Positions 1 to 64,000 of a DNA stretch of 64,000 nt are shown here, in pieces; within the stretch, counting starts at the first letter, position 1, and each line of letters opens with the position of its first letter. This DNA is from Oscillospiraceae bacterium. GTDB lineage: Bacteria; Bacillota; Clostridia; Oscillospirales; JAAYXM01. The translations under genes were made by a program, and so were the position numbers. Location of the stretch: assembly GCA_017439555.1 (NCBI GenBank), contig JAFSIZ010000007.1, positions 8,187 through 72,186 of the forward strand. Reading direction: 5' to 3'. The notes under the pieces were generated by a model. The model made no database searches and was not told the origin of the DNA. It saw nothing but the letters and a program-made list of their open reading frames with translations.

Positions 1-637
1 ATGTGTGAATCTGGAGAATAAGATTGTTCTCTTTTGCAAATTCTGCGACCTTCATACGGCATTTTGTTTCCGTTGTATATTCCGCGTGTATCGATGCATC
101 AACGCGTATTCTTCCTCCCTCTGCCATATGGAAACGAGAGAAAAGCTCTCTCATTTCGGAAACGGACGGCATATTTTCAAAATCCTCGCCATTCCCGATT
201 ATCGAGCGTGAGAGGTTTGCTTTTATACCGGAAGTCTGCACAACTTCTGCTATATCTTCAACAAAGAAATAGCTGTCTGAAAAGGATGTCGTTCCCGATG
301 CGAGCATTTCCGCAATCGAAAGCTCTGTGCCTGCACGCACGGATTCTGATGTGAGCTTGTCCTCAGCCGGCCATATATGCTCACGAAGCCATACGTCGAG
401 CTCGCAATCATCAGACAAGCCTCTGAAAAGCGTCATCGGCACATGGGTGTGACCGTTTATGAGCCCCGGCATAAGGAGCTTTCCGCGCGCATCTATCCTG
501 CGCTTTGCCTGCTCCTGCGGCGCCGCTTCCCCGATATATACAATTTTTCCGCCTTTTACCGCAACATATGCATTTTCAAGATATGGAGCGGCCTCATCCA
601 TTGTTATAACCTTTGCATTTTCAAAAAGAATATCCAT
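1..637 (-). CDS. mtaD: Amidohydrolase, 5-methylthioadenosine/S-adenosylhomocysteine deaminase-like (5' part only, runs off window start)
   Basis: Absent from the ORF track because no stop lies in the window. My reverse-strand translation from ATG 637-635 reads MDILFENAKVITMDEAAPYLENAYVAVKGGKIVYIG...LMPGLINGHTHVPMTLFRGLSDD. This has the HxH metal motif and N-terminal layout of MtaD-type amidohydrolases. Confidence 0.7.
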   Translation of the reverse strand, partial: MDILFENAKVITMDEAAPYLENAYVAVKGGKIVYIGEAAPQEQAKRRIDARGKLLMPGLINGHTHVPMTLFRGLSDDCELDVWLREHIWPAEDKLTSESVRAGTELSIAEMLASGTTSFSDSYFFVEDIAEVVQTSGIKANLSRSIIGNGEDFENMPSVSEMRELFSRFHMAEGGRIRVDASIHAEYTTETKCRMKVAEFAKENNLILQIHT

Positions 638-680
638 AAAACCCCTCAGTATCCTTTCTGCAGAAATCAGCAGAAGATTC

Positions 681-1079
681 TCAGTCGTCAAATTTTGTTC
701 CGCAAGCAGAGCAGAATAAGTCGCCGGCATCGCATACTTTTCCGCATTCACTGCACTTCTTTCCTGCAGCTTCGTTTTTCTGCTGAGCGCGAAGCTCTTC
801 TATCTGTGCGTTTATCTCATCAATTGCCGCAAGCCTTTCATCAAGATCCTCCGGCAACATTTCACCACCCGAATGAGCGGCATATACCAATCTGCCGACT
901 TCCTTGTAAAGAACCTCAATATCGGTTGTGAGATCGAATATCTTGAGGCTTATCTTTGATGTGTTGTAGACGCCTTTTGCTTTCTCTCCTGCGCTCTCGG
1001 CTGTTTTTGCCGCAAATTCGCCTGCAGCTGTCGCTCCTGCGCAGATTTTATCCCATAAAGCCTTCATCTTGTCGTTCAT
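681..1079 (-). CDS. Zinc-ribbon domain protein with helical N-terminal part
   Basis: ORF 681..1106. C-terminal CSECGKVCDAGDLFCSACG (CxxC...CxxC). Start moved to ATG 1079, which is preceded by AAAGGAG; position 1106 is a TTG. Confidence 0.6.
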   Translation of the reverse strand: MNDKMKALWDKICAGATAAGEFAAKTAESAGEKAKGVYNTSKISLKIFDLTTDIEVLYKEVGRLVYAAHSGGEMLPEDLDERLAAIDEINAQIEELRAQQKNEAAGKKCSECGKVCDAGDLFCSACGTKFDD

Positions 1080-1127
1080 AAAAAAATCTCCTTTCACATC
1101 AGCCAATATTTTTATAATATATCAAAC

Positions 1128-2063
1128 TCAATATTCAAAATTTCCGCCGCCGATAAACTCGCGAAGCAACGAATCCTGAGGCACGAAATCATCTTCAAGA
1201 TCCTCAAAGCCTTTTATGTTTTCCATCAGGCGGCACACCTCATCGTATCTCGCAATCCCCTCGGGAATTTCTCTGACGACGCGAAGAAGATGCTTTTTCA
1301 TCACATTTTCTTCATATTCATGTGTGGAATTTATCGTGATGTCTGCCCTGTCCTTGAACGGAGAAATATACATTTTCTCACCGCGGCGGATTCCGTCCCA
1401 TATCGACAGCGTAAAATCAGCATCCGCACCGCGGAAGAGACTGTCGCGCACAATTCTTCGCGTAAGCCTTGACCACGTGCCCTTATAGAAAACATTTCCG
1501 CCGCGCATAAAATTGCTGCGTGCCGAGATATAGAGCTTTATGCCGTGAGCTCCTGCTGCCGATGTTATATCATCGTTCAGCGCGTGAATCCCCTCAAAGA
1601 TTACAATCTCGTTTTTACCGAGACGGAGCGGCATTGTTTCCTTTGCGCGGCACTGATTTGCGAAATCAAATTTCGGCATAAGAATTTCTTTTCCTGCCAC
1701 AAGCTCTTTTATATGCCTTTCAAGAAGCGGCATATCAAGGCAAAGCGGAGATTCATAATCGATTTCCCCGTCTTCGTTTTTCGGCGCTGTCGCCGTGTCC
1801 ACTGTTCTGAAGTAATCGTCAAGCGATATGGGATGTGTTGCAATACCGAGTCCCTCAAGGGCGCGTTCGAGCTTTTTTGCAGTCGTGGTTTTTCCTGAAC
1901 CCGAAGGCCCTGAAAGAAGCACAACGCAGCTCTCTCCTATTTTGTCTGCTATCTTCATTGCGGCAGACTGCACTGCTTTTCTGTAAGCTGCTTCACATTC
2001 CGCCACAAACTCACGCGGCTCGCTCTTTATCCTCGCGTTGATCTCCATTACATCAAAAGCCAT
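1128..2063 (-). CDS. P-loop nucleoside/uridine kinase-family protein
   Basis: Walker A LSGPSGSGKTTT. ATG preceded by GGAGG. Stop/start abuts hemZ. Confidence 0.6.
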   Translation of the reverse strand: MAFDVMEINARIKSEPREFVAECEAAYRKAVQSAAMKIADKIGESCVVLLSGPSGSGKTTTAKKLERALEGLGIATHPISLDDYFRTVDTATAPKNEDGEIDYESPLCLDMPLLERHIKELVAGKEILMPKFDFANQCRAKETMPLRLGKNEIVIFEGIHALNDDITSAAGAHGIKLYISARSNFMRGGNVFYKGTWSRLTRRIVRDSLFRGADADFTLSIWDGIRRGEKMYISPFKDRADITINSTHEYEENVMKKHLLRVVREIPEGIARYDEVCRLMENIKGFEDLEDDFVPQDSLLREFIGGGNFEY

Positions 2064-2064
2064 C

Positions 2065-3543
2065 TTAACCCTCCTGTTTTCCGAAAAATTCTCCTATTCT
2101 TGCGCAGGTCTCCTCTATCTTCTGCTCTGCATTATTGTATTCATATGGGTATTTGGGATTGAATATACGTTCAATCGCCCCTATGCGGCGATTTATAAGC
2201 TTTGTAACTCCTCCTGCACCTGCCGACAGAATTGTGTGGAGCTCATCCATAATATAATTGTTATACGCGCTTTCACAGCCCGGCTTTGAATATCCGACAT
2301 TCTCAAGATTGCCCGACATATATTTCTGACGATAGAGATAATACGGAAAATATCCCGAATCTCCAAGTGCCCCCATCGCATATTCAACCATCCGCTCTGT
2401 CTGCTCACCGTCAGGCAAGATATAGTTTTCTCGATGAAGCTCCGAGCCTTTTTTTATCGCAAGCGTGTGAACGGTTATATTTTCCGGAGAAAGCCCGATC
2501 ATACGGTCAACCGAATTTTTAAAGCTTTCAAAGTTATCTCCCGGAAGCCCTGCGATAAGATCTGTATTTATGAGAAGCCCACCTGTGCGCCTTACATCAG
2601 CTATCGCACGGACAACATCCTCCGCCGTGTGGCGTCTGTCCATTTCAGCAAGAATCTTATCGTTCATCGTCTGCGGATTGACGCTTATCCGAGTCGCCCC
2701 TCCGCTTCGTATCACGCGGATTTTTTCAACAGACAACGTATCCGGGCGGCCTCCTTCAACAGTATATTCCTCTGCATCGGAAACATTGAAATTTCTTGCT
2801 ATGCAATCCATAACAAAAGCAAGCTCTTCTGCCGAAAGAGCAGTCGGCGTACCGCCTCCGATATATATAGAACGAAGCGAAAGCCCAGCTTCTCCTGCAG
2901 CTCTGCCAAGGCCCTCAAGCTCGCGTTCAAGCATTCTGAGATATGGCCCGACAAGATTTCTCGCCTTTTCGATAGAATGGCTCACGAACGAGCAATATCT
3001 GCAACGGGATGCACAAAACGGTATGCCGACATACAGCGACATATCGCGCACATCCGTGCTCTCTGCCATATTCTCGGCGCGGACTGCACATCTTGCCGCA
3101 AGAGCAGCTCTTTCCGGTGATACGAAATAGTCCTCACACATCGCAGCTGCGGCTTCCTTCTCGGAAAATCCGTCTTTTATGTATTTTGCAGCCACCTTTG
3201 ACGGGCGTATGCCCGTCAGCGCTCCCCATGCAGGTGTTTTGGGGAGAAATTCAAGGCTTGCACGATAAAATGAGGTCTTTATCGCACGCTTTGAGGCTCT
3301 TTTCTTCTCCTCATCATCACCGCCGGGTATCGGGAAGATAGCTTCGGCACAGCTTTTTTTATCACCGAGATATATCTCGGTTTCGGAAACAAAGCTACCC
3401 GTCTCTTCCTTCAGCGATGAAATTATATAATCGCCGCCATCAGGCTTTTCCGCCACAAACTCCGCGTGGGAATTCGGGAACATACACATATATATCTGCT
3501 GTGCGGCAAACTCGAAATCATGACCTTTCAAATAGAGCTTCAC
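2065..3543 (-). CDS. hemZ: Radical SAM coproporphyrinogen-dehydrogenase-like protein (HemZ type)
   Basis: 492 aa. Radical SAM CxxxCxxC motif in GIPFCASRCRYCSF. GTG start overlaps the upstream stop (GTGA). Confidence 0.75.
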   Translation of the reverse strand: MKLYLKGHDFEFAAQQIYMCMFPNSHAEFVAEKPDGGDYIISSLKEETGSFVSETEIYLGDKKSCAEAIFPIPGGDDEEKKRASKRAIKTSFYRASLEFLPKTPAWGALTGIRPSKVAAKYIKDGFSEKEAAAAMCEDYFVSPERAALAARCAVRAENMAESTDVRDMSLYVGIPFCASRCRYCSFVSHSIEKARNLVGPYLRMLERELEGLGRAAGEAGLSLRSIYIGGGTPTALSAEELAFVMDCIARNFNVSDAEEYTVEGGRPDTLSVEKIRVIRSGGATRISVNPQTMNDKILAEMDRRHTAEDVVRAIADVRRTGGLLINTDLIAGLPGDNFESFKNSVDRMIGLSPENITVHTLAIKKGSELHRENYILPDGEQTERMVEYAMGALGDSGYFPYYLYRQKYMSGNLENVGYSKPGCESAYNNYIMDELHTILSAGAGGVTKLINRRIGAIERIFNPKYPYEYNNAEQKIEETCARIGEFFGKQEG

Positions 3544-4169
3544 TGTCTCATCGCCTCTGCCATATATGGGTTATATACACGCTCGTGTGAAAGCGTGGTT
3601 GCCTGCTCGTGTCCGGGAAGAACTCTATAGTCGCCGGGAAGCTCATAGAGCTTTTTCAACGAGCGGAGCATTTCTTCATAGTCGCCTCCTGCAAGGTCAC
3701 ACCTTCCGCACGTTCCTGCAAACAAAGTATCTCCGGAGAACATCGTATCCTCACAGATTATACACATACTTCCCTCTGTGTGACCCGGAGTTGTTATAAA
3801 CTCAAAATGCATCTCTCCTGCATCTATCGCACCGGACCCGACGATCTCGATATCCGCATAGAGCGGAATAAAGTCACGGCGGCGCAAAGCAGTCTGCCCC
3901 GAAAGCTCTGCATCGCGCATACGCGCTCTTTCTCCGACATTGGCCACAAGCTTTGCTCCAGTTTTCTTTATGATATCATCAACAGCAAGCACGTGGTCAA
4001 AATGTGCGTGAGTCAGAAATATATGCTTTATTTCGACACCGAGCTCTTCTGCTTTTCCGATTATCAGCTCTGCATTTGCACCCGGATCTATCACAACAGC
4101 GACCTTGCCATCGTGTACGAGGTAGCAATTTGTGTTTATAAAGCCCACAACGAGAGTTTCTATCTTCAT
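3540..4169 (-). CDS. MBL-fold metallo-hydrolase (hydroxyacylglutathione hydrolase-like)
   Basis: THAHFDH metal motif. 209 aa. ATG overlaps the dtd stop. Confidence 0.8.
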   Translation of the reverse strand: MKIETLVVGFINTNCYLVHDGKVAVVIDPGANAELIIGKAEELGVEIKHIFLTHAHFDHVLAVDDIIKKTGAKLVANVGERARMRDAELSGQTALRRRDFIPLYADIEIVGSGAIDAGEMHFEFITTPGHTEGSMCIICEDTMFSGDTLFAGTCGRCDLAGGDYEEMLRSLKKLYELPGDYRVLPGHEQATTLSHERVYNPYMAEAMRQ

Positions 4170-4633
4170 TATTTTTCTGCCTTTCCGAATACATCCTCTG
4201 TATCCATAACAATGGTAACCGGCCCATCGTTTATTGATTCAAGCTCCATATATGCCCCGAAGACTCCGGTTTCCGTCTTATAGCCTGCATCGCGCAGAAG
4301 CGCTGTGAAATATTCATAGAGCGGCCGCGCAAGCTCAGGCCGCGCCGCATCAATGAAGCTCGGACGGTTGCCCTTCTGCGTGTTGGCATAGAGCGTGAAG
4401 TTTGATACCACCATCATCGAGCCGTTTACCTGTGAACAGGAGAGATTGAGTTTTTCTTCCGAATCCTCAAAAATTCTCATCTGGGTTATCTTTCTCGCAA
4501 GATATTCTGCATCTGCTGTGGAATCATTTACAGATACCCCAAGAAGAATGAGAAGCCCCTTTCCTATTTTTGAATGTGTCACACCGTCTATCTTGACTTC
4601 CGCTGATTTGACTCGCGTTATAACTGCTCTCAC
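4169..4633 (-). CDS. dtd: D-aminoacyl-tRNA deacylase
   Basis: MRAVITRV... and SNFTLYANTQKGNRPSF are typical Dtd motifs. GTG start with GGAGGGG RBS. Conserved position after relA. Confidence 0.85.
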   Translation of the reverse strand: MRAVITRVKSAEVKIDGVTHSKIGKGLLILLGVSVNDSTADAEYLARKITQMRIFEDSEEKLNLSCSQVNGSMMVVSNFTLYANTQKGNRPSFIDAARPELARPLYEYFTALLRDAGYKTETGVFGAYMELESINDGPVTIVMDTEDVFGKAEK

Positions 4634-4659
4634 GTTTTCCCCTCCAAAAGGTGTCTTTT

Positions 4660-6837
4660 TTAGCTGAATGAGCGCTTGACGTCTATCACTCCGGCAACGC
4701 CGTGAAGCTTGTTCATAACATATTCAAGCTGCTCTTTGCCGTTTGTATTCATAACGATATTGACAACGGCATAGCCGTCGCCCAGGCGACGTGCATCAAG
4801 CTGATGCACAGGTATTTTCAAATTGTTGAGCACCGCCGCAACATCCATAACAAGACCGTTTCGGTCCTTCGCGGAAATCTGAAGCGAGGTCTGGAATTTG
4901 TCCTTGACATCGTCTGCCCACGACACGGCGATCCAGCGCGTCAGGTCGTTTGCATCCTTCATCGCATTTTCGACGTTCTGGCAATCCGAGCGGTGAACGG
5001 AAACGCCATAGCCGCGTGTTATGAATCCGATAATCGAATCTCCCGGAATCGGCGTGCAGCAACGTGCAAACTTGACGAGGCAATTTTCAACCCCCGGAAC
5101 GATTACGCCGGAATTTGATGTTTTCGGCTTTGGTGCCGCCGCGATTTTCTCCTGCACCTCTGCGTCTGCATCGGGTGGAGGAGGCGCATTTTTTGCAAGC
5201 TCTGCACGGATGCGATTGACAACACGGCTGATTTTCGTGCCGCCATATCCGAGGCTTGCATAAAGCTCATCAACCTTTGAGAATGACATCCTGCCCGACA
5301 CTGTGGCAACAACCGCCTGAACAGCTTCATCGGAAAGGTTTATGTCCTCGCGCTTGAGCTCACGCTCAAGCTCTGTTCTTCCGCGCAGAATGTTTTCCTC
5401 ACGGCATTCTTTTTTGAACCACTGTTTTATTTTATTGCGGGCTTCTCCTGTTTTGACTATCTTTATCCAGTCACGGCTTGGCCCTTTTCCTGAATTCGAA
5501 GTCAATACCTCGACAATCTCGCCGTTCTGGAGCTTGTAATCAAGCTGAACCATACGGTTGTTTACCTTGGCTCCGACCATACGGTTTCCGACAGCAGAAT
5601 GTATCGAATATGCAAAGTCGATAGGCGTTGAGCCGGCAGGCAGGCTTATAACGTCGCCGTTTGGCGTAAATACGAAAACCTCATCGCTGAACATATCCGT
5701 CTTGAGAGAGGTTATGAAGTCTTCGTCTTCTACCTCCTGGTTTTCAAGAAGCTGGCGCACCCAGGCAAGCTTTTCTTCGAGATTGCTCTTGCTGACGCCT
5801 GATTTATATTTCCAGTGTGCGGCAATACCGTATTCCGCCGTCTGATGCATATCGTGAGTCCTGATCTGCACCTCGAACGGGATACCCTCACGCCCGATGA
5901 CCGTTGTGTGGAGCGACTGATACATATTGGGCTTCGGCGTGCTTATATAGTCCTTGAAGCGCCCCGGCACCGGATGATACATATCGTGGATGAAGCCGAG
6001 GACATTATAGCAATCGGCAACGGTATCGACAATAACACGCATAGCATAGAGATCGTATACCTCGTCTATCGTCTTGTGCTGGGTATACATCTTGCGGTAG
6101 ATGCTGTATATGTGCTTAACTCTGCTCTGCAGCGATGCACTTATCCCTGCTTCTTCAAGCCTTGCGACAAGAGATTCCTTTATATGCTCAAGAAACTCAT
6201 CACGCTCGCGGCTTCTCTTCTCAAGCTCTTCTGTGATCTCAGCATATCCGACAGGGTCAAGGCAACGCAACGAGCGGTCTTCAAGCTCCCATTTCACCTT
6301 CTGCATACCGAGGCGATGCGCAAGCGGTGCATATACCTCCATCGTCTCAAGAGCCTTTTCGCGCTGTTTCTCAGGCTTGTGGAATTCTATCGTGCGCATA
6401 TTGTGAAGCCTGTCTGCAATCTTTATGAGGATAACGCGGATGTCCTTGCCCATATAGAGGAACATCTTGCGCAGGTTTTCCATCTGCGCCTCTTCCTTGC
6501 TTGTATAGGGCATTCTCGTCAGCTTTGATACACCCTCGACAATATCGGCAACCTCTTTGCCGAATTTTGATTTGATCTTGTCATAGCCATAGTCTGTGTC
6601 TTCGATGCAATCGTGCAGAAGAGCCGATACAACGGAATCTGTGTCGAGTTCCATATCCGCAACAATCTCCGCCACGGCAATCGGATGTGTGACATAATCG
6701 CTGCCGTCGCGCCGTTTCTGCCCTTCATGTGCAGCCGTTGCAAGATCATATGCATCGTGAATGCGCTGCTCGTCTGCATGGGGCATATATCCTTTTATTT
6801 TACCTATCAGTTCGTAATATTTTGATTCAGGCATCAT
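4660..6837 (-). CDS. relA: Bifunctional (p)ppGpp synthetase/hydrolase (RelA/SpoT family)
   Basis: 725 aa. HD hydrolase region (HPIAVAEIV...LLHDCIEDT), synthetase region (YRSLHTTV-like QSLHTTVIG), TGS and ACT C-terminal parts. Confidence 0.92.
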   Translation of the reverse strand: MMPESKYYELIGKIKGYMPHADEQRIHDAYDLATAAHEGQKRRDGSDYVTHPIAVAEIVADMELDTDSVVSALLHDCIEDTDYGYDKIKSKFGKEVADIVEGVSKLTRMPYTSKEEAQMENLRKMFLYMGKDIRVILIKIADRLHNMRTIEFHKPEKQREKALETMEVYAPLAHRLGMQKVKWELEDRSLRCLDPVGYAEITEELEKRSRERDEFLEHIKESLVARLEEAGISASLQSRVKHIYSIYRKMYTQHKTIDEVYDLYAMRVIVDTVADCYNVLGFIHDMYHPVPGRFKDYISTPKPNMYQSLHTTVIGREGIPFEVQIRTHDMHQTAEYGIAAHWKYKSGVSKSNLEEKLAWVRQLLENQEVEDEDFITSLKTDMFSDEVFVFTPNGDVISLPAGSTPIDFAYSIHSAVGNRMVGAKVNNRMVQLDYKLQNGEIVEVLTSNSGKGPSRDWIKIVKTGEARNKIKQWFKKECREENILRGRTELERELKREDINLSDEAVQAVVATVSGRMSFSKVDELYASLGYGGTKISRVVNRIRAELAKNAPPPPDADAEVQEKIAAAPKPKTSNSGVIVPGVENCLVKFARCCTPIPGDSIIGFITRGYGVSVHRSDCQNVENAMKDANDLTRWIAVSWADDVKDKFQTSLQISAKDRNGLVMDVAAVLNNLKIPVHQLDARRLGDGYAVVNIVMNTNGKEQLEYVMNKLHGVAGVIDVKRSFS

Positions 6838-6846
6838 AGACCATCA

Positions 6847-8883
6847 TCAACTCCCACAACTTTTAAATAGTTTATATGTTCTCGAATCATTGAGATCGAC
6901 CTTATTATTATGATCTGCAATCTTTATGTCCACTCTGTAATCTCTGCAATCATAGCCCATAAGACCAACCTCTGAGAAAATCTGAAATGCAACCAGAAGC
7001 TTTGAAAGCGTTATGGTTCGGCTCGCGGCAAACAACCTGCGCTTGACCTCAAGAAGCGGCGCCGAAACCGGGAAATCCGCACGGGTAATCATCCTCCAGA
7101 TTTTCCCGAGCTCCTCATAGCTTATCTCAACACCCTCGCTCGCCTTTCCCTCAACGGCATTCGCAAGGCATTCATATGCAGCGCCGAACTCCGCTATATC
7201 CGCTTCACAGGGGCGCGCATCCTTTATATGGAGCTGCACATTCTCACCGAGGAAATTGTTTATTTCCGGAGTGAATACAATATCTATATAATCTCCCTCC
7301 GAAAACGGAAGCGTTTCTGCGCGCTTCCCGAAATATACACACTGAAAAACGCCTGCGTGCTCTATCTGCAGCTTTGTGTGGCGGTTATTTCCTATCGGCA
7401 CAATCCGCGCAACCTTGCACTTGTCAAGCCTGAGCTTCGGCGCCTCATTGTCCTTTCCATAGGGCTCCATCGCTCGAAGCGCATGGAGCTGTGCAATCGT
7501 GAGTTCAGAGGCTGCTGCCCTGAAATCGACATCAAGCATCGGGACGTAATCGCGCATATCCGCATACATCTCTTCGTTCATACGGCGGCGAAATTCCGCG
7601 ATATTCTCTCGCTTTATGACAATACCTGCTGCAAGATCGTGCCCTCCGAATTTTTCAAGCAGATCAGAGCATCTTCCGAGAGCGGAATGAAGGCTGACGC
7701 CCTCAACACTTCTTCCCGAGCCTCGGCACTCCCCATCCTCCACAGATATAAGTATTGTCGGTTTTCCGAACATATTGCATATTCTCGATGCAACGATGCC
7801 GAGCACGCCATGATGCCATCCGTCGCCGTCAATGACGATTGCGCTTGCGTCTTTATATTCCGGATGCGCTTCTATAACAGCAAGCGCCTCTTTCATTATA
7901 TTTCCTTCGCATTGCTGGCGCTCCTTGTTCTTTCCATCCAGCTCGCTCGCAAGCTCCTTTGCATTGTCTTCATCCGCGAACAACAGACGAAGAGACAGCT
8001 CTGCGCTTCCCATTCTTCCTGCCGCATTCATACGCGGGCCGACAAGAAAGCCTATTGCACCTGCTGTCAGCGGTTCGCCTTTTTTCGATCCAGCCTGATC
8101 AAGCAGCGCTGTTATACCTGTCTCTCTGCGCTCATCTATAAGCTTCAAGCCGTTTGCAACGATTATTCTGTTCTCATCTGCTATAGGCATAACATCGGCA
8201 ACCGTTCCTATGCAGACATACGGCAGATATTTGTTCATTATTTCAAGATTGCTTCCGCTCATAGCGCACACAAGCTTGAATGCAACGCCAACCCCGGCAA
8301 GCGCCTTGAAGGGATATCCGCAATCACTTCTGTTTGGATTTACAACCGCACACGCCTCCGGAAGCTCTTCACAGCATTTGTGGTGATCGGTTATGACAAG
8401 ATCCAGCCCGAGCTCCTTTGCATATCGCGCTTCTTCCACAGCCGTAATCCCGGTGTCAACCGTTATCACAAGCTTCACCCCCTGAGCACAGAGCGAATCG
8501 AGCGCTCCGCGTGACACGCCATAGCCGTCTCCGAATCTGTCAGGGATGTGATATATACAGTCAACCCCGAGAGAGCGGAGAAAATGCACGAGTATATATG
8601 TAGATGTAACACCATCTGCATCATAGTCGCCATAGACGGCAATCTTCTCATTTGACATTATCGCCTCAGAAATGCGCTCCACTGCCTTTTGCATATCGCA
8701 CATAAGAAACGGGTCGTAAAGATCAGACAGGTTCTTTTTCGTAAACCTCTCCGCCTCACGCGCCGAGGTTATTCCTCTCACTGCAAGAAGCTTTGCTGTG
8801 AGCGACGGAACACCCAGCGCTTCCATAAGCTCACGGACTGTATTTTCGTCGTATTCTCCTGTTATCCATTTTGTGTTTTTCAT
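6847..8883 (-). CDS. recJ: Single-stranded-DNA-specific exonuclease RecJ
   Basis: 678 aa. DHH-family motifs (YGDYDADGVTS, VITDHH). Conserved recJ-relA adjacency. Confidence 0.9.
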   Translation of the reverse strand: MKNTKWITGEYDENTVRELMEALGVPSLTAKLLAVRGITSAREAERFTKKNLSDLYDPFLMCDMQKAVERISEAIMSNEKIAVYGDYDADGVTSTYILVHFLRSLGVDCIYHIPDRFGDGYGVSRGALDSLCAQGVKLVITVDTGITAVEEARYAKELGLDLVITDHHKCCEELPEACAVVNPNRSDCGYPFKALAGVGVAFKLVCAMSGSNLEIMNKYLPYVCIGTVADVMPIADENRIIVANGLKLIDERRETGITALLDQAGSKKGEPLTAGAIGFLVGPRMNAAGRMGSAELSLRLLFADEDNAKELASELDGKNKERQQCEGNIMKEALAVIEAHPEYKDASAIVIDGDGWHHGVLGIVASRICNMFGKPTILISVEDGECRGSGRSVEGVSLHSALGRCSDLLEKFGGHDLAAGIVIKRENIAEFRRRMNEEMYADMRDYVPMLDVDFRAAASELTIAQLHALRAMEPYGKDNEAPKLRLDKCKVARIVPIGNNRHTKLQIEHAGVFQCVYFGKRAETLPFSEGDYIDIVFTPEINNFLGENVQLHIKDARPCEADIAEFGAAYECLANAVEGKASEGVEISYEELGKIWRMITRADFPVSAPLLEVKRRLFAASRTITLSKLLVAFQIFSEVGLMGYDCRDYRVDIKIADHNNKVDLNDSRTYKLFKSCGS

Positions 8884-9049
8884 ATCTTAAAATTCCTTTA
8901 TTCTTTATCCTTATATTATAACAAAATAAAATATAAAATACAACAAAAACTATCTTCCAAAAAGCAAAATTACCAAAGGCATCACTTATTGTAAATATTA
9001 TATTTTCAAACACCGCAAAACAGTGTATAATAAATCCGGTGGTGTAATT

Positions 9050-9883
9050 ATGTTCAATGATAAACTGAAAAACATAAAAATAATCGCAAAGGAGCTTTAT
9101 ACCCGTTTTATCGAGCACGAAATAAGCTATTCGGCAGGTCGGATTGCATATTTCTTTATTCTCTCGGTTTTTCCTTTTCTCATATTCGTAAATGCAATAA
9201 TTGCCTCTCTCAATATTCCCGGTGATGCCGCAATCTCTTTTTTAGAGCCGCTTTTTCCTGAGCAGATAGTCTCTTTCATCGCGCGGTATCTCGAATATAT
9301 AAACGGTGAAAACGCTCTGCCGCTGCTTTCCTTCGGTATTGTTCTGTCTCTGTTTTCCGCTTCAAAGGCAATCCGCTCGCTTATGCACGCATTTGAGCTT
9401 GCATACGGAGAGCAGCACAGGCGCAGATTTTTCTCACAAATCATTTTTTCGATGCTTTTTATAATCCTCTCCGCGGTCATCTTCACCTTCTGCGTTGCCG
9501 TTGTCGCCCTCGGCAATGATTTCGTTTCCACACTCATATCGGATATGCCGTTCAACCTCGCATTCATCGACCTGTTCTCACTCTGGCGTTGGGTCACTAT
9601 GGCGCTTATTATGTTTATAACTCTTTCTCTTGTATATAAGCTCATTCCATCATCAAAGGTGAAATTTTCCGAAACCCTGCCGGGGTGTATCTTTGCCCTG
9701 CTAAGCTTTCTCATCTTCACAGCAGGCTTCTCCTTTTATGTGAACAATATAGCATCTGCATCGGTATTCTACGGCACAGTCGGCGCTGTTATGCTCTTTA
9801 TGCTCTGGATGTATTTTGCAGGTATAATCATCACACTCGGAGCCGAGCTCAACAAGATAGTTTCAGATCTGAAAAAGCGTTGA
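9050..9883 (+). CDS. YihY/BrkB family membrane protein
   Basis: Polytopic membrane profile and family-typical N-terminus (EHEISYSAGRIAYFFILSVFPFLIF). The ORF-track start 9023 is a GTG, so I prefer ATG 9050. Confidence 0.7.
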   Translation: MFNDKLKNIKIIAKELYTRFIEHEISYSAGRIAYFFILSVFPFLIFVNAIIASLNIPGDAAISFLEPLFPEQIVSFIARYLEYINGENALPLLSFGIVLSLFSASKAIRSLMHAFELAYGEQHRRRFFSQIIFSMLFIILSAVIFTFCVAVVALGNDFVSTLISDMPFNLAFIDLFSLWRWVTMALIMFITLSLVYKLIPSSKVKFSETLPGCIFALLSFLIFTAGFSFYVNNIASASVFYGTVGAVMLFMLWMYFAGIIITLGAELNKIVSDLKKR

Positions 9884-9946
9884 CACAAAGACTTTGTTGT
9901 GTTATCCTTACAGCAATATCAAAATAATATTTATAAGGTGAAAAAT

Positions 9947-10789
9947 ATGAGAATTGCTATTATGACTGATATGGAAGGCGTTGCAGGAGTTGTAAACTTC
10001 AAGGACTGGATTTTTCCCGAAAGCAAATATTACGAACAGGGAAAAGCCCTTCTGACAGAAGAGGTCAACGCGGCTATCCGCGGTTTTTTCGATGCAGGAG
10101 CAACAGAATGCTTCGTCATTGACGGCCACGGCCACGGCGCGATAGACGTATCTCTCCTTGACGAGCGTGCTCTCTATTCCCGAGGATGGGGAATCTATCA
10201 CGAATTCGGCCTCAGCGAGGGCTGGGATGCCATCGCATGGGTAGGTCAGCACGCAAAATCGGGAACTAAGCTCTCCCATCTGACACATACAGGCGATCCA
10301 AAGGTGCTCGAGGTCAGGATAAACGGCATCTCTGTCGGCGAATACGGGCAATGCCTGTTTATCGCAGGTGCATATGGCACACCTGTCATCTTTGCCTCCG
10401 GAGAGAGAGCTTTCTGCGAGGAAGCACGTGAGCTTGCACCCTTTGTCCACACCGCTGAAACGAAATACGGAGTAACGCTCGATGACGGCCGCGATTGCTC
10501 CTCGGAGGAATATTGGGAGCACAATCTCGGCGCTGTACATGTTCATCCAAATGTTGCAAGAGCCCGTATATATGAGGGAGCAAAGGCCGCACTTGAGGAA
10601 TATATAGCAGATCCCGGGAAATTTGAGCCAATCTGCCCCGAGCCGCCGTTTATCCGCGAATGCTGGGTACGCGCATCAGCTGACAAGCCTGCCCACAAGG
10701 ATACACGCCGCCACGACAGCGACATTCTCAAAATGTTTGCCGCAAAGCCCGAAATTCTGAACGAAGGCGAATATTCGCTTCCCGACTGA
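9947..10789 (+). CDS. M55-family D-aminopeptidase (DppA-like)
   Basis: MRIAIMTDMEGVAGV N-terminus is typical of peptidase M55. ATG 9947 is preceded by AAGGTG. The track's upstream extension lacks an RBS. Confidence 0.75.
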   Translation: MRIAIMTDMEGVAGVVNFKDWIFPESKYYEQGKALLTEEVNAAIRGFFDAGATECFVIDGHGHGAIDVSLLDERALYSRGWGIYHEFGLSEGWDAIAWVGQHAKSGTKLSHLTHTGDPKVLEVRINGISVGEYGQCLFIAGAYGTPVIFASGERAFCEEARELAPFVHTAETKYGVTLDDGRDCSSEEYWEHNLGAVHVHPNVARARIYEGAKAALEEYIADPGKFEPICPEPPFIRECWVRASADKPAHKDTRRHDSDILKMFAAKPEILNEGEYSLPD

Positions 10790-10803
10790 TATTAAGAGAC
10801 GCA

Positions 10804-10840
10804 AAAAGAGCACTTCATAGTGAAGTGCTCTTTTGTGTTT
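10804..10840. terminator. Bidirectional intrinsic terminator between convergent genes
   Basis: aaaagagcacttca / tgaagtgctctttt stem followed by a T-run. Confidence 0.75.
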
Positions 10841-10842
10841 TA

Positions 10843-12069
10843 TTAAAGCTTATATATTCCCTCGCCGGGTATTACGTTGCGAGTATCGAAAACAATTTTG
10901 CCCTTCAAGCGGTCTACGTTTTCCTTGATATGTGTATGAGCCGTCATTATAACGACGATATCAACCTCATTGAGGAACTCATCAAAATCGAACACCTGAC
11001 CCTCGCAAAGGCACTTTTCAATAAACGGATCATATGCGCGGATTTTTCCGCCGAGGTGGCGTCTCATACTCTCAAGCAGCTGAAGTGACGGGCTTTCACG
11101 CACATCATCAACATCCTCTTTATAGGTGAGACCATAGAGACCGACACGCGAAACATCGCTTATTCCGTTCTCATCCATAATCTCACGGATGCGCTCGAGC
11201 ACAAACTCAGGCATAGAATCGTTTATCTTGCGCGCGGCAAGGATGATGTTTGCAAGGCCCGGATAGTCGCCGACAAGGAACCACGGGTCAACAGAAATGC
11301 AATGACCTCCGACACCCGGTCCGGGCTGGAGAATATTTACGCGCGGATGCTTGTTTGCAATGCGTATGATCTCATAGACATCCATATTGTCGCTTCTGCA
11401 GATTTTTGCAAGCTCGTTTGCAAAGGCGATGTTGATATCACGGAAGGTATTCTCAACAACCTTCGACATTTCGGCAGTGCGGATATCTGTAACGACGATT
11501 TCACCCTTACAGAAGGATGCATAAAGCGCTTTTATCTTCTCACCGATTGCCCTGTCATCTGCGCCGATTGTTCTTGAATTATACTCAAGCTCATATACCA
11601 TATTGCCCGGAATAATGCGCTCCGGAGCGTGAACAAGGTTTATATCCTCACCGATGACAAAGCCGTTTTCCTCTATCACAGGGCGGACAAAGCGGTCTAT
11701 CGTGCCGGGTGAAACTGTCGATTCGACAACGACGGTTGCACCCTTCGGGCAGACGTCCATAACGCTTTCTACCGCGCTGATAACATATTTCGGGTCAATC
11801 TTTTTGCTCGCCTTATCATATGGCGTGGGAACAGAGACTATATACACATCGGTTGCGATATATTCCGTCGTGAACTTGATTCCGCAGGAGAGTGCGTTTG
11901 CGAAAAGCTCGTCAAGCCCGTCCTCTTCAAAGGTTGTCTTCCCTGCATTAAGCGTTGCGACAAGCTCTGCATTATAGTCAGTACCGACAACCTCAACACC
12001 ATGAGATGCAAACATAAGCGCTGTAGGGAGACCTATATAACCGAGACCAACAACATTTATCTTTGGCAT
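10843..12069 (-). CDS. wecC: Nucleotide-sugar dehydrogenase, UDP-N-acetyl-D-mannosamine dehydrogenase type
   Basis: N-terminal Rossmann INVVGLGYIGLPTA and catalytic-Cys region GPGVGGHCISVDPWF. 408 aa. Confidence 0.7.
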   Translation of the reverse strand: MPKINVVGLGYIGLPTALMFASHGVEVVGTDYNAELVATLNAGKTTFEEDGLDELFANALSCGIKFTTEYIATDVYIVSVPTPYDKASKKIDPKYVISAVESVMDVCPKGATVVVESTVSPGTIDRFVRPVIEENGFVIGEDINLVHAPERIIPGNMVYELEYNSRTIGADDRAIGEKIKALYASFCKGEIVVTDIRTAEMSKVVENTFRDINIAFANELAKICRSDNMDVYEIIRIANKHPRVNILQPGPGVGGHCISVDPWFLVGDYPGLANIILAARKINDSMPEFVLERIREIMDENGISDVSRVGLYGLTYKEDVDDVRESPSLQLLESMRRHLGGKIRAYDPFIEKCLCEGQVFDFDEFLNEVDIVVIMTAHTHIKENVDRLKGKIVFDTRNVIPGEGIYKL

Positions 12070-12087
12070 AAATTCGTCCTCTTTTTC

Positions 12088-13362
12088 TTAGTCTTTATAT
12101 ACTATCTGCTCTCTGTCAGGACCAACACCGACTATCGATACCTTGCAGCCACAGGCATTCTCGACAGCGTCGATATATTTCTTGATGCTTTCCGGGAATT
12201 CATCATAGCTCTTGACACCGGATATATCCTCATCAAAACCATCGAACTCTTCATAAACCGGAGTGCACTTTGCGAGCTCATCGAGATCTGCAGGGAAATC
12301 ATTTATAATCTTTCCGTCTTTCTCATATGCTGTGCAAAGCTTGATTTTCGGAAGACCGCGAAGCGGGTCGATCTTGTTGATGACGATGGATGTAAGGCCG
12401 TTCACGCGGACCGCATAGCGAGCCATAACAGCATCGAACCAGCCTGTTCTTCTTGCTCGGCCTGTTGTAACGCCGAATTCAGCACCAGCCTGACGGATAT
12501 ATTCGCCGACCTCGTCGTCAAGCTCTGTCGGGAACGGACCCTGACCGACACGTGTTGTATAACCCTTGAATATGCCGACGACCTCGTCAATAAGAGTCGG
12601 CCCGACACCTGCGCCTACACAGACACCGCCTGCAACCGGATGCGAGGAGGTTACGAACGGGTATGTGCCCATATCGATATCGAGAAGCGTGCCCTGAGCA
12701 CCTTCAAAGAGAACCTTCTTGCCTGCCTTGAGCGCATCAAAAACCATAACGCTTGTGTCGCGTACCATCGGAGCAAGGCGCTGTGCATAGCCCCAATATT
12801 CCTCTGCTATTGCGTCAAGATCAAGAGCCTTGCCGCCATAATAATTTACAAAAAGCTTATTTTTCATCTCGCCGACACGCTTTACCGCAGCAAAGAACTT
12901 ATCCTTTGAAATGAAATCGTGCATACGGATGCCGATGCGCTGTGCCTTGTCCATATAGCACGGGCCGATGCCCTTCTTTGTTGTTCCGATATTGCCTGCA
13001 CCACGTGACTCCTCCTCGAGGCCGTCCTGCTCGATATGCCACGGCATTATAACGTGTGTGCGCTCATCGATAAAGAGATTGTCAAGCGGAGCACCCTTTG
13101 ATGCAAGCTCGTCCATCTCTGCAAGAATGACCTTCGGATCAAGCACAACGCCCGAGCCGATGACATTCATTGTTCCTGAATATAAAATGCCCGACGGGAT
13201 GAGATGAAGCTTATATACGTTATCACCGACGATAACTGTGTGACCTGCGTTGTTTCCGCCCTGAGAACGGACAACGAGATCTGCCTCTGATGCAAAAATA
13301 TCTATAAATTTACCTTTTCCCTCATCGCCCCACTGAGCACCGAGGATGACTTTTCCTGACAT
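12088..13362 (-). CDS. purA: Adenylosuccinate synthase
   Basis: GAQWGDEGKGK P-loop and GNNAGHT. 424 aa. Confidence 0.95.
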   Translation of the reverse strand: MSGKVILGAQWGDEGKGKFIDIFASEADLVVRSQGGNNAGHTVIVGDNVYKLHLIPSGILYSGTMNVIGSGVVLDPKVILAEMDELASKGAPLDNLFIDERTHVIMPWHIEQDGLEEESRGAGNIGTTKKGIGPCYMDKAQRIGIRMHDFISKDKFFAAVKRVGEMKNKLFVNYYGGKALDLDAIAEEYWGYAQRLAPMVRDTSVMVFDALKAGKKVLFEGAQGTLLDIDMGTYPFVTSSHPVAGGVCVGAGVGPTLIDEVVGIFKGYTTRVGQGPFPTELDDEVGEYIRQAGAEFGVTTGRARRTGWFDAVMARYAVRVNGLTSIVINKIDPLRGLPKIKLCTAYEKDGKIINDFPADLDELAKCTPVYEEFDGFDEDISGVKSYDEFPESIKKYIDAVENACGCKVSIVGVGPDREQIVYKD

Positions 13363-13515
13363 GTAAAAGACCTCCCTAATTTATTTCCACCCTGTATTGT
13401 AACACAATTATTCTATGTTTGCAATCTTTTTATCCTTTTATATTTATAAAAGACTGGATTTATTCGCAGAAATATTCTATAATATATAAAACAACTTTAA
13501 TCGGAGAGATTTTCT

Positions 13516-14628
13516 ATGATATATTTTGACAATGCCGCAACAACACGTGTCATCCCCGAGGCAGCTGAGGCTGCGGCTTCCGCAATGTGTGAAGGCTTTG
13601 GAAATCCGTCCTCGCTCCACAAGCTCGGCTTTGATGCGGAAAAACTCGTAAAGAGTGCAAAGGCAATCATTGCCGGTGTTCTCTCTTGCGATGCAAAAGA
13701 AATAACCTTTACCTCGTGCGGAAGCGAAAGCAACAACCTCGCAATTTTCGGCGCCGCGGCGCGTTCCGGCAGAAAAAAGCATATGATAACAACGGAGTTT
13801 GAACACCCCTCTGTCCTCAATGCAGCCAAGAAGCTTGAAGCGCAAGGCTTTGAGGTGACTTATATCGCGCCGCGTGATGACGGTTCTGTCCACGCTGAGG
13901 ACGTTGCTGCAGCCGTCCGCGAGGACACCTTTCTCGTGTCCGTTATGAGCGTCAACAATGAGATCGGCTCTGTTATGGACATTCCGGCAATATCGCGTGC
14001 CGTCAGGCTGAAAAACCGAGAAACGCTCATCCACACAGATGCTGTTCAGGCGTTTCTCAAAATTCCGATAAACACAAAAAAATACGGCGCGGATATAATA
14101 TCGGTAAGCGGACATAAGATCCATGCACCAAAGGGCATCGGCGCAATATATATAAGAAACGGAGTAAGGCTCACCCCCCAGATAGTCGGCGGAGGTCAGG
14201 AATCGGGGCTTCGCTCCGGCACGGAAGCAACCTCTCAGATTGCTGCATTTGCAAAGGCTGTCGAAAGCGTTTCGGTCTCTTACCTTGAGAACGCGGAAAA
14301 TATGCGCAGGCTTCTCAAAAAGCTCAGCAGCGGCCTTTCGGAGCTTTCAGGAGTTCACGTTTTCTCCCCCGAAGCCGGAGCTCCGCATATTCTCACTGCG
14401 GCATTCACAAAATATCCGAGTGAGGTTGTGATGAGGATTCTTGAGGAAAGCGAAATATATGTCTCCGCAGGCTCTGCCTGCAGTCGCGGAAAAAAGAGCC
14501 ATGTTCTGCGCTCAATAAAGGTTCCCGACAAGCTTATAGGCAGTTCTGTGCGCATAAGCCTTTCCCATTTCTCAACCGATGATGAGGTAGACACATTTCT
14601 TTCCTGTGTGAAGGAAAAACTTATATAA
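13516..14628 (+). CDS. Cysteine desulfurase (class V aminotransferase, NifS/IscS-like)
   Basis: PLP-lysine context SVSGHKIHAPKGIG and active-site loop SAGSACS. 370 aa. Confidence 0.85.
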   Translation: MIYFDNAATTRVIPEAAEAAASAMCEGFGNPSSLHKLGFDAEKLVKSAKAIIAGVLSCDAKEITFTSCGSESNNLAIFGAAARSGRKKHMITTEFEHPSVLNAAKKLEAQGFEVTYIAPRDDGSVHAEDVAAAVREDTFLVSVMSVNNEIGSVMDIPAISRAVRLKNRETLIHTDAVQAFLKIPINTKKYGADIISVSGHKIHAPKGIGAIYIRNGVRLTPQIVGGGQESGLRSGTEATSQIAAFAKAVESVSVSYLENAENMRRLLKKLSSGLSELSGVHVFSPEAGAPHILTAAFTKYPSEVVMRILEESEIYVSAGSACSRGKKSHVLRSIKVPDKLIGSSVRISLSHFSTDDEVDTFLSCVKEKLI

Positions 14629-14710
14629 ATTTCAAATTTACCTATTGCAAAAAGCTCTCAATAATGCTATCATACGAATATACCATCAAACACAGATAGG
14701 AGGAACAAAT

Positions 14711-14938
14711 ATGGTAATTGACACATTGAAAAATATCCTTGAGGATCAGCTTGATATTGATCCTGCAACAATCTCTGAGGACACAAACATTATGGATGAC
14801 CTCGGCGCAGACTCACTCGACATCGTTGAGCTTATGATGTCTGTCGAGGAAGAATTTGACATCACGATAGAAGACTCTGACGCTCAGCTCTTCAAAACAG
14901 TTGGCGACGTTGTAAATTATATCGAATCAAAAATGTAA
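14711..14938 (+). CDS. acpP: Acyl carrier protein (stand-alone)
   Basis: LGADSLDIVELMMSVEEEF phosphopantetheine-attachment motif. ATG 14711 follows AGGAGG. The track's upstream extension was rejected. Confidence 0.85.
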   Translation: MVIDTLKNILEDQLDIDPATISEDTNIMDDLGADSLDIVELMMSVEEEFDITIEDSDAQLFKTVGDVVNYIESKM

Positions 14939-14943
14939 AATTT

Positions 14944-14980
14944 AAAGACCGCAGAGAAAGCTCTCTGCGGTCTTGTTTTT
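14944..14980. terminator. Bidirectional intrinsic terminator
   Basis: aaagaccgcagag / ctctgcggtctt stem plus a tttttt-type run, between convergent acpP and the HMA gene. Confidence 0.8.
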
Positions 14981-14983
14981 CAA

Positions 14984-15229
14984 TCAGAATATCAAAAACT
15001 TTTTCTTATAGGGTTCGCTCTTTATATCCGAAACAATATATCCCGTTTCCTTGACTGCCTCGAGGATTTCATTTTCGGATATTTCCTGCTCAGAGATAAT
15101 TTCCGTCATCTTTTTCTCATGAGAGGATACCACTTTTTTCACCTTGAACGCCGCCTTGATTGCATCGTTCATATGCGCTTCACAATGTGCGCACATCATT
15201 CCTTCAACGTGCATAGTTATCTTTACCAT
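14984..15229 (-). CDS. Heavy-metal-associated (HMA) domain protein, CopZ-like
   Basis: GMMCAHCEAH (MxCxxC) near the N-terminus. GGAGGTG RBS. Confidence 0.8.
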   Translation of the reverse strand: MVKITMHVEGMMCAHCEAHMNDAIKAAFKVKKVVSSHEKKMTEIISEQEISENEILEAVKETGYIVSDIKSEPYKKKFLIF

Positions 15230-15311
15230 TGTTCATACACCTCCATATTTATTATATATCAAAATTCTTACAGACGCAAGAGCTCAGGCACCCTTGCGTC
15301 TGTCTTTATAA

Positions 15312-15482
15312 TTATTCTTTGTTTTCTCCGCAGCCACATCCACAGCTGCCGCAAGAGCCGCTGCACGAGCCGCCGTCAGGGCAGCCGATACACTTTTTGC
15401 CGCTTTTTTTCGCCTTTATCACATACCGGGCCGCAGCCCCGAGTATGACGAAAAGAACAGCAACGATTATAATGTCTGTCAT
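15312..15482 (-). CDS. FeoB-associated Cys-rich small membrane protein
   Basis: Not in the ORF track (56 aa). My translation is MTDIIIVAVLFVILGAAARYVIKAKKSGKKCIGCPDGGSCSGSCGSCGCGCGENKE: one TM helix plus a Cys/Gly tail. It lies 14 nt downstream of the feoB stop. Confidence 0.75.
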   Translation of the reverse strand: MTDIIIVAVLFVILGAAARYVIKAKKSGKKCIGCPDGGSCSGSCGSCGCGCGENKE

Positions 15483-15496
15483 AGAGAATCAACTCC

Positions 15497-17455
15497 TTAT
15501 TTGCTGAGAGAATATTCTGCCTTTATGCTTCTGTTCGCTTTATTGATAAGATAAGCAATTATCGCCACAAACACTGCCACAGCAACAAGACCCGGGATGA
15601 AGCCTGCGCCAAAGGTTCCTGCTGTAATAAGCGTTCCGATCTGATATACAAGATATCCGACTGTGAAGCCGACGCCGAGTTGAAGAGCAATTCCGCCCCA
15701 GAGCCATTTCGCGCTCTTCATCTCTGCATTCATAGCGCCAATTGCCGCAAAGCAAGGCGGTGTGTAGAGATTGAACATAAGATATGCAAGAGCCGCAACT
15801 GCCGTAAGCTCGGGAGTTGCTTCCGGAAGCTCATTCGCAACATCGGTTATCGCATAGCAGACGGCAATCGTTGCCACAACATTTTCTTTCGCAATAAATC
15901 CGCTTACTGCGGCGGCAGCAAGCTGCCATGCATGATATCCGATAACCGGAACAAGAATATATGCAAACGGACGAGCAATTGAAGCAAGAATTGAAACATC
16001 CGCACTTTCCGCAACCGCTAAGTTCCAACCAAAGGTCTGCATGATTTGGACAGCAGTATTACAGAGAAGAATGATTGTTCCCGCTTTTACTATGTATGCC
16101 CAGCCGCGGCTGCACATTGACTTGAATGCACCCCAAAAGCTCGGAAGCTTATATTCGGGAATCTCGATGATGAAGAATGACTTTCTCGCTCTGTATCCCG
16201 TAATACTGTTAACTAAAAGGGCACATATAAAGATGAGAAAGATTCCTGTCAGATACATAACCGTGCTTACCCAACCGGCGTTGTCAAAGAAAGCACCTGC
16301 AAAGAGAGAAATTACCGGAATCTTTGCGCCGCAAGGCATAAACGGAGCAAGCATCGCTGTTGCGCGTCTCTCGCGCTCGTTGCGAATCGTGCGGCTTGCC
16401 ATAACGCCCGGAACCGCGCAACCGATTGTTATTACAAACGGGATGACGGACCTTCCGGAAAGACCGACTTTCTTGAAAATCGGATCAAGGACGACTGCAA
16501 CACGTGACATATATCCGCAGTCCTCAAGAAGAGCGATGAGGAAATACATAACCATAACGAGCGGAAGGAAGCCTATAACAGCTATGACACCGCCGATAAC
16601 GCCATCTACAAGAAGCGCATAAAGAAGCGGATTTGCATCTGCAAGAAGCTCGCCTACCCAGCCCTGGAAGGTTTCAAGCCAGCCGACGAGAAGATCTGCT
16701 ATCGGAGTTCCTACCCATACCTGTGAAATCTGGAACACAAGAAACATAACAACCGCAAAAATCGGAATACCGAGCCACTTATTTGTGAGGACAGCATCGA
16801 TCTTATCCTGAAAATTCTTTTTATTTGTGAGGACCTTGCGTGTTTCAACCTCTGCAACAATCTTGTTTACGAATTCAAAACGCGCTCTGTCTGCCTGCTC
16901 TACAGCAACTTTGTCAGTGAGGTCAATATCACCCTGTGTATAGGGAGCGCTCTGAGCCTTTCCGACCTGCGCCACAGCTGTTTTAATGACCTCTTTCAAC
17001 CCGGTTGCAGAAGTAGAAACTGTTTCTACAACAGGGCATCCGAGCTTTGCAGCAAGAGCGGCAACATCTATTTTTGTGTCCTTCTTCTTGTTTACGTCTG
17101 TCTTATTGAGAGCAACAACAACAGGAATTCCGAGTTCGAGAAGCTGAGTTGTGAAGAAGAGACTTCTACTCAGATTTGTGCCGTCAACAATGTTGACAAT
17201 GACATCGGGGCTTTCCCCCTTGACATATGCGCTTGTGATGCTCTCCTCCGATGTGAACGGAGACATTGAATACGCACCCGGAAGGTCAACAGCGATAAGC
17301 TCTTCAGATCCGCTGTAAAAGCTTCTTCTGATTGCGTGTTCCTTTCTTTCAACGGTAACACCCGCCCAGTTGCCGACCTTTTCGTTGCGTCCCGTCAGCG
17401 CATTATACATTGTGGTCTTGCCGCTGTTGGGATTTCCGGTCAAAGCAATTCTCAT
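15497..17455 (-). CDS. feoB: Ferrous iron transporter FeoB
   Basis: N-terminal G-domain (IALTGNPNSGKTT, DLPGAYS, NKTD) plus a large polytopic permease. 652 aa. Confidence 0.95.
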   Translation of the reverse strand: MRIALTGNPNSGKTTMYNALTGRNEKVGNWAGVTVERKEHAIRRSFYSGSEELIAVDLPGAYSMSPFTSEESITSAYVKGESPDVIVNIVDGTNLSRSLFFTTQLLELGIPVVVALNKTDVNKKKDTKIDVAALAAKLGCPVVETVSTSATGLKEVIKTAVAQVGKAQSAPYTQGDIDLTDKVAVEQADRARFEFVNKIVAEVETRKVLTNKKNFQDKIDAVLTNKWLGIPIFAVVMFLVFQISQVWVGTPIADLLVGWLETFQGWVGELLADANPLLYALLVDGVIGGVIAVIGFLPLVMVMYFLIALLEDCGYMSRVAVVLDPIFKKVGLSGRSVIPFVITIGCAVPGVMASRTIRNERERRATAMLAPFMPCGAKIPVISLFAGAFFDNAGWVSTVMYLTGIFLIFICALLVNSITGYRARKSFFIIEIPEYKLPSFWGAFKSMCSRGWAYIVKAGTIILLCNTAVQIMQTFGWNLAVAESADVSILASIARPFAYILVPVIGYHAWQLAAAAVSGFIAKENVVATIAVCYAITDVANELPEATPELTAVAALAYLMFNLYTPPCFAAIGAMNAEMKSAKWLWGGIALQLGVGFTVGYLVYQIGTLITAGTFGAGFIPGLVAVAVFVAIIAYLINKANRSIKAEYSLSK

Positions 17456-17576
17456 TTCAAATTCCTCCTTGATTATATTCTTTTATGAACAAGGCTTGTA
17501 AGCAAGCCTCAGTTACCCTCTGCTAACTGCGCCTCAGAAAGAAAAGCCGGCACTCAACCGGCCCTTTTAAACCGTT

Positions 17577-17792
17577 TTATTCTATTATTATTGCCTCTGC
17601 AAGCTGGTTGTCGATATTATACCTGCTGTCTTTTATAGCGACAACACATCCGCCCTTGAGATGAGATATAACGGTTATCGGCTCTCCGCTGTAGCAGCCG
17701 AGCGAAAAGAGGAACGCATCAAGCTCTTCATCGTCTGTCTCTATCTGAGCAATGATATATTCTTTTCCTTCCTGTGCAGCCGTAAGATTCAT
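17577..17792 (-). CDS. feoA: FeoA family protein
   Basis: 71-aa SH3-like FeoA pattern upstream of feoB. AGGTGG RBS. Confidence 0.85.
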   Translation of the reverse strand: MNLTAAQEGKEYIIAQIETDDEELDAFLFSLGCYSGEPITVISHLKGGCVVAIKDSRYNIDNQLAEAIIIE

Positions 17793-17849
17793 TTTATACC
17801 ACCTGAAATATCTTTATATTTTATCCGCCTGCAATAGCGCGATAAATAA

Positions 17850-17865
17850 GTTAGCTCTTGCTAAC
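17850..17865 (-). promoter_or_regulatory. Palindrome GTTAGC-N4-GCTAAC just downstream of the feoA -10 (candidate operator)
   Basis: The plus strand reads gttagctcttgctaac. It lies between the predicted -10 and the feoA RBS. Confidence 0.35.
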
Positions 17866-17872
17866 CGTATAT

Positions 17873-17901
17873 ATAATACACACATCGGAAGAATTTGTCA
17901 A
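17873..17901 (-). promoter_or_regulatory. Sigma-A-type promoter for feoA-feoB
   Basis: Minus strand TTGACA (17901-17896), 17-nt spacer, TATTAT (17878-17873). Confidence 0.6.
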
Positions 17902-17958
17902 GAGTTTTTTCAGAAAAAATTTCCGATTGCGCAAATAAAAGCGCAACCGGAAATTTTC

Positions 17959-18678
17959 TCACCGAAGCTTTTTACAATATTGTGTGCAGAGCTTATCTGT
18001 GCATTCAGAACAACGAAGCGCCATATTCGTTGTTTCCCAGAAGCGCTCCGGATACATCATGACACACAGCTCCCATATCAGCCACACAACAAACGCCATA
18101 AGCAGCACAGTCAGTGTGAAAAAGCCGCGTATGAATATAAACGGCGCAAACATCATCAGATGGTCCCAGTTGAATATGCGGCAGGTCGTACAGCATCTGT
18201 TTTTCATTATTAGGCGGAACGGGCACCATATCAGAACGCATATGAGATCCGCGACATAAAAGAACGTACAGATGATAAAGACTGTCGCGCTGTCAATCAC
18301 CCCAAACCACAGGAGAGCACCGATTACCACCGTCACAGCCGACCATATGATAAATACTTTGTATGCCGATTTAGTCGTTTTCACGACGTGATTTTTCAGA
18401 TTCTGATAATTGAATTTTTCTGCAATCGGGCGGAACCGCGCAAGGAACTGCTTTTGAGAACCGATTGAGATGTGTGCCTTCACCGGAATGAGCTGGACTA
18501 TCATATCAATAATCCAGATTCCCCACAATATATGAAGCGGAGAAAAGAATCTGAAAAAGTTCATTTCCTCCAGCACAGCAAACTGTTTCGGACAGAACAA
18601 ATAAAGCAGTATGCACAGCACAAACACCGCTATTCTGCCCACAAGCCGCAGAAAATAGATTTTTCTTGTTTTCGACAT
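17959..18678 (-). CDS. Polytopic membrane protein with Cys clusters, unknown function
   Basis: 239 aa with about 5-6 hydrophobic helices. Motifs NRCCTTCRIFNWDH and C-terminal RCSECTDKLCTQYCKK. AAGGTGA RBS. Confidence 0.6.
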   Translation of the reverse strand: MSKTRKIYFLRLVGRIAVFVLCILLYLFCPKQFAVLEEMNFFRFFSPLHILWGIWIIDMIVQLIPVKAHISIGSQKQFLARFRPIAEKFNYQNLKNHVVKTTKSAYKVFIIWSAVTVVIGALLWFGVIDSATVFIICTFFYVADLICVLIWCPFRLIMKNRCCTTCRIFNWDHLMMFAPFIFIRGFFTLTVLLMAFVVWLIWELCVMMYPERFWETTNMALRCSECTDKLCTQYCKKLR

Positions 18679-18691
18679 TGACTCACCTTTT

Positions 18692-18726
18692 AAAATTCCG
18701 CAAGGCTTTTTGCCTTGCGGAATTTT
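18692..18726 (-). terminator. Intrinsic terminator after the HIT gene
   Basis: aaaattccgcaaggc / gccttgcggaatttt stem of 15 bp. Confidence 0.7.
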
Positions 18727-18728
18727 CC

Positions 18729-19070
<342 letters not shown>

Positions 19071-19085
19071 TTAAAACACCTCTTA

Positions 19086-21719
19086 TTATGCCTTTGCTGC
19101 AACAAACTCACGTGCTGCGGAAAGCGCCGCATCGAGCTTTGAAACATCGTTTCCGCCTGCCATAGCGAAATCGGGCTTACCTCCGCCGTTTCCGCCTGCG
19201 GTCTTCGCTGTCTCACGCACCATATCGCCTGCTTTGATGCCGCGTGCTACGACATCCTTGCCACAGGTCGCTGTGAAGACTATCTTCTCACCGTTGACGC
19301 TTGCAAGAACAGCTGCAACGGATGCATCCATACCGCGGATCTCATCGCATATTGCGCGAAGGCCGTTGCCGTCTGCATTCTTGACAACCTTTGCGATGAA
19401 CTTTATTCCGTTTATATCCTCAGCCTCAGCGATATACTCAGCTGCATCAAGGCGCGCCATCTTGGAGCTCATTGCGGAAAGCTCTGCCTTCAGAGCCTTG
19501 ATTTCTTCTGTTGCGTTTCCTGCCTTGATTACAACTTCCTTTGGAGCTGACTTGAGAGCCTCTGCGACGGATGTAATTGTTCCTTCAAGCTCTGCAATCT
19601 TCTCGAGCACTGCAGTGCCGCAGATTGCTTCAATTCTTCTGACACCTGCAGCAACGCTTGATTCGCTTGTTATCTTGAATATACCTGCCTTTGCGGTGTT
19701 GTCGAGATGAGTTCCTCCGCAAAGCTCAAGTGAATAATCACCCATTGTTACGACGCGGACAGTGTCGCCGTATTTCTCGCCGAACAGAGCCATTGCGCCG
19801 AGCTTCTTTGCCTCATCGATCGGCATTTCACGCACAACAACCGGAAGTCCTGCAAGAATATTTGCATTGACCTCGCGCTCTACCTTTGCAATCTCCTCCG
19901 CTGTCATCTGCGAGAAATGAGCAAAGTCGAAACGGACGCTGTCAGGACCGACGAGAGAACCTGCCTGCTCAACGTGTGTTCCGAGCGTGTTGCGGAGCGC
20001 CTTCTGGAGAAGGTGTGTTGCAGAGTGAGCGCGCATAATCGCATCGCGGCGGCAGGAGCACACCTTCGCCTCGACCTTATCGCCCTTTGCAACGCTTCCT
20101 TCAATAACTTCACCGATATGGAGGAATTTTCCGTCCTTTGTCTTCTTGACATTGTTGATCTTGATCATTCCTGCTGCTGCGGTTATCTTACCTGTGTCCG
20201 CAAGCTGACCGCCGCTCTCTGCATAGAACGGAGTTCTGTCGAGAACGAGCTCAACCGAATCGCCTGCATTTGCAGACTCGACAACTGCACCGCCGGAAAC
20301 GAGAGCGAGGATCTTGCCTTCGCCGCAAAGTGTTTCATAGCCGATGAACTCTGTCTTGACGCTCTTATCAAGGCCGAGATCAAGCTTTTCCCAAGCAAAA
20401 TCACCGAGAGCTGCCTGAGCTGCGCGAGCGCGCTCTCTCTGCTCATTGAGACAAGCATCGAAGCGGTCGCGGTCAACAGACATTCCCTTCTCCTCGAGAA
20501 TCTCGAGAGTGAGGTCAATCGGGAATCCGAATGTATCCGCAAGCTTGAATGCATCATCGCCGGAGAGAACCTTCTCACCTGCTGCTTCAAGCTTTGCAAT
20601 CATATCTTCGAGGATGGAGAGACCTGCATCAATCGTTCTGTTGAAGCTCTCCTCCTCCATGCTGATAACCTTCTTGATATATTCTGCCTTCTCCGAAAGC
20701 TCGGGATATGCGCCGCAGCTTTCGTGGATAACCGTGTCACAGACCTCGTGGAGGAAGGTGCCCTTGATTCCGAGAAGTCTTCCGTGACGCGCCGCACGTC
20801 GGAGAAGACGGCGGAGAACATAGCCGCGGCCTTCGTTGGACGGCATAACACCGTCGCAGACCATCATCGTTGTTGAACGGATGTGGTCAGTTATGATGCG
20901 GAGAGAAACGTCTGTCTTGTCGCTCTCGCCATAATTTGCTTTCGCAATGCGCGAAATGTGCGCAGTAACATTCTTGACAGTATCGACATCGAAGAGCGAC
21001 GGAACGCCCTGCATAATGCAGGCAAGGCGCTCAAGGCCCATACCTGTGTCGATATTCTTCTGCTTAAGCTCTGTGTAGTTGTTGTTTCCGTCGTTGTTGA
21101 ACTGAGTAAAAACAAGGTTCCAGAACTCGACATATCTGTCGCAATCGCAGCCGACCTTACAGTCAGGCGAGCCGCAGCCGTTCTCCGGGCCACGGTCGAA
21201 ATAGATCTCGGAGCACGGGCCGCAAGGACCTGCACCGATCTCCCAGAAGTTGTCCTCTTTGCCGAGACGGACCATATGCGACGGATCAACACCGTGGTCA
21301 TTTACCCACATATTATATGTTTCATCGTCATCAAGATATACTGATACATAAAGCTTTTCCTTCGGAATCTCGAGAACCTCAGTAACAAACTCCCAAGCCC
21401 ACTTCGTTGCATCGGCCTTGAAATAGTCTCCAAAAGAGAAGTTGCCGAGCATTTCAAAGAATGTGCCGTGGCGCGAAGTCTTTCCGACGCGCTCGATATC
21501 CGGTGTGCGGATACATTTCTGGCAGGTTGTTACACGCGTTCTCGGCGGAGTTGCCTCTCCCGAGAAGAACGGCTTCATCGGCGCCATACCCGAGTTTATA
21601 AGCAGAAGCGAGTTGTCACCCTGCGGGAGCAGCGGAAAGCTTTTAAGGCGAAGATGCCCCTTGCTTTCAAAGAAAGAAAGATACTTTTCGCGGAGCTCGT
21701 TAAGACCCATATACTTCAT
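19086..21719 (-). CDS. alaS: Alanine--tRNA ligase
   Basis: 877 aa. Class II core (FFEMLGNFSFGDYFK), editing-domain HxxxH (HSATHLL), C-terminal DHHA1-like part. Confidence 0.97.
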   Translation of the reverse strand: MKYMGLNELREKYLSFFESKGHLRLKSFPLLPQGDNSLLLINSGMAPMKPFFSGEATPPRTRVTTCQKCIRTPDIERVGKTSRHGTFFEMLGNFSFGDYFKADATKWAWEFVTEVLEIPKEKLYVSVYLDDDETYNMWVNDHGVDPSHMVRLGKEDNFWEIGAGPCGPCSEIYFDRGPENGCGSPDCKVGCDCDRYVEFWNLVFTQFNNDGNNNYTELKQKNIDTGMGLERLACIMQGVPSLFDVDTVKNVTAHISRIAKANYGESDKTDVSLRIITDHIRSTTMMVCDGVMPSNEGRGYVLRRLLRRAARHGRLLGIKGTFLHEVCDTVIHESCGAYPELSEKAEYIKKVISMEEESFNRTIDAGLSILEDMIAKLEAAGEKVLSGDDAFKLADTFGFPIDLTLEILEEKGMSVDRDRFDACLNEQRERARAAQAALGDFAWEKLDLGLDKSVKTEFIGYETLCGEGKILALVSGGAVVESANAGDSVELVLDRTPFYAESGGQLADTGKITAAAGMIKINNVKKTKDGKFLHIGEVIEGSVAKGDKVEAKVCSCRRDAIMRAHSATHLLQKALRNTLGTHVEQAGSLVGPDSVRFDFAHFSQMTAEEIAKVEREVNANILAGLPVVVREMPIDEAKKLGAMALFGEKYGDTVRVVTMGDYSLELCGGTHLDNTAKAGIFKITSESSVAAGVRRIEAICGTAVLEKIAELEGTITSVAEALKSAPKEVVIKAGNATEEIKALKAELSAMSSKMARLDAAEYIAEAEDINGIKFIAKVVKNADGNGLRAICDEIRGMDASVAAVLASVNGEKIVFTATCGKDVVARGIKAGDMVRETAKTAGGNGGGKPDFAMAGGNDVSKLDAALSAAREFVAAKA

Positions 21720-21948
21720 TTACAAAAACCTCCGATTTATATATGCTTAATTTATTTATAAACGCAGTCATTATTATACAAATAACATTATACACCCATA
21801 ATGCGCCGAATGTCAAATAATATATGTAGCATATAATTTACTTTGCAGAAAACGCCCTTTCGTAATTTGAAACAATCTGTTAATTACTTGCAATCGCATA
21901 AAAAATAAAGTATAATTATGACATTACTTTTAGGAGAGTGTTTACAAT

Positions 21949-22794
21949 ATGAAAAAAAACATCGCTTTGATTCTTTGTATTATCCTTTCTCTTTCGCTTC
22001 TTGCTTCCTGCGGAGAATACAAAGAGCCGCCTGCTATCGGCTTTCTCACAGCAGGTCAGTTCACAGGCTATAAGCTCGGCACAGTTGCGGATATCGTACC
22101 TGTAAAGGTAATCACCGAAAGCATCGACTCACCCGAGGTTGTGAAGTTCTCTTCCGTTGAAGACGGGCTCGAGGCTCTTCGCAACAAGAAGATTCACGGT
22201 TTTGTCCTCCCGGCTGTCTATACAATAAATGAGACAGAGAAATCCGATGATTTCACACCGACCAAAATACCTTTCATCGACAAGCAGCTCCGCGCCATCT
22301 CTTTAAACGGCTTTGAATATTCCGTTCCTGTAGACGCTGCGCTGACAACCCTGCAGAACAACGGAACGGCAAGGAAAATAGCCGAAGCCTATTCCCCGTA
22401 TGCAGATGAAGCTTCGCCTTATACAAGGCCGGCAGAATATGACAAGCTGCCCGGAAGAACGATAACCGTCGGCATATGCAGCGATGATGCTTTCCCCTAT
22501 AACTATCACGATGCAGACGGAAAGCTCGTTGGTATAAACGTCGATGTTGCATATGAAATTGCAAAGGGAATCCACGCTGAGCTCGTTATAAAGGAATATC
22601 CCGAAGACAAGCTTATGGGTGCTCTTGATTCGGGCGAGGCAGACATAATCCTTTCACAGTTTTACGAAAGCGAGCAAGCTCCGCTCGATACGGATTATCT
22701 CTATTCCCACCCTTATTGCGATGCATCAACCCATATTCTCATCCGCTCGCTGTTTGCTGATTTATCGGATAAACAGGCAGCCAAGGCAGAATAA
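21949..22794 (+). CDS. Lipoprotein, family-3 solute-binding protein with apparently permuted lobe order
   Basis: Signal peptide plus lipobox LLASC. The C-terminal half (TITVGICSDDAFPYNYHDADGKLVGINVDVAYEIAK...DIILSQ) resembles the usual N-terminal lobe of SBP_bac_3. The N-terminal half resembles the usual C-terminal part. Confidence 0.6.
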   Translation: MKKNIALILCIILSLSLLASCGEYKEPPAIGFLTAGQFTGYKLGTVADIVPVKVITESIDSPEVVKFSSVEDGLEALRNKKIHGFVLPAVYTINETEKSDDFTPTKIPFIDKQLRAISLNGFEYSVPVDAALTTLQNNGTARKIAEAYSPYADEASPYTRPAEYDKLPGRTITVGICSDDAFPYNYHDADGKLVGINVDVAYEIAKGIHAELVIKEYPEDKLMGALDSGEADIILSQFYESEQAPLDTDYLYSHPYCDASTHILIRSLFADLSDKQAAKAE

Positions 22795-22804
22795 TAATAA
22801 CAGA

Positions 22805-22845
22805 AAAAATCCGTCAGACACCTTTCGTGTCTGACGGATTTCTAT
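22805..22845. terminator. Bidirectional intrinsic terminator
   Basis: aaatccgtcagacac / gtgtctgacggattt stem between convergent genes. Confidence 0.8.
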
Positions 22846-22852
22846 TATCAGC

Positions 22853-23767
22853 TTATTTCCCGAGCTTTTCGCGATAATAGTCCATCGTGAGCCTGACGCC
22901 CTCTGCAAGAGAGAATTGCGGCTCATAGCCGAGTATTGTCCTGAGCTTTGTGTTATCGAGATAGCTATGGAGAATGTCACCGGCTCTTGCGTCTCTGTAT
23001 TCTGCCTTCACTTTTCCGCCTGACATAATATCGACAAGCTCGTTGACCGTCGTCTTCTTGCAGGTAGAAACATTGATAATCTCATTATCGCCCTTTGTAA
23101 GAGCCGCAAGGTTTGCACCTGCGATATCCCCGACATAGACGAAATCGCGCGTCTGCTCTCCGTCGCCGAATATTATCGGTGTCTCGCCGCGGAGAAGCTT
23201 GTCTGTGAAGATTGAAACAACGCCGCCCTCACCCTTTGGATCCTGACGCACTCCAAATACGTTTGCATAGCGCAAAATCGTATATTTGAAGCCATACATA
23301 TCTGAGAATGTCTTTATATAATATTCCGGTGTGAATTTTGAGATTCCGTAGAATGACATCGGTGCCTTCGGGTGATTCTCGTCAACCGGGAGGTATTCGG
23401 GATTGCCGTAAACTGCGGCGCTTGATGCATAGATTATCTTCTTAACACCAAAATCGCGCACCGCCTCAAGCACCTTTACTGTGCCGACAACATTTGTCTC
23501 TGCATCAAAAGCAGAATCCTTGATGGATTTCTGGATATCAATCTGTGCTGCTTCGTGGTAGATTACCTCGGGAGCAAACTCCTCTACTGCCGCACGAAAC
23601 TCCCCACTTCTTATATCAACCTCATAGAACTTTGCCGCAGGGTTCAGATTTGCGATGTTGCCTGTTGAGAGATTATCTGCCACAGCCACTGTATGTCCGA
23701 GAGCAACGAGCCCATCAACGATATGGGAGCCGATAAAACCGCAACCGCCTGTTACCAATACTTTCAT
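22853..23767 (-). CDS. NAD-dependent sugar epimerase/dehydratase (GalE-like)
   Basis: MKVLVTGGCGFIGSH Rossmann motif and YGISK (YxxxK). 304 aa. Confidence 0.85.
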   Translation of the reverse strand: MKVLVTGGCGFIGSHIVDGLVALGHTVAVADNLSTGNIANLNPAAKFYEVDIRSGEFRAAVEEFAPEVIYHEAAQIDIQKSIKDSAFDAETNVVGTVKVLEAVRDFGVKKIIYASSAAVYGNPEYLPVDENHPKAPMSFYGISKFTPEYYIKTFSDMYGFKYTILRYANVFGVRQDPKGEGGVVSIFTDKLLRGETPIIFGDGEQTRDFVYVGDIAGANLAALTKGDNEIINVSTCKKTTVNELVDIMSGGKVKAEYRDARAGDILHSYLDNTKLRTILGYEPQFSLAEGVRLTMDYYREKLGK

Positions 23768-23782
23768 ATATTACACCTTCCT

Positions 23783-25189
23783 TTATATTTTGAGGAAATC
23801 ACGCATTGTCTTTATCATCTTGTCTGCGTGTTCTTTGCTTTCCATCTCGCAGAATATGCGGATGAGCGGCTCTGTGCCCGAGAAACGGGCTATTATCCAG
23901 CCGCCGTTTTCAAACGTCACCTTGACTCCGTCTGCGCGGCTGACCTTTGCAACGGGAACGTCAAATTCCGGAAGCGCTTCCTCTTCATAGAGAACGCGGC
24001 GCATCTCTTCCTTCTTCTCCTCGGAGAACTTTGTGTCAAACTCAAGCATCTGCATATATCCATATTTTTCATAGATCTCAGCGAGCATATCCGAAAGGTG
24101 CTTGCCCGTTATGCAGATCATCTCGACAAGAAGGCTTGATGCAAATATTCCGTCTTTACCCTTTATATGTCCGCGGATTGTGAGACCGCCCGAGGACTCG
24201 CCGCCAAGGAGCGCATCTGTCTTTTCCATCATTCCGCTTATGTGCTTGAAGCCGACAGGGACTTCATGGCACTTCTGCCCGAAATCCTCTGCAATTCTGT
24301 CGAGAATACAGGTTGTTGCAACGTTTCTGACGACATCGCCTCTCCAGCCCTTATATTTGAGGAGGTAATAATAGAGGAGCATCATAATCTCATTCGGATG
24401 AACGAATTTTCCGTTCTCATCGATTATACCGATACGGTCAGCGTCGCCGTCCGTTCCGATTCCGAGGTCATATTTTTCCTCAACAACCATATTGGAAAGC
24501 TTTGCAAGAGTATGCGCCGACGGAGACGGAAGTCTTCCTCCGAAGAGCGTGTCGTGGCGCTCGTTTATCGTGTCAACATCGCAACGCGCTGTCATAAGAA
24601 TTGTCTGGAGCGCTGTCTTTGAAACGCCGAACATCGGGTCGAGAAGAACGCGCATATTGCATTTTCGTATCGCATCCATATTGATCATTCCGATGATGCT
24701 GTCTATGTATGAATTATAGAGATCGGCAATCTTGATTATGCCTGCTTCCTTTCCCTTTTCAAAATCCATACACTTGACATCGACGCCTTTTTCAATGCGC
24801 TTTTCAAAGCCCTGAGTGATTGAAATATCTGCGTCTCTTCCGCCCTCAGTAAAGACTTTTATGCCGTTGTATTCAGCAGGGTTGTGGCTTGCCGTGATTG
24901 CCATACCGTATGGCGTTCCGAGGCTCTTTACACCATACATAACGAGCGGTGTCGGCGCAATTCTGTCAACAAAATGAACGGTTACGCCATTTCCTGCAAA
25001 AACCTCTGCAACCCACTGTGCAGCAAAATCAGAGAGAAAACGGCGGTCATAGCCGATGACTATACCTTTTTTCTCTGCACCCTTTTCAATTATGTCATCC
25101 GCGACTGCCTGCGCAAGAGAAACGATGTTTGCTTTTATAAACTCATCGCCGATTATTGCGCGCCAGCCGCCTGTTCCGAATTTGATCAT
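23783..25189 (-). CDS. Phosphoglucomutase/phosphomannomutase family protein
   Basis: Active-site ITASHNPAEYNGIK and metal loop GTDGDADR. 468 aa. Confidence 0.88.
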   Translation of the reverse strand: MIKFGTGGWRAIIGDEFIKANIVSLAQAVADDIIEKGAEKKGIVIGYDRRFLSDFAAQWVAEVFAGNGVTVHFVDRIAPTPLVMYGVKSLGTPYGMAITASHNPAEYNGIKVFTEGGRDADISITQGFEKRIEKGVDVKCMDFEKGKEAGIIKIADLYNSYIDSIIGMINMDAIRKCNMRVLLDPMFGVSKTALQTILMTARCDVDTINERHDTLFGGRLPSPSAHTLAKLSNMVVEEKYDLGIGTDGDADRIGIIDENGKFVHPNEIMMLLYYYLLKYKGWRGDVVRNVATTCILDRIAEDFGQKCHEVPVGFKHISGMMEKTDALLGGESSGGLTIRGHIKGKDGIFASSLLVEMICITGKHLSDMLAEIYEKYGYMQMLEFDTKFSEEKKEEMRRVLYEEEALPEFDVPVAKVSRADGVKVTFENGGWIIARFSGTEPLIRIFCEMESKEHADKMIKTMRDFLKI

Positions 25190-25211
25190 TGTATATGTAC
25201 CTCCAAGAAAA

Positions 25212-26327
25212 TTAATCGCATCTTACACCTGTGTCCTGAACGAGGACCTTGCCGGGATAGCCGAGCTTTCCGACAGCCTCGATAATGCTCTCTGCCTTGT
25301 CGCGCGGAGCATATACATAGCAGCAGCCACCGCCGCCCGAGCCGTTTATCTTTCCGCCGTATGCACCATTTGCCATCGCGCAATCGAGAATCTTCTCAAT
25401 CGTTGCCGTTGAGATTCCAAGACCGTCGCGCAGGTTTATGTGGTGCGCATATATAAGCTTTCCAAGCTCTTCGTCTATATCGCCTTCTGATTTGAGCAAC
25501 TCTATTCCCTTCTTGAGAATTTTATAGTTGTCGATATTTGTGAGCACCTTCTTGCGGCGGAAATCATCGAGCTTGTCAACGAGCGAAATATCAGCGCCGC
25601 CGAATGCGAGATGCTCAATTCCCTCAACGCCGTATTCCTTGAGCATTTCAAGGCCTTCAAGTGTCGGGATCTTTGATGCAGCAAGAACCTTGAGAGTGTC
25701 CTTTCGCTCAAGCGAATCAAAAAGGATAAACGCACCCGGAAGAGATCTCTCTATCGGAAATGCCTCTGTTCCGCTCTTGAACTTGAGATTTACAAGGCCG
25801 CCAAGCGCGGATGCATAGTGGTCCATCATTCCGCCGGGATGGCCGAATTCAGCAACCTCGGACTCAAACGCAAGGTGAGCAATCTTATAAGGATCCTTCG
25901 CATCGGGGTGACCGATTCCCTCAAGAAGCGCCTTGATGATTGCGACAACCATTGTGCTTGATGAGCACATTCCTTTGCCTATCGGGATTTCCGAATCCAT
26001 CTTGATATCAGAGCCGCGAAGCGGATATCCCTTTTTGAGAAGCACATTGATTGTGCTGCGCATAAAGTCCTCATCGCTGTCATAGACAATTTCCTTTGAA
26101 ATATCTGTCAGATATTCCTGATACAATCCCTCTGTGTTCTCGACATTGAGCGCATCGAGCTTCTCATCACGGATCTTTATTCTGATAATGCTGTCCTCAC
26201 GCGGAGTTACCTCTGCAGAAAAGCGAAGGTTTATTGCAACCGCAACAACCTCAAGGCCGAGATAATCCTGATGCTCTCCGAAAAGGCAGAGTCTTGACGG
26301 GTTGGATATTTTTATTGCTCCACTCAT
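25212..26327 (-). CDS. GHMP-family sugar kinase (galactokinase-like)
   Basis: RLCLFGEHQDY N-terminal motif and GHMP motif II PIGKGMCSSS. 371 aa. Confidence 0.75.
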   Translation of the reverse strand: MSGAIKISNPSRLCLFGEHQDYLGLEVVAVAINLRFSAEVTPREDSIIRIKIRDEKLDALNVENTEGLYQEYLTDISKEIVYDSDEDFMRSTINVLLKKGYPLRGSDIKMDSEIPIGKGMCSSSTMVVAIIKALLEGIGHPDAKDPYKIAHLAFESEVAEFGHPGGMMDHYASALGGLVNLKFKSGTEAFPIERSLPGAFILFDSLERKDTLKVLAASKIPTLEGLEMLKEYGVEGIEHLAFGGADISLVDKLDDFRRKKVLTNIDNYKILKKGIELLKSEGDIDEELGKLIYAHHINLRDGLGISTATIEKILDCAMANGAYGGKINGSGGGGCCYVYAPRDKAESIIEAVGKLGYPGKVLVQDTGVRCD

Positions 26328-26457
26328 TTTTACATTCTCCTCTTGCGAAAAATGCTTTATTTGTGTATATTATAAATAACGATGTGCAATTTGTCTTTAT
26401 ATTATGTGCTGTTCAATTTGCACTTTCGGACAATTCTGTTTTTCAGGTGATTTTATT

Positions 26458-27327
26458 ATGGAAGAATTCATCCCCACACCACTAGCGCAAGAGCTTGATG
26501 TAACACACATAGTCACACTCCACGATTTCAACTATACCCCGGATTTTCTCTTCACGGGAGAAAGCCACAATTTCTGGGAGCTTGCATTCATACGGCGCGG
26601 CTCCGTCGGCGTTATGGCAGGAAGCACGGGTTACACACTCGGCAGCGGCGAGGCGATTTTTCACAGTCCCAACGAATATCACAACATATGGGCAAACGGT
26701 GCATCTGCCGAGGTTATCATCATCTCTTTTGTCTGCAGCTCGCCGTGTATGCGTTTTTTTGAAAAGCGTATGCTCACGCTGTCCCCCGAAGAGATTGAGA
26801 TAGTCGAAAAGCTTCTTTCTCTCGGAAGCCGGACCTTCACGGATCCGCCTGACATTCTCTATCAGAAAAAGCTCAACATCCGCCCCAATGCAAAAAGCAG
26901 CAACCTGCAGCTTTTGAAGCTTTATCTCGAAGAGCTTCTCATCAGCCTTATGCAGAATGCAGAAATCATCGACAGAATGGAGAGAAAAAGCGAATCTGCC
27001 GGGACACGCAACGATAGGCTCATAACGGATTCCATAATAAAAACACTCACGGAGCATATATACGGAAACACAACACTTGACGAGGTATGTGCAGGTGTTC
27101 TCTTCAGCAAAAGCCACCTGAAAACTCTGTTCAAAAAGAACACAGGCTATTCGATTATGGACTATTACACACATCTCAAAATCGAACGCGCCAAAATTCT
27201 TATAAAGGAAGGCGAGCTTTCGATATCGGATATCGCCGAGCTTCTCGGTTATGCTTCAATTCATTATTTCTCGCGTGTTTTTAAGCTCAAGGTCGGAATG
27301 TCGCCGACAGAATATAAAAAATCGTAG
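26458..27327 (+). CDS. AraC family transcriptional regulator (cupin-like sensor + double HTH)
   Basis: C-terminal ISDIAELLGYASIHYFSRVFKLKVGMSPTEYKK. ATG 26458 preferred over the track's upstream start. Confidence 0.8.
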   Translation: MEEFIPTPLAQELDVTHIVTLHDFNYTPDFLFTGESHNFWELAFIRRGSVGVMAGSTGYTLGSGEAIFHSPNEYHNIWANGASAEVIIISFVCSSPCMRFFEKRMLTLSPEEIEIVEKLLSLGSRTFTDPPDILYQKKLNIRPNAKSSNLQLLKLYLEELLISLMQNAEIIDRMERKSESAGTRNDRLITDSIIKTLTEHIYGNTTLDEVCAGVLFSKSHLKTLFKKNTGYSIMDYYTHLKIERAKILIKEGELSISDIAELLGYASIHYFSRVFKLKVGMSPTEYKKS

Positions 27328-27422
27328 AATATCTTAAATGACACCTATCAAAAAGGAAGAATTCAACTTTCACTTCTGCTATTATATAATCAGAAAAATA
27401 TAAAACGAAAGGATTTTGCAAT

Positions 27423-29444
27423 ATGAAGCCGGATAACACATTTACCGTCCTCGGCAGCAAGCCGAAGGAATATTTCAATCTCATTCCGCAGACAGGTGTA
27501 ACGCACCTTCTCTGTGAGGATTTCCCGACACACAATGCTGTCTGGGATATGGCAATCAGCCCTGAGGGAAGAATCTTCTTCTCTGCCTGCGGCGAAAGCT
27601 ATGTCGCAGAATATGCACGCCTGATGGAATATGACCGCGAGAACAAGAAGATCATCCATCATTTCAACCTTGAGGATAAAATCATTCTCCGCGATTATGC
27701 CCTCCGCACCTCAAAATTCCACACGGCAATCTCCTTTATGAATGACGGCAGAATCATCACGACAACTCACACAACCTCGCCATCTCCGCTCCACCCGACC
27801 TGGATGCCCTATGAATATGCAAACCATCAGTGGGAAGGCTACCCGGGCTCCGATATTCTCATTATCGATCTTGAGAAGGGCACGGTTGAAAACAAGGGAA
27901 CAATCTCACCCTATGACACAACATACGGCGGAATCTATTGTCCGCGTTCAAATGAATATTTCTGCACAACCTGGATGCGCGGCACGGGATATGTCTATGA
28001 GGTTGACACAGGTCGTGTACGTTGCCTCGGTCAGGTTTCCGACACGGCAACAAGCCGCACCTTCCTCCTCTCAGACGGGCACGTCTATGGCTCTACCTAC
28101 ACAGGCAAGCTCTTCCGCTATAACACAATCAAACGCGAGCTTGAATATCTCGACGCTGATATCGGCGCTCTTATGCGCCACGCAAGAGAGCGCGACGGCA
28201 TTCTCTACATAACAACAGGCCCCTGCTCTGTTGACGGAAGAGGTCAGATGCTCTATGCCTACAATCTCGAAACAGGCGAGGTCAAGGAGATCGGCAGACC
28301 CGTTCCGAAGATCGACTGCACAAACGGCCAGGATATGACCTTCTATAACGCTTACGGCATGGACTTTGACAGCAAGGGCAGGCTCTGGTATGGCTGCATG
28401 ACCTTCACAAAACAGCTCAAGTATTGCGGCGCAAGGCTTTATATGTGGGATTTCCTCAACGGAAAAGAGCCGGTTGACCTCGGCTTCCTCGGTTCAAAGA
28501 CAAGAACTCTCTCCATCCCGGCAGAGCTTAACATCGTTGACGATGTCATCTTCATCTCCGACGGCAACCATATGAGCGACAAGGAGCTCTATTGCGGAAT
28601 TATGGCAATCGACCTCAAGGAATTTGAGCCCGCTCTCGCAACAGAGGAGCGTATTCCCTCCCACGACTATGTAAACTACATTCCCTTCCCGGCAGAATGC
28701 GCAGAGTATTATCCGCTCGACGATTATGAGGAGAACTGGAACAAGTTCTATACAAAATATCAGTTTGAGCTCAAGATGCGCAAATTCAAGGAAGACAACT
28801 TCTACAGCACACGAGTCCCCGAAGTCCGTGCAATCAGCTATTGGGAAAAGACAGGCCGTGAGAACACACGTGTCAACAAGATTGAATGGAACGGAAACGA
28901 TGCGCTTTCAATCTATTGCGGAACAGAAAAGACCTTCAGAATCGACGTCAGCCTCTCCGATATGTCAAAGACAATTTCCGAGCACGAAGCTGTCTCGGCA
29001 AACGAGCTCAAAGCGGAAGTCAGCGCAGATGCAAAGCTTCCCTTTATGCCCGGCAGGCAGTATCTTGCAACGCCGAATGCATCGGTCAAGATGGCAGACG
29101 GCTCTGTCATCGTCGGAACACTCGATATGATGCTTGCAAAGATAAACGGCGATAAGGTCTATAACATCGGCGCGGCAACAACCTGCGGCAAGGTCCGCTC
29201 GCTCGTTGATGCAAACGGAACGGTCTACGGTATCGCAGGCTATGACAAGGGCGCTTGCAATCTCTTCCGCTATAATGTCGAGACAGGCATTGAACAGCTC
29301 GGCAACATCCCGACTGCATTTGCGGATAACGGCAGAAACGTCTGCATTTTCAATGCAACAACGATGGAAATCAGCCCCGACGGAACACATATCGCAATCG
29401 GCGGCGCAGATGAGCTCTCGGGCGTTGTCGTCATAAAGCTTTAA
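27423..29444 (+). CDS. Hypothetical 673-aa cytoplasmic protein, beta-propeller-like repeats
   Basis: Long uninterrupted ORF with no signal peptide. Recurrent short strand-like motifs (DGRIFFS, DGHVYGS, DGILYIT, NGTVYGIAG, DGTHIAIGG). No family recognised. Confidence 0.6.
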   Translation: MKPDNTFTVLGSKPKEYFNLIPQTGVTHLLCEDFPTHNAVWDMAISPEGRIFFSACGESYVAEYARLMEYDRENKKIIHHFNLEDKIILRDYALRTSKFHTAISFMNDGRIITTTHTTSPSPLHPTWMPYEYANHQWEGYPGSDILIIDLEKGTVENKGTISPYDTTYGGIYCPRSNEYFCTTWMRGTGYVYEVDTGRVRCLGQVSDTATSRTFLLSDGHVYGSTYTGKLFRYNTIKRELEYLDADIGALMRHARERDGILYITTGPCSVDGRGQMLYAYNLETGEVKEIGRPVPKIDCTNGQDMTFYNAYGMDFDSKGRLWYGCMTFTKQLKYCGARLYMWDFLNGKEPVDLGFLGSKTRTLSIPAELNIVDDVIFISDGNHMSDKELYCGIMAIDLKEFEPALATEERIPSHDYVNYIPFPAECAEYYPLDDYEENWNKFYTKYQFELKMRKFKEDNFYSTRVPEVRAISYWEKTGRENTRVNKIEWNGNDALSIYCGTEKTFRIDVSLSDMSKTISEHEAVSANELKAEVSADAKLPFMPGRQYLATPNASVKMADGSVIVGTLDMMLAKINGDKVYNIGAATTCGKVRSLVDANGTVYGIAGYDKGACNLFRYNVETGIEQLGNIPTAFADNGRNVCIFNATTMEISPDGTHIAIGGADELSGVVVIKL

Positions 29445-29469
29445 CAAAAAACACGTAATATTCATTATA

Positions 29470-29515
29470 AAAAGCTCCTTGAAACTAAATGTTTCAAGGA
29501 GCTTTCTGCTTTTTC
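29470..29515. terminator. Bidirectional intrinsic terminator
   Basis: aaagctccttgaaac / gtttcaaggagcttt stem plus a T-run, between convergent genes. Confidence 0.8.
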
Positions 29516-29549
29516 CTTTAACTTTCCCGACTGTATATAAGGCAAATCA

Positions 29550-30299
29550 TCAGTTTTCTCTCTTTTTATATTCTATATATTCATATGTGCTGTTTTCGCT
29601 TCTTTTTCTCATCGTCTCATACACTTCATCGCGCAGCTTCTTCGCCGCAGCCTTCGCACCAAGTGTTTCACCCGCATAGAACGGCCCATCTATAAATACC
29701 TCCGTTTTCGGTCTTTTGCCGAAGCGGCCTTTTTTATAGGTCACGGTTGTGCAATATACAGGAGCTCTGAACTTCACGGCAAATCTGAATGAGCTCTCGG
29801 AAAACGGACGTATTCCCGTATAATATTCCCACACGTGCGCCTCGGGATATATCACAACATTCTTCCCTTTCCTGAGATGTTCACCAATAGCTTCACTGAG
29901 CTTTCTCGTCCCGGAAAGCGTGTCGCTGAGCGGAAGCGCCCCGAGATAAGGAAGTAGCCTTCCTATAATCGGTATCCCATAATTTGCAGGCGATACAACA
30001 ACGTATATCCCGGTCGGCAAAGACGCAAGAGCCGGGATGAATATGTCCCCGACAGGCTGTGTGTGGTTTCCGAAAATGAGTGCACCGCGCAGTTTTTTTC
30101 TTTCTTTATACCGCAAGCGAAGATGCAGAAAAGAATATATGCTTCCAAAGATAACCGCCGCGCCGTAGATGAGTGTAGACAAAATGCGCGAAAGCGCATC
30201 ATTCCTTATCCATCTGTAGCCATCCGGTATCTTATATTCCTGATTCTTGCTTTCTATGAAATCATCTTCATATGAGCTGTAATATCTTATTCTTTTCAT
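29550..30299 (-). CDS. Lysophospholipid acyltransferase (PlsC/LPLAT) family protein
   Basis: HX4D motif in GNHTQPVGD and PEAHVW block. ATG 30299 overlaps the upstream stop (ATGA); the track start 30311 is a GTG. Confidence 0.7.
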   Translation of the reverse strand: MKRIRYYSSYEDDFIESKNQEYKIPDGYRWIRNDALSRILSTLIYGAAVIFGSIYSFLHLRLRYKERKKLRGALIFGNHTQPVGDIFIPALASLPTGIYVVVSPANYGIPIIGRLLPYLGALPLSDTLSGTRKLSEAIGEHLRKGKNVVIYPEAHVWEYYTGIRPFSESSFRFAVKFRAPVYCTTVTYKKGRFGKRPKTEVFIDGPFYAGETLGAKAAAKKLRDEVYETMRKRSENSTYEYIEYKKREN

Positions 30300-31153
30300 T
30301 CCGCAATCCACCCTGCGATATCAGACGGCTCAAAGCTGTAATCGAGCTTCTTTCCATAGATGCGCTCATACGCCGAGCTCTTCAGCCTGTTATCGCTCTC
30401 AAGCAGAAAAACGCTGTTTTCCCTGACTCCCTTTCCGCTATCAGGATAAAGAACATCGAGGATATGAAGAGTATAGCCGACCTTACGGAAGCTCTCCGTG
30501 TCCTTTTTATCAAGATCGCGCATTTCAACAAAACAGGAAATGACAGGAACGCCAAGCTTTGCAGCAAAATAATATGCGCCGCGAAGCCCCGGGCGCGGTT
30601 TGCGATAGTTGAACCACATCTCCCGCTCCGGATATATCAGCACAAGCTCATCCTTTTCAAGAAGCTCTCCGAGCACGTCCATCAGCTCGTGGCTCATATA
30701 GTGAAAATCGTCACAAAGCGGTATCGTGTCGGCATAATTCATAAGAAATCCTATAGGGCCAGTCATTGCAAAATTCGTTATCTGGCTCACTATGTTTATC
30801 CGCTTTTTCCGCAGCCTTCCTGCGAGCTTGCGGATAACCGTATTGTCGAGCGGCGAGAAATGGTTACTTGTGATTATCGCACCGCCTCTTATTCCCGAAA
30901 GCTTTTCAAGCCCTCTGATTTCCGTATTTCTGTTTAGTATTCCGCCGCCGATATCGGCAAAGCATCGCGCGGCACGTGACTTTAGCCTGAATGATATTTT
31001 GCCGCGATTTTGCATATAACTTTTTGCAATTGCAACCCCCTCTTCATCAGTGAGCACAGGGTCGTTGATCTCGACCTTTGCGTGAAAATCGAGCATGTCT
31101 GCTGATCTTTTTATATTCACAATTACTTCCTCGCGTCTTTCCCCGATAATCAT
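30296..31153 (-). CDS. Lysophospholipid acyltransferase (PlsC/LPLAT) family protein
   Basis: HX4D motif in SNHFSPLDN and IYPEREMW block. ATGA overlap with the upstream GT8 gene. Confidence 0.7.
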   Translation of the reverse strand: MIIGERREEVIVNIKRSADMLDFHAKVEINDPVLTDEEGVAIAKSYMQNRGKISFRLKSRAARCFADIGGGILNRNTEIRGLEKLSGIRGGAIITSNHFSPLDNTVIRKLAGRLRKKRINIVSQITNFAMTGPIGFLMNYADTIPLCDDFHYMSHELMDVLGELLEKDELVLIYPEREMWFNYRKPRPGLRGAYYFAAKLGVPVISCFVEMRDLDKKDTESFRKVGYTLHILDVLYPDSGKGVRENSVFLLESDNRLKSSAYERIYGKKLDYSFEPSDIAGWIAE

Positions 31154-32103
31154 AATCTGATTTTCTCTCCGCTTTCAAATATCTTTTTAAAGGTGATGTC
31201 GCTCTCTGCTATCTCGACGCCGCGTCTTATAAGAAGCCCGAGGCATTCAGAATCTGATTTCTTCTGCTCCTCCGAATATGAGTCCTTATATGCGCGGATT
31301 TCATCTATATATCCGCACCCTTCCGCCGCCTTCCAGAAGAAATCGGCATATTGAATTCCGTCATAGCACCACGGCTTTGAGAAAAGGTTATAATGAATAA
31401 GCTTCACATCCGAAAGCGGCGGTTTCCTGTCATTCGGCATAGCATCCCATATCTCATCAAGATAATGGATTGAGCCGCTGCAAATTGCATTTATATAATC
31501 CTGGTCGGGCGCAATGCAATCAAACTGATATTTTGTAAGCAGCGACAAAAAGTGCTCATCGAGCCTCCTTTCCCGGAGTGCTTTGAGGTTCATAAGCAAC
31601 ACTCCGGAATTTATATATTTATCACGTGAAACGCCAACAGCATCTTCCATATATCTCGCAAGCTCCGGAACATCCGATACAGATTTGTCAACACAGGCTC
31701 CGATGAGATTATCACCGATATCCGTATCATAAAGCTCCGCAATATCTCCGGGGATGACAACATCACTGTCGATATATATCGCCTTGTCATATTGAGGAAA
31801 CATCGCAGGAATAAACAGGCGGAAATATATCGTCAGCGTGAAATAATCACAGCGCAAACGGTTTGACATACGGTCGCCTATTTCCTCAAAGCTTTGCTTC
31901 ATCTCCGCAAAATCGATGCGGAAATGCTCTTTTGACAGCGCACTTAGTCTTCTGATATTTTCCTTTGAAAGATCTTTGTACAAAACAATAGCTCTGTATT
32001 TTCTCGATGCGTCCGAGCTCTCTATCGCAGAATTGAGCGCTGTGGCAAGAAACGGCGCATAGCCATCGTCAATCGAAAAAAACACCGGTATTTCTTTGTT
32101 CAT
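31150..32103 (-). CDS. Glycosyltransferase family 8 protein
   Basis: FFSIDDGYAP and YIDSDVV (DxD) motifs. ATG 32103 is preceded by GGAGGAG; the track's longer start was rejected. Confidence 0.75.
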   Translation of the reverse strand: MNKEIPVFFSIDDGYAPFLATALNSAIESSDASRKYRAIVLYKDLSKENIRRLSALSKEHFRIDFAEMKQSFEEIGDRMSNRLRCDYFTLTIYFRLFIPAMFPQYDKAIYIDSDVVIPGDIAELYDTDIGDNLIGACVDKSVSDVPELARYMEDAVGVSRDKYINSGVLLMNLKALRERRLDEHFLSLLTKYQFDCIAPDQDYINAICSGSIHYLDEIWDAMPNDRKPPLSDVKLIHYNLFSKPWCYDGIQYADFFWKAAEGCGYIDEIRAYKDSYSEEQKKSDSECLGLLIRRGVEIAESDITFKKIFESGEKIRL

Positions 32104-32911
32104 TTTCAAACTCCTCCTTGAATGAAATGTATTTTTCAAGCAATGTGTCATATTCATATAGCTTCAGAACTGTATGCATCCGTTCTGTCTGCCACGGCTT
32201 TACGGAAACGCTGTGAAACCACGGAAAGAAACGGAAGCTCGTTGTGAAATGCTGAAAAACCGTATCCTTATGTAGCTTACGCTGTTCGTTGTAGCGCCTC
32301 GGAAATACCCTTTTGCTGCGAACACTATTGTTTATCGCAGACTGATCTGGCATAAACATCCGCTTTTCCCTGCACATCCTGCGGCACTTCTCAAACAACC
32401 CCGTCTCGCGGATTTTTTTAAGATTCAAAAGCAACACTCCGGAATTCAGATAATCATAGCCGAAAAACCATTTGCCGTAATGGTCGCGCACTCCTGCAAG
32501 CTCGATGTCTTTGACATCAATGTTATAGAATTCCGAAAAATCACAGCGACATATAACATCGTTGTCAAGATACAGAATTTTATCGGGAAGATACCCCAAA
32601 TCATCCGCAAAAAGCCTGAGCATACAACACGGAGTAAATCTTGTCCCCATATTCGCAAGAGGCATATTCTCCGCAAACAATCCCGATATATCGTGAAGCG
32701 TGACAGCGCTCTCACAGTTTTTCTCTTTAACAAGCATATCGAGCTTTGCTGCAAGCTTTTCTGAAACAGGCTCATATATTTTCTGCTCGGTTTCGAGCGC
32801 CATCGTCAATATATGTATATCAAGCTCTTCACTTATATTTTCAAGAAGTGAGAGGACGGAGATGATAAGCCCGTCTGAGATATTTTTATCTCCGCAATAT
32901 AAAATGTTCAT
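32069..32911 (-). CDS. Glycosyltransferase family 8 protein
   Basis: ILYCGDKNISDGL and YLDNDVI (DxD) motifs. ATG 32911 fits the predicted TSS near 32937. Its 3' end overlaps the next GT8 start. Confidence 0.7.
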   Translation of the reverse strand: MNILYCGDKNISDGLIISVLSLLENISEELDIHILTMALETEQKIYEPVSEKLAAKLDMLVKEKNCESAVTLHDISGLFAENMPLANMGTRFTPCCMLRLFADDLGYLPDKILYLDNDVICRCDFSEFYNIDVKDIELAGVRDHYGKWFFGYDYLNSGVLLLNLKKIRETGLFEKCRRMCREKRMFMPDQSAINNSVRSKRVFPRRYNEQRKLHKDTVFQHFTTSFRFFPWFHSVSVKPWQTERMHTVLKLYEYDTLLEKYISFKEEFENEQRNTGVFFD

Positions 32912-32943
32912 AATCTCATTCCCCATTTCTGTCTGCAGTGTCA

Positions 32944-32972
32944 ATTATATGTCCGGTGCGTGCAACACTCAA
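32944..32972 (-). promoter_or_regulatory. Sigma-A-type promoter for the GT8-GT8-LPLAT-LPLAT operon
   Basis: Minus strand TTGAGT (32972-32967), 17 nt, TATAAT (32949-32944). Confidence 0.5.
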
Positions 32973-33010
32973 CCTATTCCGCAAAAAGCTGTCTCCACTA
33001 TACAGCACAC

Positions 33011-33048
33011 TGCGGAAGAGAGCTCAGAAAACAGCTCTCTACCCGCAG
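33011..33048 (-). terminator. Strong stem-loop after degV (no clear U-tract)
   Basis: ctgcggaagagagct ... agctctctacccgcag form a roughly 15-bp imperfect stem, 11 nt downstream of the degV stop. Confidence 0.45.
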
Positions 33049-33058
33049 TAGAATCCCT

Positions 33059-33910
33059 TTATTTATCGCATTTTTTGAAAAAAGCGGCCGCAACGGCGCC
33101 CGGACCTGCATGCGTTCCGATCGCACTTCCGATTATCTCGCTGCGAAGCCCTGATACGTTGCCCTCCCATATATGCGAGCTGTCCTCTATATATTTTTGA
33201 AGCAATATATCGGAAAGCCCTGTGTAGCCCAAAAGAAGCGGCTTTGAAAAATCGACTCCGCCTGCGGCTTCTATTTCTTTTATAAGCAGATTATTTCCCT
33301 GCTTTGAACCGCGCGCCTTACCCAGCATTTCGATAACTCCGTCACGCACGCACACAACAGGTTTTATCTGCAAAAGCCCTCCTGCAAAAGCGACAGTCTT
33401 TGATATTCTTCCACCCTTTTTTAGATATTCGAGAGTGTCAAGCATTGCAATGAGACAAACGTTTTCCCGTTCCTTTTCAATGCGCTTTGCAATCTCTTCC
33501 GCGCCCATACCGCGCTTTGCCATATCGAGTGCAAGCTCTGCAAGGATTCCTGCACCGATTGCGACAGTTTTGCTGTCTACGACGAACACCTCACCCGGAT
33601 ATTCGGATGCGGCAATCATCGCGCTCTGATATGTGCCGGAAAGCTTTGACGCAACAGTTATCACCACAGCTTTCTCCCCGTTTCTGACGCATTCCCCGAT
33701 TGCTCTTTCAAAGGCATCCGGTGTCGCCTGGCTCGTCACGGGAATTTCATCGCTCTCGACAAGCATTTCATAAAATTTCTTATGCGTAATTGTTATACCA
33801 TCGATAAAGTCCTCTTCGCCAAAACGGATCGTAAGTGGAACGATGCAAAACTCTTCTCTTATCTCCTTTGCAACATCTGTTGTTGAATCTATAATTATTT
33901 TTGTTTTCAT
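33059..33910 (-). CDS. DegV family fatty-acid-binding protein
   Basis: MKTKIIIDSTTDV N-terminus and the overall DegV pattern. ATG 33910 preferred; the track's 30-aa extension is hydrophobic junk upstream of the -10. Confidence 0.85.
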   Translation of the reverse strand: MKTKIIIDSTTDVAKEIREEFCIVPLTIRFGEEDFIDGITITHKKFYEMLVESDEIPVTSQATPDAFERAIGECVRNGEKAVVITVASKLSGTYQSAMIAASEYPGEVFVVDSKTVAIGAGILAELALDMAKRGMGAEEIAKRIEKERENVCLIAMLDTLEYLKKGGRISKTVAFAGGLLQIKPVVCVRDGVIEMLGKARGSKQGNNLLIKEIEAAGGVDFSKPLLLGYTGLSDILLQKYIEDSSHIWEGNVSGLRSEIIGSAIGTHAGPGAVAAAFFKKCDK

Positions 33911-33953
33911 AATACTTCTCCCGAATCTTTTTTGTTGACAAATCAACAACAGT

Positions 33954-33982
33954 AGTATATACGAAAAACGTTGAGGTGTCAA
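33954..33982 (-). promoter_or_regulatory. Sigma-A-type promoter for degV
   Basis: Minus strand TTGACA (33982-33977), 17 nt, TATACT (33959-33954). Confidence 0.5.
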
Positions 33983-34034
33983 CAATTTATTTAACACAGG
34001 CTTTACCTTCCCGCTCTTTCGGAATTAACATTCG

Positions 34035-34059
34035 CTGTTATATAATTCTGTTATATAAT
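34035..34059 (+). repeat. Direct repeat CTGTTATATAAT x2 (13-bp period) upstream of the two-component operon
   Basis: ctgttatataat at 34035-34046 and again at 34048-34059. Each copy contains a TATAAT. Confidence 0.8.
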
Positions 34060-34076
34060 AAAAGAGGTGTATATTC

Positions 34077-34157
34077 ATGAGAAAGTATCTTATAGTATTC
34101 TATTCAATGATGGCAGTTCTGACAGCCCTTGCCGCCTTTCTTTCAGTTTGTGATTGA
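34077..34157 (+). CDS. Candidate 26-aa hydrophobic peptide (or orphan lipoprotein signal-peptide remnant)
   Basis: AGAGGTG RBS lies 7 nt before the ATG. Peptide is MRKYLIVFYSMMAVLTALAAFLSVCD. Below the ORF-track cutoff. Confidence 0.35.
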   Translation: MRKYLIVFYSMMAVLTALAAFLSVCD

Positions 34158-34182
34158 ATTATTTGAAAATGCGCATTATAAT
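34154..34182 (+). promoter_or_regulatory. Sigma-A-type promoter for the response regulator/kinase operon
   Basis: TTGAAT (34154-59), 17 nt, TATAAT (34177-82), followed by GGAGGTG and GTG 34205. Confidence 0.5.
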
Positions 34183-34204
34183 AAAGTCACGGAGGTGAGA
34201 ACAA

Positions 34205-34888
34205 GTGATATATTTCATCGAAGATGACGACAATATAAGAAAGCTCGTGTGCTATGCAATCTCACACGCCGGCTATGAAATCGAGGGTTTCTCAAAGCCG
34301 AGTGAGTTTTGGCAATGTATGTGCAAAGCTGAGCCCGAGCTGATTCTGCTCGACATAATGCTCCCCGAGGAGGACGGTCTCTCCATCCTCAAAAAGCTCA
34401 GAGCTTCATCCGAGACAGAGAGCATACCCGTAATAATGCTGACTGCAAAGGGCAGTGAATTTGATAAAGTAACCGGGCTTGATATGGGCGCAGACGATTA
34501 TATCTCAAAACCGTTCGGGATGACCGAGCTCATATCCCGCGTCCGCGCAGTTTTGAGAAGATATGAAAAAACAAAGACAAGCGCGGAAAAAACCTTCAGA
34601 CTCGGAGGGCTTTTTGTCGATCCGGCAAAGCATATAATAGAGGTTGACGGCGCTCCCGTCGCTCTCTCGTTCAAGGAATATTCCCTTCTTCTGATGCTTC
34701 TCGAGGCAAACGGAAATGTTGTCAGCCGAAATGAGCTACTCACAAAAATCTGGGGCGAATTCTATGATGACTCGCGCACGCTTGACGTGCACATCAGAAA
34801 GCTTCGTGTCAAGCTCGGCGACTGCGGCAGCCTTATCCGCACAGTCAAAAACATCGGCTATCAGATCGGGGGCGCGGTGGGTGAATAA
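34205..34888 (+). CDS. OmpR/PhoB-family response regulator
   Basis: Receiver domain (LLDIMLPEEDG, KPF) plus a winged-helix C-terminus (TLDVHIRKLRVKL...IRTVKNIGY). GTG start after GGAGG. Confidence 0.9.
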   Translation: MIYFIEDDDNIRKLVCYAISHAGYEIEGFSKPSEFWQCMCKAEPELILLDIMLPEEDGLSILKKLRASSETESIPVIMLTAKGSEFDKVTGLDMGADDYISKPFGMTELISRVRAVLRRYEKTKTSAEKTFRLGGLFVDPAKHIIEVDGAPVALSFKEYSLLLMLLEANGNVVSRNELLTKIWGEFYDDSRTLDVHIRKLRVKLGDCGSLIRTVKNIGYQIGGAVGE

Positions 34889-36536
34889 AAAGATTTTCCG
34901 CGGTACTATGTTCGTTGCGCTTTCTGTGCTTTTTGCAAGCGTTATTCTTACGCTCGGCATCCTTCTCGATTTTTTCGAACGGCAGATACAAAGCGAGCTG
35001 AAAAATGAGGCGGCATATATTGCCCACGCAATAGAGAGCCAGGGAATATCGTTTCTTGACAGCTTGAACAGCACAGACAAGCATATAACGCTGTTCTCAC
35101 CATCAGGCGAAATTATTGCAGAAGCACAGGACGACGGCAGAACACGCAACGACCGCACAGACCTCGATGATGTAAAGCAGGCTCTTGAAAGCGGCACAGG
35201 AATGAGCCACAGCTATTCCGGCACCCGCACGGAAAAAACCACCTACTATGCAATAAAGCTGACAGACGGGAACGTTCTTCGTGTGTCAACAACTCAATAT
35301 TCTGCAATAACTATCCTTCTTGGTCTGATCCAGCCGCTGATTCTTGTGTTTGTCTTTGCATTCGCCATATCCTCCATCCTTGCCTACAGGATTTCAAACA
35401 GCATCGTGAAGCCGATAAATGCACTCAATCTCAACAATCCTGTCGCTTCGGACGATACATACGAGGAGCTGTCTCCGCTTCTGCACAAAATATCCGCACA
35501 GAAGCGCACTATTGAGCGCAGAATAAAAGAAGCACAGCGAAAGCAGGAGGAATTCCGCCTGATAACAGAAAATATGAGTGAGGGCTTCATCACTACCGAT
35601 GAGGTCGGAAACATACTCACCTATAACCATTCCGCACTGAGACTTCTGAATGTCAGCGGAGTTGTTTGTGAAAATATCCTTACACTCAACAAGGCTCAAG
35701 AATTCCGCGAGGCCGTGCTTTCCGCACTGGGCGGAGAGCGCAGTGAGCGCAACATGCTGCTTGATGACAGAATATACAGCCTTATCGCGAATCCTGTTGC
35801 CGAAAACGGCAAGCTCATCGGCTCGATCATAATAATACTTGATATTACCGAAACGTTCAGGCAGGAGCTTTTGCGCCGCGAATTCACCTCAAACGTTTCC
35901 CACGAGCTTAAAACTCCGCTCACTTCAATCTCAGGCTTTGCGGAAATATTGAAAACAGGCGCAACTGACAATGAAACCGTTGTCGACTTTTCAAAATCGA
36001 TTTATGATGAAGCGCAGCGACTTATAACTCTCGTAAGCGATATAATAAAGCTTTCTGAGCTTGACGAAGGCTCGATAGAATTCGACAGGACGGACGTCGA
36101 CCTTTTCGCACTTTCCGAGGAAATCATCTCGCGTCTTACGCCGAGTGCAGAGCGCGCAGATATAAAGCTTCTGCTTCGCGGCGAAAGTACAACTGTATCG
36201 GGTGTAAGAAAGATACTCGATGAAATGATCTATAATCTCTGCGATAATGCAATAAAATATAACAAAAAAGGCGGCACAGTCGAGGTTTCTGTCAAATCCG
36301 ACGGCACGACGGCAATAGTGTCTGTGCGCGACACCGGCATCGGCATACCGCAGGCAGAGCTGGCGCGTGTGTTTGAGCGTTTTTATCGCGTCGATAAAAG
36401 CCACTCGAAGGAGGTCGGCGGAACAGGGCTTGGTCTTTCAATCGTAAAGCACGGCGCTATATATCACAATGCACAGATAAGTCTTGACAGCAAATCCGGA
36501 GAGGGCACTGTCATCACCATCACATTCAGTAAATAA
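34881..36536 (+). CDS. Sensor histidine kinase (PhoR-like architecture: 2 TM, PAS-like, HisKA, HATPase)
   Basis: H-box SHELKTPLTSISGF, N-box DNAIKYN, G-box GTGLGLSIV. I place the start at GTG 34881, overlapping the regulator stop. The exact start is uncertain. Confidence 0.85.
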   Translation: MNKKIFRGTMFVALSVLFASVILTLGILLDFFERQIQSELKNEAAYIAHAIESQGISFLDSLNSTDKHITLFSPSGEIIAEAQDDGRTRNDRTDLDDVKQALESGTGMSHSYSGTRTEKTTYYAIKLTDGNVLRVSTTQYSAITILLGLIQPLILVFVFAFAISSILAYRISNSIVKPINALNLNNPVASDDTYEELSPLLHKISAQKRTIERRIKEAQRKQEEFRLITENMSEGFITTDEVGNILTYNHSALRLLNVSGVVCENILTLNKAQEFREAVLSALGGERSERNMLLDDRIYSLIANPVAENGKLIGSIIIILDITETFRQELLRREFTSNVSHELKTPLTSISGFAEILKTGATDNETVVDFSKSIYDEAQRLITLVSDIIKLSELDEGSIEFDRTDVDLFALSEEIISRLTPSAERADIKLLLRGESTTVSGVRKILDEMIYNLCDNAIKYNKKGGTVEVSVKSDGTTAIVSVRDTGIGIPQAELARVFERFYRVDKSHSKEVGGTGLGLSIVKHGAIYHNAQISLDSKSGEGTVITITFSK

Positions 36537-36537
36537 A

Positions 36538-36574
36538 GAACGGAGCAGTTCCTGATGAACTGCTCCGTTTTGTC
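36538..36574. terminator. Bidirectional intrinsic terminator
   Basis: aacggagcagttc / gaactgctccgtt stem plus a T-run, between convergent genes. Confidence 0.8.
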
Positions 36575-36579
36575 GATAT

Positions 36580-37518
36580 TTAAAACATAAGCTCAAACAC
36601 AATGGACATAAGCGGCAGGAATACGACACTCAATATTGTTGTGCCGACTGTGAGAATCGCGGCAAGCCCTGAATCCTGACCTGCATCACGTGAAAGAGCA
36701 GAGGCGATTGCCGCAGTCGGGACTCCTGTTGCGATAAATATTGCGGCAGCAAGCGGCATTGACAGCTCTACTCCCGGAATCAGCATAACCAGATAAACCA
36801 TAACAAACGCAAGAAGCGGCGATATACACATCTTCATAATACTCGTGGTATACAGCTCCCGGCGCAGAAATATATCCCCGGGTTTAAGCTTTGACAGCTC
36901 ATAGCCGAGTATTGTCATTGACAGAGGGGTTGTCAGATCGGCAAAGTAGCCCGTATATGCAATAAGCGACGGCACCTTTTCTCCGACGTGCAGAACCGAC
37001 AGCACAATTCCGACAACAGCTGAGATTGATATGGGTTTCAGAATAATCGACAGTATTCCGCTTTTCTTCTGCACCGGGGAAAGAATGTTGACGCCAAAGG
37101 TGAGCACCATAACGGAATTGAATATGTTCCATATTGCGACGAATACAGCGACCTCAGGCTGATCGGGAAACATCGCAGCCGCAAGCGGAATCCCGAGAAA
37201 TCCGCAATTTGGAAATACTGAACAAAAACGCTCTACACGGCGTTTTTTAAAGACAAGCCCCGTCAGGATATAAAGAAGAAACAGCATCACCGGTACATGG
37301 ATTATGCAAAAGATGACATTTGCCACCCCAAGCTTTGATATATCCGTTTCAAGCATCTTCACGATAACAAGACAAGGCATCGCAATCTTCGTTATTATCT
37401 CGGTAAGCCCCGGGATCGCCTTATCACCAAGGAGCTTGCATTTGCTGAGAATATATCCCGGTATCAGCAAAAGAACAAACATCAATATTTTTTCTGTCAA
37501 TACATAAAAATCAAACAT
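36580..37518 (-). CDS. AEC (auxin efflux carrier) family transporter
   Basis: Polytopic, roughly 10 TM, family-typical N-terminus. ATG 37518 is preceded by AAGAGGTG; the track's 37527 GTG lies inside that RBS. Confidence 0.75.
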   Translation of the reverse strand: MFDFYVLTEKILMFVLLLIPGYILSKCKLLGDKAIPGLTEIITKIAMPCLVIVKMLETDISKLGVANVIFCIIHVPVMLFLLYILTGLVFKKRRVERFCSVFPNCGFLGIPLAAAMFPDQPEVAVFVAIWNIFNSVMVLTFGVNILSPVQKKSGILSIILKPISISAVVGIVLSVLHVGEKVPSLIAYTGYFADLTTPLSMTILGYELSKLKPGDIFLRRELYTTSIMKMCISPLLAFVMVYLVMLIPGVELSMPLAAAIFIATGVPTAAIASALSRDAGQDSGLAAILTVGTTILSVVFLPLMSIVFELMF

Positions 37519-37547
37519 AGGAAACACCTCTTTACTGCCATATTATA

Positions 37548-37588
37548 CCTTTCTGATTTCTTTTTTACAAGAGAAAAATCAGAAAGGG
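37548..37588. promoter_or_regulatory. 12-bp perfect inverted repeat in a divergent intergenic region (candidate operator)
   Basis: cctttctgattt (37548-59) and aaatcagaaagg (37577-88), separated by 17 nt. Confidence 0.4.
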
Positions 37589-37649
37589 CAGATATGACAA
37601 TCCACCCTTCGAATCCAAACCTTCGCTCTATTTCCACAATATCTCCGAA

Positions 37650-37973
37650 ATGCAGGCATTTATAAAAAGTCATTCCGGGATCGGCGTGCAGGTGCGCGAT
37701 ATTGCCGAAAAATTCAATATGAGCGAGAGACATATCAACCGTATATTCAAAGCTCACACCGAAGAATGCCCCAAGGAGTATATCAACCACGAAAAGCTCC
37801 GCAAAATCGAGGAATACATTGTTTCAACGAAGCTGTCGCTGAGTGAGATTTCCGGCCTTTGCGGTTTTTGTGATGAGTATGCAATGAACAAATTTTTCAA
37901 AAGATATAATCTCATAAACCTTTCAGACTTCCGCAAGCTTTCAAGCAAACGTAAAAACCCCACAGGTTACTGA
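37650..37973 (+). CDS. Stand-alone AraC-type HTH domain protein (possibly a truncated regulator)
   Basis: 107 aa covering only the double HTH (VRDIAEKFNMSERHINRIFK ... LSEISGLCGFCDEYAMNKFFKRY). No sensor domain. Confidence 0.55.
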   Translation: MQAFIKSHSGIGVQVRDIAEKFNMSERHINRIFKAHTEECPKEYINHEKLRKIEEYIVSTKLSLSEISGLCGFCDEYAMNKFFKRYNLINLSDFRKLSSKRKNPTGY

Positions 37974-38006
37974 ATATATTCAATAGCCTGTGGGATTTGT
38001 TTTTAT
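37957..38006. terminator. Bidirectional intrinsic terminator
   Basis: cccacagg / cctgtggg stem with a long loop, followed by tttgtttttatttt. Confidence 0.6.
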
Positions 38007-38007
38007 T

Positions 38008-38808
38008 TTACGGACGCTGGCCGAGACCACCCTCGAGAGTGATGGTTTCGCCTGTCATATATTTGAAGTCGGGATGTGCAAGTTGGACGCATACACGGCC
38101 GATTTCAAGCTCAGAATCACCGAAGTGACCCATCGGAGGCATATGAACATTCTTCTCAAATGCTTCCGGATACGCATTCTGGAACCGCTCAAGCTGAGCC
38201 GTCCAGGCAAGAGGACAAATGATATTGACGTTGATGCCGTCCTTGCCCCATTCCGTTGCCGCAACACGTGTGAGACCACGGATGCCTTCCTTTGCAGCTG
38301 CATATGCACACTGGCCATAGTTTCCGAAAAGACCTGCGCCTGATGCGAAGTTGATGACAGAGCCCTTTGTCTCCTTGAGATGGGGATAACAGGCCTTCAT
38401 ATAATAGAAGCTTGCATAGAGACCTGAGTACATTGCAAGGTCAAACTGCTCTGTTGTGTGGTCAGCAAGCGCAACGCCTGAAGCTGATGCCTGAGCATTG
38501 TTTATGAGAACATCGATTCTTCCGAATTCCTTGATTGCTTCGTCTACAACCTTCTGCACAGTAGCTTCATTGTCGTTTCCTGCCGCTACATCTGCCGCAA
38601 CGATAAGCACCTTGATACCATAGAGTCTTTCAAGCTCTTCCTTTGCATCCTCGAGCTTTTTGACATTTCTGCCTGTGATAACGAGGTTTGCGCCTTCCTT
38701 TGCATAGGCTGTTGCAATGCCATAGCCGATAGATCCGCAACGCCCGTCTGTGAGCACTGCACGCCCTGCACCTGTGATTATTGCTGTTTTACCTGTAAGA
38801 AATCCCAT
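38008..38808 (-). CDS. SDR-family oxidoreductase
   Basis: TGAGRAV...GSIGYG cofactor motif with an insertion. Catalytic YAAAK. 266 aa. Confidence 0.85.
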   Translation of the reverse strand: MGFLTGKTAIITGAGRAVLTDGRCGSIGYGIATAYAKEGANLVITGRNVKKLEDAKEELERLYGIKVLIVAADVAAGNDNEATVQKVVDEAIKEFGRIDVLINNAQASASGVALADHTTEQFDLAMYSGLYASFYYMKACYPHLKETKGSVINFASGAGLFGNYGQCAYAAAKEGIRGLTRVAATEWGKDGINVNIICPLAWTAQLERFQNAYPEAFEKNVHMPPMGHFGDSELEIGRVCVQLAHPDFKYMTGETITLEGGLGQRP

Positions 38809-38831
38809 TTTTCTGCACCTTCCCCATAAAA

Positions 38832-39914
38832 TTATAATAAGGTTTTTATTATTGCATCGAGCTCATCATATCGCGCGATAATGTCTTTCGCAAGCGCTAT
38901 CTGAGCCCGTGTGCGCACAAGATTGTGACCGGGGTAATCTGTTTTGAAATAGCAATCCCCCGTAAGATAATCATCAAGAAACCTGCCTGCAAGCTCCATA
39001 GCTATGACTATAACGCTGTCTATGAGCTTTTCCTTCTCGTTCTCTGTAAGAACAGCACCTGCTGCGCTGAGAAAGCCTTTTGTAAAAGCACGGAACTTAT
39101 TATTGTCCAATCTTATCCTGGATATATCCGGCTCGTCCTCAGCTGCGGTGTTGGCTGAAAAACGCACAGCATCACCATAATCATGCAGCGCAAGCCCCGG
39201 CATTACCGTGTCAAGGTCTATAACCGCAAGCGCTTTCTTTGTTCTGATGTCAAAAAGGACGTTATTGCATTTTGTATCGTTGTGTGTGACGCGGAGCGGA
39301 AGCTTTCCATCCTTCTGCATTCGTGTCAGGCAGACCGCCCTTTCAAAATTTTCGCGAAAGAATTCTATCTCGCTTGCGGCGTCTGCCGCTCTTCCAAGCG
39401 GATCCGCCTCAACGTGAGAAAACAACGTGTTCATTCTCTTCTCGGTATCATGGAAATCCGGAATCGTCTCAAAGAGCTTTGAAGCCTCAAAATCTCCGAG
39501 CATTGTCTGGAAATTTCCGAAAGCAAAACCGGCCTGCTCAAGAATCTCCGCATCATCGCAAAGATCAAAGGTGATTGAATCATCTATGAACCTATAGGAC
39601 CGCCAGCATTTCCCCTCGTCGTCAAAAAAACAGCTTTCGCCGCTTTTTGCCTTCAGAAACGAAAGCACCATACGCTCGCTTGCATCTCCGAGTTTATCTG
39701 CAATATGCCCCGTCACAAGCGAAATATTCTGCATCATAGAAACCGGATCTTTGAAAACATGAGTGTTTATCTGCTGTACTATATAGCAGCTGTCACCACC
39801 TGCATCGCGGAAGGTTACCTTGAAGGTGTCATTTATATTTCCGCTCTTTATAACATCACACGCGACTATCTCGCCGCTTATTCCAAATTCTCTGCAAATG
39901 CTTTCAATATTCAT
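38832..39914 (-). CDS. N-acetylhexosamine 1-kinase-like phosphotransferase (APH/NahK family)
   Basis: LRVTHNDTKCNNVLFD catalytic loop, IDLDTVMPG, HNLVRTRAQIALAKDI. Collinear by eye with Bifidobacterium NahK as I recall it. ATG 39914 preferred; 39920 is a GTG. Confidence 0.7.
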   Translation of the reverse strand: MNIESICREFGISGEIVACDVIKSGNINDTFKVTFRDAGGDSCYIVQQINTHVFKDPVSMMQNISLVTGHIADKLGDASERMVLSFLKAKSGESCFFDDEGKCWRSYRFIDDSITFDLCDDAEILEQAGFAFGNFQTMLGDFEASKLFETIPDFHDTEKRMNTLFSHVEADPLGRAADAASEIEFFRENFERAVCLTRMQKDGKLPLRVTHNDTKCNNVLFDIRTKKALAVIDLDTVMPGLALHDYGDAVRFSANTAAEDEPDISRIRLDNNKFRAFTKGFLSAAGAVLTENEKEKLIDSVIVIAMELAGRFLDDYLTGDCYFKTDYPGHNLVRTRAQIALAKDIIARYDELDAIIKTLL

Positions 39915-39980
39915 CAGCACGCATCCCTTATATATGTTGATTTAGTTAATTATATCACAATCATACCGTTCTATCAAGTA

Positions 39981-40013
39981 TAAAATAAGCTGCTTCACAG
40001 CAAAGCAGCTTAT
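39981..40013 (-). terminator. Intrinsic terminator after the CobW-like pair
   Basis: ataagctgctt / aagcagcttat stem of 11 bp, followed on the minus strand by TTTTA. Confidence 0.7.
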
Positions 40014-40034
40014 CACTTTTAATACGGAATATTA

Positions 40035-40973
40035 TTAGCCTTTTTTCTTTTTCGGATTCGCAACCGGCGTCACGCGCTTTGCATAGAGCACAGGAGCTTC
40101 CTCTCCGTATTCCGGCACAAACTCATAGGCCACCTCAGCTCTTACCCTCACATAATCCCCTTCGGAGATGCCTGTTGCGCTGTCATTTTTGCAAAGGAAT
40201 CCTAAAAACTGCATATCGTCTTCACAGCAGGTCATAACCATATTCCCTGCAAAAAACAAACCCTTTCGCAGATAACCCGGTCTCACAACCTGTGCCGAAT
40301 ATTCAACAACCTTTCCGATATATCTGTCTATATTATCGTTCATATCGATATACCAGACGACGAAGCTGTCGCCATCAAGCTTTATAACCTTGTCATTGAG
40401 ACTATAGGGCAGATCCTCCTCGAGCGTTATGTCCATTATTCCTTCCTCATCGCTGAGATACATAAGCTCTGCACGCGGCGCACATCTTTTAATGTTGTCC
40501 TTATACATCCTGAAATCGTCCTCACGGGTGCAACGGTTTACAAAAACCGTTGTCGAGGAGCGGAGCATATCTGCAAAAATACTTTTCATATTTGCAAAAT
40601 AGCTTTCAAGCGTTGTTGAATCAATAACCGTAATCTGGTCAACAAGCCGCCACGAATCGGGCTTTGGCGTGCTGTAGAGCTGTTGCATTCCCCACATTCC
40701 ATTATATTCAATTATAACATATGTCGGATTGAATTTTTCATCGAGACGGAAAAGCACATCACCTATGAGCTCTTCCTTTTCTTCCACAATGTGAACGTGG
40801 ATATTTCCGGGAAGGTCTTCATATTCGTTCTCGCCCTCTTCACAGCAAATGATGAGAACGCGCTCCTTTTCCATTTTCGGGTCGCCTATAAGAGCAGTTT
40901 TCACAAATGTGGTCTTACCGCCATCGAGAAAACCGTTTACGACAAATACAGGGACGTTTCTTTTATCAGCCAT
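40035..40973 (-). CDS. CobW-like P-loop domain fused to a Cys-motif C-terminal domain (DUF1980-like, tentative)
   Basis: N-terminus VNGFLDGGKTTF (GxxxxGKT) and IICCEEG. C-terminus FFAGNMVMTCCEDDMQFLGFLCK resembles the xxTCCxxD motif I associate with DUF1980/TIGR03943 proteins. Confidence 0.55.
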   Translation of the reverse strand: MADKRNVPVFVVNGFLDGGKTTFVKTALIGDPKMEKERVLIICCEEGENEYEDLPGNIHVHIVEEKEELIGDVLFRLDEKFNPTYVIIEYNGMWGMQQLYSTPKPDSWRLVDQITVIDSTTLESYFANMKSIFADMLRSSTTVFVNRCTREDDFRMYKDNIKRCAPRAELMYLSDEEGIMDITLEEDLPYSLNDKVIKLDGDSFVVWYIDMNDNIDRYIGKVVEYSAQVVRPGYLRKGLFFAGNMVMTCCEDDMQFLGFLCKNDSATGISEGDYVRVRAEVAYEFVPEYGEEAPVLYAKRVTPVANPKKKKG

Positions 40974-40991
40974 AATTTACCTGCCTCACTG

Positions 40992-42158
40992 TCAGTTTGC
41001 TTTTCCGAAAAGCTTTGAGAGCTTTTCCTCGGAAAGCTCGGCACCTATAACGCAGATTTTTCCTGTATAACACGCACTGCCGCTACGGATCTCGTGTTCC
41101 TCGGGCACATAGTCAAAATACGTCCAACCGTCTCCGGAATCCACCATACCCTTTGCACGGAGAATTGTTCCGTATTCGCCGCTGTCAAGAGCAACAAGTA
41201 TGGTTTTGATTTCTTCTGCTGAATATTTTTTCGCAGTCTCAAAGCCCCAGGACACAAACGCCTCATCTGCGTGGTGATGGTGCTCATCGTGGCCATGGTG
41301 ATGCTCGTGGCAACCGCAGGTGCATTCCTCACCGTGTTCGTGGTGATTGTGTCCGTGATGATGGTGCTCATCGTGATCGTGGTGATGCTCGTGACAACCA
41401 CAGGTGCATTCCTCGCCGTGTTCGTGGTGATGGTGTCCGTGATGATGGTGCTCATCGTGATCGTGGTGATGCTCGTGACAGCCGCAAGTGCATTCCTCGC
41501 CGTGTTCGTGGTGATGATGCCCGTGATGATGGTGCACAGCCTCCTGCATAAGCTCCTCTTCAAGCGTTCCCTTTTCAAATGCGCTCAAAATCTCTTCACT
41601 GCTGAGATTATCGAGATGCGTGGTAATTATATTGGCATCCTTGTTTATCTCGCGGATGATTGCAACCGCCTGTGCGACCTTCTCCTCGCTGGCCTTGTCT
41701 GTTCTTGTCAAAAGAATGCAGCCCGAATTCTCTATCTGATTCTCATAGAATTCGCCGAAGTTCTTTCTGTATATTTTGCATTTCGTCGCATCAACAACTG
41801 TGATGCAGGAATCAACGCATATATTTTCATCATTCGTATTGCTTACCGCCGAAATAACATCGGAAAGCTTGCCGACGCCCGAGGGCTCGATTATGATTCT
41901 GTCAGGGCTGTAGGTTCTGACGGTTTCAGCAAGCGCAGCCGTGAAATCACCGACGAGGCTGCAGCAAATGCAGCCTGAATTCATTTCAGTAATCTCGATG
42001 CCTGATTCCTGCAGAAAACCTCCGTCCACACCGATTTCTCCAAACTCATTTTCAATCAGAACGAGCTTTTCACCCTTGAACACATCGCCGATAAGGCGCT
42101 TTATAAAAGTTGTTTTGCCTGCACCCAAAAATCCTGATATTATATTTACCTTTGTCAT
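40992..42158 (-). CDS. CobW/COG0523-family GTPase metallochaperone with His/Cys-rich insert
   Basis: ISGFLGAGKTTF Walker A and GCICCS metal motif. A triple 28-aa His-rich repeat, then a CobW_C-like end. ATG 42158 is preceded by AAGAGG. Confidence 0.85.
   Translation of the reverse strand: MTKVNIISGFLGAGKTTFIKRLIGDVFKGEKLVLIENEFGEIGVDGGFLQESGIEITEMNSGCICCSLVGDFTAALAETVRTYSPDRIIIEPSGVGKLSDVISAVSNTNDENICVDSCITVVDATKCKIYRKNFGEFYENQIENSGCILLTRTDKASEEKVAQAVAIIREINKDANIITTHLDNLSSEEILSAFEKGTLEEELMQEAVHHHHGHHHHEHGEECTCGCHEHHHDHDEHHHHGHHHHEHGEECTCGCHEHHHDHDEHHHHGHNHHEHGEECTCGCHEHHHGHDEHHHHADEAFVSWGFETAKKYSAEEIKTILVALDSGEYGTILRAKGMVDSGDGWTYFDYVPEEHEIRSGSACYTGKICVIGAELSEEKLSKLFGKAN
41271..41535 (-). repeat. 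In-frame 84-bp tandem repeat, about 3.1 copies, encoding HHHHGHHHHEHGEECTCGCHEHHHDHDE
   Basis: ggtgctcatcgtg recurs at 41279, 41363 and 41447, an exact 84-nt period. Copies differ at a few positions. Confidence 0.9.
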
Positions 42159-42196
42159 TTTAAAACCTCTTTCCATAAGTCAGCTCAAATTAACTG

Positions 42197-42225
42197 ATTT
42201 TACCACGACATCATCCGCAAAGCAA
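42197..42225 (-). promoter_or_regulatory. Sigma-A-type promoter (extended -10) for the CobW pair
   Basis: Minus strand TTGCTT (42225-20), 17 nt, TGgTAAAAT (-10 at 42202-42197). Confidence 0.45.
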
Positions 42226-42250
42226 GCAGAAAAATGCCGATGTTCTTTTC

Positions 42251-43078
42251 CTATCTTCCTATTGCTGCTATCGAGCGCTTTACAAGGCGCTTGAAATCAG
42301 CGCCGACTCTGTCTGCAGTTTCCTTTACCTCTTCGTGAGTCAGCGGTACCAGGCTCAGCCCCGCCGCCATATTCGTTATACAGCTGATTCCGCAAACCGA
42401 AAGCCCCATATGCCGCGCTGCCATCGCTTCAATGGCGGTGCTCATTCCGACGGCATCAGCGCCAAGTGTCTCATATGCGCGGATTTCCGCAGGTGTTTCA
42501 TAGTTGGGCCCCGTTGTCTGAATATACACTCCCTCACAAAGCGCGATTGAGAGCTCTTTTGCACTCTCCCTGATTATATCACGCAGCTTCTTCGTATATA
42601 TCTCGCTCATATCCGGGAAACGCAGGCCGAGCTCGTCTATATTTCCGCCTATCAACGGAGACGGAACGAGGCTTGAAATGTGATCTGTTATCATCATCAA
42701 TGCCCCTTGAGCAAAGCTCTTGTTTATGCCTCCTGCTGCATTCGTGAGAAACAGCGTCTTCGCGCCGAGAAGCCCCATAAGGCGAATCGGCATAACGACA
42801 TCGCGCACGTCATATCCCTCATAATAGTGAACTCTTCCCTGCATTATGACAACAGGTACATTCTCTATATTTCCAAAAACAAATCTTCCTTCGTGCCCTG
42901 CAACCGTCGACACAGGAAATCCCGGAATTTCACTATATCTCACTGTTGCTTCAACATCAATTTCATCCGCAAGCGCACCAAGCCCCGAACCGAGCACGAG
43001 CGCGACCTCGGGAACAAAGCCCGTCTTTCCTCTTACATAGGAAAGAGCAGTTTTCAGCTTTTCGTATACCTCTGACAT
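42251..43078 (-). CDS. punA: Purine nucleoside phosphorylase (PunA/PNP-I type)
   Basis: VALVLGSGLG phosphate loop, HEGRFVFG, YETPAE, VGMS. 275 aa. Confidence 0.88.
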   Translation of the reverse strand: MSEVYEKLKTALSYVRGKTGFVPEVALVLGSGLGALADEIDVEATVRYSEIPGFPVSTVAGHEGRFVFGNIENVPVVIMQGRVHYYEGYDVRDVVMPIRLMGLLGAKTLFLTNAAGGINKSFAQGALMMITDHISSLVPSPLIGGNIDELGLRFPDMSEIYTKKLRDIIRESAKELSIALCEGVYIQTTGPNYETPAEIRAYETLGADAVGMSTAIEAMAARHMGLSVCGISCITNMAAGLSLVPLTHEEVKETADRVGADFKRLVKRSIAAIGR

Positions 43079-43138
43079 TCATATCACCTCTTTCTTTATT
43101 ATCTCACTCTGCGAAGAAAAAGTCAACAACGCGGAAGC

Positions 43139-43170
43139 AAAAACGGCATTGCCGAAGCAATGCCGTTTTC
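43139..43170 (-). terminator. Intrinsic terminator after solute-binding gene 1
   Basis: aaaaacggcattgc cgaa gcaatgccgttttc. The minus strand gives the stem followed by TTTTT. Confidence 0.8.
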
Positions 43171-43187
43171 ATTTTCAGAAGATTGGT

Positions 43188-44750
43188 TTATTTGTAGTTG
43201 AGGTATGCAGCTTCATAAATTGCAAGAAGCTCTGCAATCGGAAGAGCCTTAAGCTCTTCCTGGAAAGCATCCCATTCTGAAAGCGGACGCTGACCGATAA
43301 CGAACTTCATAAGGTTTTCTTCAACAGTCGTCTTGAGGGATGTGTCATAGTCAGCAACGATTTTGCTGTCTTCAGCAGAAAGCTCCATATAAAGTGTCGG
43401 ATCGAGTTGCGGATATGTATTCTCAAGCATAAAGTCTGTCGTTGCAGCCTGCTCTGCGGAGATGGATGCATCGATCATAGCCGGGTCAACACGGAGGTAT
43501 GTACCGATTGTCTTGAAGCCATAGAGAGTGTTGATGTTCTCACCTTCGCCCTCGCCGATGAACTTTCTCTTTCCATCAACGACTTCATAGGTTTCGCCCT
43601 CTTTACCCCAGCTTACCAGCTCAGCACCTTCGTCTGTGTAGAACCAGTTGAGGTATCTCATAGCGTTTGCGATTGCGCCTGCATCGCCTGTGTTCGGAAT
43701 AGCAAAGCCTGTCGGGTCGTTGGTATACTTGTTGACAAGCTGTACACCGATGCCGTTTGTGGACTTCGGCGGCTTCATTGCAGCGATTGTGTATGCGGGA
43801 TTCTTAGCACGTGCAATGTTGTTGAAGAAGTCGATACGGACCTGATATTCCGGCATAATAAAGCCGCGGTCTGTGGATACGAGCTCCTGCCATGTCGCTG
43901 TGTTGATTGTGAAGAAGTCTGACGGGATGAGAGCTTCATCGACCATCTTCTTGAAGAACTCGACCATCTCGAGCATAATTTCGCTCTCAGCTGCGCCATA
44001 GCTCCACTTCTCGTTTTCAAAATCATAGTATGCGTTATAATGGAAGTTGGGCTTCCAGGAAGAACCTATGACATTGAAGTTTGCAAGACCTGAGCGCACG
44101 CAGAACGGATAGGACTCAGGATAGAGCTCCTTGAGCTTTTTGCTTACATTATAGAGATCGTCAATTGTCTCGGGAGTTGCAAGACCGTGCTGATCAAAGA
44201 TATCCTTGCGGTAGAGCCAGCTGCGGACGTTTGTTGAACGCTCCATACCATAGATAGGCGCATAATATACCTTACCGTCTGCAGCCTTACGTGTGTTTCT
44301 CATCCACTGATCCTTTTCCGGAAGTCCATCCCAGAATGCGTTGTAGTCCGGAAGGAACTCTGCATAGTCATCAAGTGCGACAAATGCGCCCTGATCTGCA
44401 TAATCCGCAAATCCGGAGGGCTTGCCCTGGAATCCGAATACATCCGGAAGTGAATCCTTGCTTGCCATAAGAAGCGGGAACTTTGTTCCAAAGTCAGAAG
44501 ACGGAATAGCGCTTACATTGATGGTTCCGCCAATGCCTTCGCGGATATATTCCCAAACCTTCCAATCCTCTTCATATGGCCATGAAGCATGGCTTGCAAT
44601 TACCACATCGATAACTGCATCGTCCGGAACCTGCTTGCCTTCGGGGATGTCATAAGAGACCTCGCCGCTGATGCCTGTGCCGCCACCTGTGCAGGCAGCA
44701 AGAGAAAGCATCATCACAAGCGCAAGTAAAAGTGCTGTGAGTTTTTTCAT
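43188..44750 (-). CDS. Extracellular solute-binding lipoprotein (family 1, LplA-like), paralog 1
   Basis: Signal peptide plus lipobox LSLAAC. 520 aa. Large sugar-type SBP pattern. Confidence 0.8.
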   Translation of the reverse strand: MKKLTALLLALVMMLSLAACTGGGTGISGEVSYDIPEGKQVPDDAVIDVVIASHASWPYEEDWKVWEYIREGIGGTINVSAIPSSDFGTKFPLLMASKDSLPDVFGFQGKPSGFADYADQGAFVALDDYAEFLPDYNAFWDGLPEKDQWMRNTRKAADGKVYYAPIYGMERSTNVRSWLYRKDIFDQHGLATPETIDDLYNVSKKLKELYPESYPFCVRSGLANFNVIGSSWKPNFHYNAYYDFENEKWSYGAAESEIMLEMVEFFKKMVDEALIPSDFFTINTATWQELVSTDRGFIMPEYQVRIDFFNNIARAKNPAYTIAAMKPPKSTNGIGVQLVNKYTNDPTGFAIPNTGDAGAIANAMRYLNWFYTDEGAELVSWGKEGETYEVVDGKRKFIGEGEGENINTLYGFKTIGTYLRVDPAMIDASISAEQAATTDFMLENTYPQLDPTLYMELSAEDSKIVADYDTSLKTTVEENLMKFVIGQRPLSEWDAFQEELKALPIAELLAIYEAAYLNYK

Positions 44751-44773
44751 AGTTGTGTTTCCTCCTTAAATTT

Positions 44774-44788
44774 GCATGTGTCTCATGC
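44774..44788 (-). promoter_or_regulatory. 5'-UTR palindrome GCATG-N5-CATGC
   Basis: Lies between the predicted TSS and the AAGGAGG RBS of SBP paralog 1. Confidence 0.35.
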
Positions 44789-44800
44789 TTTATAAAGTAT

Positions 44801-44829
44801 ATTATAATCAAATAATTGGTGGTTGTCAA
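44801..44829 (-). promoter_or_regulatory. Consensus sigma-A promoter for SBP paralog 1
   Basis: Minus strand TTGACA (44829-24), 17 nt, TATAAT (44806-01). Confidence 0.65.
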
Positions 44830-44957
44830 TCAAACAAGTTATATTCCCGTAATATTTTTTAACACAATCGCAACAGTTGAAATTCAATTTTTGTTGCCAA
44901 AAAAGGCGGAATCTGTTAGAATATATCTTAATCGATTTACAGGAGTTTTCAAATCTT

Positions 44958-45710
44958 ATGGAGAATGATTTTAAAAAAAGACTGCTGGACTTATCCGACA
45001 GAACCTTTCGCAAAAACATAGCCTGCGCGACTGCTTTTCTCGACCCGGCAGAGCTTGCAGCCGCACACATTATCACACGCGCTGACAAGCAGGCAAAGAC
45101 ATTGTTTGTCGGCGGTTATCCCGGTGCTGAACGCAAACGGCTCTTTTTCCTTCCCGATTATCTCGAAGAAGAGTTTTTTCCATATGATGAGTATATCTCG
45201 GCGATATATGCAAAATGCCCATTCGGAAGCCCGACCCACCGCGACTGGCTCGGCTCTTTGATGGGGCTTGGGATAAAGCGCGAAACGCTTGGTGATATAC
45301 TCGTCTGTGGTGATTTCGCATATATCATATGCACGCCGCAGATAGCTCCGTTCATTTCCGAAAATCTCACAAAAATAGGGCGCTTCGGCGTCAAGTGTGA
45401 AATATGCTCACTTTCTGATATCAAAGCTCCGGAGCCTGAATTTGACACGGTAACGGGAACCGTTGCTTCACTTCGCGCAGATGCGCTGACCTCACTTGCT
45501 TTCGGAATATCACGCACAGCTGCTGCAGAGCTCATCCGCGACGGCAGGCTCTCGCTAAACCATATCGAGCAGACAAATCCCGCCGCTGAAATCAGCGAAG
45601 GCGACCTTCTCTCGCTCCGCGGCTATGGCAGAGCAAAGCTTTCCGCGCTTGGCGGCACGAGCAAGAAGGGGCGGCAGTTTATAACATTCTATGTGTTTTC
45701 AAAGAAATAA
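44958..45710 (+). CDS. YlmH-like RNA-binding S4-domain protein
   Basis: The N-terminal part resembles YlmH. C-terminal S4 motif LRADALTSLAFGISRTAAAELIRDGRLSLNH. ATG 44958 follows AGGAG. Confidence 0.7.
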   Translation: MENDFKKRLLDLSDRTFRKNIACATAFLDPAELAAAHIITRADKQAKTLFVGGYPGAERKRLFFLPDYLEEEFFPYDEYISAIYAKCPFGSPTHRDWLGSLMGLGIKRETLGDILVCGDFAYIICTPQIAPFISENLTKIGRFGVKCEICSLSDIKAPEPEFDTVTGTVASLRADALTSLAFGISRTAAAELIRDGRLSLNHIEQTNPAAEISEGDLLSLRGYGRAKLSALGGTSKKGRQFITFYVFSKK

Positions 45711-45735
45711 AAATGTGTTTTCAAAGAAATAAAAA
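45692..45735 (+). repeat. Perfect 22-bp tandem duplication spanning the stop codon
   Basis: atgtgttttcaaagaaataaaa at 45692-45713 and again at 45714-45735. Confidence 0.9.
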
Positions 45736-45775
45736 ATCGGCACGGTTTAAAACCATGCCGATTTTATTGTTTTTA
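45731..45775. terminator. Bidirectional intrinsic terminator
   Basis: aaatcggcacggtt / aaccatgccgattt stem (one mismatch), flanked by A- and T-runs. Confidence 0.7.
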
Positions 45776-47344
45776 GCCGTTTACGTTGCTGTAGTTTCTT
45801 TCATAGATTGCGAGGAGATCGCCGATCGGAAGCTTCTCAAGCTCTTCCTGGAAGCTATCCCACTCAGTGAGCGGACGCTGACCGATGATGAACTTCGTAA
45901 GGTTCTCTTCAACAAATGTGTTGATTGATGTGTTATAGTCAGCAGCTGCTGCGCTATCCTCAGATGAGAGCTCCATATAAAGTGTCGGGTCGAGATTCGG
46001 GTAGATGTTGGAGATAATGAAATCTGTTGTTGCAGCCTGCTCTGCAGAAATACCTGCATCAATGCACTCCGGATCTATACGGATGTAAGCACCGATTGTC
46101 TTGAAGCCATAGAGAGTCTGCGCATTGTCAGCTTCGTTCTCAACGATGAACTGACGCTTGCCGTCAACGATTTCATATGTCTCGCCTTCCTTACCCCATG
46201 AGGTAAGCTCTGCGCCTTCATCGGAATAAAGCCAGTTGATGTATCTCATTGCGTTTGCAATTCTTCCGGCATCACCTGTGTTGAGAACTGCATAACCGGA
46301 CGGATCCTGATTATACTTGTTTGTCATATTGATGCCCATTCCGTTGTCAACGCGCGGCGGCTTCATAGCTGTGAGGTTGAAGTCAGGATACTGTGTCCGT
46401 GCCATACCGTTGAAGAAGTCGATACGGACCTGATACTCAGGCATAATGAATCCGCGGTTTGTGGAGACAAGCTCCTGCCATGTGGATGTGTTGATTGTGA
46501 GGAAGTCTGCCGGAACAAGGCCTTCGTTTACCATCTTGTTGAAATAGGTTACGATGTCAAGCATAAGGTCGCTCTCTGTTGCGCCATAGCTCCACTTCTC
46601 ATTTTCGAAATCATAGTATACGTTATAATGGAAGTTAGGTTTCCAGGAAGCACCCATAACGTTTATGTTCTGGAGACCTGAACGCACGCAGAACGGATAG
46701 GACTCAGGATAAAGCTCCTTGAGCTGCTTTGATACTTCATAAAGACCATCCATTGTTTCCGGAACCTGGAGGCCGTGTTTGTCAAAGATATCCTTGCGGT
46801 AGAGCCATGTGCGCATATTTGTGTAGCGCTCAAGACCATAGGTCGGTGTGTAGTATACCTTGCCGTCAAATGCAGACTTGCGGATGTTCTTCATCCAGAT
46901 TTCGTTTTCCGGAACGCTATTCCAGAATGCATTGTAATCCGGAAGGAATTCTTCATAATCATCGAGCGGAAGGAATGCGCCCTGCTCACAATAGTCAGAG
47001 AAGGATGCCGGCTTGCCCTGGAATCCCATAAGATCCGGGAATTCATCGGGAGCTGCCATAACGAGCGGGAACTTTGTTGCAAAGTCTGTTGCCGGAACAG
47101 CGTTCACGTTGATAGTACCGCCAACGCTTTCGCGGATGTAGTTCCATACAGCCCAGTCTTCCTGATAGGGCCAGGATGCATGGCTTGCGATTGTTACATT
47201 GAGAACTGCGTCATCGGGGATCTGCTTACCTTCGGGAATGTCATAGGACACTTCACCGCTGATCTTTGTACCGCCGCCACCTGAGCAGGCTGCAAGCGCA
47301 AACATCATAACGAGTGCGAGAACAAGTGCGATAATTCTTTTCAT
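45773..47344 (-). CDS. Extracellular solute-binding lipoprotein (family 1, LplA-like), paralog 2
   Basis: Signal peptide plus lipobox FALAAC. 523 aa. Long runs identical to paralog 1 (ISGEVSYDIPEGKQ, LKELYPESYPFCVRSGL, GFIMPEYQVRIDFFN, ISAEQAATTDF). Confidence 0.8.
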   Translation of the reverse strand: MKRIIALVLALVMMFALAACSGGGGTKISGEVSYDIPEGKQIPDDAVLNVTIASHASWPYQEDWAVWNYIRESVGGTINVNAVPATDFATKFPLVMAAPDEFPDLMGFQGKPASFSDYCEQGAFLPLDDYEEFLPDYNAFWNSVPENEIWMKNIRKSAFDGKVYYTPTYGLERYTNMRTWLYRKDIFDKHGLQVPETMDGLYEVSKQLKELYPESYPFCVRSGLQNINVMGASWKPNFHYNVYYDFENEKWSYGATESDLMLDIVTYFNKMVNEGLVPADFLTINTSTWQELVSTNRGFIMPEYQVRIDFFNGMARTQYPDFNLTAMKPPRVDNGMGINMTNKYNQDPSGYAVLNTGDAGRIANAMRYINWLYSDEGAELTSWGKEGETYEIVDGKRQFIVENEADNAQTLYGFKTIGAYIRIDPECIDAGISAEQAATTDFIISNIYPNLDPTLYMELSSEDSAAAADYNTSINTFVEENLTKFIIGQRPLTEWDSFQEELEKLPIGDLLAIYERNYSNVNG

Positions 47345-47364
47345 TTGGTTATCCTCCTTTAATT

Positions 47365-47380
47365 TACATGTTCACATGTA
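47365..47380 (-). promoter_or_regulatory. 5'-UTR palindrome TACATGT-N2-ACATGTA
   Basis: Perfect 7-bp arms immediately downstream of the predicted TSS of SBP paralog 2. Confidence 0.4.
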
Positions 47381-47387
47381 TGTATTA

Positions 47388-47416
47388 ATTTTACTAAAAA
47401 TCGACAAATATGTCAA
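47388..47416 (-). promoter_or_regulatory. Sigma-A promoter for SBP paralog 2
   Basis: Minus strand TTGACA (47416-11), 17 nt, TAAAAT (47393-88). Confidence 0.6.
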
Positions 47417-47476
47417 TCTAAATTCCGGCAAACTTCCCAAAGCGCGCAAGATATTACAAAAAAACAGCAAAATTTT

Positions 47477-48010
47477 TCAGATTGCATTTTTCGCATATCC
47501 GACAAGCTCTGCAATCGCAGCTCTGTCCGTCATATCCTCGCTTGTATCACACAGCTTTATAAGAAGCTTTTCCATATCCGTCGGGTTGGTTTTCGCCGTC
47601 ATAATCTTCTTCAGCGTTTTAAGCGCCGCACGATGAGGAAGCGAAAGCTCCTCGATTATCATCTTTCCGGGGAAGTTGAATACTTTTATTTTCGAAAGCA
47701 TTTCGGGCTTGAAATTCTTTTCAACAACAAGCTTATCATAATATTCGCGATATTCCGGAGGAGTCAGCCCCGTTGAAAACACGATAAGCTTTTTCCCTTC
47801 AAGCTTTTCGATATTTTTTGTTATCAGGCTCACACCTGCAATCACCTCGGCATAAAGCCCACCGCCGCAGATTACAGTATCATACGGCAAAAGCGCATCG
47901 ACCTTCATTCCCTTTGCATCGTGCGCCTCACAGCCGAGTTCTTCCGCAATCCATTCGGCATACTGCTTTGTAGAGCCGTATTTCGATCTGTATATTACGA
48001 TTGCGCTCAT
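47477..48010 (-). CDS. Flavodoxin-domain protein
   Basis: IVIYRSKYGSTKQYAEWIA FMN-binding N-terminus. ATG 48010 follows GAGGAGG. Confidence 0.75.
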   Translation of the reverse strand: MSAIVIYRSKYGSTKQYAEWIAEELGCEAHDAKGMKVDALLPYDTVICGGGLYAEVIAGVSLITKNIEKLEGKKLIVFSTGLTPPEYREYYDKLVVEKNFKPEMLSKIKVFNFPGKMIIEELSLPHRAALKTLKKIMTAKTNPTDMEKLLIKLCDTSEDMTDRAAIAELVGYAKNAI

Positions 48011-48040
48011 ATTTTTCCTCCTCATATAAGCTTTGATATT

Positions 48041-48739
48041 TCAGATATTTACTGTCGCGATATGGGGTCTGTGATCGGAGGCGACAATTTCAGGGATATC
48101 TGCCGAAACAACCTCCACATCAGGACTTACAAAAAGATAATCAATTTTCCGCTGAGGATTATCCGAGGGAAAGCTCAGCAAAGGTTTATCAAAGCAGTCT
48201 GCAGTGTCCTTCATTCTCGCTCTTATGGGATTTAAAACCTCATTTTCCGGAACAACATTGAAATCGCCCATGAGAATACATTTTTCATCCTCGAGATTTT
48301 CCACCACAGTCTCCACTGCGTTTTTCTGCTCATCGGGATTTAATCCAAAATGAATTACCAGAACAGTTACTCCACCTTCAAGCTTTGCCTTGAGCAAGCA
48401 ACGTGTTTCATATGTTCCACCTTCTGTTCTTGATTCAGGATCGGGAACAGGGGTTGTTTCTGCGCTCAGTATCGGAAGCTTTGAAAGAAGCGCATTTCCG
48501 TATGAATACTTATCATTGACAACTATTGCTCCGGGAAAATAATGATGCTTAAGCTCTGTCAACTCAGAAAGAATGGCTGCCTGGTTATCATATTCGCTTG
48601 CCGGTGCGCTGTTACGCATTTCATTGAGTCCCACAATATCGGGGTTCACCTTCTTTATTGCATCTGCCATAATCTGATAATCTATTTTCTGCTCAATAAA
48701 ATTAAGACAATGCTGGGTGTTAAAAGACATAATCTTCAT
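48041..48739 (-). CDS. Endonuclease/exonuclease/phosphatase (EEP) family protein
   Basis: MSFNTQH..., LNEM, GDFN and SDHRP catalytic blocks. 232 aa. Confidence 0.8.
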   Translation of the reverse strand: MKIMSFNTQHCLNFIEQKIDYQIMADAIKKVNPDIVGLNEMRNSAPASEYDNQAAILSELTELKHHYFPGAIVVNDKYSYGNALLSKLPILSAETTPVPDPESRTEGGTYETRCLLKAKLEGGVTVLVIHFGLNPDEQKNAVETVVENLEDEKCILMGDFNVVPENEVLNPIRARMKDTADCFDKPLLSFPSDNPQRKIDYLFVSPDVEVVSADIPEIVASDHRPHIATVNI

Positions 48740-48771
48740 TTTTCGTTTCCTCCGTCAAATAGCAATTTTCT

Positions 48772-49695
48772 TTATAATTTGGGCAATGCTCTTATTGCCG
48801 ATTTAAAATCCTCCAAAGTATTCGCCTTTCGTATTGCCTTGATAAGCTTTTTCTCCTCAGGGAAGTTACGACCGGCATATATCCATATTTCCTTCAGCTT
48901 ATGCAAGGTGAAAACATCAGAGCCGAGAACCTTTCTGTATTTCTCCGAAAGTCTCTCGGAAAACTCCACAAGCTCTTCGGTCGAAAGCCTCTCTCCACCT
49001 CGGATTTCTCTGAAAAGCGCAGGATTCATAACAGCCCCTCTGCCGAGCATCACACCTGAAACATCCGGGAACTGCTCTGAAATCTTTTCATAATCCTTCA
49101 CCATACAGATATCTCCGTTATAGCAAAGGGGATTTTTTGATATATTATATGCAAAAGCAAAGCTTTCAAGACTTGCACTTCCGTTATAGAGCTCTTCCCT
49201 TGTTCTCGGATGAACGGTAAGCTCAGAAACAGGATAGCGGTTATAGATTTCCATAAGGCGCGCAAACTCATCGTGAACCGAATATCCGACGCGCGTTTTG
49301 ACGGAAATTTTCATATCACTTTCCGAAAATATTTTATGAAAGAATTCATCCATCGCATCCGGATATTGCAGAAAGCCGGAGCCTCTGCCCTTTCGCACAA
49401 CAGTGCCTGCAGGGCATCCGATGTTGATGTTGATTTCATAATATCCAAGCGACTTTATTTTTTCGCAGAATTTCAAAAAGGATTCTGCATTTGAGGTAAG
49501 CACCTGTACTTTGAGCTTTTCTGTGGTATCATTTTCGGGAAGAATATCACGCATCCCCTTGCGGCTCACCTTTTCAAGGTCGCTCGGATTTATAAAAGGC
49601 GCAAAATACGCATCCACGCCTCCGAACATTTCGGCGTGAGTGTTTCTGAAGGTATATGTGGTTATCCCCTCGAGCGGAGCAAAATAAAGCTTCAT
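48772..49695 (-). CDS. tRNA-dihydrouridine synthase family protein
   Basis: YFAPLEGITTYTFR N-terminus, TIM-barrel Dus pattern, NIGCPAGTVVRKGRGSG. Confidence 0.75.
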   Translation of the reverse strand: MKLYFAPLEGITTYTFRNTHAEMFGGVDAYFAPFINPSDLEKVSRKGMRDILPENDTTEKLKVQVLTSNAESFLKFCEKIKSLGYYEININIGCPAGTVVRKGRGSGFLQYPDAMDEFFHKIFSESDMKISVKTRVGYSVHDEFARLMEIYNRYPVSELTVHPRTREELYNGSASLESFAFAYNISKNPLCYNGDICMVKDYEKISEQFPDVSGVMLGRGAVMNPALFREIRGGERLSTEELVEFSERLSEKYRKVLGSDVFTLHKLKEIWIYAGRNFPEEKKLIKAIRKANTLEDFKSAIRALPKL

Positions 49696-50228
49696 TTATT
49701 CCCTCTTCTTATGTAGTATACAGTGTCAATTCCCGGTCCTCTGTCATCTTTAAGGGTTGCATAAAGCTCGAAACCGTGTTTTTCAAGCACGTGGAGATGG
49801 GCAGCATTGCCCGACCAGGTTCTTGTCGCAACATTCTTTCCGGGATTTTCATCGATTATCGCCTGATAAAACCGCTGCATAGCGCCGTGACCGCGACATT
49901 CCGGAGTTACTATTGCAGTGCTTGCATACTCAGCAACAAAGCTTTCATATCCCTCAACATCGACAACGTGGTCCGGTATGTATGACATAAAACCTACTAT
50001 TTTCCGATCAAGAAGTGCAAGCACGAATTTATAGTTCAGTATTTCATTGAAATATACTACAGGTCCTTCTTCGTTAAGCTCGAGTATTCCGCTCGGTATC
50101 TTTTTGAATGCGCTGTTTCTCGCAGAAAGAGGTGGGATAAACTCGCGGTCATAAGCCTTGAGAAGCTCCCATATCCCCTTTTTCTGTTCCTCATCAAGCA
50201 CATCCACGGAAACGATTTCCAATTCCAT
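49692..50228 (-). CDS. GNAT-family N-acetyltransferase
   Basis: Acetyl-CoA loop VTPECRGHGAMQRFY. ATGA overlap with the dus start. Confidence 0.75.
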   Translation of the reverse strand: MELEIVSVDVLDEEQKKGIWELLKAYDREFIPPLSARNSAFKKIPSGILELNEEGPVVYFNEILNYKFVLALLDRKIVGFMSYIPDHVVDVEGYESFVAEYASTAIVTPECRGHGAMQRFYQAIIDENPGKNVATRTWSGNAAHLHVLEKHGFELYATLKDDRGPGIDTVYYIRRGNK

Positions 50229-50243
50229 ATTGCTTCCTCCATT

Positions 50244-50813
50244 CTATGCAATAGCTTTTTGTTTTTTCAGAAGTCTTTCAATTCTCGGTCGGTTATATCG
50301 CTGAATAACGATGAACTGCGCATCAAAAAGCATCGCCGCAAATGCGGTTATAGCGAATATCCAAAGCTCACCCCACAACAGCGCAAACAAAAGCGTGGTA
50401 AGCGATATGAGCTCGTTTATCCAGTGATCGCATTCCGCCTTTGACATTGTATTCGCGACTTCTTCGAGCGAATAGTCGCGCAGTGAGAAAAGCTCGGGGT
50501 TATATGTCAGCGCCTTGTCCTTCCATTTTTTCACGCGAAGCAGTTCATAGAGCCGCTTTTCAAACGGAAGCGGACGGAACCATCTTTGCGTATGCTTTAT
50601 TTTGAAAAGCTTTGTGACGTTGCCCATAATGAGGCGAAGCCATAGGTGATACATCGCAGTGAAGCAGGTCACACCTATCCACAAGACTGCTCCGTTTTTT
50701 GTTATATTGCCATAATAGAGCGTAAATGTGACCGCCGCCGTTATTGCACACACGGCAATCACGCAATACATAAATATCGCAGGCCCGCTCGGCCTTGTCT
50801 TTTTCATATTCAT
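50244..50813 (-). CDS. CrtO-like membrane acyltransferase family protein (glycosyl-4,4'-diaponeurosporenoate acyltransferase family)
   Basis: VKKWKDK and IVIQRYNRPRIERLL closely echo S. aureus CrtO as I recall it. 4 TM. Confidence 0.55.
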   Translation of the reverse strand: MNMKKTRPSGPAIFMYCVIAVCAITAAVTFTLYYGNITKNGAVLWIGVTCFTAMYHLWLRLIMGNVTKLFKIKHTQRWFRPLPFEKRLYELLRVKKWKDKALTYNPELFSLRDYSLEEVANTMSKAECDHWINELISLTTLLFALLWGELWIFAITAFAAMLFDAQFIVIQRYNRPRIERLLKKQKAIA

Positions 50814-52021
50814 GCCCGAAGCTTATCCTTTGCGGCATTGACCGTGAGCGCATAGGCGCTGTTGCAGAGGCCGAGTATTGCCGAAAGTATGAAAAGGAGC
50901 TCGATTCCGAGCGCATACCATATCCAGCCGCCGAAAAGCGCAATGAAGATCGTTATGACGTGGTTTATCGAAACGCCCGTTGAAATCGTTGCCTTGACCT
51001 CTTCCTCCGTGTCGGACAGATCCTGGACATAGAGGTTTGACGCCATTGATGCAAGGGATATAATCGCATCGAGGATATAGTTTATGCAACAGACGATGAA
51101 TGCAATATGCATCGGGAACAGACGGTGTGCAAAGCCATAGAAGAAGCATACCACGACGAGGATGATCGTGTCTGCAACCATAACCACCTTATAGCCAAGC
51201 TTATCTATGATCCTTCCTATAAGCGGTGAACACAAGAAGCAAGCTATTGCAGAAACTGCAAAAAGAAGGCTCATTGTTGCGGCATCTGCGCCGTATTGCT
51301 TGACGAGAACGAACGGCCCGAAGGTGAGGAACACCTGCTTTCTCGCACCGTAGAACATTTCAAGCATATAGTATTTCATATATTTTTTGTGGAAATAAAG
51401 GCGGCGTTTGTTCTTGTCTGTCTCGCTCTTTCCGCTTATCTTCATCGAGAAGAAAAGGCTTATCGCAGCGAGCGCCGCCGCAACATAGAAAAAGACGGTG
51501 TATCTGCCGTTGCCCGACATAAACGTGAATGCGAGTATTATGACGAGATAACCGAGAAGCGTTCCTATCTGGTTTACGGAGGTCTGCGCACCGAGCGCCG
51601 CGCCGCCGTTGCCTTGCTTTGCATATTTGAGCGAAAGTGTGCTCTTCATTCCTATCTGAATATGCTCGCCGACGGAATACATACAGAGCGCAAGCGTTGC
51701 GATGATTTTCGTCTGCGGAAGAGCCGCGTGCATAAGCATACCGACGAGCATTATGAGAGCGCCTGCCTTATAGAGGCTCTCTGCCGACAGCATATAGAAC
51801 GCCGCGAGAATGAAGACGAGAAGAATCCCCGGAAGCTCGCGGAAGAATTCTGTCACGCCCTTGCCGCGCTCCGCTATCTGCACAACATCGACGAGGAAGT
51901 TATCAAACATTCCTTTATAAATACCGTAAGAAATGCCCGTTATGAGAACGGAAAGCAAAAACATTTTAAAGCCCGAGTTTTCCTCAAAGACTCCTTTGAT
52001 TTTCAGAATTGGATTTTTCAT
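50810..52021 (-). CDS. MFS transporter
   Basis: 403 aa with a roughly 12-TM profile. ATGA overlap with the downstream gene. Confidence 0.75.
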   Translation of the reverse strand: MKNPILKIKGVFEENSGFKMFLLSVLITGISYGIYKGMFDNFLVDVVQIAERGKGVTEFFRELPGILLVFILAAFYMLSAESLYKAGALIMLVGMLMHAALPQTKIIATLALCMYSVGEHIQIGMKSTLSLKYAKQGNGGAALGAQTSVNQIGTLLGYLVIILAFTFMSGNGRYTVFFYVAAALAAISLFFSMKISGKSETDKNKRRLYFHKKYMKYYMLEMFYGARKQVFLTFGPFVLVKQYGADAATMSLLFAVSAIACFLCSPLIGRIIDKLGYKVVMVADTIILVVVCFFYGFAHRLFPMHIAFIVCCINYILDAIISLASMASNLYVQDLSDTEEEVKATISTGVSINHVITIFIALFGGWIWYALGIELLFILSAILGLCNSAYALTVNAAKDKLRA

Positions 52022-52036
52022 ATATCTTTATACCTC

Positions 52037-52570
52037 TTACATTATATTCTGTATTATCATCTCAAAAAGACCGGCAGGCATCAAAAAAGTATATGGTGCC
52101 GTTACTATTGAAAGAACAAGTGCCAATTTCTTTTGAATTTCTTCCGGAATGTCCGTTTTTGAAAAACTGTGCTTTTTGTTGAATCGATATATATAATATC
52201 CCGCAACCGCGATTCCCAAAGCGGTTATTATAAATGCAAAAACATTACCAAACGGATTGTAATCCACATTCAATCTTATATCATTAAGATAACTTATGTC
52301 GAAAATTTCTGTGGCAATCGTCAGAAGCGTGCTTGAAACAAAAATAAATGCCACACCGATCAAGTCTGCGAGGAAACCATATCCCCACACCTTCCAAATC
52401 GTCTTTTTATGCTTCTTTATGATTTCGTTTGCATTAAGTTTCCATGCCGTTATAATCACTACCAATGAATCGATTATCAAATTCAACACTGCCGCAACGA
52501 TCACAAACGGCGGCAATAACCACATCAGCCAAAAAGGAAAAATCAGATTATACAGTCTGCCTTTTTTCAT
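52037..52570 (-). CDS. Hypothetical membrane protein
   Basis: 177 aa, 4-5 hydrophobic helices, AAGAGG RBS, AT-rich. No family recognised. Confidence 0.55.
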   Translation of the reverse strand: MKKGRLYNLIFPFWLMWLLPPFVIVAAVLNLIIDSLVVIITAWKLNANEIIKKHKKTIWKVWGYGFLADLIGVAFIFVSSTLLTIATEIFDISYLNDIRLNVDYNPFGNVFAFIITALGIAVAGYYIYRFNKKHSFSKTDIPEEIQKKLALVLSIVTAPYTFLMPAGLFEMIIQNIM

Positions 52571-52582
52571 AACAACAACCTC

Positions 52583-53455
52583 TTACACTTTCTTTTTGTC
52601 ACTTAACTGAATGAATATACCGAGGACGATTACGCCGAGACCGAGAAGTGAATTGATGTTGAATGGCTCACGAAGGACAAGAGTTGTCCACACAAGCGAG
52701 AGAAACGGCGTTATGTAGGCAAGATTGGAAATTTTTGCCGTGTCGCCGATTTTCAATGCGATTGCCCAGAAGGTAAATGCGATTGCATTCGTGAATATTC
52801 CCATCCACGCAAGCCCCGCCGTCTGCACGAGATCAAGGCGAATGCTTCCTTTTGTCGCGATGATATAGATGAGACCGACAACCGTCGCCGCAAAATAGAA
52901 TATCATCATACTGAAATATTTGTCATAGTCAACCTTTTTATTGAGCGAGGAGAATAGTCCGTAGGACACGGCGGCGATGACGCAGAATGCCGCACCCGTC
53001 AACGTATCCTTTCCGATTGCGAGAAGATTTCCGTTTGCCGTCACGATGATGACACCTGCAAACGAGAGAAGAATTGCAACCGTCTTTCGCGCCGTCATCT
53101 TTTCGCCGAGCAGGAAGCACGCCGACACGACCGACATTATCGGCCAGAGGTAGTTTATAATAAACGCCTGCGATGCGTCCATACGGTCGATTCCCATATA
53201 GAGGAACAGATGGTATATGAATATGCCGAGAATCCCTATCCCCGACATTTTGAGATAGTCGAGCGGCTTGAAGCTCTTAAAAAGCTTCATATTACCCTTG
53301 AAAATGTTTGTGATAAGCAGATAAAGAAATGCAAAGCAGGAGCTTAGAAAAGTTATCTGCATACTGTCAAGGCTTCCGAGCAAAAGCTTAGAAATTGTCG
53401 CAATGGTTGACCAGCAAAGTATGGCAAACCCTGCATATATGTATTCTTTTTTCAT
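52583..53455 (-). CDS. EamA/DMT-family transporter
   Basis: 10-TM duplicated EamA pattern. ATG 53455 is preceded by AAGGAG; the track's 24-aa extension was rejected. Confidence 0.8.
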   Translation of the reverse strand: MKKEYIYAGFAILCWSTIATISKLLLGSLDSMQITFLSSCFAFLYLLITNIFKGNMKLFKSFKPLDYLKMSGIGILGIFIYHLFLYMGIDRMDASQAFIINYLWPIMSVVSACFLLGEKMTARKTVAILLSFAGVIIVTANGNLLAIGKDTLTGAAFCVIAAVSYGLFSSLNKKVDYDKYFSMMIFYFAATVVGLIYIIATKGSIRLDLVQTAGLAWMGIFTNAIAFTFWAIALKIGDTAKISNLAYITPFLSLVWTTLVLREPFNINSLLGLGVIVLGIFIQLSDKKKV

Positions 53456-53468
53456 TGGTATTCTCCTT
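53384..53468. repeat. Direct repeat copy A (85 bp): RBS + first 24 codons of the intact EamA gene
   Basis: Identical base-for-base to 54853-54937 by manual alignment. Confidence 0.95.
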
Positions 53469-53554
53469 TGTGGTGAGCGAATCGATGATAATGCACCTCG
53501 TAAACACACAAACTGCACTTCTGGCATTCACTTCATATTGATAGTACGCTGTAT

Positions 53555-54766
53555 CTATTCTGCAATCAGATAAATCATTTTATCATCAAAACAAATGCTT
53601 GCTGTATGATTATAAATTTGAATCATATCTTCCATCCTATCTATAAATACACGCGTTTCCGGATTGCTTATTTCAGCAAACGCAGCAATTACACTCATTT
53701 CAATCTCTTTTGCATTTGATTCTATATTATTGCCGCTATCTGCCAAAAATTCATCGACTTTACCTTCCTTTACAAAAGGAATGCTCCCAATGAGTTTTCC
53801 GACAGCTTTGCTTGCAGTTCCAATTCCTTTAAGTATATTTGTTTCAACAGAGACTTCGCTTATTTTTTCAAGATGAATCGAGCATTTATCAAACAAATCT
53901 CTATATGCCGAGGAGAGATTTTCGATTTCTTTTCTGATTCCAGCAATATATTCTTCATCGAAATTACCACTCAGCATAATTTCCATCATAGATGCCATCG
54001 AAAATATATACAAAGAAAGTCTGTAATATTTAAACTTTTTCAGCAGCTCCTCAAGTGTTGATTTCACCCGACTTTGTACTACTACAAACTTCTTTGAGCC
54101 GAGCATCTCCACAACCTTTTTCTGATAAACGTTTATATTCTTGCGTGCAGTTCTTTGAATATCCAACACCAACTTGTGATTACTTGCTACGAAATGCGCA
54201 TTGTCCCAATTCAGCTTATACTTTGAAATGATGTTACATAGCGTTTCAACATCCGCTTCTATTTCAGATTCTTTTTCGATTTCCAAGAAGGAAAGTATTC
54301 GCTTCTGCATTTTTTCGATTTCACCAAGCTTCTGTTCAATCGAGAATAACGCAACAGCCATCATCATTGTCGCCGGATTAATTGCAGCTACAGACTGCGT
54401 TGTTGCAGACAAAGGTTCAGCAGGCTGTAGCTGTACGGCCTTTGATGTACCATCTGCCTTTTTTAGCCATCCCCATAAATTACCGTTTTTAGCAACTTTC
54501 AACGTATCCGTAGCCGCTTTATTTGCTACTCTATAAAGACCAGATGTATTTATAATTGTAGTTTGCGTAACAGTTCTGAGGGCTGGAATCAATGACGAAA
54601 CACCTGCACCAAGTGTAGCCAACTCCGCAATAGGAATACTTAATGTTTTCTGTTCTGAAATCTCTCTACGAGCTTCAAATAACAACCCATCAGCTATTTC
54701 TAATATACTTTTGTCTACTTCCGGCTGTGTAAGTTGTGGATCAGGTATCTCAATAATTTCTGTCAT
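53555..54766 (-). CDS. Hypothetical 403-aa protein, cargo of the repeat-flanked insert
   Basis: Uninterrupted ORF. GGGAGGGGA RBS is best spaced for ATG 54766. Predicted mostly helical with two hydrophobic stretches. No domain recognised. Confidence 0.7.
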   Translation of the reverse strand: MTEIIEIPDPQLTQPEVDKSILEIADGLLFEARREISEQKTLSIPIAELATLGAGVSSLIPALRTVTQTTIINTSGLYRVANKAATDTLKVAKNGNLWGWLKKADGTSKAVQLQPAEPLSATTQSVAAINPATMMMAVALFSIEQKLGEIEKMQKRILSFLEIEKESEIEADVETLCNIISKYKLNWDNAHFVASNHKLVLDIQRTARKNINVYQKKVVEMLGSKKFVVVQSRVKSTLEELLKKFKYYRLSLYIFSMASMMEIMLSGNFDEEYIAGIRKEIENLSSAYRDLFDKCSIHLEKISEVSVETNILKGIGTASKAVGKLIGSIPFVKEGKVDEFLADSGNNIESNAKEIEMSVIAAFAEISNPETRVFIDRMEDMIQIYNHTASICFDDKMIYLIAE

Positions 54767-54828
54767 AAACATTCCCCTCCCAAAGTACGTTTCACTATAA
54801 TCTATCTATTCATTCCGATAGAACAGTA

Positions 54829-54924
54829 TCAACCTCTTGTCTTGCGTTTCAGAAGCTTAGAAATTGTCGCAATGGTTGACCAGCAAAGTATGGCAAACCC
54901 TGCATATATGTATTCTTTTTTCAT
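54829..54924 (-). pseudogene. Duplicated 5' fragment of the EamA gene (31 codons, then stop)
   Basis: MKKEYIYAGFAILCWSTIATISKL is identical to the real N-terminus, then diverges (LKRKTRG, stop). It keeps the AAGGAG RBS. Confidence 0.8.
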
Positions 54925-54937
54925 TGGTATTCTCCTT
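54853..54937. repeat. Direct repeat copy B (85 bp)
   Basis: Identical to 53384-53468. Three further bases match with one mismatch (cag vs caa). Confidence 0.95.
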
Positions 54938-54972
54938 GGATTTTATTCTGTCACATATTTTCGGTTATATAT

Positions 54973-55860
54973 TCATCCTTCCTGTCCTATTGCCAACACA
55001 AAAGGCGAAGAGTAGTCCACATCTCCAACGGCAAACGATGTGATGCCCAAGCTACCTTCAAACGGAGCTTCAAAGTTTCCGTGAGATACTCCGCTGATAG
55101 CTCCATCCTTTGTCAGCGCATACACAGAGTATCCGAAATTCCCGTCAAGGCGCTTTGTCGGCAACGAAGCTTCTCCGCATGAAACACCTTTGATTTTCCC
55201 GGTTCTGTATTCCGACACTGTTCCGTCGCGATGGACAAGATACAGCTCCTCACATTCGCTTCCAGTCGGGAAAACATCAACAATATCGGAAAAATCATCA
55301 AGATTTTTATATTTTTCTCTGCAGTTTGCACCTGCACACAAAACTTTTCCTTCTTCGGTTATTCCGAATATGGAGTTCTGCGTCCCCGTGACGATCCGTC
55401 TAATTTCCTTCCATGACAAAACCTCGCTGTAATCCTTGCGGCAATAATCACCAAGCGCGGCATAATGAACATTCCCGTCACCGTCAAGCGCAAAGAGAGA
55501 ATCAGATGCTTCTACCTGCACAATATTTTTCCATTCCTTGACAGCGGCGTTCAGAGCTTCAAAAAAAGTTCCCGTGACTTCACACATAAAACGCGCCGCA
55601 CGCTTTGCAATAAGGCAGGTTCCGTCCTCAACAAGACCTATAGCCAATCCATCCGCCCACTTGCTTATCGAAATTTGATTTACTCTCGTCCAATATTCGG
55701 TTCTTGCCGCCTTTGATTCGTCTTTTATTTTCTGCAATACAGCCCCATCGTCGGTAATTGCCATTATACAGCCTGTACCTGCATAAACACTTTTTATAGG
55801 AAACTTTTCCCAATCACTCATATCAAAAGGCATATTGGATGTATAAAGAAGTTTTTTCAT
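54973..55860 (-). CDS. RCC1-like beta-propeller repeat protein
   Basis: Six to seven repeats of the pattern hydrophobic-A/G-x-G-...-L-x-x-DG-x-V (AITDDGAVL, LVEDGTCL, ALDGDGNV, GITEEGKVL, VHRDGTV, ALTKDGAI). No signal peptide. Confidence 0.55.
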   Translation of the reverse strand: MKKLLYTSNMPFDMSDWEKFPIKSVYAGTGCIMAITDDGAVLQKIKDESKAARTEYWTRVNQISISKWADGLAIGLVEDGTCLIAKRAARFMCEVTGTFFEALNAAVKEWKNIVQVEASDSLFALDGDGNVHYAALGDYCRKDYSEVLSWKEIRRIVTGTQNSIFGITEEGKVLCAGANCREKYKNLDDFSDIVDVFPTGSECEELYLVHRDGTVSEYRTGKIKGVSCGEASLPTKRLDGNFGYSVYALTKDGAISGVSHGNFEAPFEGSLGITSFAVGDVDYSSPFVLAIGQEG

Positions 55861-55875
55861 ATTCGTCTCCCATCT

Positions 55876-56862
55876 CTACTCCGCAATAACCGGGTTGCCG
55901 CCGGCATCAAGAGTTATAAGCTTCATATCAGGTCTTGCCCCTGTTATTTCCCCGAGATCTCCACAACAGCTTGTAAATGAATTATATACATAATCCGCAG
56001 AAAAGACAAAGTTCTCAGCATTTTTAACACCTTCGCTTGTCAGCCATCCGTCATTTTTTGCGACAAGCTCTTCTATACCTTCGAGGCAGACGCAGGAAAT
56101 TCCGCGATATCCTTCTCCATTCTGAAAGCGGCCTTTCACGTTTGAATCTATATTGAACGATTGCAGGTCTTCGCTGAAGAAAATATGCTGCTTCTGCCAG
56201 AAAAGATTTTCGTCCCCATAGGATAAGTAATCCTCGTGCTTAAAAAAGCAATAGGGTGAATGTCCATGGATGATGCAGGCGCGATTTTTCAGAAGCTCCG
56301 CCTCATCCGGCCAGCTGTGCCAATATGATTTCTGCGAATACAATCCGTTTCTCGACCACATAATCTGTCTGAGCGGCGCATCATATTGAACGCACACATC
56401 ATCAAGCTTATATGAGAAAACAGCCTGCTGCGGATTTTTCGCCATATCCTTGTTTATAAGCTCAAAGGCTTTCGAAACCATCCCGGCGTGGACGATATAA
56501 TAGTTCAGAAGCTTTCCGCGGATAACTATAATGTCCGGGAGGTTTTCCAATGTATAGGTCGGATTCAATTCCCTTTCGTGATTTCCCCTGATCATATGAA
56601 ATCCTGCAGCGTCACAATCGGCTTCATAATATGTTGCCATATAACGAAGCAGCTGCTGCACATAACCGCCTGCGTTGTAGTCTCCGACAAAATATATATG
56701 ATCCTTTTCCGGGTCAAATTTGATTTTTTCCATCAGTGCCTGAAGCGTTGCCACCTCGCCATGGGTGTCGCCGACAACAAATCTGAGTCCGTCAGGATAG
56801 CGGCTTCGCAAAGCATCGATGTTATCATCGTCTTTTACAACTATTCTTTTATTTATATCCAC
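55876..56862 (-). CDS. PPP-family (calcineurin-like) metallophosphatase
   Basis: VVGDTHGE, VGDYNAGG (variant motif II), RGNHE, VHAG, HGH. GTG start 9 nt after GGAG. Confidence 0.8.
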   Translation of the reverse strand: MDINKRIVVKDDDNIDALRSRYPDGLRFVVGDTHGEVATLQALMEKIKFDPEKDHIYFVGDYNAGGYVQQLLRYMATYYEADCDAAGFHMIRGNHERELNPTYTLENLPDIIVIRGKLLNYYIVHAGMVSKAFELINKDMAKNPQQAVFSYKLDDVCVQYDAPLRQIMWSRNGLYSQKSYWHSWPDEAELLKNRACIIHGHSPYCFFKHEDYLSYGDENLFWQKQHIFFSEDLQSFNIDSNVKGRFQNGEGYRGISCVCLEGIEELVAKNDGWLTSEGVKNAENFVFSADYVYNSFTSCCGDLGEITGARPDMKLITLDAGGNPVIAE

Positions 56863-56907
56863 AATAAATTTCTCCTGTTTCTGCCGGAGTCTTCGCGACT
56901 TAATATG

Positions 56908-57303
56908 TTATTTCTTTTCTAATTTCCATATGGCGTTTGATGTATGATAAGTATGTGTGGACACATCATCCAATATGAAAATATGCGAATTGGGTTTCTC
57001 GCTGTTTCCATCCCAACGCTGCAGATCAAGATAAAAGCCGATTATTATGTCCTCGTCAAAAATGGCTTCCGACAAATCCAATGTGTGAACATCAATCACA
57101 TATTCCGTTCTGTCACAACCTCCATCAGTGTCTGCCAATACGGTAACCTCGTGTTCTACAGTCATCCGCCACATATCCGATACCTTTTTCAGTATTCTTT
57201 CATGATTTGTTGTTGTATGATAATCCGAAAAAAAGCATCGCTTATCATCTATTATTATTGCGCCCGGTATCATTTTTTTACTCAAGTTATAATGTTTACC
57301 CAC
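56908..57303 (-). CDS. Hypothetical 131-aa protein
   Basis: ORF with AAGGAG upstream of GTG 57303. AT-rich (21/60 GC in the sampled line). No domain recognised. Confidence 0.5.
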   Translation of the reverse strand: MGKHYNLSKKMIPGAIIIDDKRCFFSDYHTTTNHERILKKVSDMWRMTVEHEVTVLADTDGGCDRTEYVIDVHTLDLSEAIFDEDIIIGFYLDLQRWDGNSEKPNSHIFILDDVSTHTYHTSNAIWKLEKK

Positions 57304-57334
57304 AACAGCTTACACTCCTTATATCTTTCAGTTC

Positions 57335-58675
57335 TTACAGTTTCGGTCGTGATAACAGAACAACAGTCTCAACATGTTTCGTTCTCGGAAACATATCGAC
57401 AGGCTGGACAGAGACCGTCTTATAGCTTCCGTCCTCTTCAAAAACCTTCAGGTCGCGTGCCAAAGTTGCCGGATCGCAGGAGACATATACAACCGTTTCG
57501 GGCGACATTTTCTTGATTTCCGCGATCACTTCAGGGGAAAGCCCTTTTCGCGGCGGATCAACGACGATTGCATCGGGCTTTTCTCCTCGGTTTGCGAGAA
57601 GTGCCGCCGCTTCTCCTGCATCTGCGCAGATAAACTCTGCGTTTGTTATTCCGTTAAGCTCTGCATTTTTCTTTGCATCCTCAATCGCCTGCGGCACTAC
57701 CTCGACACCGATTACACGCTCGGCACGTTTTGCGAGGCTCAGTGTTATCGTTCCGATTCCGCAATAGAGGTCGAGAATATATTTTGCGCCATTCTCAAGC
57801 GCAAGCCCTGTTGCAATGTCATAGAGCTTTTCCGTCTGCGCGTGGTTTACCTGATAAAACGCGGCAGGTGAAATCGAAAATTCAATGCCGCAGAGCGTGT
57901 CGCGAAGCGTTTTATCTCCCCAGAGCGTTATATATTTATCGCCGAGGATTACGTTGGTGTTTTTGCTGTTGATATTGAAAATAATGCCACAAACCTCCGG
58001 GCATTTCTCTCTGATGCTTTCAACAAGCTTGTCCGTATTTTTCGGAGCTTTTGTCACAACAAGCGTAAGCAATGCGCCACCAACACCGTTTCTGACATAT
58101 ATATGGCGCAAAATTCCGGCGCCGCTCTTTTCGTCATATGATGTGACCGCACACATTTTCTGCCACCCGTGTACAACAGCGCGGATTCTGTCGGCCAGCT
58201 CGCTCTGAATGAGACAGCTCTCCGATGGCACTATATCGTGACTTCTCGGGCGATAGAAGCCGCTTACACAATCCTTCCCGACAGGAAACTGCGCCTTATT
58301 GCGATAGCGCAACGTGTTTTCCGAGCCGATTATCGGAAGCACAGGCGCCGAAACCTTTGCTATCCTCTCAATACAGGAACGGACGTGCTCTTCCTTGACG
58401 GAAAGCTCCTCATCATATGACATATGCCACATCGTGCAGCCGCCGCATTTTGGATAGTATTCACACTGAGACTCGATTCTCTCCGCAGATTTCTCTATAA
58501 CGCGAATAAGCTTTGCATATGCAAAGCTTTTTTCGACCTTCAATATCATTATTTCACACGTCTCTCCGCGAAGAGCCTGCGGAACAAACACCGCCATTCC
58601 ATCAATCCGCGCAATTCCTGCACCCTCAGAGGTATAGCCTGTGATTTCCACAATATGTATATTTCCCTTTTTCAT
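57335..58675 (-). CDS. rlmD: 23S rRNA (uracil-5-)-methyltransferase RlmD/RumA
   Basis: N-terminal TRAM, Fe-S Cys cluster (CEYYPKCGGC), SAM-binding DLYCGIGT, C-terminal catalytic YVSCDP. Confidence 0.9.
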   Translation of the reverse strand: MKKGNIHIVEITGYTSEGAGIARIDGMAVFVPQALRGETCEIMILKVEKSFAYAKLIRVIEKSAERIESQCEYYPKCGGCTMWHMSYDEELSVKEEHVRSCIERIAKVSAPVLPIIGSENTLRYRNKAQFPVGKDCVSGFYRPRSHDIVPSESCLIQSELADRIRAVVHGWQKMCAVTSYDEKSGAGILRHIYVRNGVGGALLTLVVTKAPKNTDKLVESIREKCPEVCGIIFNINSKNTNVILGDKYITLWGDKTLRDTLCGIEFSISPAAFYQVNHAQTEKLYDIATGLALENGAKYILDLYCGIGTITLSLAKRAERVIGVEVVPQAIEDAKKNAELNGITNAEFICADAGEAAALLANRGEKPDAIVVDPPRKGLSPEVIAEIKKMSPETVVYVSCDPATLARDLKVFEEDGSYKTVSVQPVDMFPRTKHVETVVLLSRPKL

Positions 58676-59136
58676 CTTTTTCCTCGCTTAATTATAAAAA
58701 GGATAGCAATCGGAACCGATATAAGAAACGAAACCAGCAACCACGGCATTTCCGCAAATTTTTCCATAACGAGACAGAAAACATCAGGGCTCAGAAATAC
58801 AGAAAGCCCCACAACAGCAGCTGCAACCGCCGAAACAAGCACAGCGCCTGCCGCAACATCCTTCGCTTTGCGGATATTCAGATTATATTCCTCTGTCACT
58901 GCATCGCACAGATTTTCAATCGCTGTGTTTATCAGTTCTGCCGAAAGCACAATTCCAAAGCACAGAACAAAGCGCGAAACCTCCGCTCTGCCAACCTCCC
59001 CTATAACAGAAAAGAAGATGACATATATCATCATACAGATATGTACTCTGAAATTGCGTTCACCGCCGATTGCCGCTGCAATTCCGCGAAACGCATTCGC
59101 AAAGCTTGCTATAAAGCTCTTTATCCCGCGCTTCAC
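58672..59136 (-). CDS. dgkA: Diacylglycerol kinase family protein (DgkA/undecaprenol kinase)
   Basis: ELINTAIENLCD signature, 3 TM, conserved position after ybeY. Confidence 0.85.
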   Translation of the reverse strand: MKRGIKSFIASFANAFRGIAAAIGGERNFRVHICMMIYVIFFSVIGEVGRAEVSRFVLCFGIVLSAELINTAIENLCDAVTEEYNLNIRKAKDVAAGAVLVSAVAAAVVGLSVFLSPDVFCLVMEKFAEMPWLLVSFLISVPIAILFIIKRGKR

Positions 59137-59142
59137 GTCGCT

Positions 59143-59631
59143 TTACCTCCCGATTCCCAATGCGCTGAGGATTTCCTCCTGGCGCGAGAAATGGAGCTTT
59201 TCATCCTCCTCGCCCTTCTCGTGGTCATATCCGAGAAGGTGAAGTATACCGTGCGTTACAAGAAATGCAAACTCGCGCTCCTCGCTGTGGCCATATTCCT
59301 CTGCCTGAGCCTTTGCGCGATCGGCGGATATGACAATATCACCGAGCATAACCGCACCTGTTGATGCGTCTATCTCGAGCGGATTTACTTCTATTTTCTG
59401 CCCGGGCTGAAGCTCGAGCATCGGGAATGAAAGCACATCTGTCGGACGGTCAACACCTCTGTGCTCAAGGTTGAGCTCATGAATATTCTCGTCATCTGTT
59501 ATCATCACGCAAACATCACAGTTCTGCTCGACGTTTTCCGCATCAAGCGCACCGTTTACAACGCGTGTTATAAGCTGTTCAAGTTTTTCATCCGGGGTTT
59601 CACAAACAACCGTTATGCTATGATCTGCCAT
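59143..59631 (-). CDS. ybeY: rRNA maturation endoribonuclease YbeY
   Basis: HGILHLLGYDH zinc motif. Confidence 0.93.
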   Translation of the reverse strand: MADHSITVVCETPDEKLEQLITRVVNGALDAENVEQNCDVCVMITDDENIHELNLEHRGVDRPTDVLSFPMLELQPGQKIEVNPLEIDASTGAVMLGDIVISADRAKAQAEEYGHSEEREFAFLVTHGILHLLGYDHEKGEEDEKLHFSRQEEILSALGIGR

Positions 59632-60622
59632 TTTTATTTTCCCTTCTTATCTGCTGTATTTTCTTTTCTCTCTCGCGGTCTCGTTTTTCATATGCATTGA
59701 TTATTCTCTGAACAAGGACGTGGCGCACAACGTCTTTCGATGTCAGCATACACATCGCCACATCCTCGATGCCGTCAAGCACGCGCATCGCATCGCGAAG
59801 GCCCGAGGTTTTTCCGTCAGGCAGGTCTATCTGCGTTATATCACCCGTTATGACGGCTTTTGAATTGAAGCCGAGGCGCGTGAGAAACATCTTCATCTGC
59901 TCCGGCGTTGTGTTCTGCGCCTCATCAAGAATTATAAATGAATCATCGAGCGTTCTTCCTCGCATATATGCAAGCGGCGCAACCTCGATTGTTCCGCGCT
60001 CCATATATCTCTGAAATGCCTCCGGACCTATCATATCATAGAGCCCGTCATACAGCGGCCTGAGATATGGGTCAACCTTGCTCTGCAGATCTCCCGGAAG
60101 AAAGCCGAGCTTTTCTCCTGCTTCTATGGCCGGGCGTGTCAGGATTATTCGGTTTATCTTCTTTTCGCGGAAGGCATTTACTGCGGCGGCAACTGCAAGA
60201 TATGTCTTTCCCGTACCTGCAGGGCCGACGCCCAAAGTCACCGTGTTGTTCGCGATGGCGTTTATATAATCGCGCTGACCGATTGTTTTCGGCTTTATGG
60301 GCTTTCCTTTGACTGTGATGCATATGACATCGCGCGAGAGCTCTGCTATCTGCTCTTCCTTATTCTCCTCCACAAGCCCTATAGCATAGCGGATATTCTG
60401 CTCGTTTATTCCCTCGCCTCGCGAAGAAAGCACAAGCAGGCTTTCGATAACCCTCACTGCGCGGTCTGCGCGCGCCTCCTCACCGACGACCTTGAGCTCT
60501 GTATTGCGGTTCAGAACCGTTACTCCGAGCTCGCGCTCAAGGATGGCGATATTTTCATCAAACGATCCGAAAATATCTGTCATTTGTTCAAGTCTTTCAA
60601 TGTTTATCGTGCGTTCTACCAT
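59618..60622 (-). CDS. phoH: PhoH-family ATPase
   Basis: GPAGTGKTYLAV Walker A and ILDEAQN. 334 aa. Confidence 0.92.
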   Translation of the reverse strand: MVERTINIERLEQMTDIFGSFDENIAILERELGVTVLNRNTELKVVGEEARADRAVRVIESLLVLSSRGEGINEQNIRYAIGLVEENKEEQIAELSRDVICITVKGKPIKPKTIGQRDYINAIANNTVTLGVGPAGTGKTYLAVAAAVNAFREKKINRIILTRPAIEAGEKLGFLPGDLQSKVDPYLRPLYDGLYDMIGPEAFQRYMERGTIEVAPLAYMRGRTLDDSFIILDEAQNTTPEQMKMFLTRLGFNSKAVITGDITQIDLPDGKTSGLRDAMRVLDGIEDVAMCMLTSKDVVRHVLVQRIINAYEKRDREREKKIQQIRRENKNGRS

Positions 60623-60633
60623 AGCTTTTCAAA

Positions 60634-61815
60634 TCACCTGTTTCTGAGCATTTCTCTTTTGATGCCTATTTTTTCGATATATTCTGCCCTGAGCGTTGCA
60701 TAGGCAAACCTGTCATCGTGTGACGTTTCAAATTTTACATCGACAATTTCTCCGCTCTCCGGAGCATCGAGCCTTGCGTGGAGCCCATCACTCAAGCATA
60801 TATACGCCGTTTCATCTGCCATATAAGCCTCACGTATCTCATACTCGCGCAAGGTCGCCTTCTCGAGAGAAATCGGCAGACGAATGCCTCCGAAAAATTC
60901 GAGGTCAGTTCTTTCTATTATTTTATCACACTTTGCATATGAAATTCCACTGTTTATATATAATTTTATTCTGTTATTGAATAATATTATTGTCCATACA
61001 TTTTTCTCATCGCCGGTATACACCTTTTCAGCATATTTTTTAGGCATCCGCGCCGACATTCTTCTCCATGTCCGCGCACGGATATCCGCATCGGCGTGTG
61101 TGGTGACGGTGATACCGGCTCGCCCTGTGACATATCCGCTTGCAAGAAGCTGTCCCTTCACGACAGTTTCGCCGCGGACAACCTCCGCAGTGCCCGTCTT
61201 GACTGTTATGTCATATATGACCCCATCTTTCTCTGCTATGATGTCACACGGAGTTTCCTCCGGAAGAATCTCCGGCGGAAGTGTGCGCTTGCGCGCCGTA
61301 ACATCTGCATGGGAGCCGTTGAAATTCACAGACACATATGCAAGCTCCGGCATATTGATAAGCACATTGTTCTTAAGCGCAGATATATCGATGCTGCGCG
61401 TATATGCACCGATCCTCAACCCTTCTTTTTCAAGCTCTTCTTTTAATTTTACTACATCAAGCCCCGAAAATCCATCTATATTTATCACCCACACAAAGCC
61501 CGTGAATATCCAGGCAACAATACAGAACAGCAGAAAGCCTGTAACCAACACGGCGCGTTTGCGGAAACGGTTTACGAAGAACGGCCAGCCTCGCTTCTCT
61601 GCTATGTGAACACGGCACATCGCCTTTCGCGCAATCGGCGGCAATTTCCTGAAATTCGCTACTGTCATCCTCACACGGAACATATCTATATCGAGCACTG
61701 TCATATCCCAGAATTCCAGACCTGCTCTTGCGCACAGATTGAAAAAGCGTTCCGGATATGAGCCGCGCACCTCTAAAAGCACGTTGCCGAGAAAAAAATT
61801 TATTATGCTTTGCAA
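60634..61815 (-). CDS. yqfD: Sporulation protein YqfD
   Basis: 393 aa, family-typical N-terminus and a single TM. Conserved yqfC-yqfD-phoH order. TTG start after AGGAGG. Confidence 0.85.
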   Translation of the reverse strand: MQSIINFFLGNVLLEVRGSYPERFFNLCARAGLEFWDMTVLDIDMFRVRMTVANFRKLPPIARKAMCRVHIAEKRGWPFFVNRFRKRAVLVTGFLLFCIVAWIFTGFVWVINIDGFSGLDVVKLKEELEKEGLRIGAYTRSIDISALKNNVLINMPELAYVSVNFNGSHADVTARKRTLPPEILPEETPCDIIAEKDGVIYDITVKTGTAEVVRGETVVKGQLLASGYVTGRAGITVTTHADADIRARTWRRMSARMPKKYAEKVYTGDEKNVWTIILFNNRIKLYINSGISYAKCDKIIERTDLEFFGGIRLPISLEKATLREYEIREAYMADETAYICLSDGLHARLDAPESGEIVDVKFETSHDDRFAYATLRAEYIEKIGIKREMLRNR

Positions 61816-62099
61816 GGCTTATCCTCCTGACCGCAAAAGCTTACCCCTTCTATCACTCCCGATATGCGCACTGCCTCTGCATTCATCGAAAGCACACCAA
61901 GCCGCGCACCGAGCACGCGCAGGCTTCCTTTTCCTATGTTGAGCAATATCTCATTCTCCCCCAGCTCTATAATCCCCTTATGGTTTTCGACAAGCAGCTC
62001 GCGGTTTCCGGTTATCTCTATGTGGAGAAGACCTCCTGTTGTATCCGCAGGAATATCAAAAAGATCTGCGGCGCGAACAAAAAAATTCTCCCGAGGCAT
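61803..62099 (-). CDS. yqfC: Sporulation protein YqfC
   Basis: 98 aa from ATG 62099 (GGGGGA RBS): ...DIPADTTGGLLHIEITGNRELLVENHKGIIELGENEILL... The track's 66-aa N-terminal extension was rejected. Confidence 0.8.
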   Translation of the reverse strand: MPRENFFVRAADLFDIPADTTGGLLHIEITGNRELLVENHKGIIELGENEILLNIGKGSLRVLGARLGVLSMNAEAVRISGVIEGVSFCGQEDKPCKA

Positions 62100-62247
62100 A
62101 TTTTGCTTCCCCCTTTCATTTAATTCTATTAAAGCGGCATCGGCTGTATGTTTAAAAAGCTTCAAACAATTTTCGCCTGATTTCTTCATCGTGCCGGGGA
62201 TATAATAGAGTAGTTTTATTTTAAATATTACAGGAGGTGACGGGCAG

Positions 62248-63513
62248 TTGCTCTCTTTTTTCAGCGCAGTCAATTTTCTTATGTTCGTTTTCTTCACTTT
62301 GTTTTACTCATATCAGCTCGTATACGTATTTGTTTCTCTGTTGGGCAGAAAAAAGCCCTGTATTGCAAAACGCGAACACAGCTATGCGGCCATTATCGCC
62401 GCACGCAATGAGCAGGATGTTATTGTACAGCTTATCGAAAGCATAAAGCGGCAGAAATACCCCCACGCACTCTGCGATATATATGTTATCGCAGACAACT
62501 GCACCGATGACACGGCAGAGATTGCAGCAAATGCCGGTGCTTTTGTTTTTCGCCGTGAAAATAAGAACCTTGTAGGAAAGGGTTTTGCGCTCAACTTCGG
62601 ATTTAAGCGGCTTGTTGAAATCGGCAGATTCTCAAAATATGACGGTTTTTTCGTGTTTGATGCAGACAATCTGCTCGATGAAAACTATATATCCGAAATG
62701 AATAAGGTTTTCGACTCCGGCTATAAGATAGTAACAAGCTATCGCAATTCCAAAAACTATGACACCAACTGGATTTCTGCCGGTTCTTCACTCTGGTTTC
62801 TGCGCGAATCAAAATATATCAATCAGCCGCGGATGATGCTCGGCCACAGCTGCGCGGTGTCCGGCACGGGTTTTCTCGTCTCACGCGATATTATCGAAGA
62901 AAACCGCGGCTGGCGCTATTATCTGCTCACCGAGGATATAGAGTTCTCAATCGACAGCGTTATACGGAACCAGAAGATCGGATACGCTGCAGATGCGATG
63001 CTCTATGACGAGCAGCCATATATCTTCCGCGACTCCTGGAACCAGCGCATACGCTGGTCAAAGGGTTTTTTTCAGGTCTTTGCGGCATATGGAAAAAGGC
63101 TCTTTCTGTCCATATTCAAAAACCGCAGCTTTTCCTCATATGATATGCTTATGACGATAATGCCTGCAATGCTTCTGACGGTTTTCGGCATCCTCTTCAA
63201 TTCTTTCTTCCTTCTTTTTTCACTATTTTGTGAGCCGATGTTAAAAATCCTTGTCGCCGCTTCTGTCAGCGCTCTTTTTATGACATTTCTCAATTTTTAT
63301 ACGGTACTCCTCTTTTTCGGCATTGTTACAACTGTCACCGAATGGAAAAAAATCAATGCTCGACCATATAAAAAGGTAATCTATACATTCACCTTTCCGC
63401 TTTTCATTCTCACTTATATACCGATTTCAATCACGGCAATATTCAGAAAAATCGAATGGAAACCGATAAAACACAGCATCGCAAAGAACATAGAGGAGCT
63501 TCAGAAAAGATAG
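62248..63513 (+). CDS. Membrane-embedded family-2 glycosyltransferase with processive-type QxxRW motif
   Basis: ADNCTDDT, FDADN, TEDIEFS, QRIRWSKG. TM helices at both ends. TTG start 8 nt after AGGAGGTG. Confidence 0.8.
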   Translation: MLSFFSAVNFLMFVFFTLFYSYQLVYVFVSLLGRKKPCIAKREHSYAAIIAARNEQDVIVQLIESIKRQKYPHALCDIYVIADNCTDDTAEIAANAGAFVFRRENKNLVGKGFALNFGFKRLVEIGRFSKYDGFFVFDADNLLDENYISEMNKVFDSGYKIVTSYRNSKNYDTNWISAGSSLWFLRESKYINQPRMMLGHSCAVSGTGFLVSRDIIEENRGWRYYLLTEDIEFSIDSVIRNQKIGYAADAMLYDEQPYIFRDSWNQRIRWSKGFFQVFAAYGKRLFLSIFKNRSFSSYDMLMTIMPAMLLTVFGILFNSFFLLFSLFCEPMLKILVAASVSALFMTFLNFYTVLLFFGIVTTVTEWKKINARPYKKVIYTFTFPLFILTYIPISITAIFRKIEWKPIKHSIAKNIEELQKR

Positions 63514-63530
63514 CTGCAACGTTTCGTGTA

Positions 63531-63559
63531 TTGACTTCGCAGAGCAACAGGTGTAAAAT
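63531..63559 (+). promoter_or_regulatory. Sigma-A-type promoter for the SGNH hydrolase gene
   Basis: TTGACT (63531-36), 17 nt, TAAAAT (63554-59). Confidence 0.45.
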
Positions 63560-63596
63560 TATTTTCACAAACATAACCGAAACGAGGTAGCTGTAA

Positions 63597-64000
63597 ATGT
63601 CAAAAATAATTCTCTTTCAGGGTGATTCAATCACAGATGCAGGCCGCAATCGAGAGCGCGATGATATGCGCGGACGCGGATATGCAACAATGGTATCGGG
63701 AGAGCTCGGGCTTGCATATCCCGAACAGTATGAGTTTTTAAACCGCGGTATATCCGGAAACCGCATACTCGATGTCTATGCGCGCATCAAAGCAGATATC
63801 ATCAATCTAAGGCCTGATTATATGAGTCTTCTCATCGGCGTGAATGATGTCTGGCACGAATTCATCGGACATAACGGCGTTTCTACAGATAAATTTGAAA
63901 AGATTTATTCTATGCTCATCGAGGAGATAAAGGAAGCTTTGCCGGACATTAAGATTATGATTCTTGAACCCTTCGCCCTGAAAGGCTCTGCGACTACATC
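63597..64000 (+). CDS. SGNH/GDSL-family hydrolase (3' end beyond the window)
   Basis: Not in the ORF track. My translation is MSKIILFQGDSITDAGRNR...NRGISGNRILD...LLIGVNDVWHE, covering SGNH blocks I, II and III. Confidence 0.8.
   Translation, partial: MSKIILFQGDSITDAGRNRERDDMRGRGYATMVSGELGLAYPEQYEFLNRGISGNRILDVYARIKADIINLRPDYMSLLIGVNDVWHEFIGHNGVSTDKFEKIYSMLIEEIKEALPDIKIMILEPFALKGSATT

Follow-up and report, generated by a model that had tools for sequence, protein, structure and literature searches.

ApaH, a dinucleoside-polyphosphate hydrolase of the PPP family, also decaps RNA that carries an Np4 cap, and in E. coli its gene stands last in the order rsmA(ksgA)-apaG-apaH. BLIP-II, a seven-bladed propeller that inhibits beta-lactamases, is a secreted protein. 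Streptococcal ICEs that use a serine integrase have an integration hotspot at the 3' terminus of the 23S rRNA uracil-5-methyltransferase gene rumA (PMC5633684). We analysed a locus that resembles each of these in part, within a 64,000-nt stretch of DNA from an Oscillospiraceae bacterium (the whole of which we call the window), and compared it with related strains, a sister species and more distant lineages.

Three genes, here called g1, g2 and g3, follow rlmD on the same strand (Table 1), with 31 nt between rlmD and g1, 45 nt between g1 and g2, and 15 nt between g2 and g3; the three ORFs, their strand, coordinates and gaps are all as the preliminary description gave them. Ahead of rlmD, also on this strand, lie yqfD, phoH, ybeY and dgkA. 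The conserved yqfC-yqfD-phoH-ybeY-dgkA-rlmD run ends with rlmD, which anchors a variable stretch whose conserved far boundary is an EamA-family transporter gene. All three genes are real and functional: purifying selection is indicated by dN/dS values of 0.09-0.15 (g1) and 0.17 (g3), with dS saturated for g2, and g2 and g3 yield confident structure models. No 19-residue window in any of the three proteins reaches transmembrane-like hydropathy. Promoter-like sites are no commoner than in shuffled controls (13 found against 13.8 expected) and terminator-like sites are somewhat commoner (10 against 5.6 ± 2.1), with none of the latter in the gaps between g1, g2 and g3. The genes form a head-to-tail series at the tail of the yqfC-yqfD-phoH-ybeY-dgkA-rlmD operon, and the short gaps, the ribosome-binding site that each gene has of its own and the lack of a convincing terminator or promoter suggest that they are transcribed by read-through from it.

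Table 1. Features of the variable stretch and its flanks (positions in the window)
Feature	Position	Strand	Description
rlmD	57335-58675	-	TRAM + U5 RNA methyltransferase (Pfam TRAM, tRNA_U5-meth_tr)
g1	56908-57303	-	131 aa, GTG start
g1 ribosome-binding site			AAGGAG, 11 nt ahead of GTG
g1-g2 spacer	56863-56907	-	45 nt; site of the TIR segment in strain L003
g2	55876-56862	-	328 aa, GTG start; PPP-type binuclear metallophosphoesterase
g3	54973-55860	-	295 aa; cytoplasmic 7-bladed RCC1/BLIP-II-like beta-propeller
Direct repeat, upstream copy	54850-54937		RBS and first 24 codons of the EamA gene; ends in a 31-aa truncated ORF
g4	53555-54772	-	405 aa, AT-rich; GC 0.369, GC3 0.315
Direct repeat, downstream copy	53381-53468		true 5' end of the intact EamA gene
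EamA-family transporter	52583-53455	-	290 aa from conserved ATG; Pfam EamA E 6e-36

We consider it fairly probable (roughly 0.7) that g1, g2 and g3 are independent cargo at the operon tail, varying by single-gene insertions and deletions, and not parts of one system. To compare neighbourhoods of g2, every ORF of at least 60 aa within 8 kb was searched with HMMs; the sample was small, covering 24 of more than 200 g2 clusters and about 15 of 69 g3 clusters. A g2 ortholog (46-66% identity) was found in 22 other GTDB species (L008-L029), none of which (0/22) carried g1 or g3 beside it. The g2 neighbours sampled were ordinary, varied and mostly housekeeping genes, and no recurrent neighbour emerged by a greedy gene call, which missed an rlmD-like gene in the high-GC locus L008. 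From the side of the propeller, g2 was present at none (0/12) of the loci outside the genus where the g3 ORF was recovered, and these loci had no shared neighbour. Moreover, g1 loci outside this species had neither g2 nor g3, g2 and g3 are kept together only in the sister species, which is without g1, and g1 and g2 occur together only in the species studied here. The preliminary description had suggested that the genes may form one functional unit; the families do not co-occur outside the genus, and by the standard that the description itself set the suggestion is not supported. A new three-gene system would have mattered, and showing that the proposal does not hold saves follow-up effort.

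Comparison with close relatives provides direct evidence for turnover of single genes. Strain L003, which is 99.4-99.8% identical to the window, carries 1103 extra bp with a 354-aa TIR_2 gene (E 3e-19) exactly between g1 and g2, inserted just after the g1 stop codon as judged from blastn breakpoints and junction sequences. The same strain has no g4 and a single copy of the repeat that flanks g4 in the window. As had been noted earlier, that gene is enclosed by repeats, and we found an 88-nt pair with 99% identity, of which 85 nt are exact. The 1469-bp unit containing g4, a gene for which no family match was found, is present in the window, in L001 and in L002, and missing from L003 and from L096 of the sister species. 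The unit lies between two exact 85-bp copies of the EamA 5' end, and recombination between them can delete it again.

In the sister species (L096-L099), the order is rlmD, a 63-aa ORF, g2 (75% identity), g3 (78%) and EamA; neither g1 nor g4 is present, and the 63-aa ORF, which is a different one, stands in the place of g1. The boundary genes of L096 are 84% (rlmD) and 94% (EamA) identical at the amino-acid level. The idea of a variable hotspot is supported by these comparisons, through the TIR gain and g4 absence in L003 and the replacement of g1 in the sister species. In the stretch between rlmD and EamA, single genes are acquired, lost or replaced from one related strain or species to the next. 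Strains that are more than 99% identical offer a clean natural example of such turnover at the tail of an operon, one case involving a TIR gene and another an insertion that an 85-bp duplication of the neighbour's 5' end bounds.

The first gene of the slot is rare. As described before, g1 is AT-rich (GC 0.376) and without a recognisable domain, having no match in Pfam, NCBIfam or PADLOC. Its family counts 11 representatives among 1.84 billion proteins, and a search of 5.8 billion proteins returned relatives in 7 clusters; family alignments share the motif T-x-x-A-D-[TS]-D-G-G-C-D-R. In 4/5 lineages with context, g1 lies on the 3' side of an rlmD-like gene. It is 55-80% identical between lineages, against 34-41% for the neighbouring methyltransferases, and its DNA homology to L088 and L091 ends at the ORF ± 20 bp. 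Downstream of the orthologs, the genes vary: L091 has an NMNAT-NADAR gene, L093 a 255-aa gene and L088 a histidine kinase gene in convergent orientation. The g1 protein is small and soluble, and its gene, which moves as a single-gene unit, recurs just 3' of rlmD-like genes, pointing to a site preference or to an undescribed link with rRNA methylation. A possible relation to 2H phosphoesterases was rejected: one ortholog (P0076) matches tRNA_lig_CPD exactly at the cut-off (23.0 bits), and both HxT motifs are variable among close orthologs and missing in distant ones.

For g2, the calcineurin-like phosphatase identified in the preliminary description by its GDTHG, RGNHE and HGH motifs is borne out by a match to Metallophos PF00149 in Pfam (E 6.7e-13, 49.9 bits, cut-off 21.5) and by the presence of all motifs (GDTHG 31-35, GDYNAGG 60-66, RGNHE 92-96, HGH 199-201). 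The metal-ligand positions D32, H34, D61, N94, H95, H125, H199 and H201 are all kept, and in an alignment of 28 family members G31-D32-x-H34, G93-N94-H95-E96, H125 and H199-G200-H201 are invariant. The deviation reported for motif II is real in that GDYNAGG is present and the Asp-Arg of GDxxDRG absent, but it is not peculiar to g2: the motif reads GDYN[AGE]GG across the whole family, with G60-D61 kept. An AF2 model (pLDDT 90.5) has the PPP fold, with 3icf, 1g5b and 9oly as top Foldseek matches (probability 1.00, TM 0.4-0.5) and PP5/Ppt1, lambda PP and ApaH among the folds matched. Equivalog cut-offs for PrpA/B are far from reached.

The g2 product is a PPP-fold phosphoesterase of the binuclear (Mn/Fe) type that stands alone, and it belongs to a well-conserved family of proteins of about 328 aa in gut and rumen Clostridia. 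Because the metal ligands are intact and the phosphate-binding Asp-Arg is replaced family-wide, we expect it to act on something different from a classical phosphoprotein, a nucleotide-type phosphoester being most likely. In viral contigs, g2 has only 33-42% matches over motifs I-III, to distant NinI-like phage phosphatases; PHROGs holds only a generic NinI-like phosphatase family, and no plasmid homolog was found. Some family members are fused to DUF1810, which proved of no use as a functional clue, being the Rv1873 family (PDB 2jek), to which no function is assigned and on which a literature search gave no useful result. The family is uncharacterised and well populated, with an altered substrate-binding motif, and a confident model of it is now at hand.

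The earlier view of g3 as a cytoplasmic RCC1-like propeller with 6-7 blades agrees with our model (AlphaFold, pLDDT 92.8, pTM 0.91), in which seven strand groups form a 7-bladed propeller, and with the lack of a hydrophobic N-terminal segment of the kind found in secretion signals (maximum KD19 1.12). In Pfam, g3 reaches only sub-threshold scores against RCC1, RCC1_2 and WD40_RLD (16.9 bits against 150, 13.1 against 22). The best PDB match in Foldseek is BLIP-II (3qhy_B, E 1.8e-10, TM 0.64-0.69), followed by the RCC1-like domains of HERC2, RCC1 and UVR8. The family, of 69 clusters, has invariant motifs of its own (VSDxxFAL and GSECE), and the model shows two helical insertions between blades. 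Judging from its fold, g3, a stand-alone cytoplasmic 7-bladed RCC1/BLIP-II-like propeller, would most likely serve as a protein-binding scaffold. Membership in a MoxR-vWA-propeller system was considered for one locus (L005), where the g3 homolog comes after an AAA+ gene with a weak bpMoxR match and a gene for 717 aa, and was rejected: the 717-aa protein has no vWA match and no other g3 locus shows the pattern. Like g2, this uncharacterised, well-populated family of cytoplasmic BLIP-II-like proteins now has a confident model.

The spacing of g2 and g3, 15-17 nt across two species at 75-78% amino-acid identity, is an observation that sits uneasily with full independence. Together with the kept adjacency, the purifying selection on g3 and the fact that its best structural match is an enzyme-inhibiting protein, it raises the possibility of a lineage-specific pair in which the propeller binds, regulates or inhibits the phosphoesterase, as BLIP-II inhibits beta-lactamases. 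We regard such a pair as unlikely, since g2 and g3 nowhere stand side by side outside the genus (in genome JAIKWY01 both homologs lie on one contig, about 100 kb apart) and common descent alone predicts synteny with the sister species, where EamA, MFS and Dus are syntenic too.

Around g1 and g2, the neighbouring methyltransferase genes deserve attention. Upstream of g2, rlmD-like genes were found in 3/24 lineages and prmA in 2/24, with g2 directly after an rlmD-like gene in L008 and L010 and after prmA in L024 and L029. The recurrence of both g1 (4/5 lineages) and g2 beside genes for ribosome-modifying methyltransferases might point to a functional link with RlmD and not to a passive slot. Taken further, rlmD-g1-g2 might be a functional counterpart of rsmA(ksgA)-apaG-apaH, with g2 hydrolysing Np4N or Np4-capped RNA. 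The gene order equals that of rsmA, apaG (125 aa) and apaH in E. coli K-12, the positions of g1 and g2 after methyltransferase genes fit, ApaH is among the top folds, and ApaH equivalogs are the best curated NCBIfam matches of g2 (E 4e-9). These matches nevertheless stay below the equivalog cut-offs (36 and 29 bits for PRK00166 and TIGR00668, against 176 and 223), and the hhalign alignment of g2 with ApaH covers 71 N-terminal columns only, that is, the general PPP motifs I-III. Furthermore, g1 is not an ApaG/DUF525 homolog (hhalign probability 0.4%, no Pfam match), its combination with g2 is confined to this species, and 19/24 g2 loci have no methyltransferase gene upstream. We therefore give an apaH-type operon little credence.

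The position of the cargo also invites comparison with mobile elements. The documented ICE hotspot at the rumA 3' end (PMC5633684) and the lower GC of g1 and g4 would fit the decay of an element that had entered by site-specific integration at the rlmD 3' end. In addition, genomes whose adjacent rlmD-like genes share only 40% identity have g1 copies that are 71-80% identical, an excess that indicates horizontal transfer into sites of one kind. An origin of this sort is nonetheless improbable: the gene calls between rlmD and a flavodoxin gene include no recombinase, no att-like repeat of the rlmD 3' end lies downstream (the sole 12-mer match is a single chance one), the window holds no tRNA gene or Rfam family, and the insertions and deletions are single genes, not element-sized blocks.

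TIR genes recur near g2. They lie within 2.5 kb of it at 3/24 independent loci (L003, L012, L028), more often than we would expect by chance, in a sample too small for this to be statistically secure; other loci, about 225 kb in all, contained no TIR gene. The TIR proteins of these three loci are unrelated to each other outside the TIR domain, and that of L003 has weak PADLOC matches to ThsB and other TIR models. On a more far-reaching reading, rlmD-like (TRAM/U5) genes of gut and rumen Clostridia might have on their 3' side a recombinase-independent cargo slot with g1 as its recurrent marker, in which TIR NADases, the NMNAT-NADAR fusion and g2 are exchanged as single-gene nucleotide/NAD conflict cassettes, g2 hydrolysing a TIR-derived or other signalling nucleotide. 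We hold this to be a long shot; if true, it would explain both the TIR genes at 3/24 g2 loci and the TIR insertion beside g2 in L003.

The weakest candidate is a new anti-phage or conflict system made of g1-g2-g3, with or without g4 or a TIR gene, in which the phosphoesterase would be an effector or degrade a signal and the propeller act as sensor: shared strand and tight spacing, two of three proteins without annotation, a TIR gene inside the cluster of a sibling strain and several TIR genes around a degraded g2 in L028 favour it, yet it is very improbable, as co-occurrence of zero from both the g2 side (0/22) and the g3 side (0/12) comes close to refuting it already, the sister species keeps g2-g3 without g1, g2 neighbours are mostly housekeeping genes, and the window has no TIR gene. 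The PADLOC run advised in the preliminary description also speaks against a defence system: up to an E of 0.1, PADLOC-DB v2 gave 0 families for each of g1, g2, g3 and g4; no homolog of g1, g3 or g4 was found in viral contigs.

Set against known systems, the independent-cargo reading leaves the following likenesses and differences. With Thoeris and other TIR-based defence, the locus shares a TIR_2 gene in the g1-g2 spacer of L003, whereas the window itself has none and a ThsA-type partner (SIR2, Macro, SLOG) is lacking. As at the rumA (rlmD) hotspot of streptococcal ICEs, accessory DNA begins immediately 3' of the methyltransferase gene, here from 31 nt on; unlike there, integrase, att repeats and conjugation genes are missing, and the cargo changes gene by gene. 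The E. coli rsmA-apaG-apaH arrangement has the same order of an rRNA methyltransferase, a protein of about 130 aa and a PPP-family phosphoesterase, although g1 is not related to ApaG and g2 is ApaH-like over generic PPP motifs only. Like BLIP-II and the RCC1-like domains, g3 is seven-bladed with short blades of about 40 residues; its sequence identity to them is just 12-14%, and it lacks the signal peptide expected of a secreted protein such as BLIP-II. Finally, g2 shares its fold and its binuclear metal site with the PPP phosphoesterases (lambda phosphatase/NinI, PP5/Ppt1, ApaH), with GDxHG, GD, GNHE and the later His ligands invariant in its family, whereas sequence likeness is limited to motifs I-III, TM is only 0.4-0.5, and the g2 family has a conserved C-terminal third of its own.

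The run yqfD-phoH-ybeY-dgkA-rlmD ends with the rRNA methyltransferase gene rlmD, and three ORFs come next, encoding a protein of a rare family (g1), a PPP-type metallophosphoesterase (g2) and an RCC1/BLIP-II-like propeller (g3); a fourth gene, g4, and the EamA transporter gene then follow (Table). The coordinates, strand and gaps of the three ORFs in the preliminary description (31, 45 and 15 nt at rlmD/g1, g1/g2 and g2/g3) were correct in every checkable detail. Comparison with orthologs gave dN/dS ratios of 0.09-0.15 for g1, 0.17 for g3 and 0.10 for rlmD, indicating purifying selection, with dS saturated for g2; g1, g2 and g3 are real genes. A hydropathy scan found no hydrophobic segments in their proteins. 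Promoter-like sites were in no excess over shuffled controls, and terminator-like sites were somewhat commoner than in such controls (10 vs 5.6 ± 2.1), with none in the gaps between these genes; g1-g2-g3 would be transcribed by read-through. The best-supported reading of the locus is that three independently distributed, functional cytoplasmic genes are juxtaposed where a housekeeping operon ends, in a stretch that turns over gene by gene.

Features of the locus and gene orders around g1 homologs in other genomes
Feature	Coordinates	Strand	Position or gene order	Content
rlmD	57335-58675		directly before g1	TRAM and U5-methyltransferase domains (Pfam)
g1	56908-57303	minus		ORF, 131 aa
g2	55876-56862	minus		ORF, 328 aa
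g3	54973-55860	minus		ORF, 295 aa
g4	53555-54772		between g3 and EamA transporter gene	405-aa gene
Direct repeat copies	53381-53468 and 54850-54937			EamA ribosome-binding site and first 24 codons
g1 in L088	L088:7001-7396		rlmD-like, DUF6273, g1, convergent histidine kinase gene	
g1 in L091	L091:1919-2284		rlmD-like, g1, NMNAT-NADAR fusion	
g1 in L093			g1, 255-aa unknown	
g1 in L191	L191:2004-2393		rlmD-like, two small unknowns, g1	

Scanning one genome per GTDB species, we found a g2 ortholog in 22 more species, among them members of Lawsonibacter, Acutalibacteraceae, Lachnospiraceae, Solobacterium and Ruminococcus, and an HMM search of every ORF of at least 60 aa within 8 kb placed g1 or g3 near g2 in none of them (0/22). 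The g2 neighbours sampled were ordinary, varied genes, and clustering of a greedy gene call, which overlooked an rlmD-like gene at L008, a locus of high GC, yielded no recurrent neighbour. Starting from g3, an HMM recovered the ORF at 12 of the 13 loci collected from outside the genus; g2 occurred at 0/12, and no neighbour was common to any two. One MAG carried g2 and g3 homologs on the same contig, ~100 kb apart. The three genes do not belong together, and the proposal that they form one functional module falls with the absence of co-occurrence. A g2-g3 partnership confined to this lineage is improbable: the pair is kept at this site only in the sister species, at 75% (g2), 78% (g3), 84% (rlmD) and 94% (EamA) identity, a distance at which descent alone is expected to suffice for synteny. 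There, a 63-aa ORF stands in place of g1.

The g2 protein scores above the Pfam Metallophos threshold (49.9 bits, cut-off 21.5) and belongs to a large, well-conserved family (>200 clusters, ~328 aa, 55-67% identity). Across 28 aligned members, the metal-ligand positions GDxHG, GD, GNHE, H125 and HGH are invariant and motif II reads GDYN[AGE]GG throughout; the GDYNAGG described as deviant is a family trait, nothing peculiar to this gene. Confidence in the AF2 model is high (pLDDT 90.5), and PP5/Ppt1, lambda phosphatase and ApaH resemble it to much the same degree (TM-scores 0.4-0.5). An ApaH-like role for g2 is unlikely, since sequence alignments to solved structures and E. coli ApaH span motifs I-III only and the protein falls far short of both the ApaH and PrpA/B equivalog cut-offs. 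Its substrate is probably non-protein and of nucleotide type. A subset of orthologs (~480-540 aa; L012:3325-4770, L018, L022:7542-8981 and L024:2586-4160) has at the N-terminus a DUF1810 domain, which belongs to the Rv1873 family (PDB 2jek).

The RCC1 signature in g3 gave sub-threshold matches only, and the g3 model is a seven-bladed propeller (pLDDT 92.8, pTM 0.91) that among PDB structures most resembles BLIP-II, with the RCC1-like domains of HERC2, RCC1 and UVR8 next. The family comprises 69 clusters, the only attached names being Oscillospiraceae MAGs, and has invariant motifs of its own in the family alignment; g3 itself would act in protein binding. Homologs of g3 close very different gene strings in two other loci: at L005:868-7900 the g3 homolog comes last, after a MORN-repeat protein, a coiled-coil protein, an AAA+ protein (weak bpMoxR match) and a 717-aa unknown, in that order, and at L007:5135-13569 a TPR gene overlaps the start of the g3 homolog, after which come an unknown of 880 aa and a Tubulin_2 protein of 1166 aa.

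That the stretch is variable, as the preliminary description had suggested, is borne out at strain level. A near-identical strain (L003, GCA_045544915.1; 99.4-99.8% identity across the region) carries 1103 extra bp immediately past the g1 stop codon and 41 nt short of where g2 begins (L003:6857-7959; window 56904-56906), encoding a 354-aa protein in which an uncharacterised N-terminal domain of ~210 aa precedes TIR_2 (E 3e-19) at the C-terminus; the insert junctions show no flanking repeat. In the window, the g4 unit (1469 bp) lies between two direct repeat copies, identical over 85 bp (99% over 88 nt), the upstream one of which leaves a truncated EamA N-terminal ORF of 31 aa, and g4 is markedly AT-rich (GC3 0.315 vs 0.57 for EamA). 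Because L003 has a single repeat copy (L003:9926-10010) and its g3 flank runs straight into EamA, it represents an empty site for g4; the sister species L096 likewise has one copy and no g4, which may be lost via recombination between the copies. Downstream of EamA, at window 48041-48739, 49692-50813 and 52037-52570, Exo_endo_phos, GNAT, CrtO-like and 177-aa genes are all missing from the sister species (order EamA-MFS-Dus-Flavodoxin_5), so gene turnover reaches beyond the reported stretch. It is doubtful that the stretch is a decayed integrative element, as no recombinase gene or att-like repeat is present, nor any tRNA or Rfam element.

Three loci (L003, L012 and L028) have TIR_2 genes, confirmed by Pfam, at most ~2.5 kb from g2; the encoded proteins are unrelated outside the TIR domain. 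An ad-hoc TIR HMM, run over ~225 kb of other loci, detected no TIR gene there, but so small a sample cannot establish significance and the observation is a lead only. At L028:171-7302, an island of four TIR_2 genes, one GNAT gene and the gene of a 677-aa TPR protein surrounds a g2 homolog that is degraded and probably a pseudogene, because it has lost its C-terminus and the segment bearing the conserved HAGM histidine. That the three genes constitute a defence system is very improbable, given families that do not co-occur and no match in PADLOC-DB.

The g1 family matched nothing in any library searched and is very rare (7 clusters in an indexed search; 11 representatives from a full HMMER scan of 1.84 billion proteins), its hallmark being a conserved T-x-x-A-D-[TS]-D-G-G-C-D-R motif. 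We tried ApaG as an identity for g1 and found no relationship. In 4/5 lineages with usable context, a TRAM/U5-methyltransferase gene lies 5' of g1. Between those genomes g1 is 55-80% identical and the adjacent rlmD-like methyltransferases only 34-41%, and DNA similarity extends no more than 20 bp beyond the g1 ORF. From these alignments, g1 looks like a single-gene unit ending up repeatedly 3' of such genes; it may move horizontally with a recurrent type of target, or the genomes may be related and the methyltransferase genes beside g1 different paralogs. The genes after g1 at L091:2377-3791 are NAD/ADP-ribose-related, namely a 366-aa nucleotidyltransferase (CTP_transf_like)-NADAR fusion and a 103-aa NADAR/gp30.3-like fragment.

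Methyltransferase genes also precede g2 elsewhere: it directly follows an rlmD-like gene at L008:6231-8635 (21-nt gap) and L010:6775-8984, and follows prmA, the ribosomal protein L11 methyltransferase gene, at L024:1607-4160 and, with one gene in between, at L029:6425-8999. Two known arrangements invite comparison, neither sufficing for class membership. In streptococci, ICEs use the rumA 3' end as an integration hotspot (PMC5633684), which our locus resembles in its arrangement 3' of a methyltransferase gene but from which it differs in having no integrase or att site. In E. coli rsmA-apaG-apaH (L196), although g1 is unrelated to ApaG and g2 matches ApaH only in generic PPP motifs, the gene types stand in the same order as the methyltransferase gene, g1 and g2.
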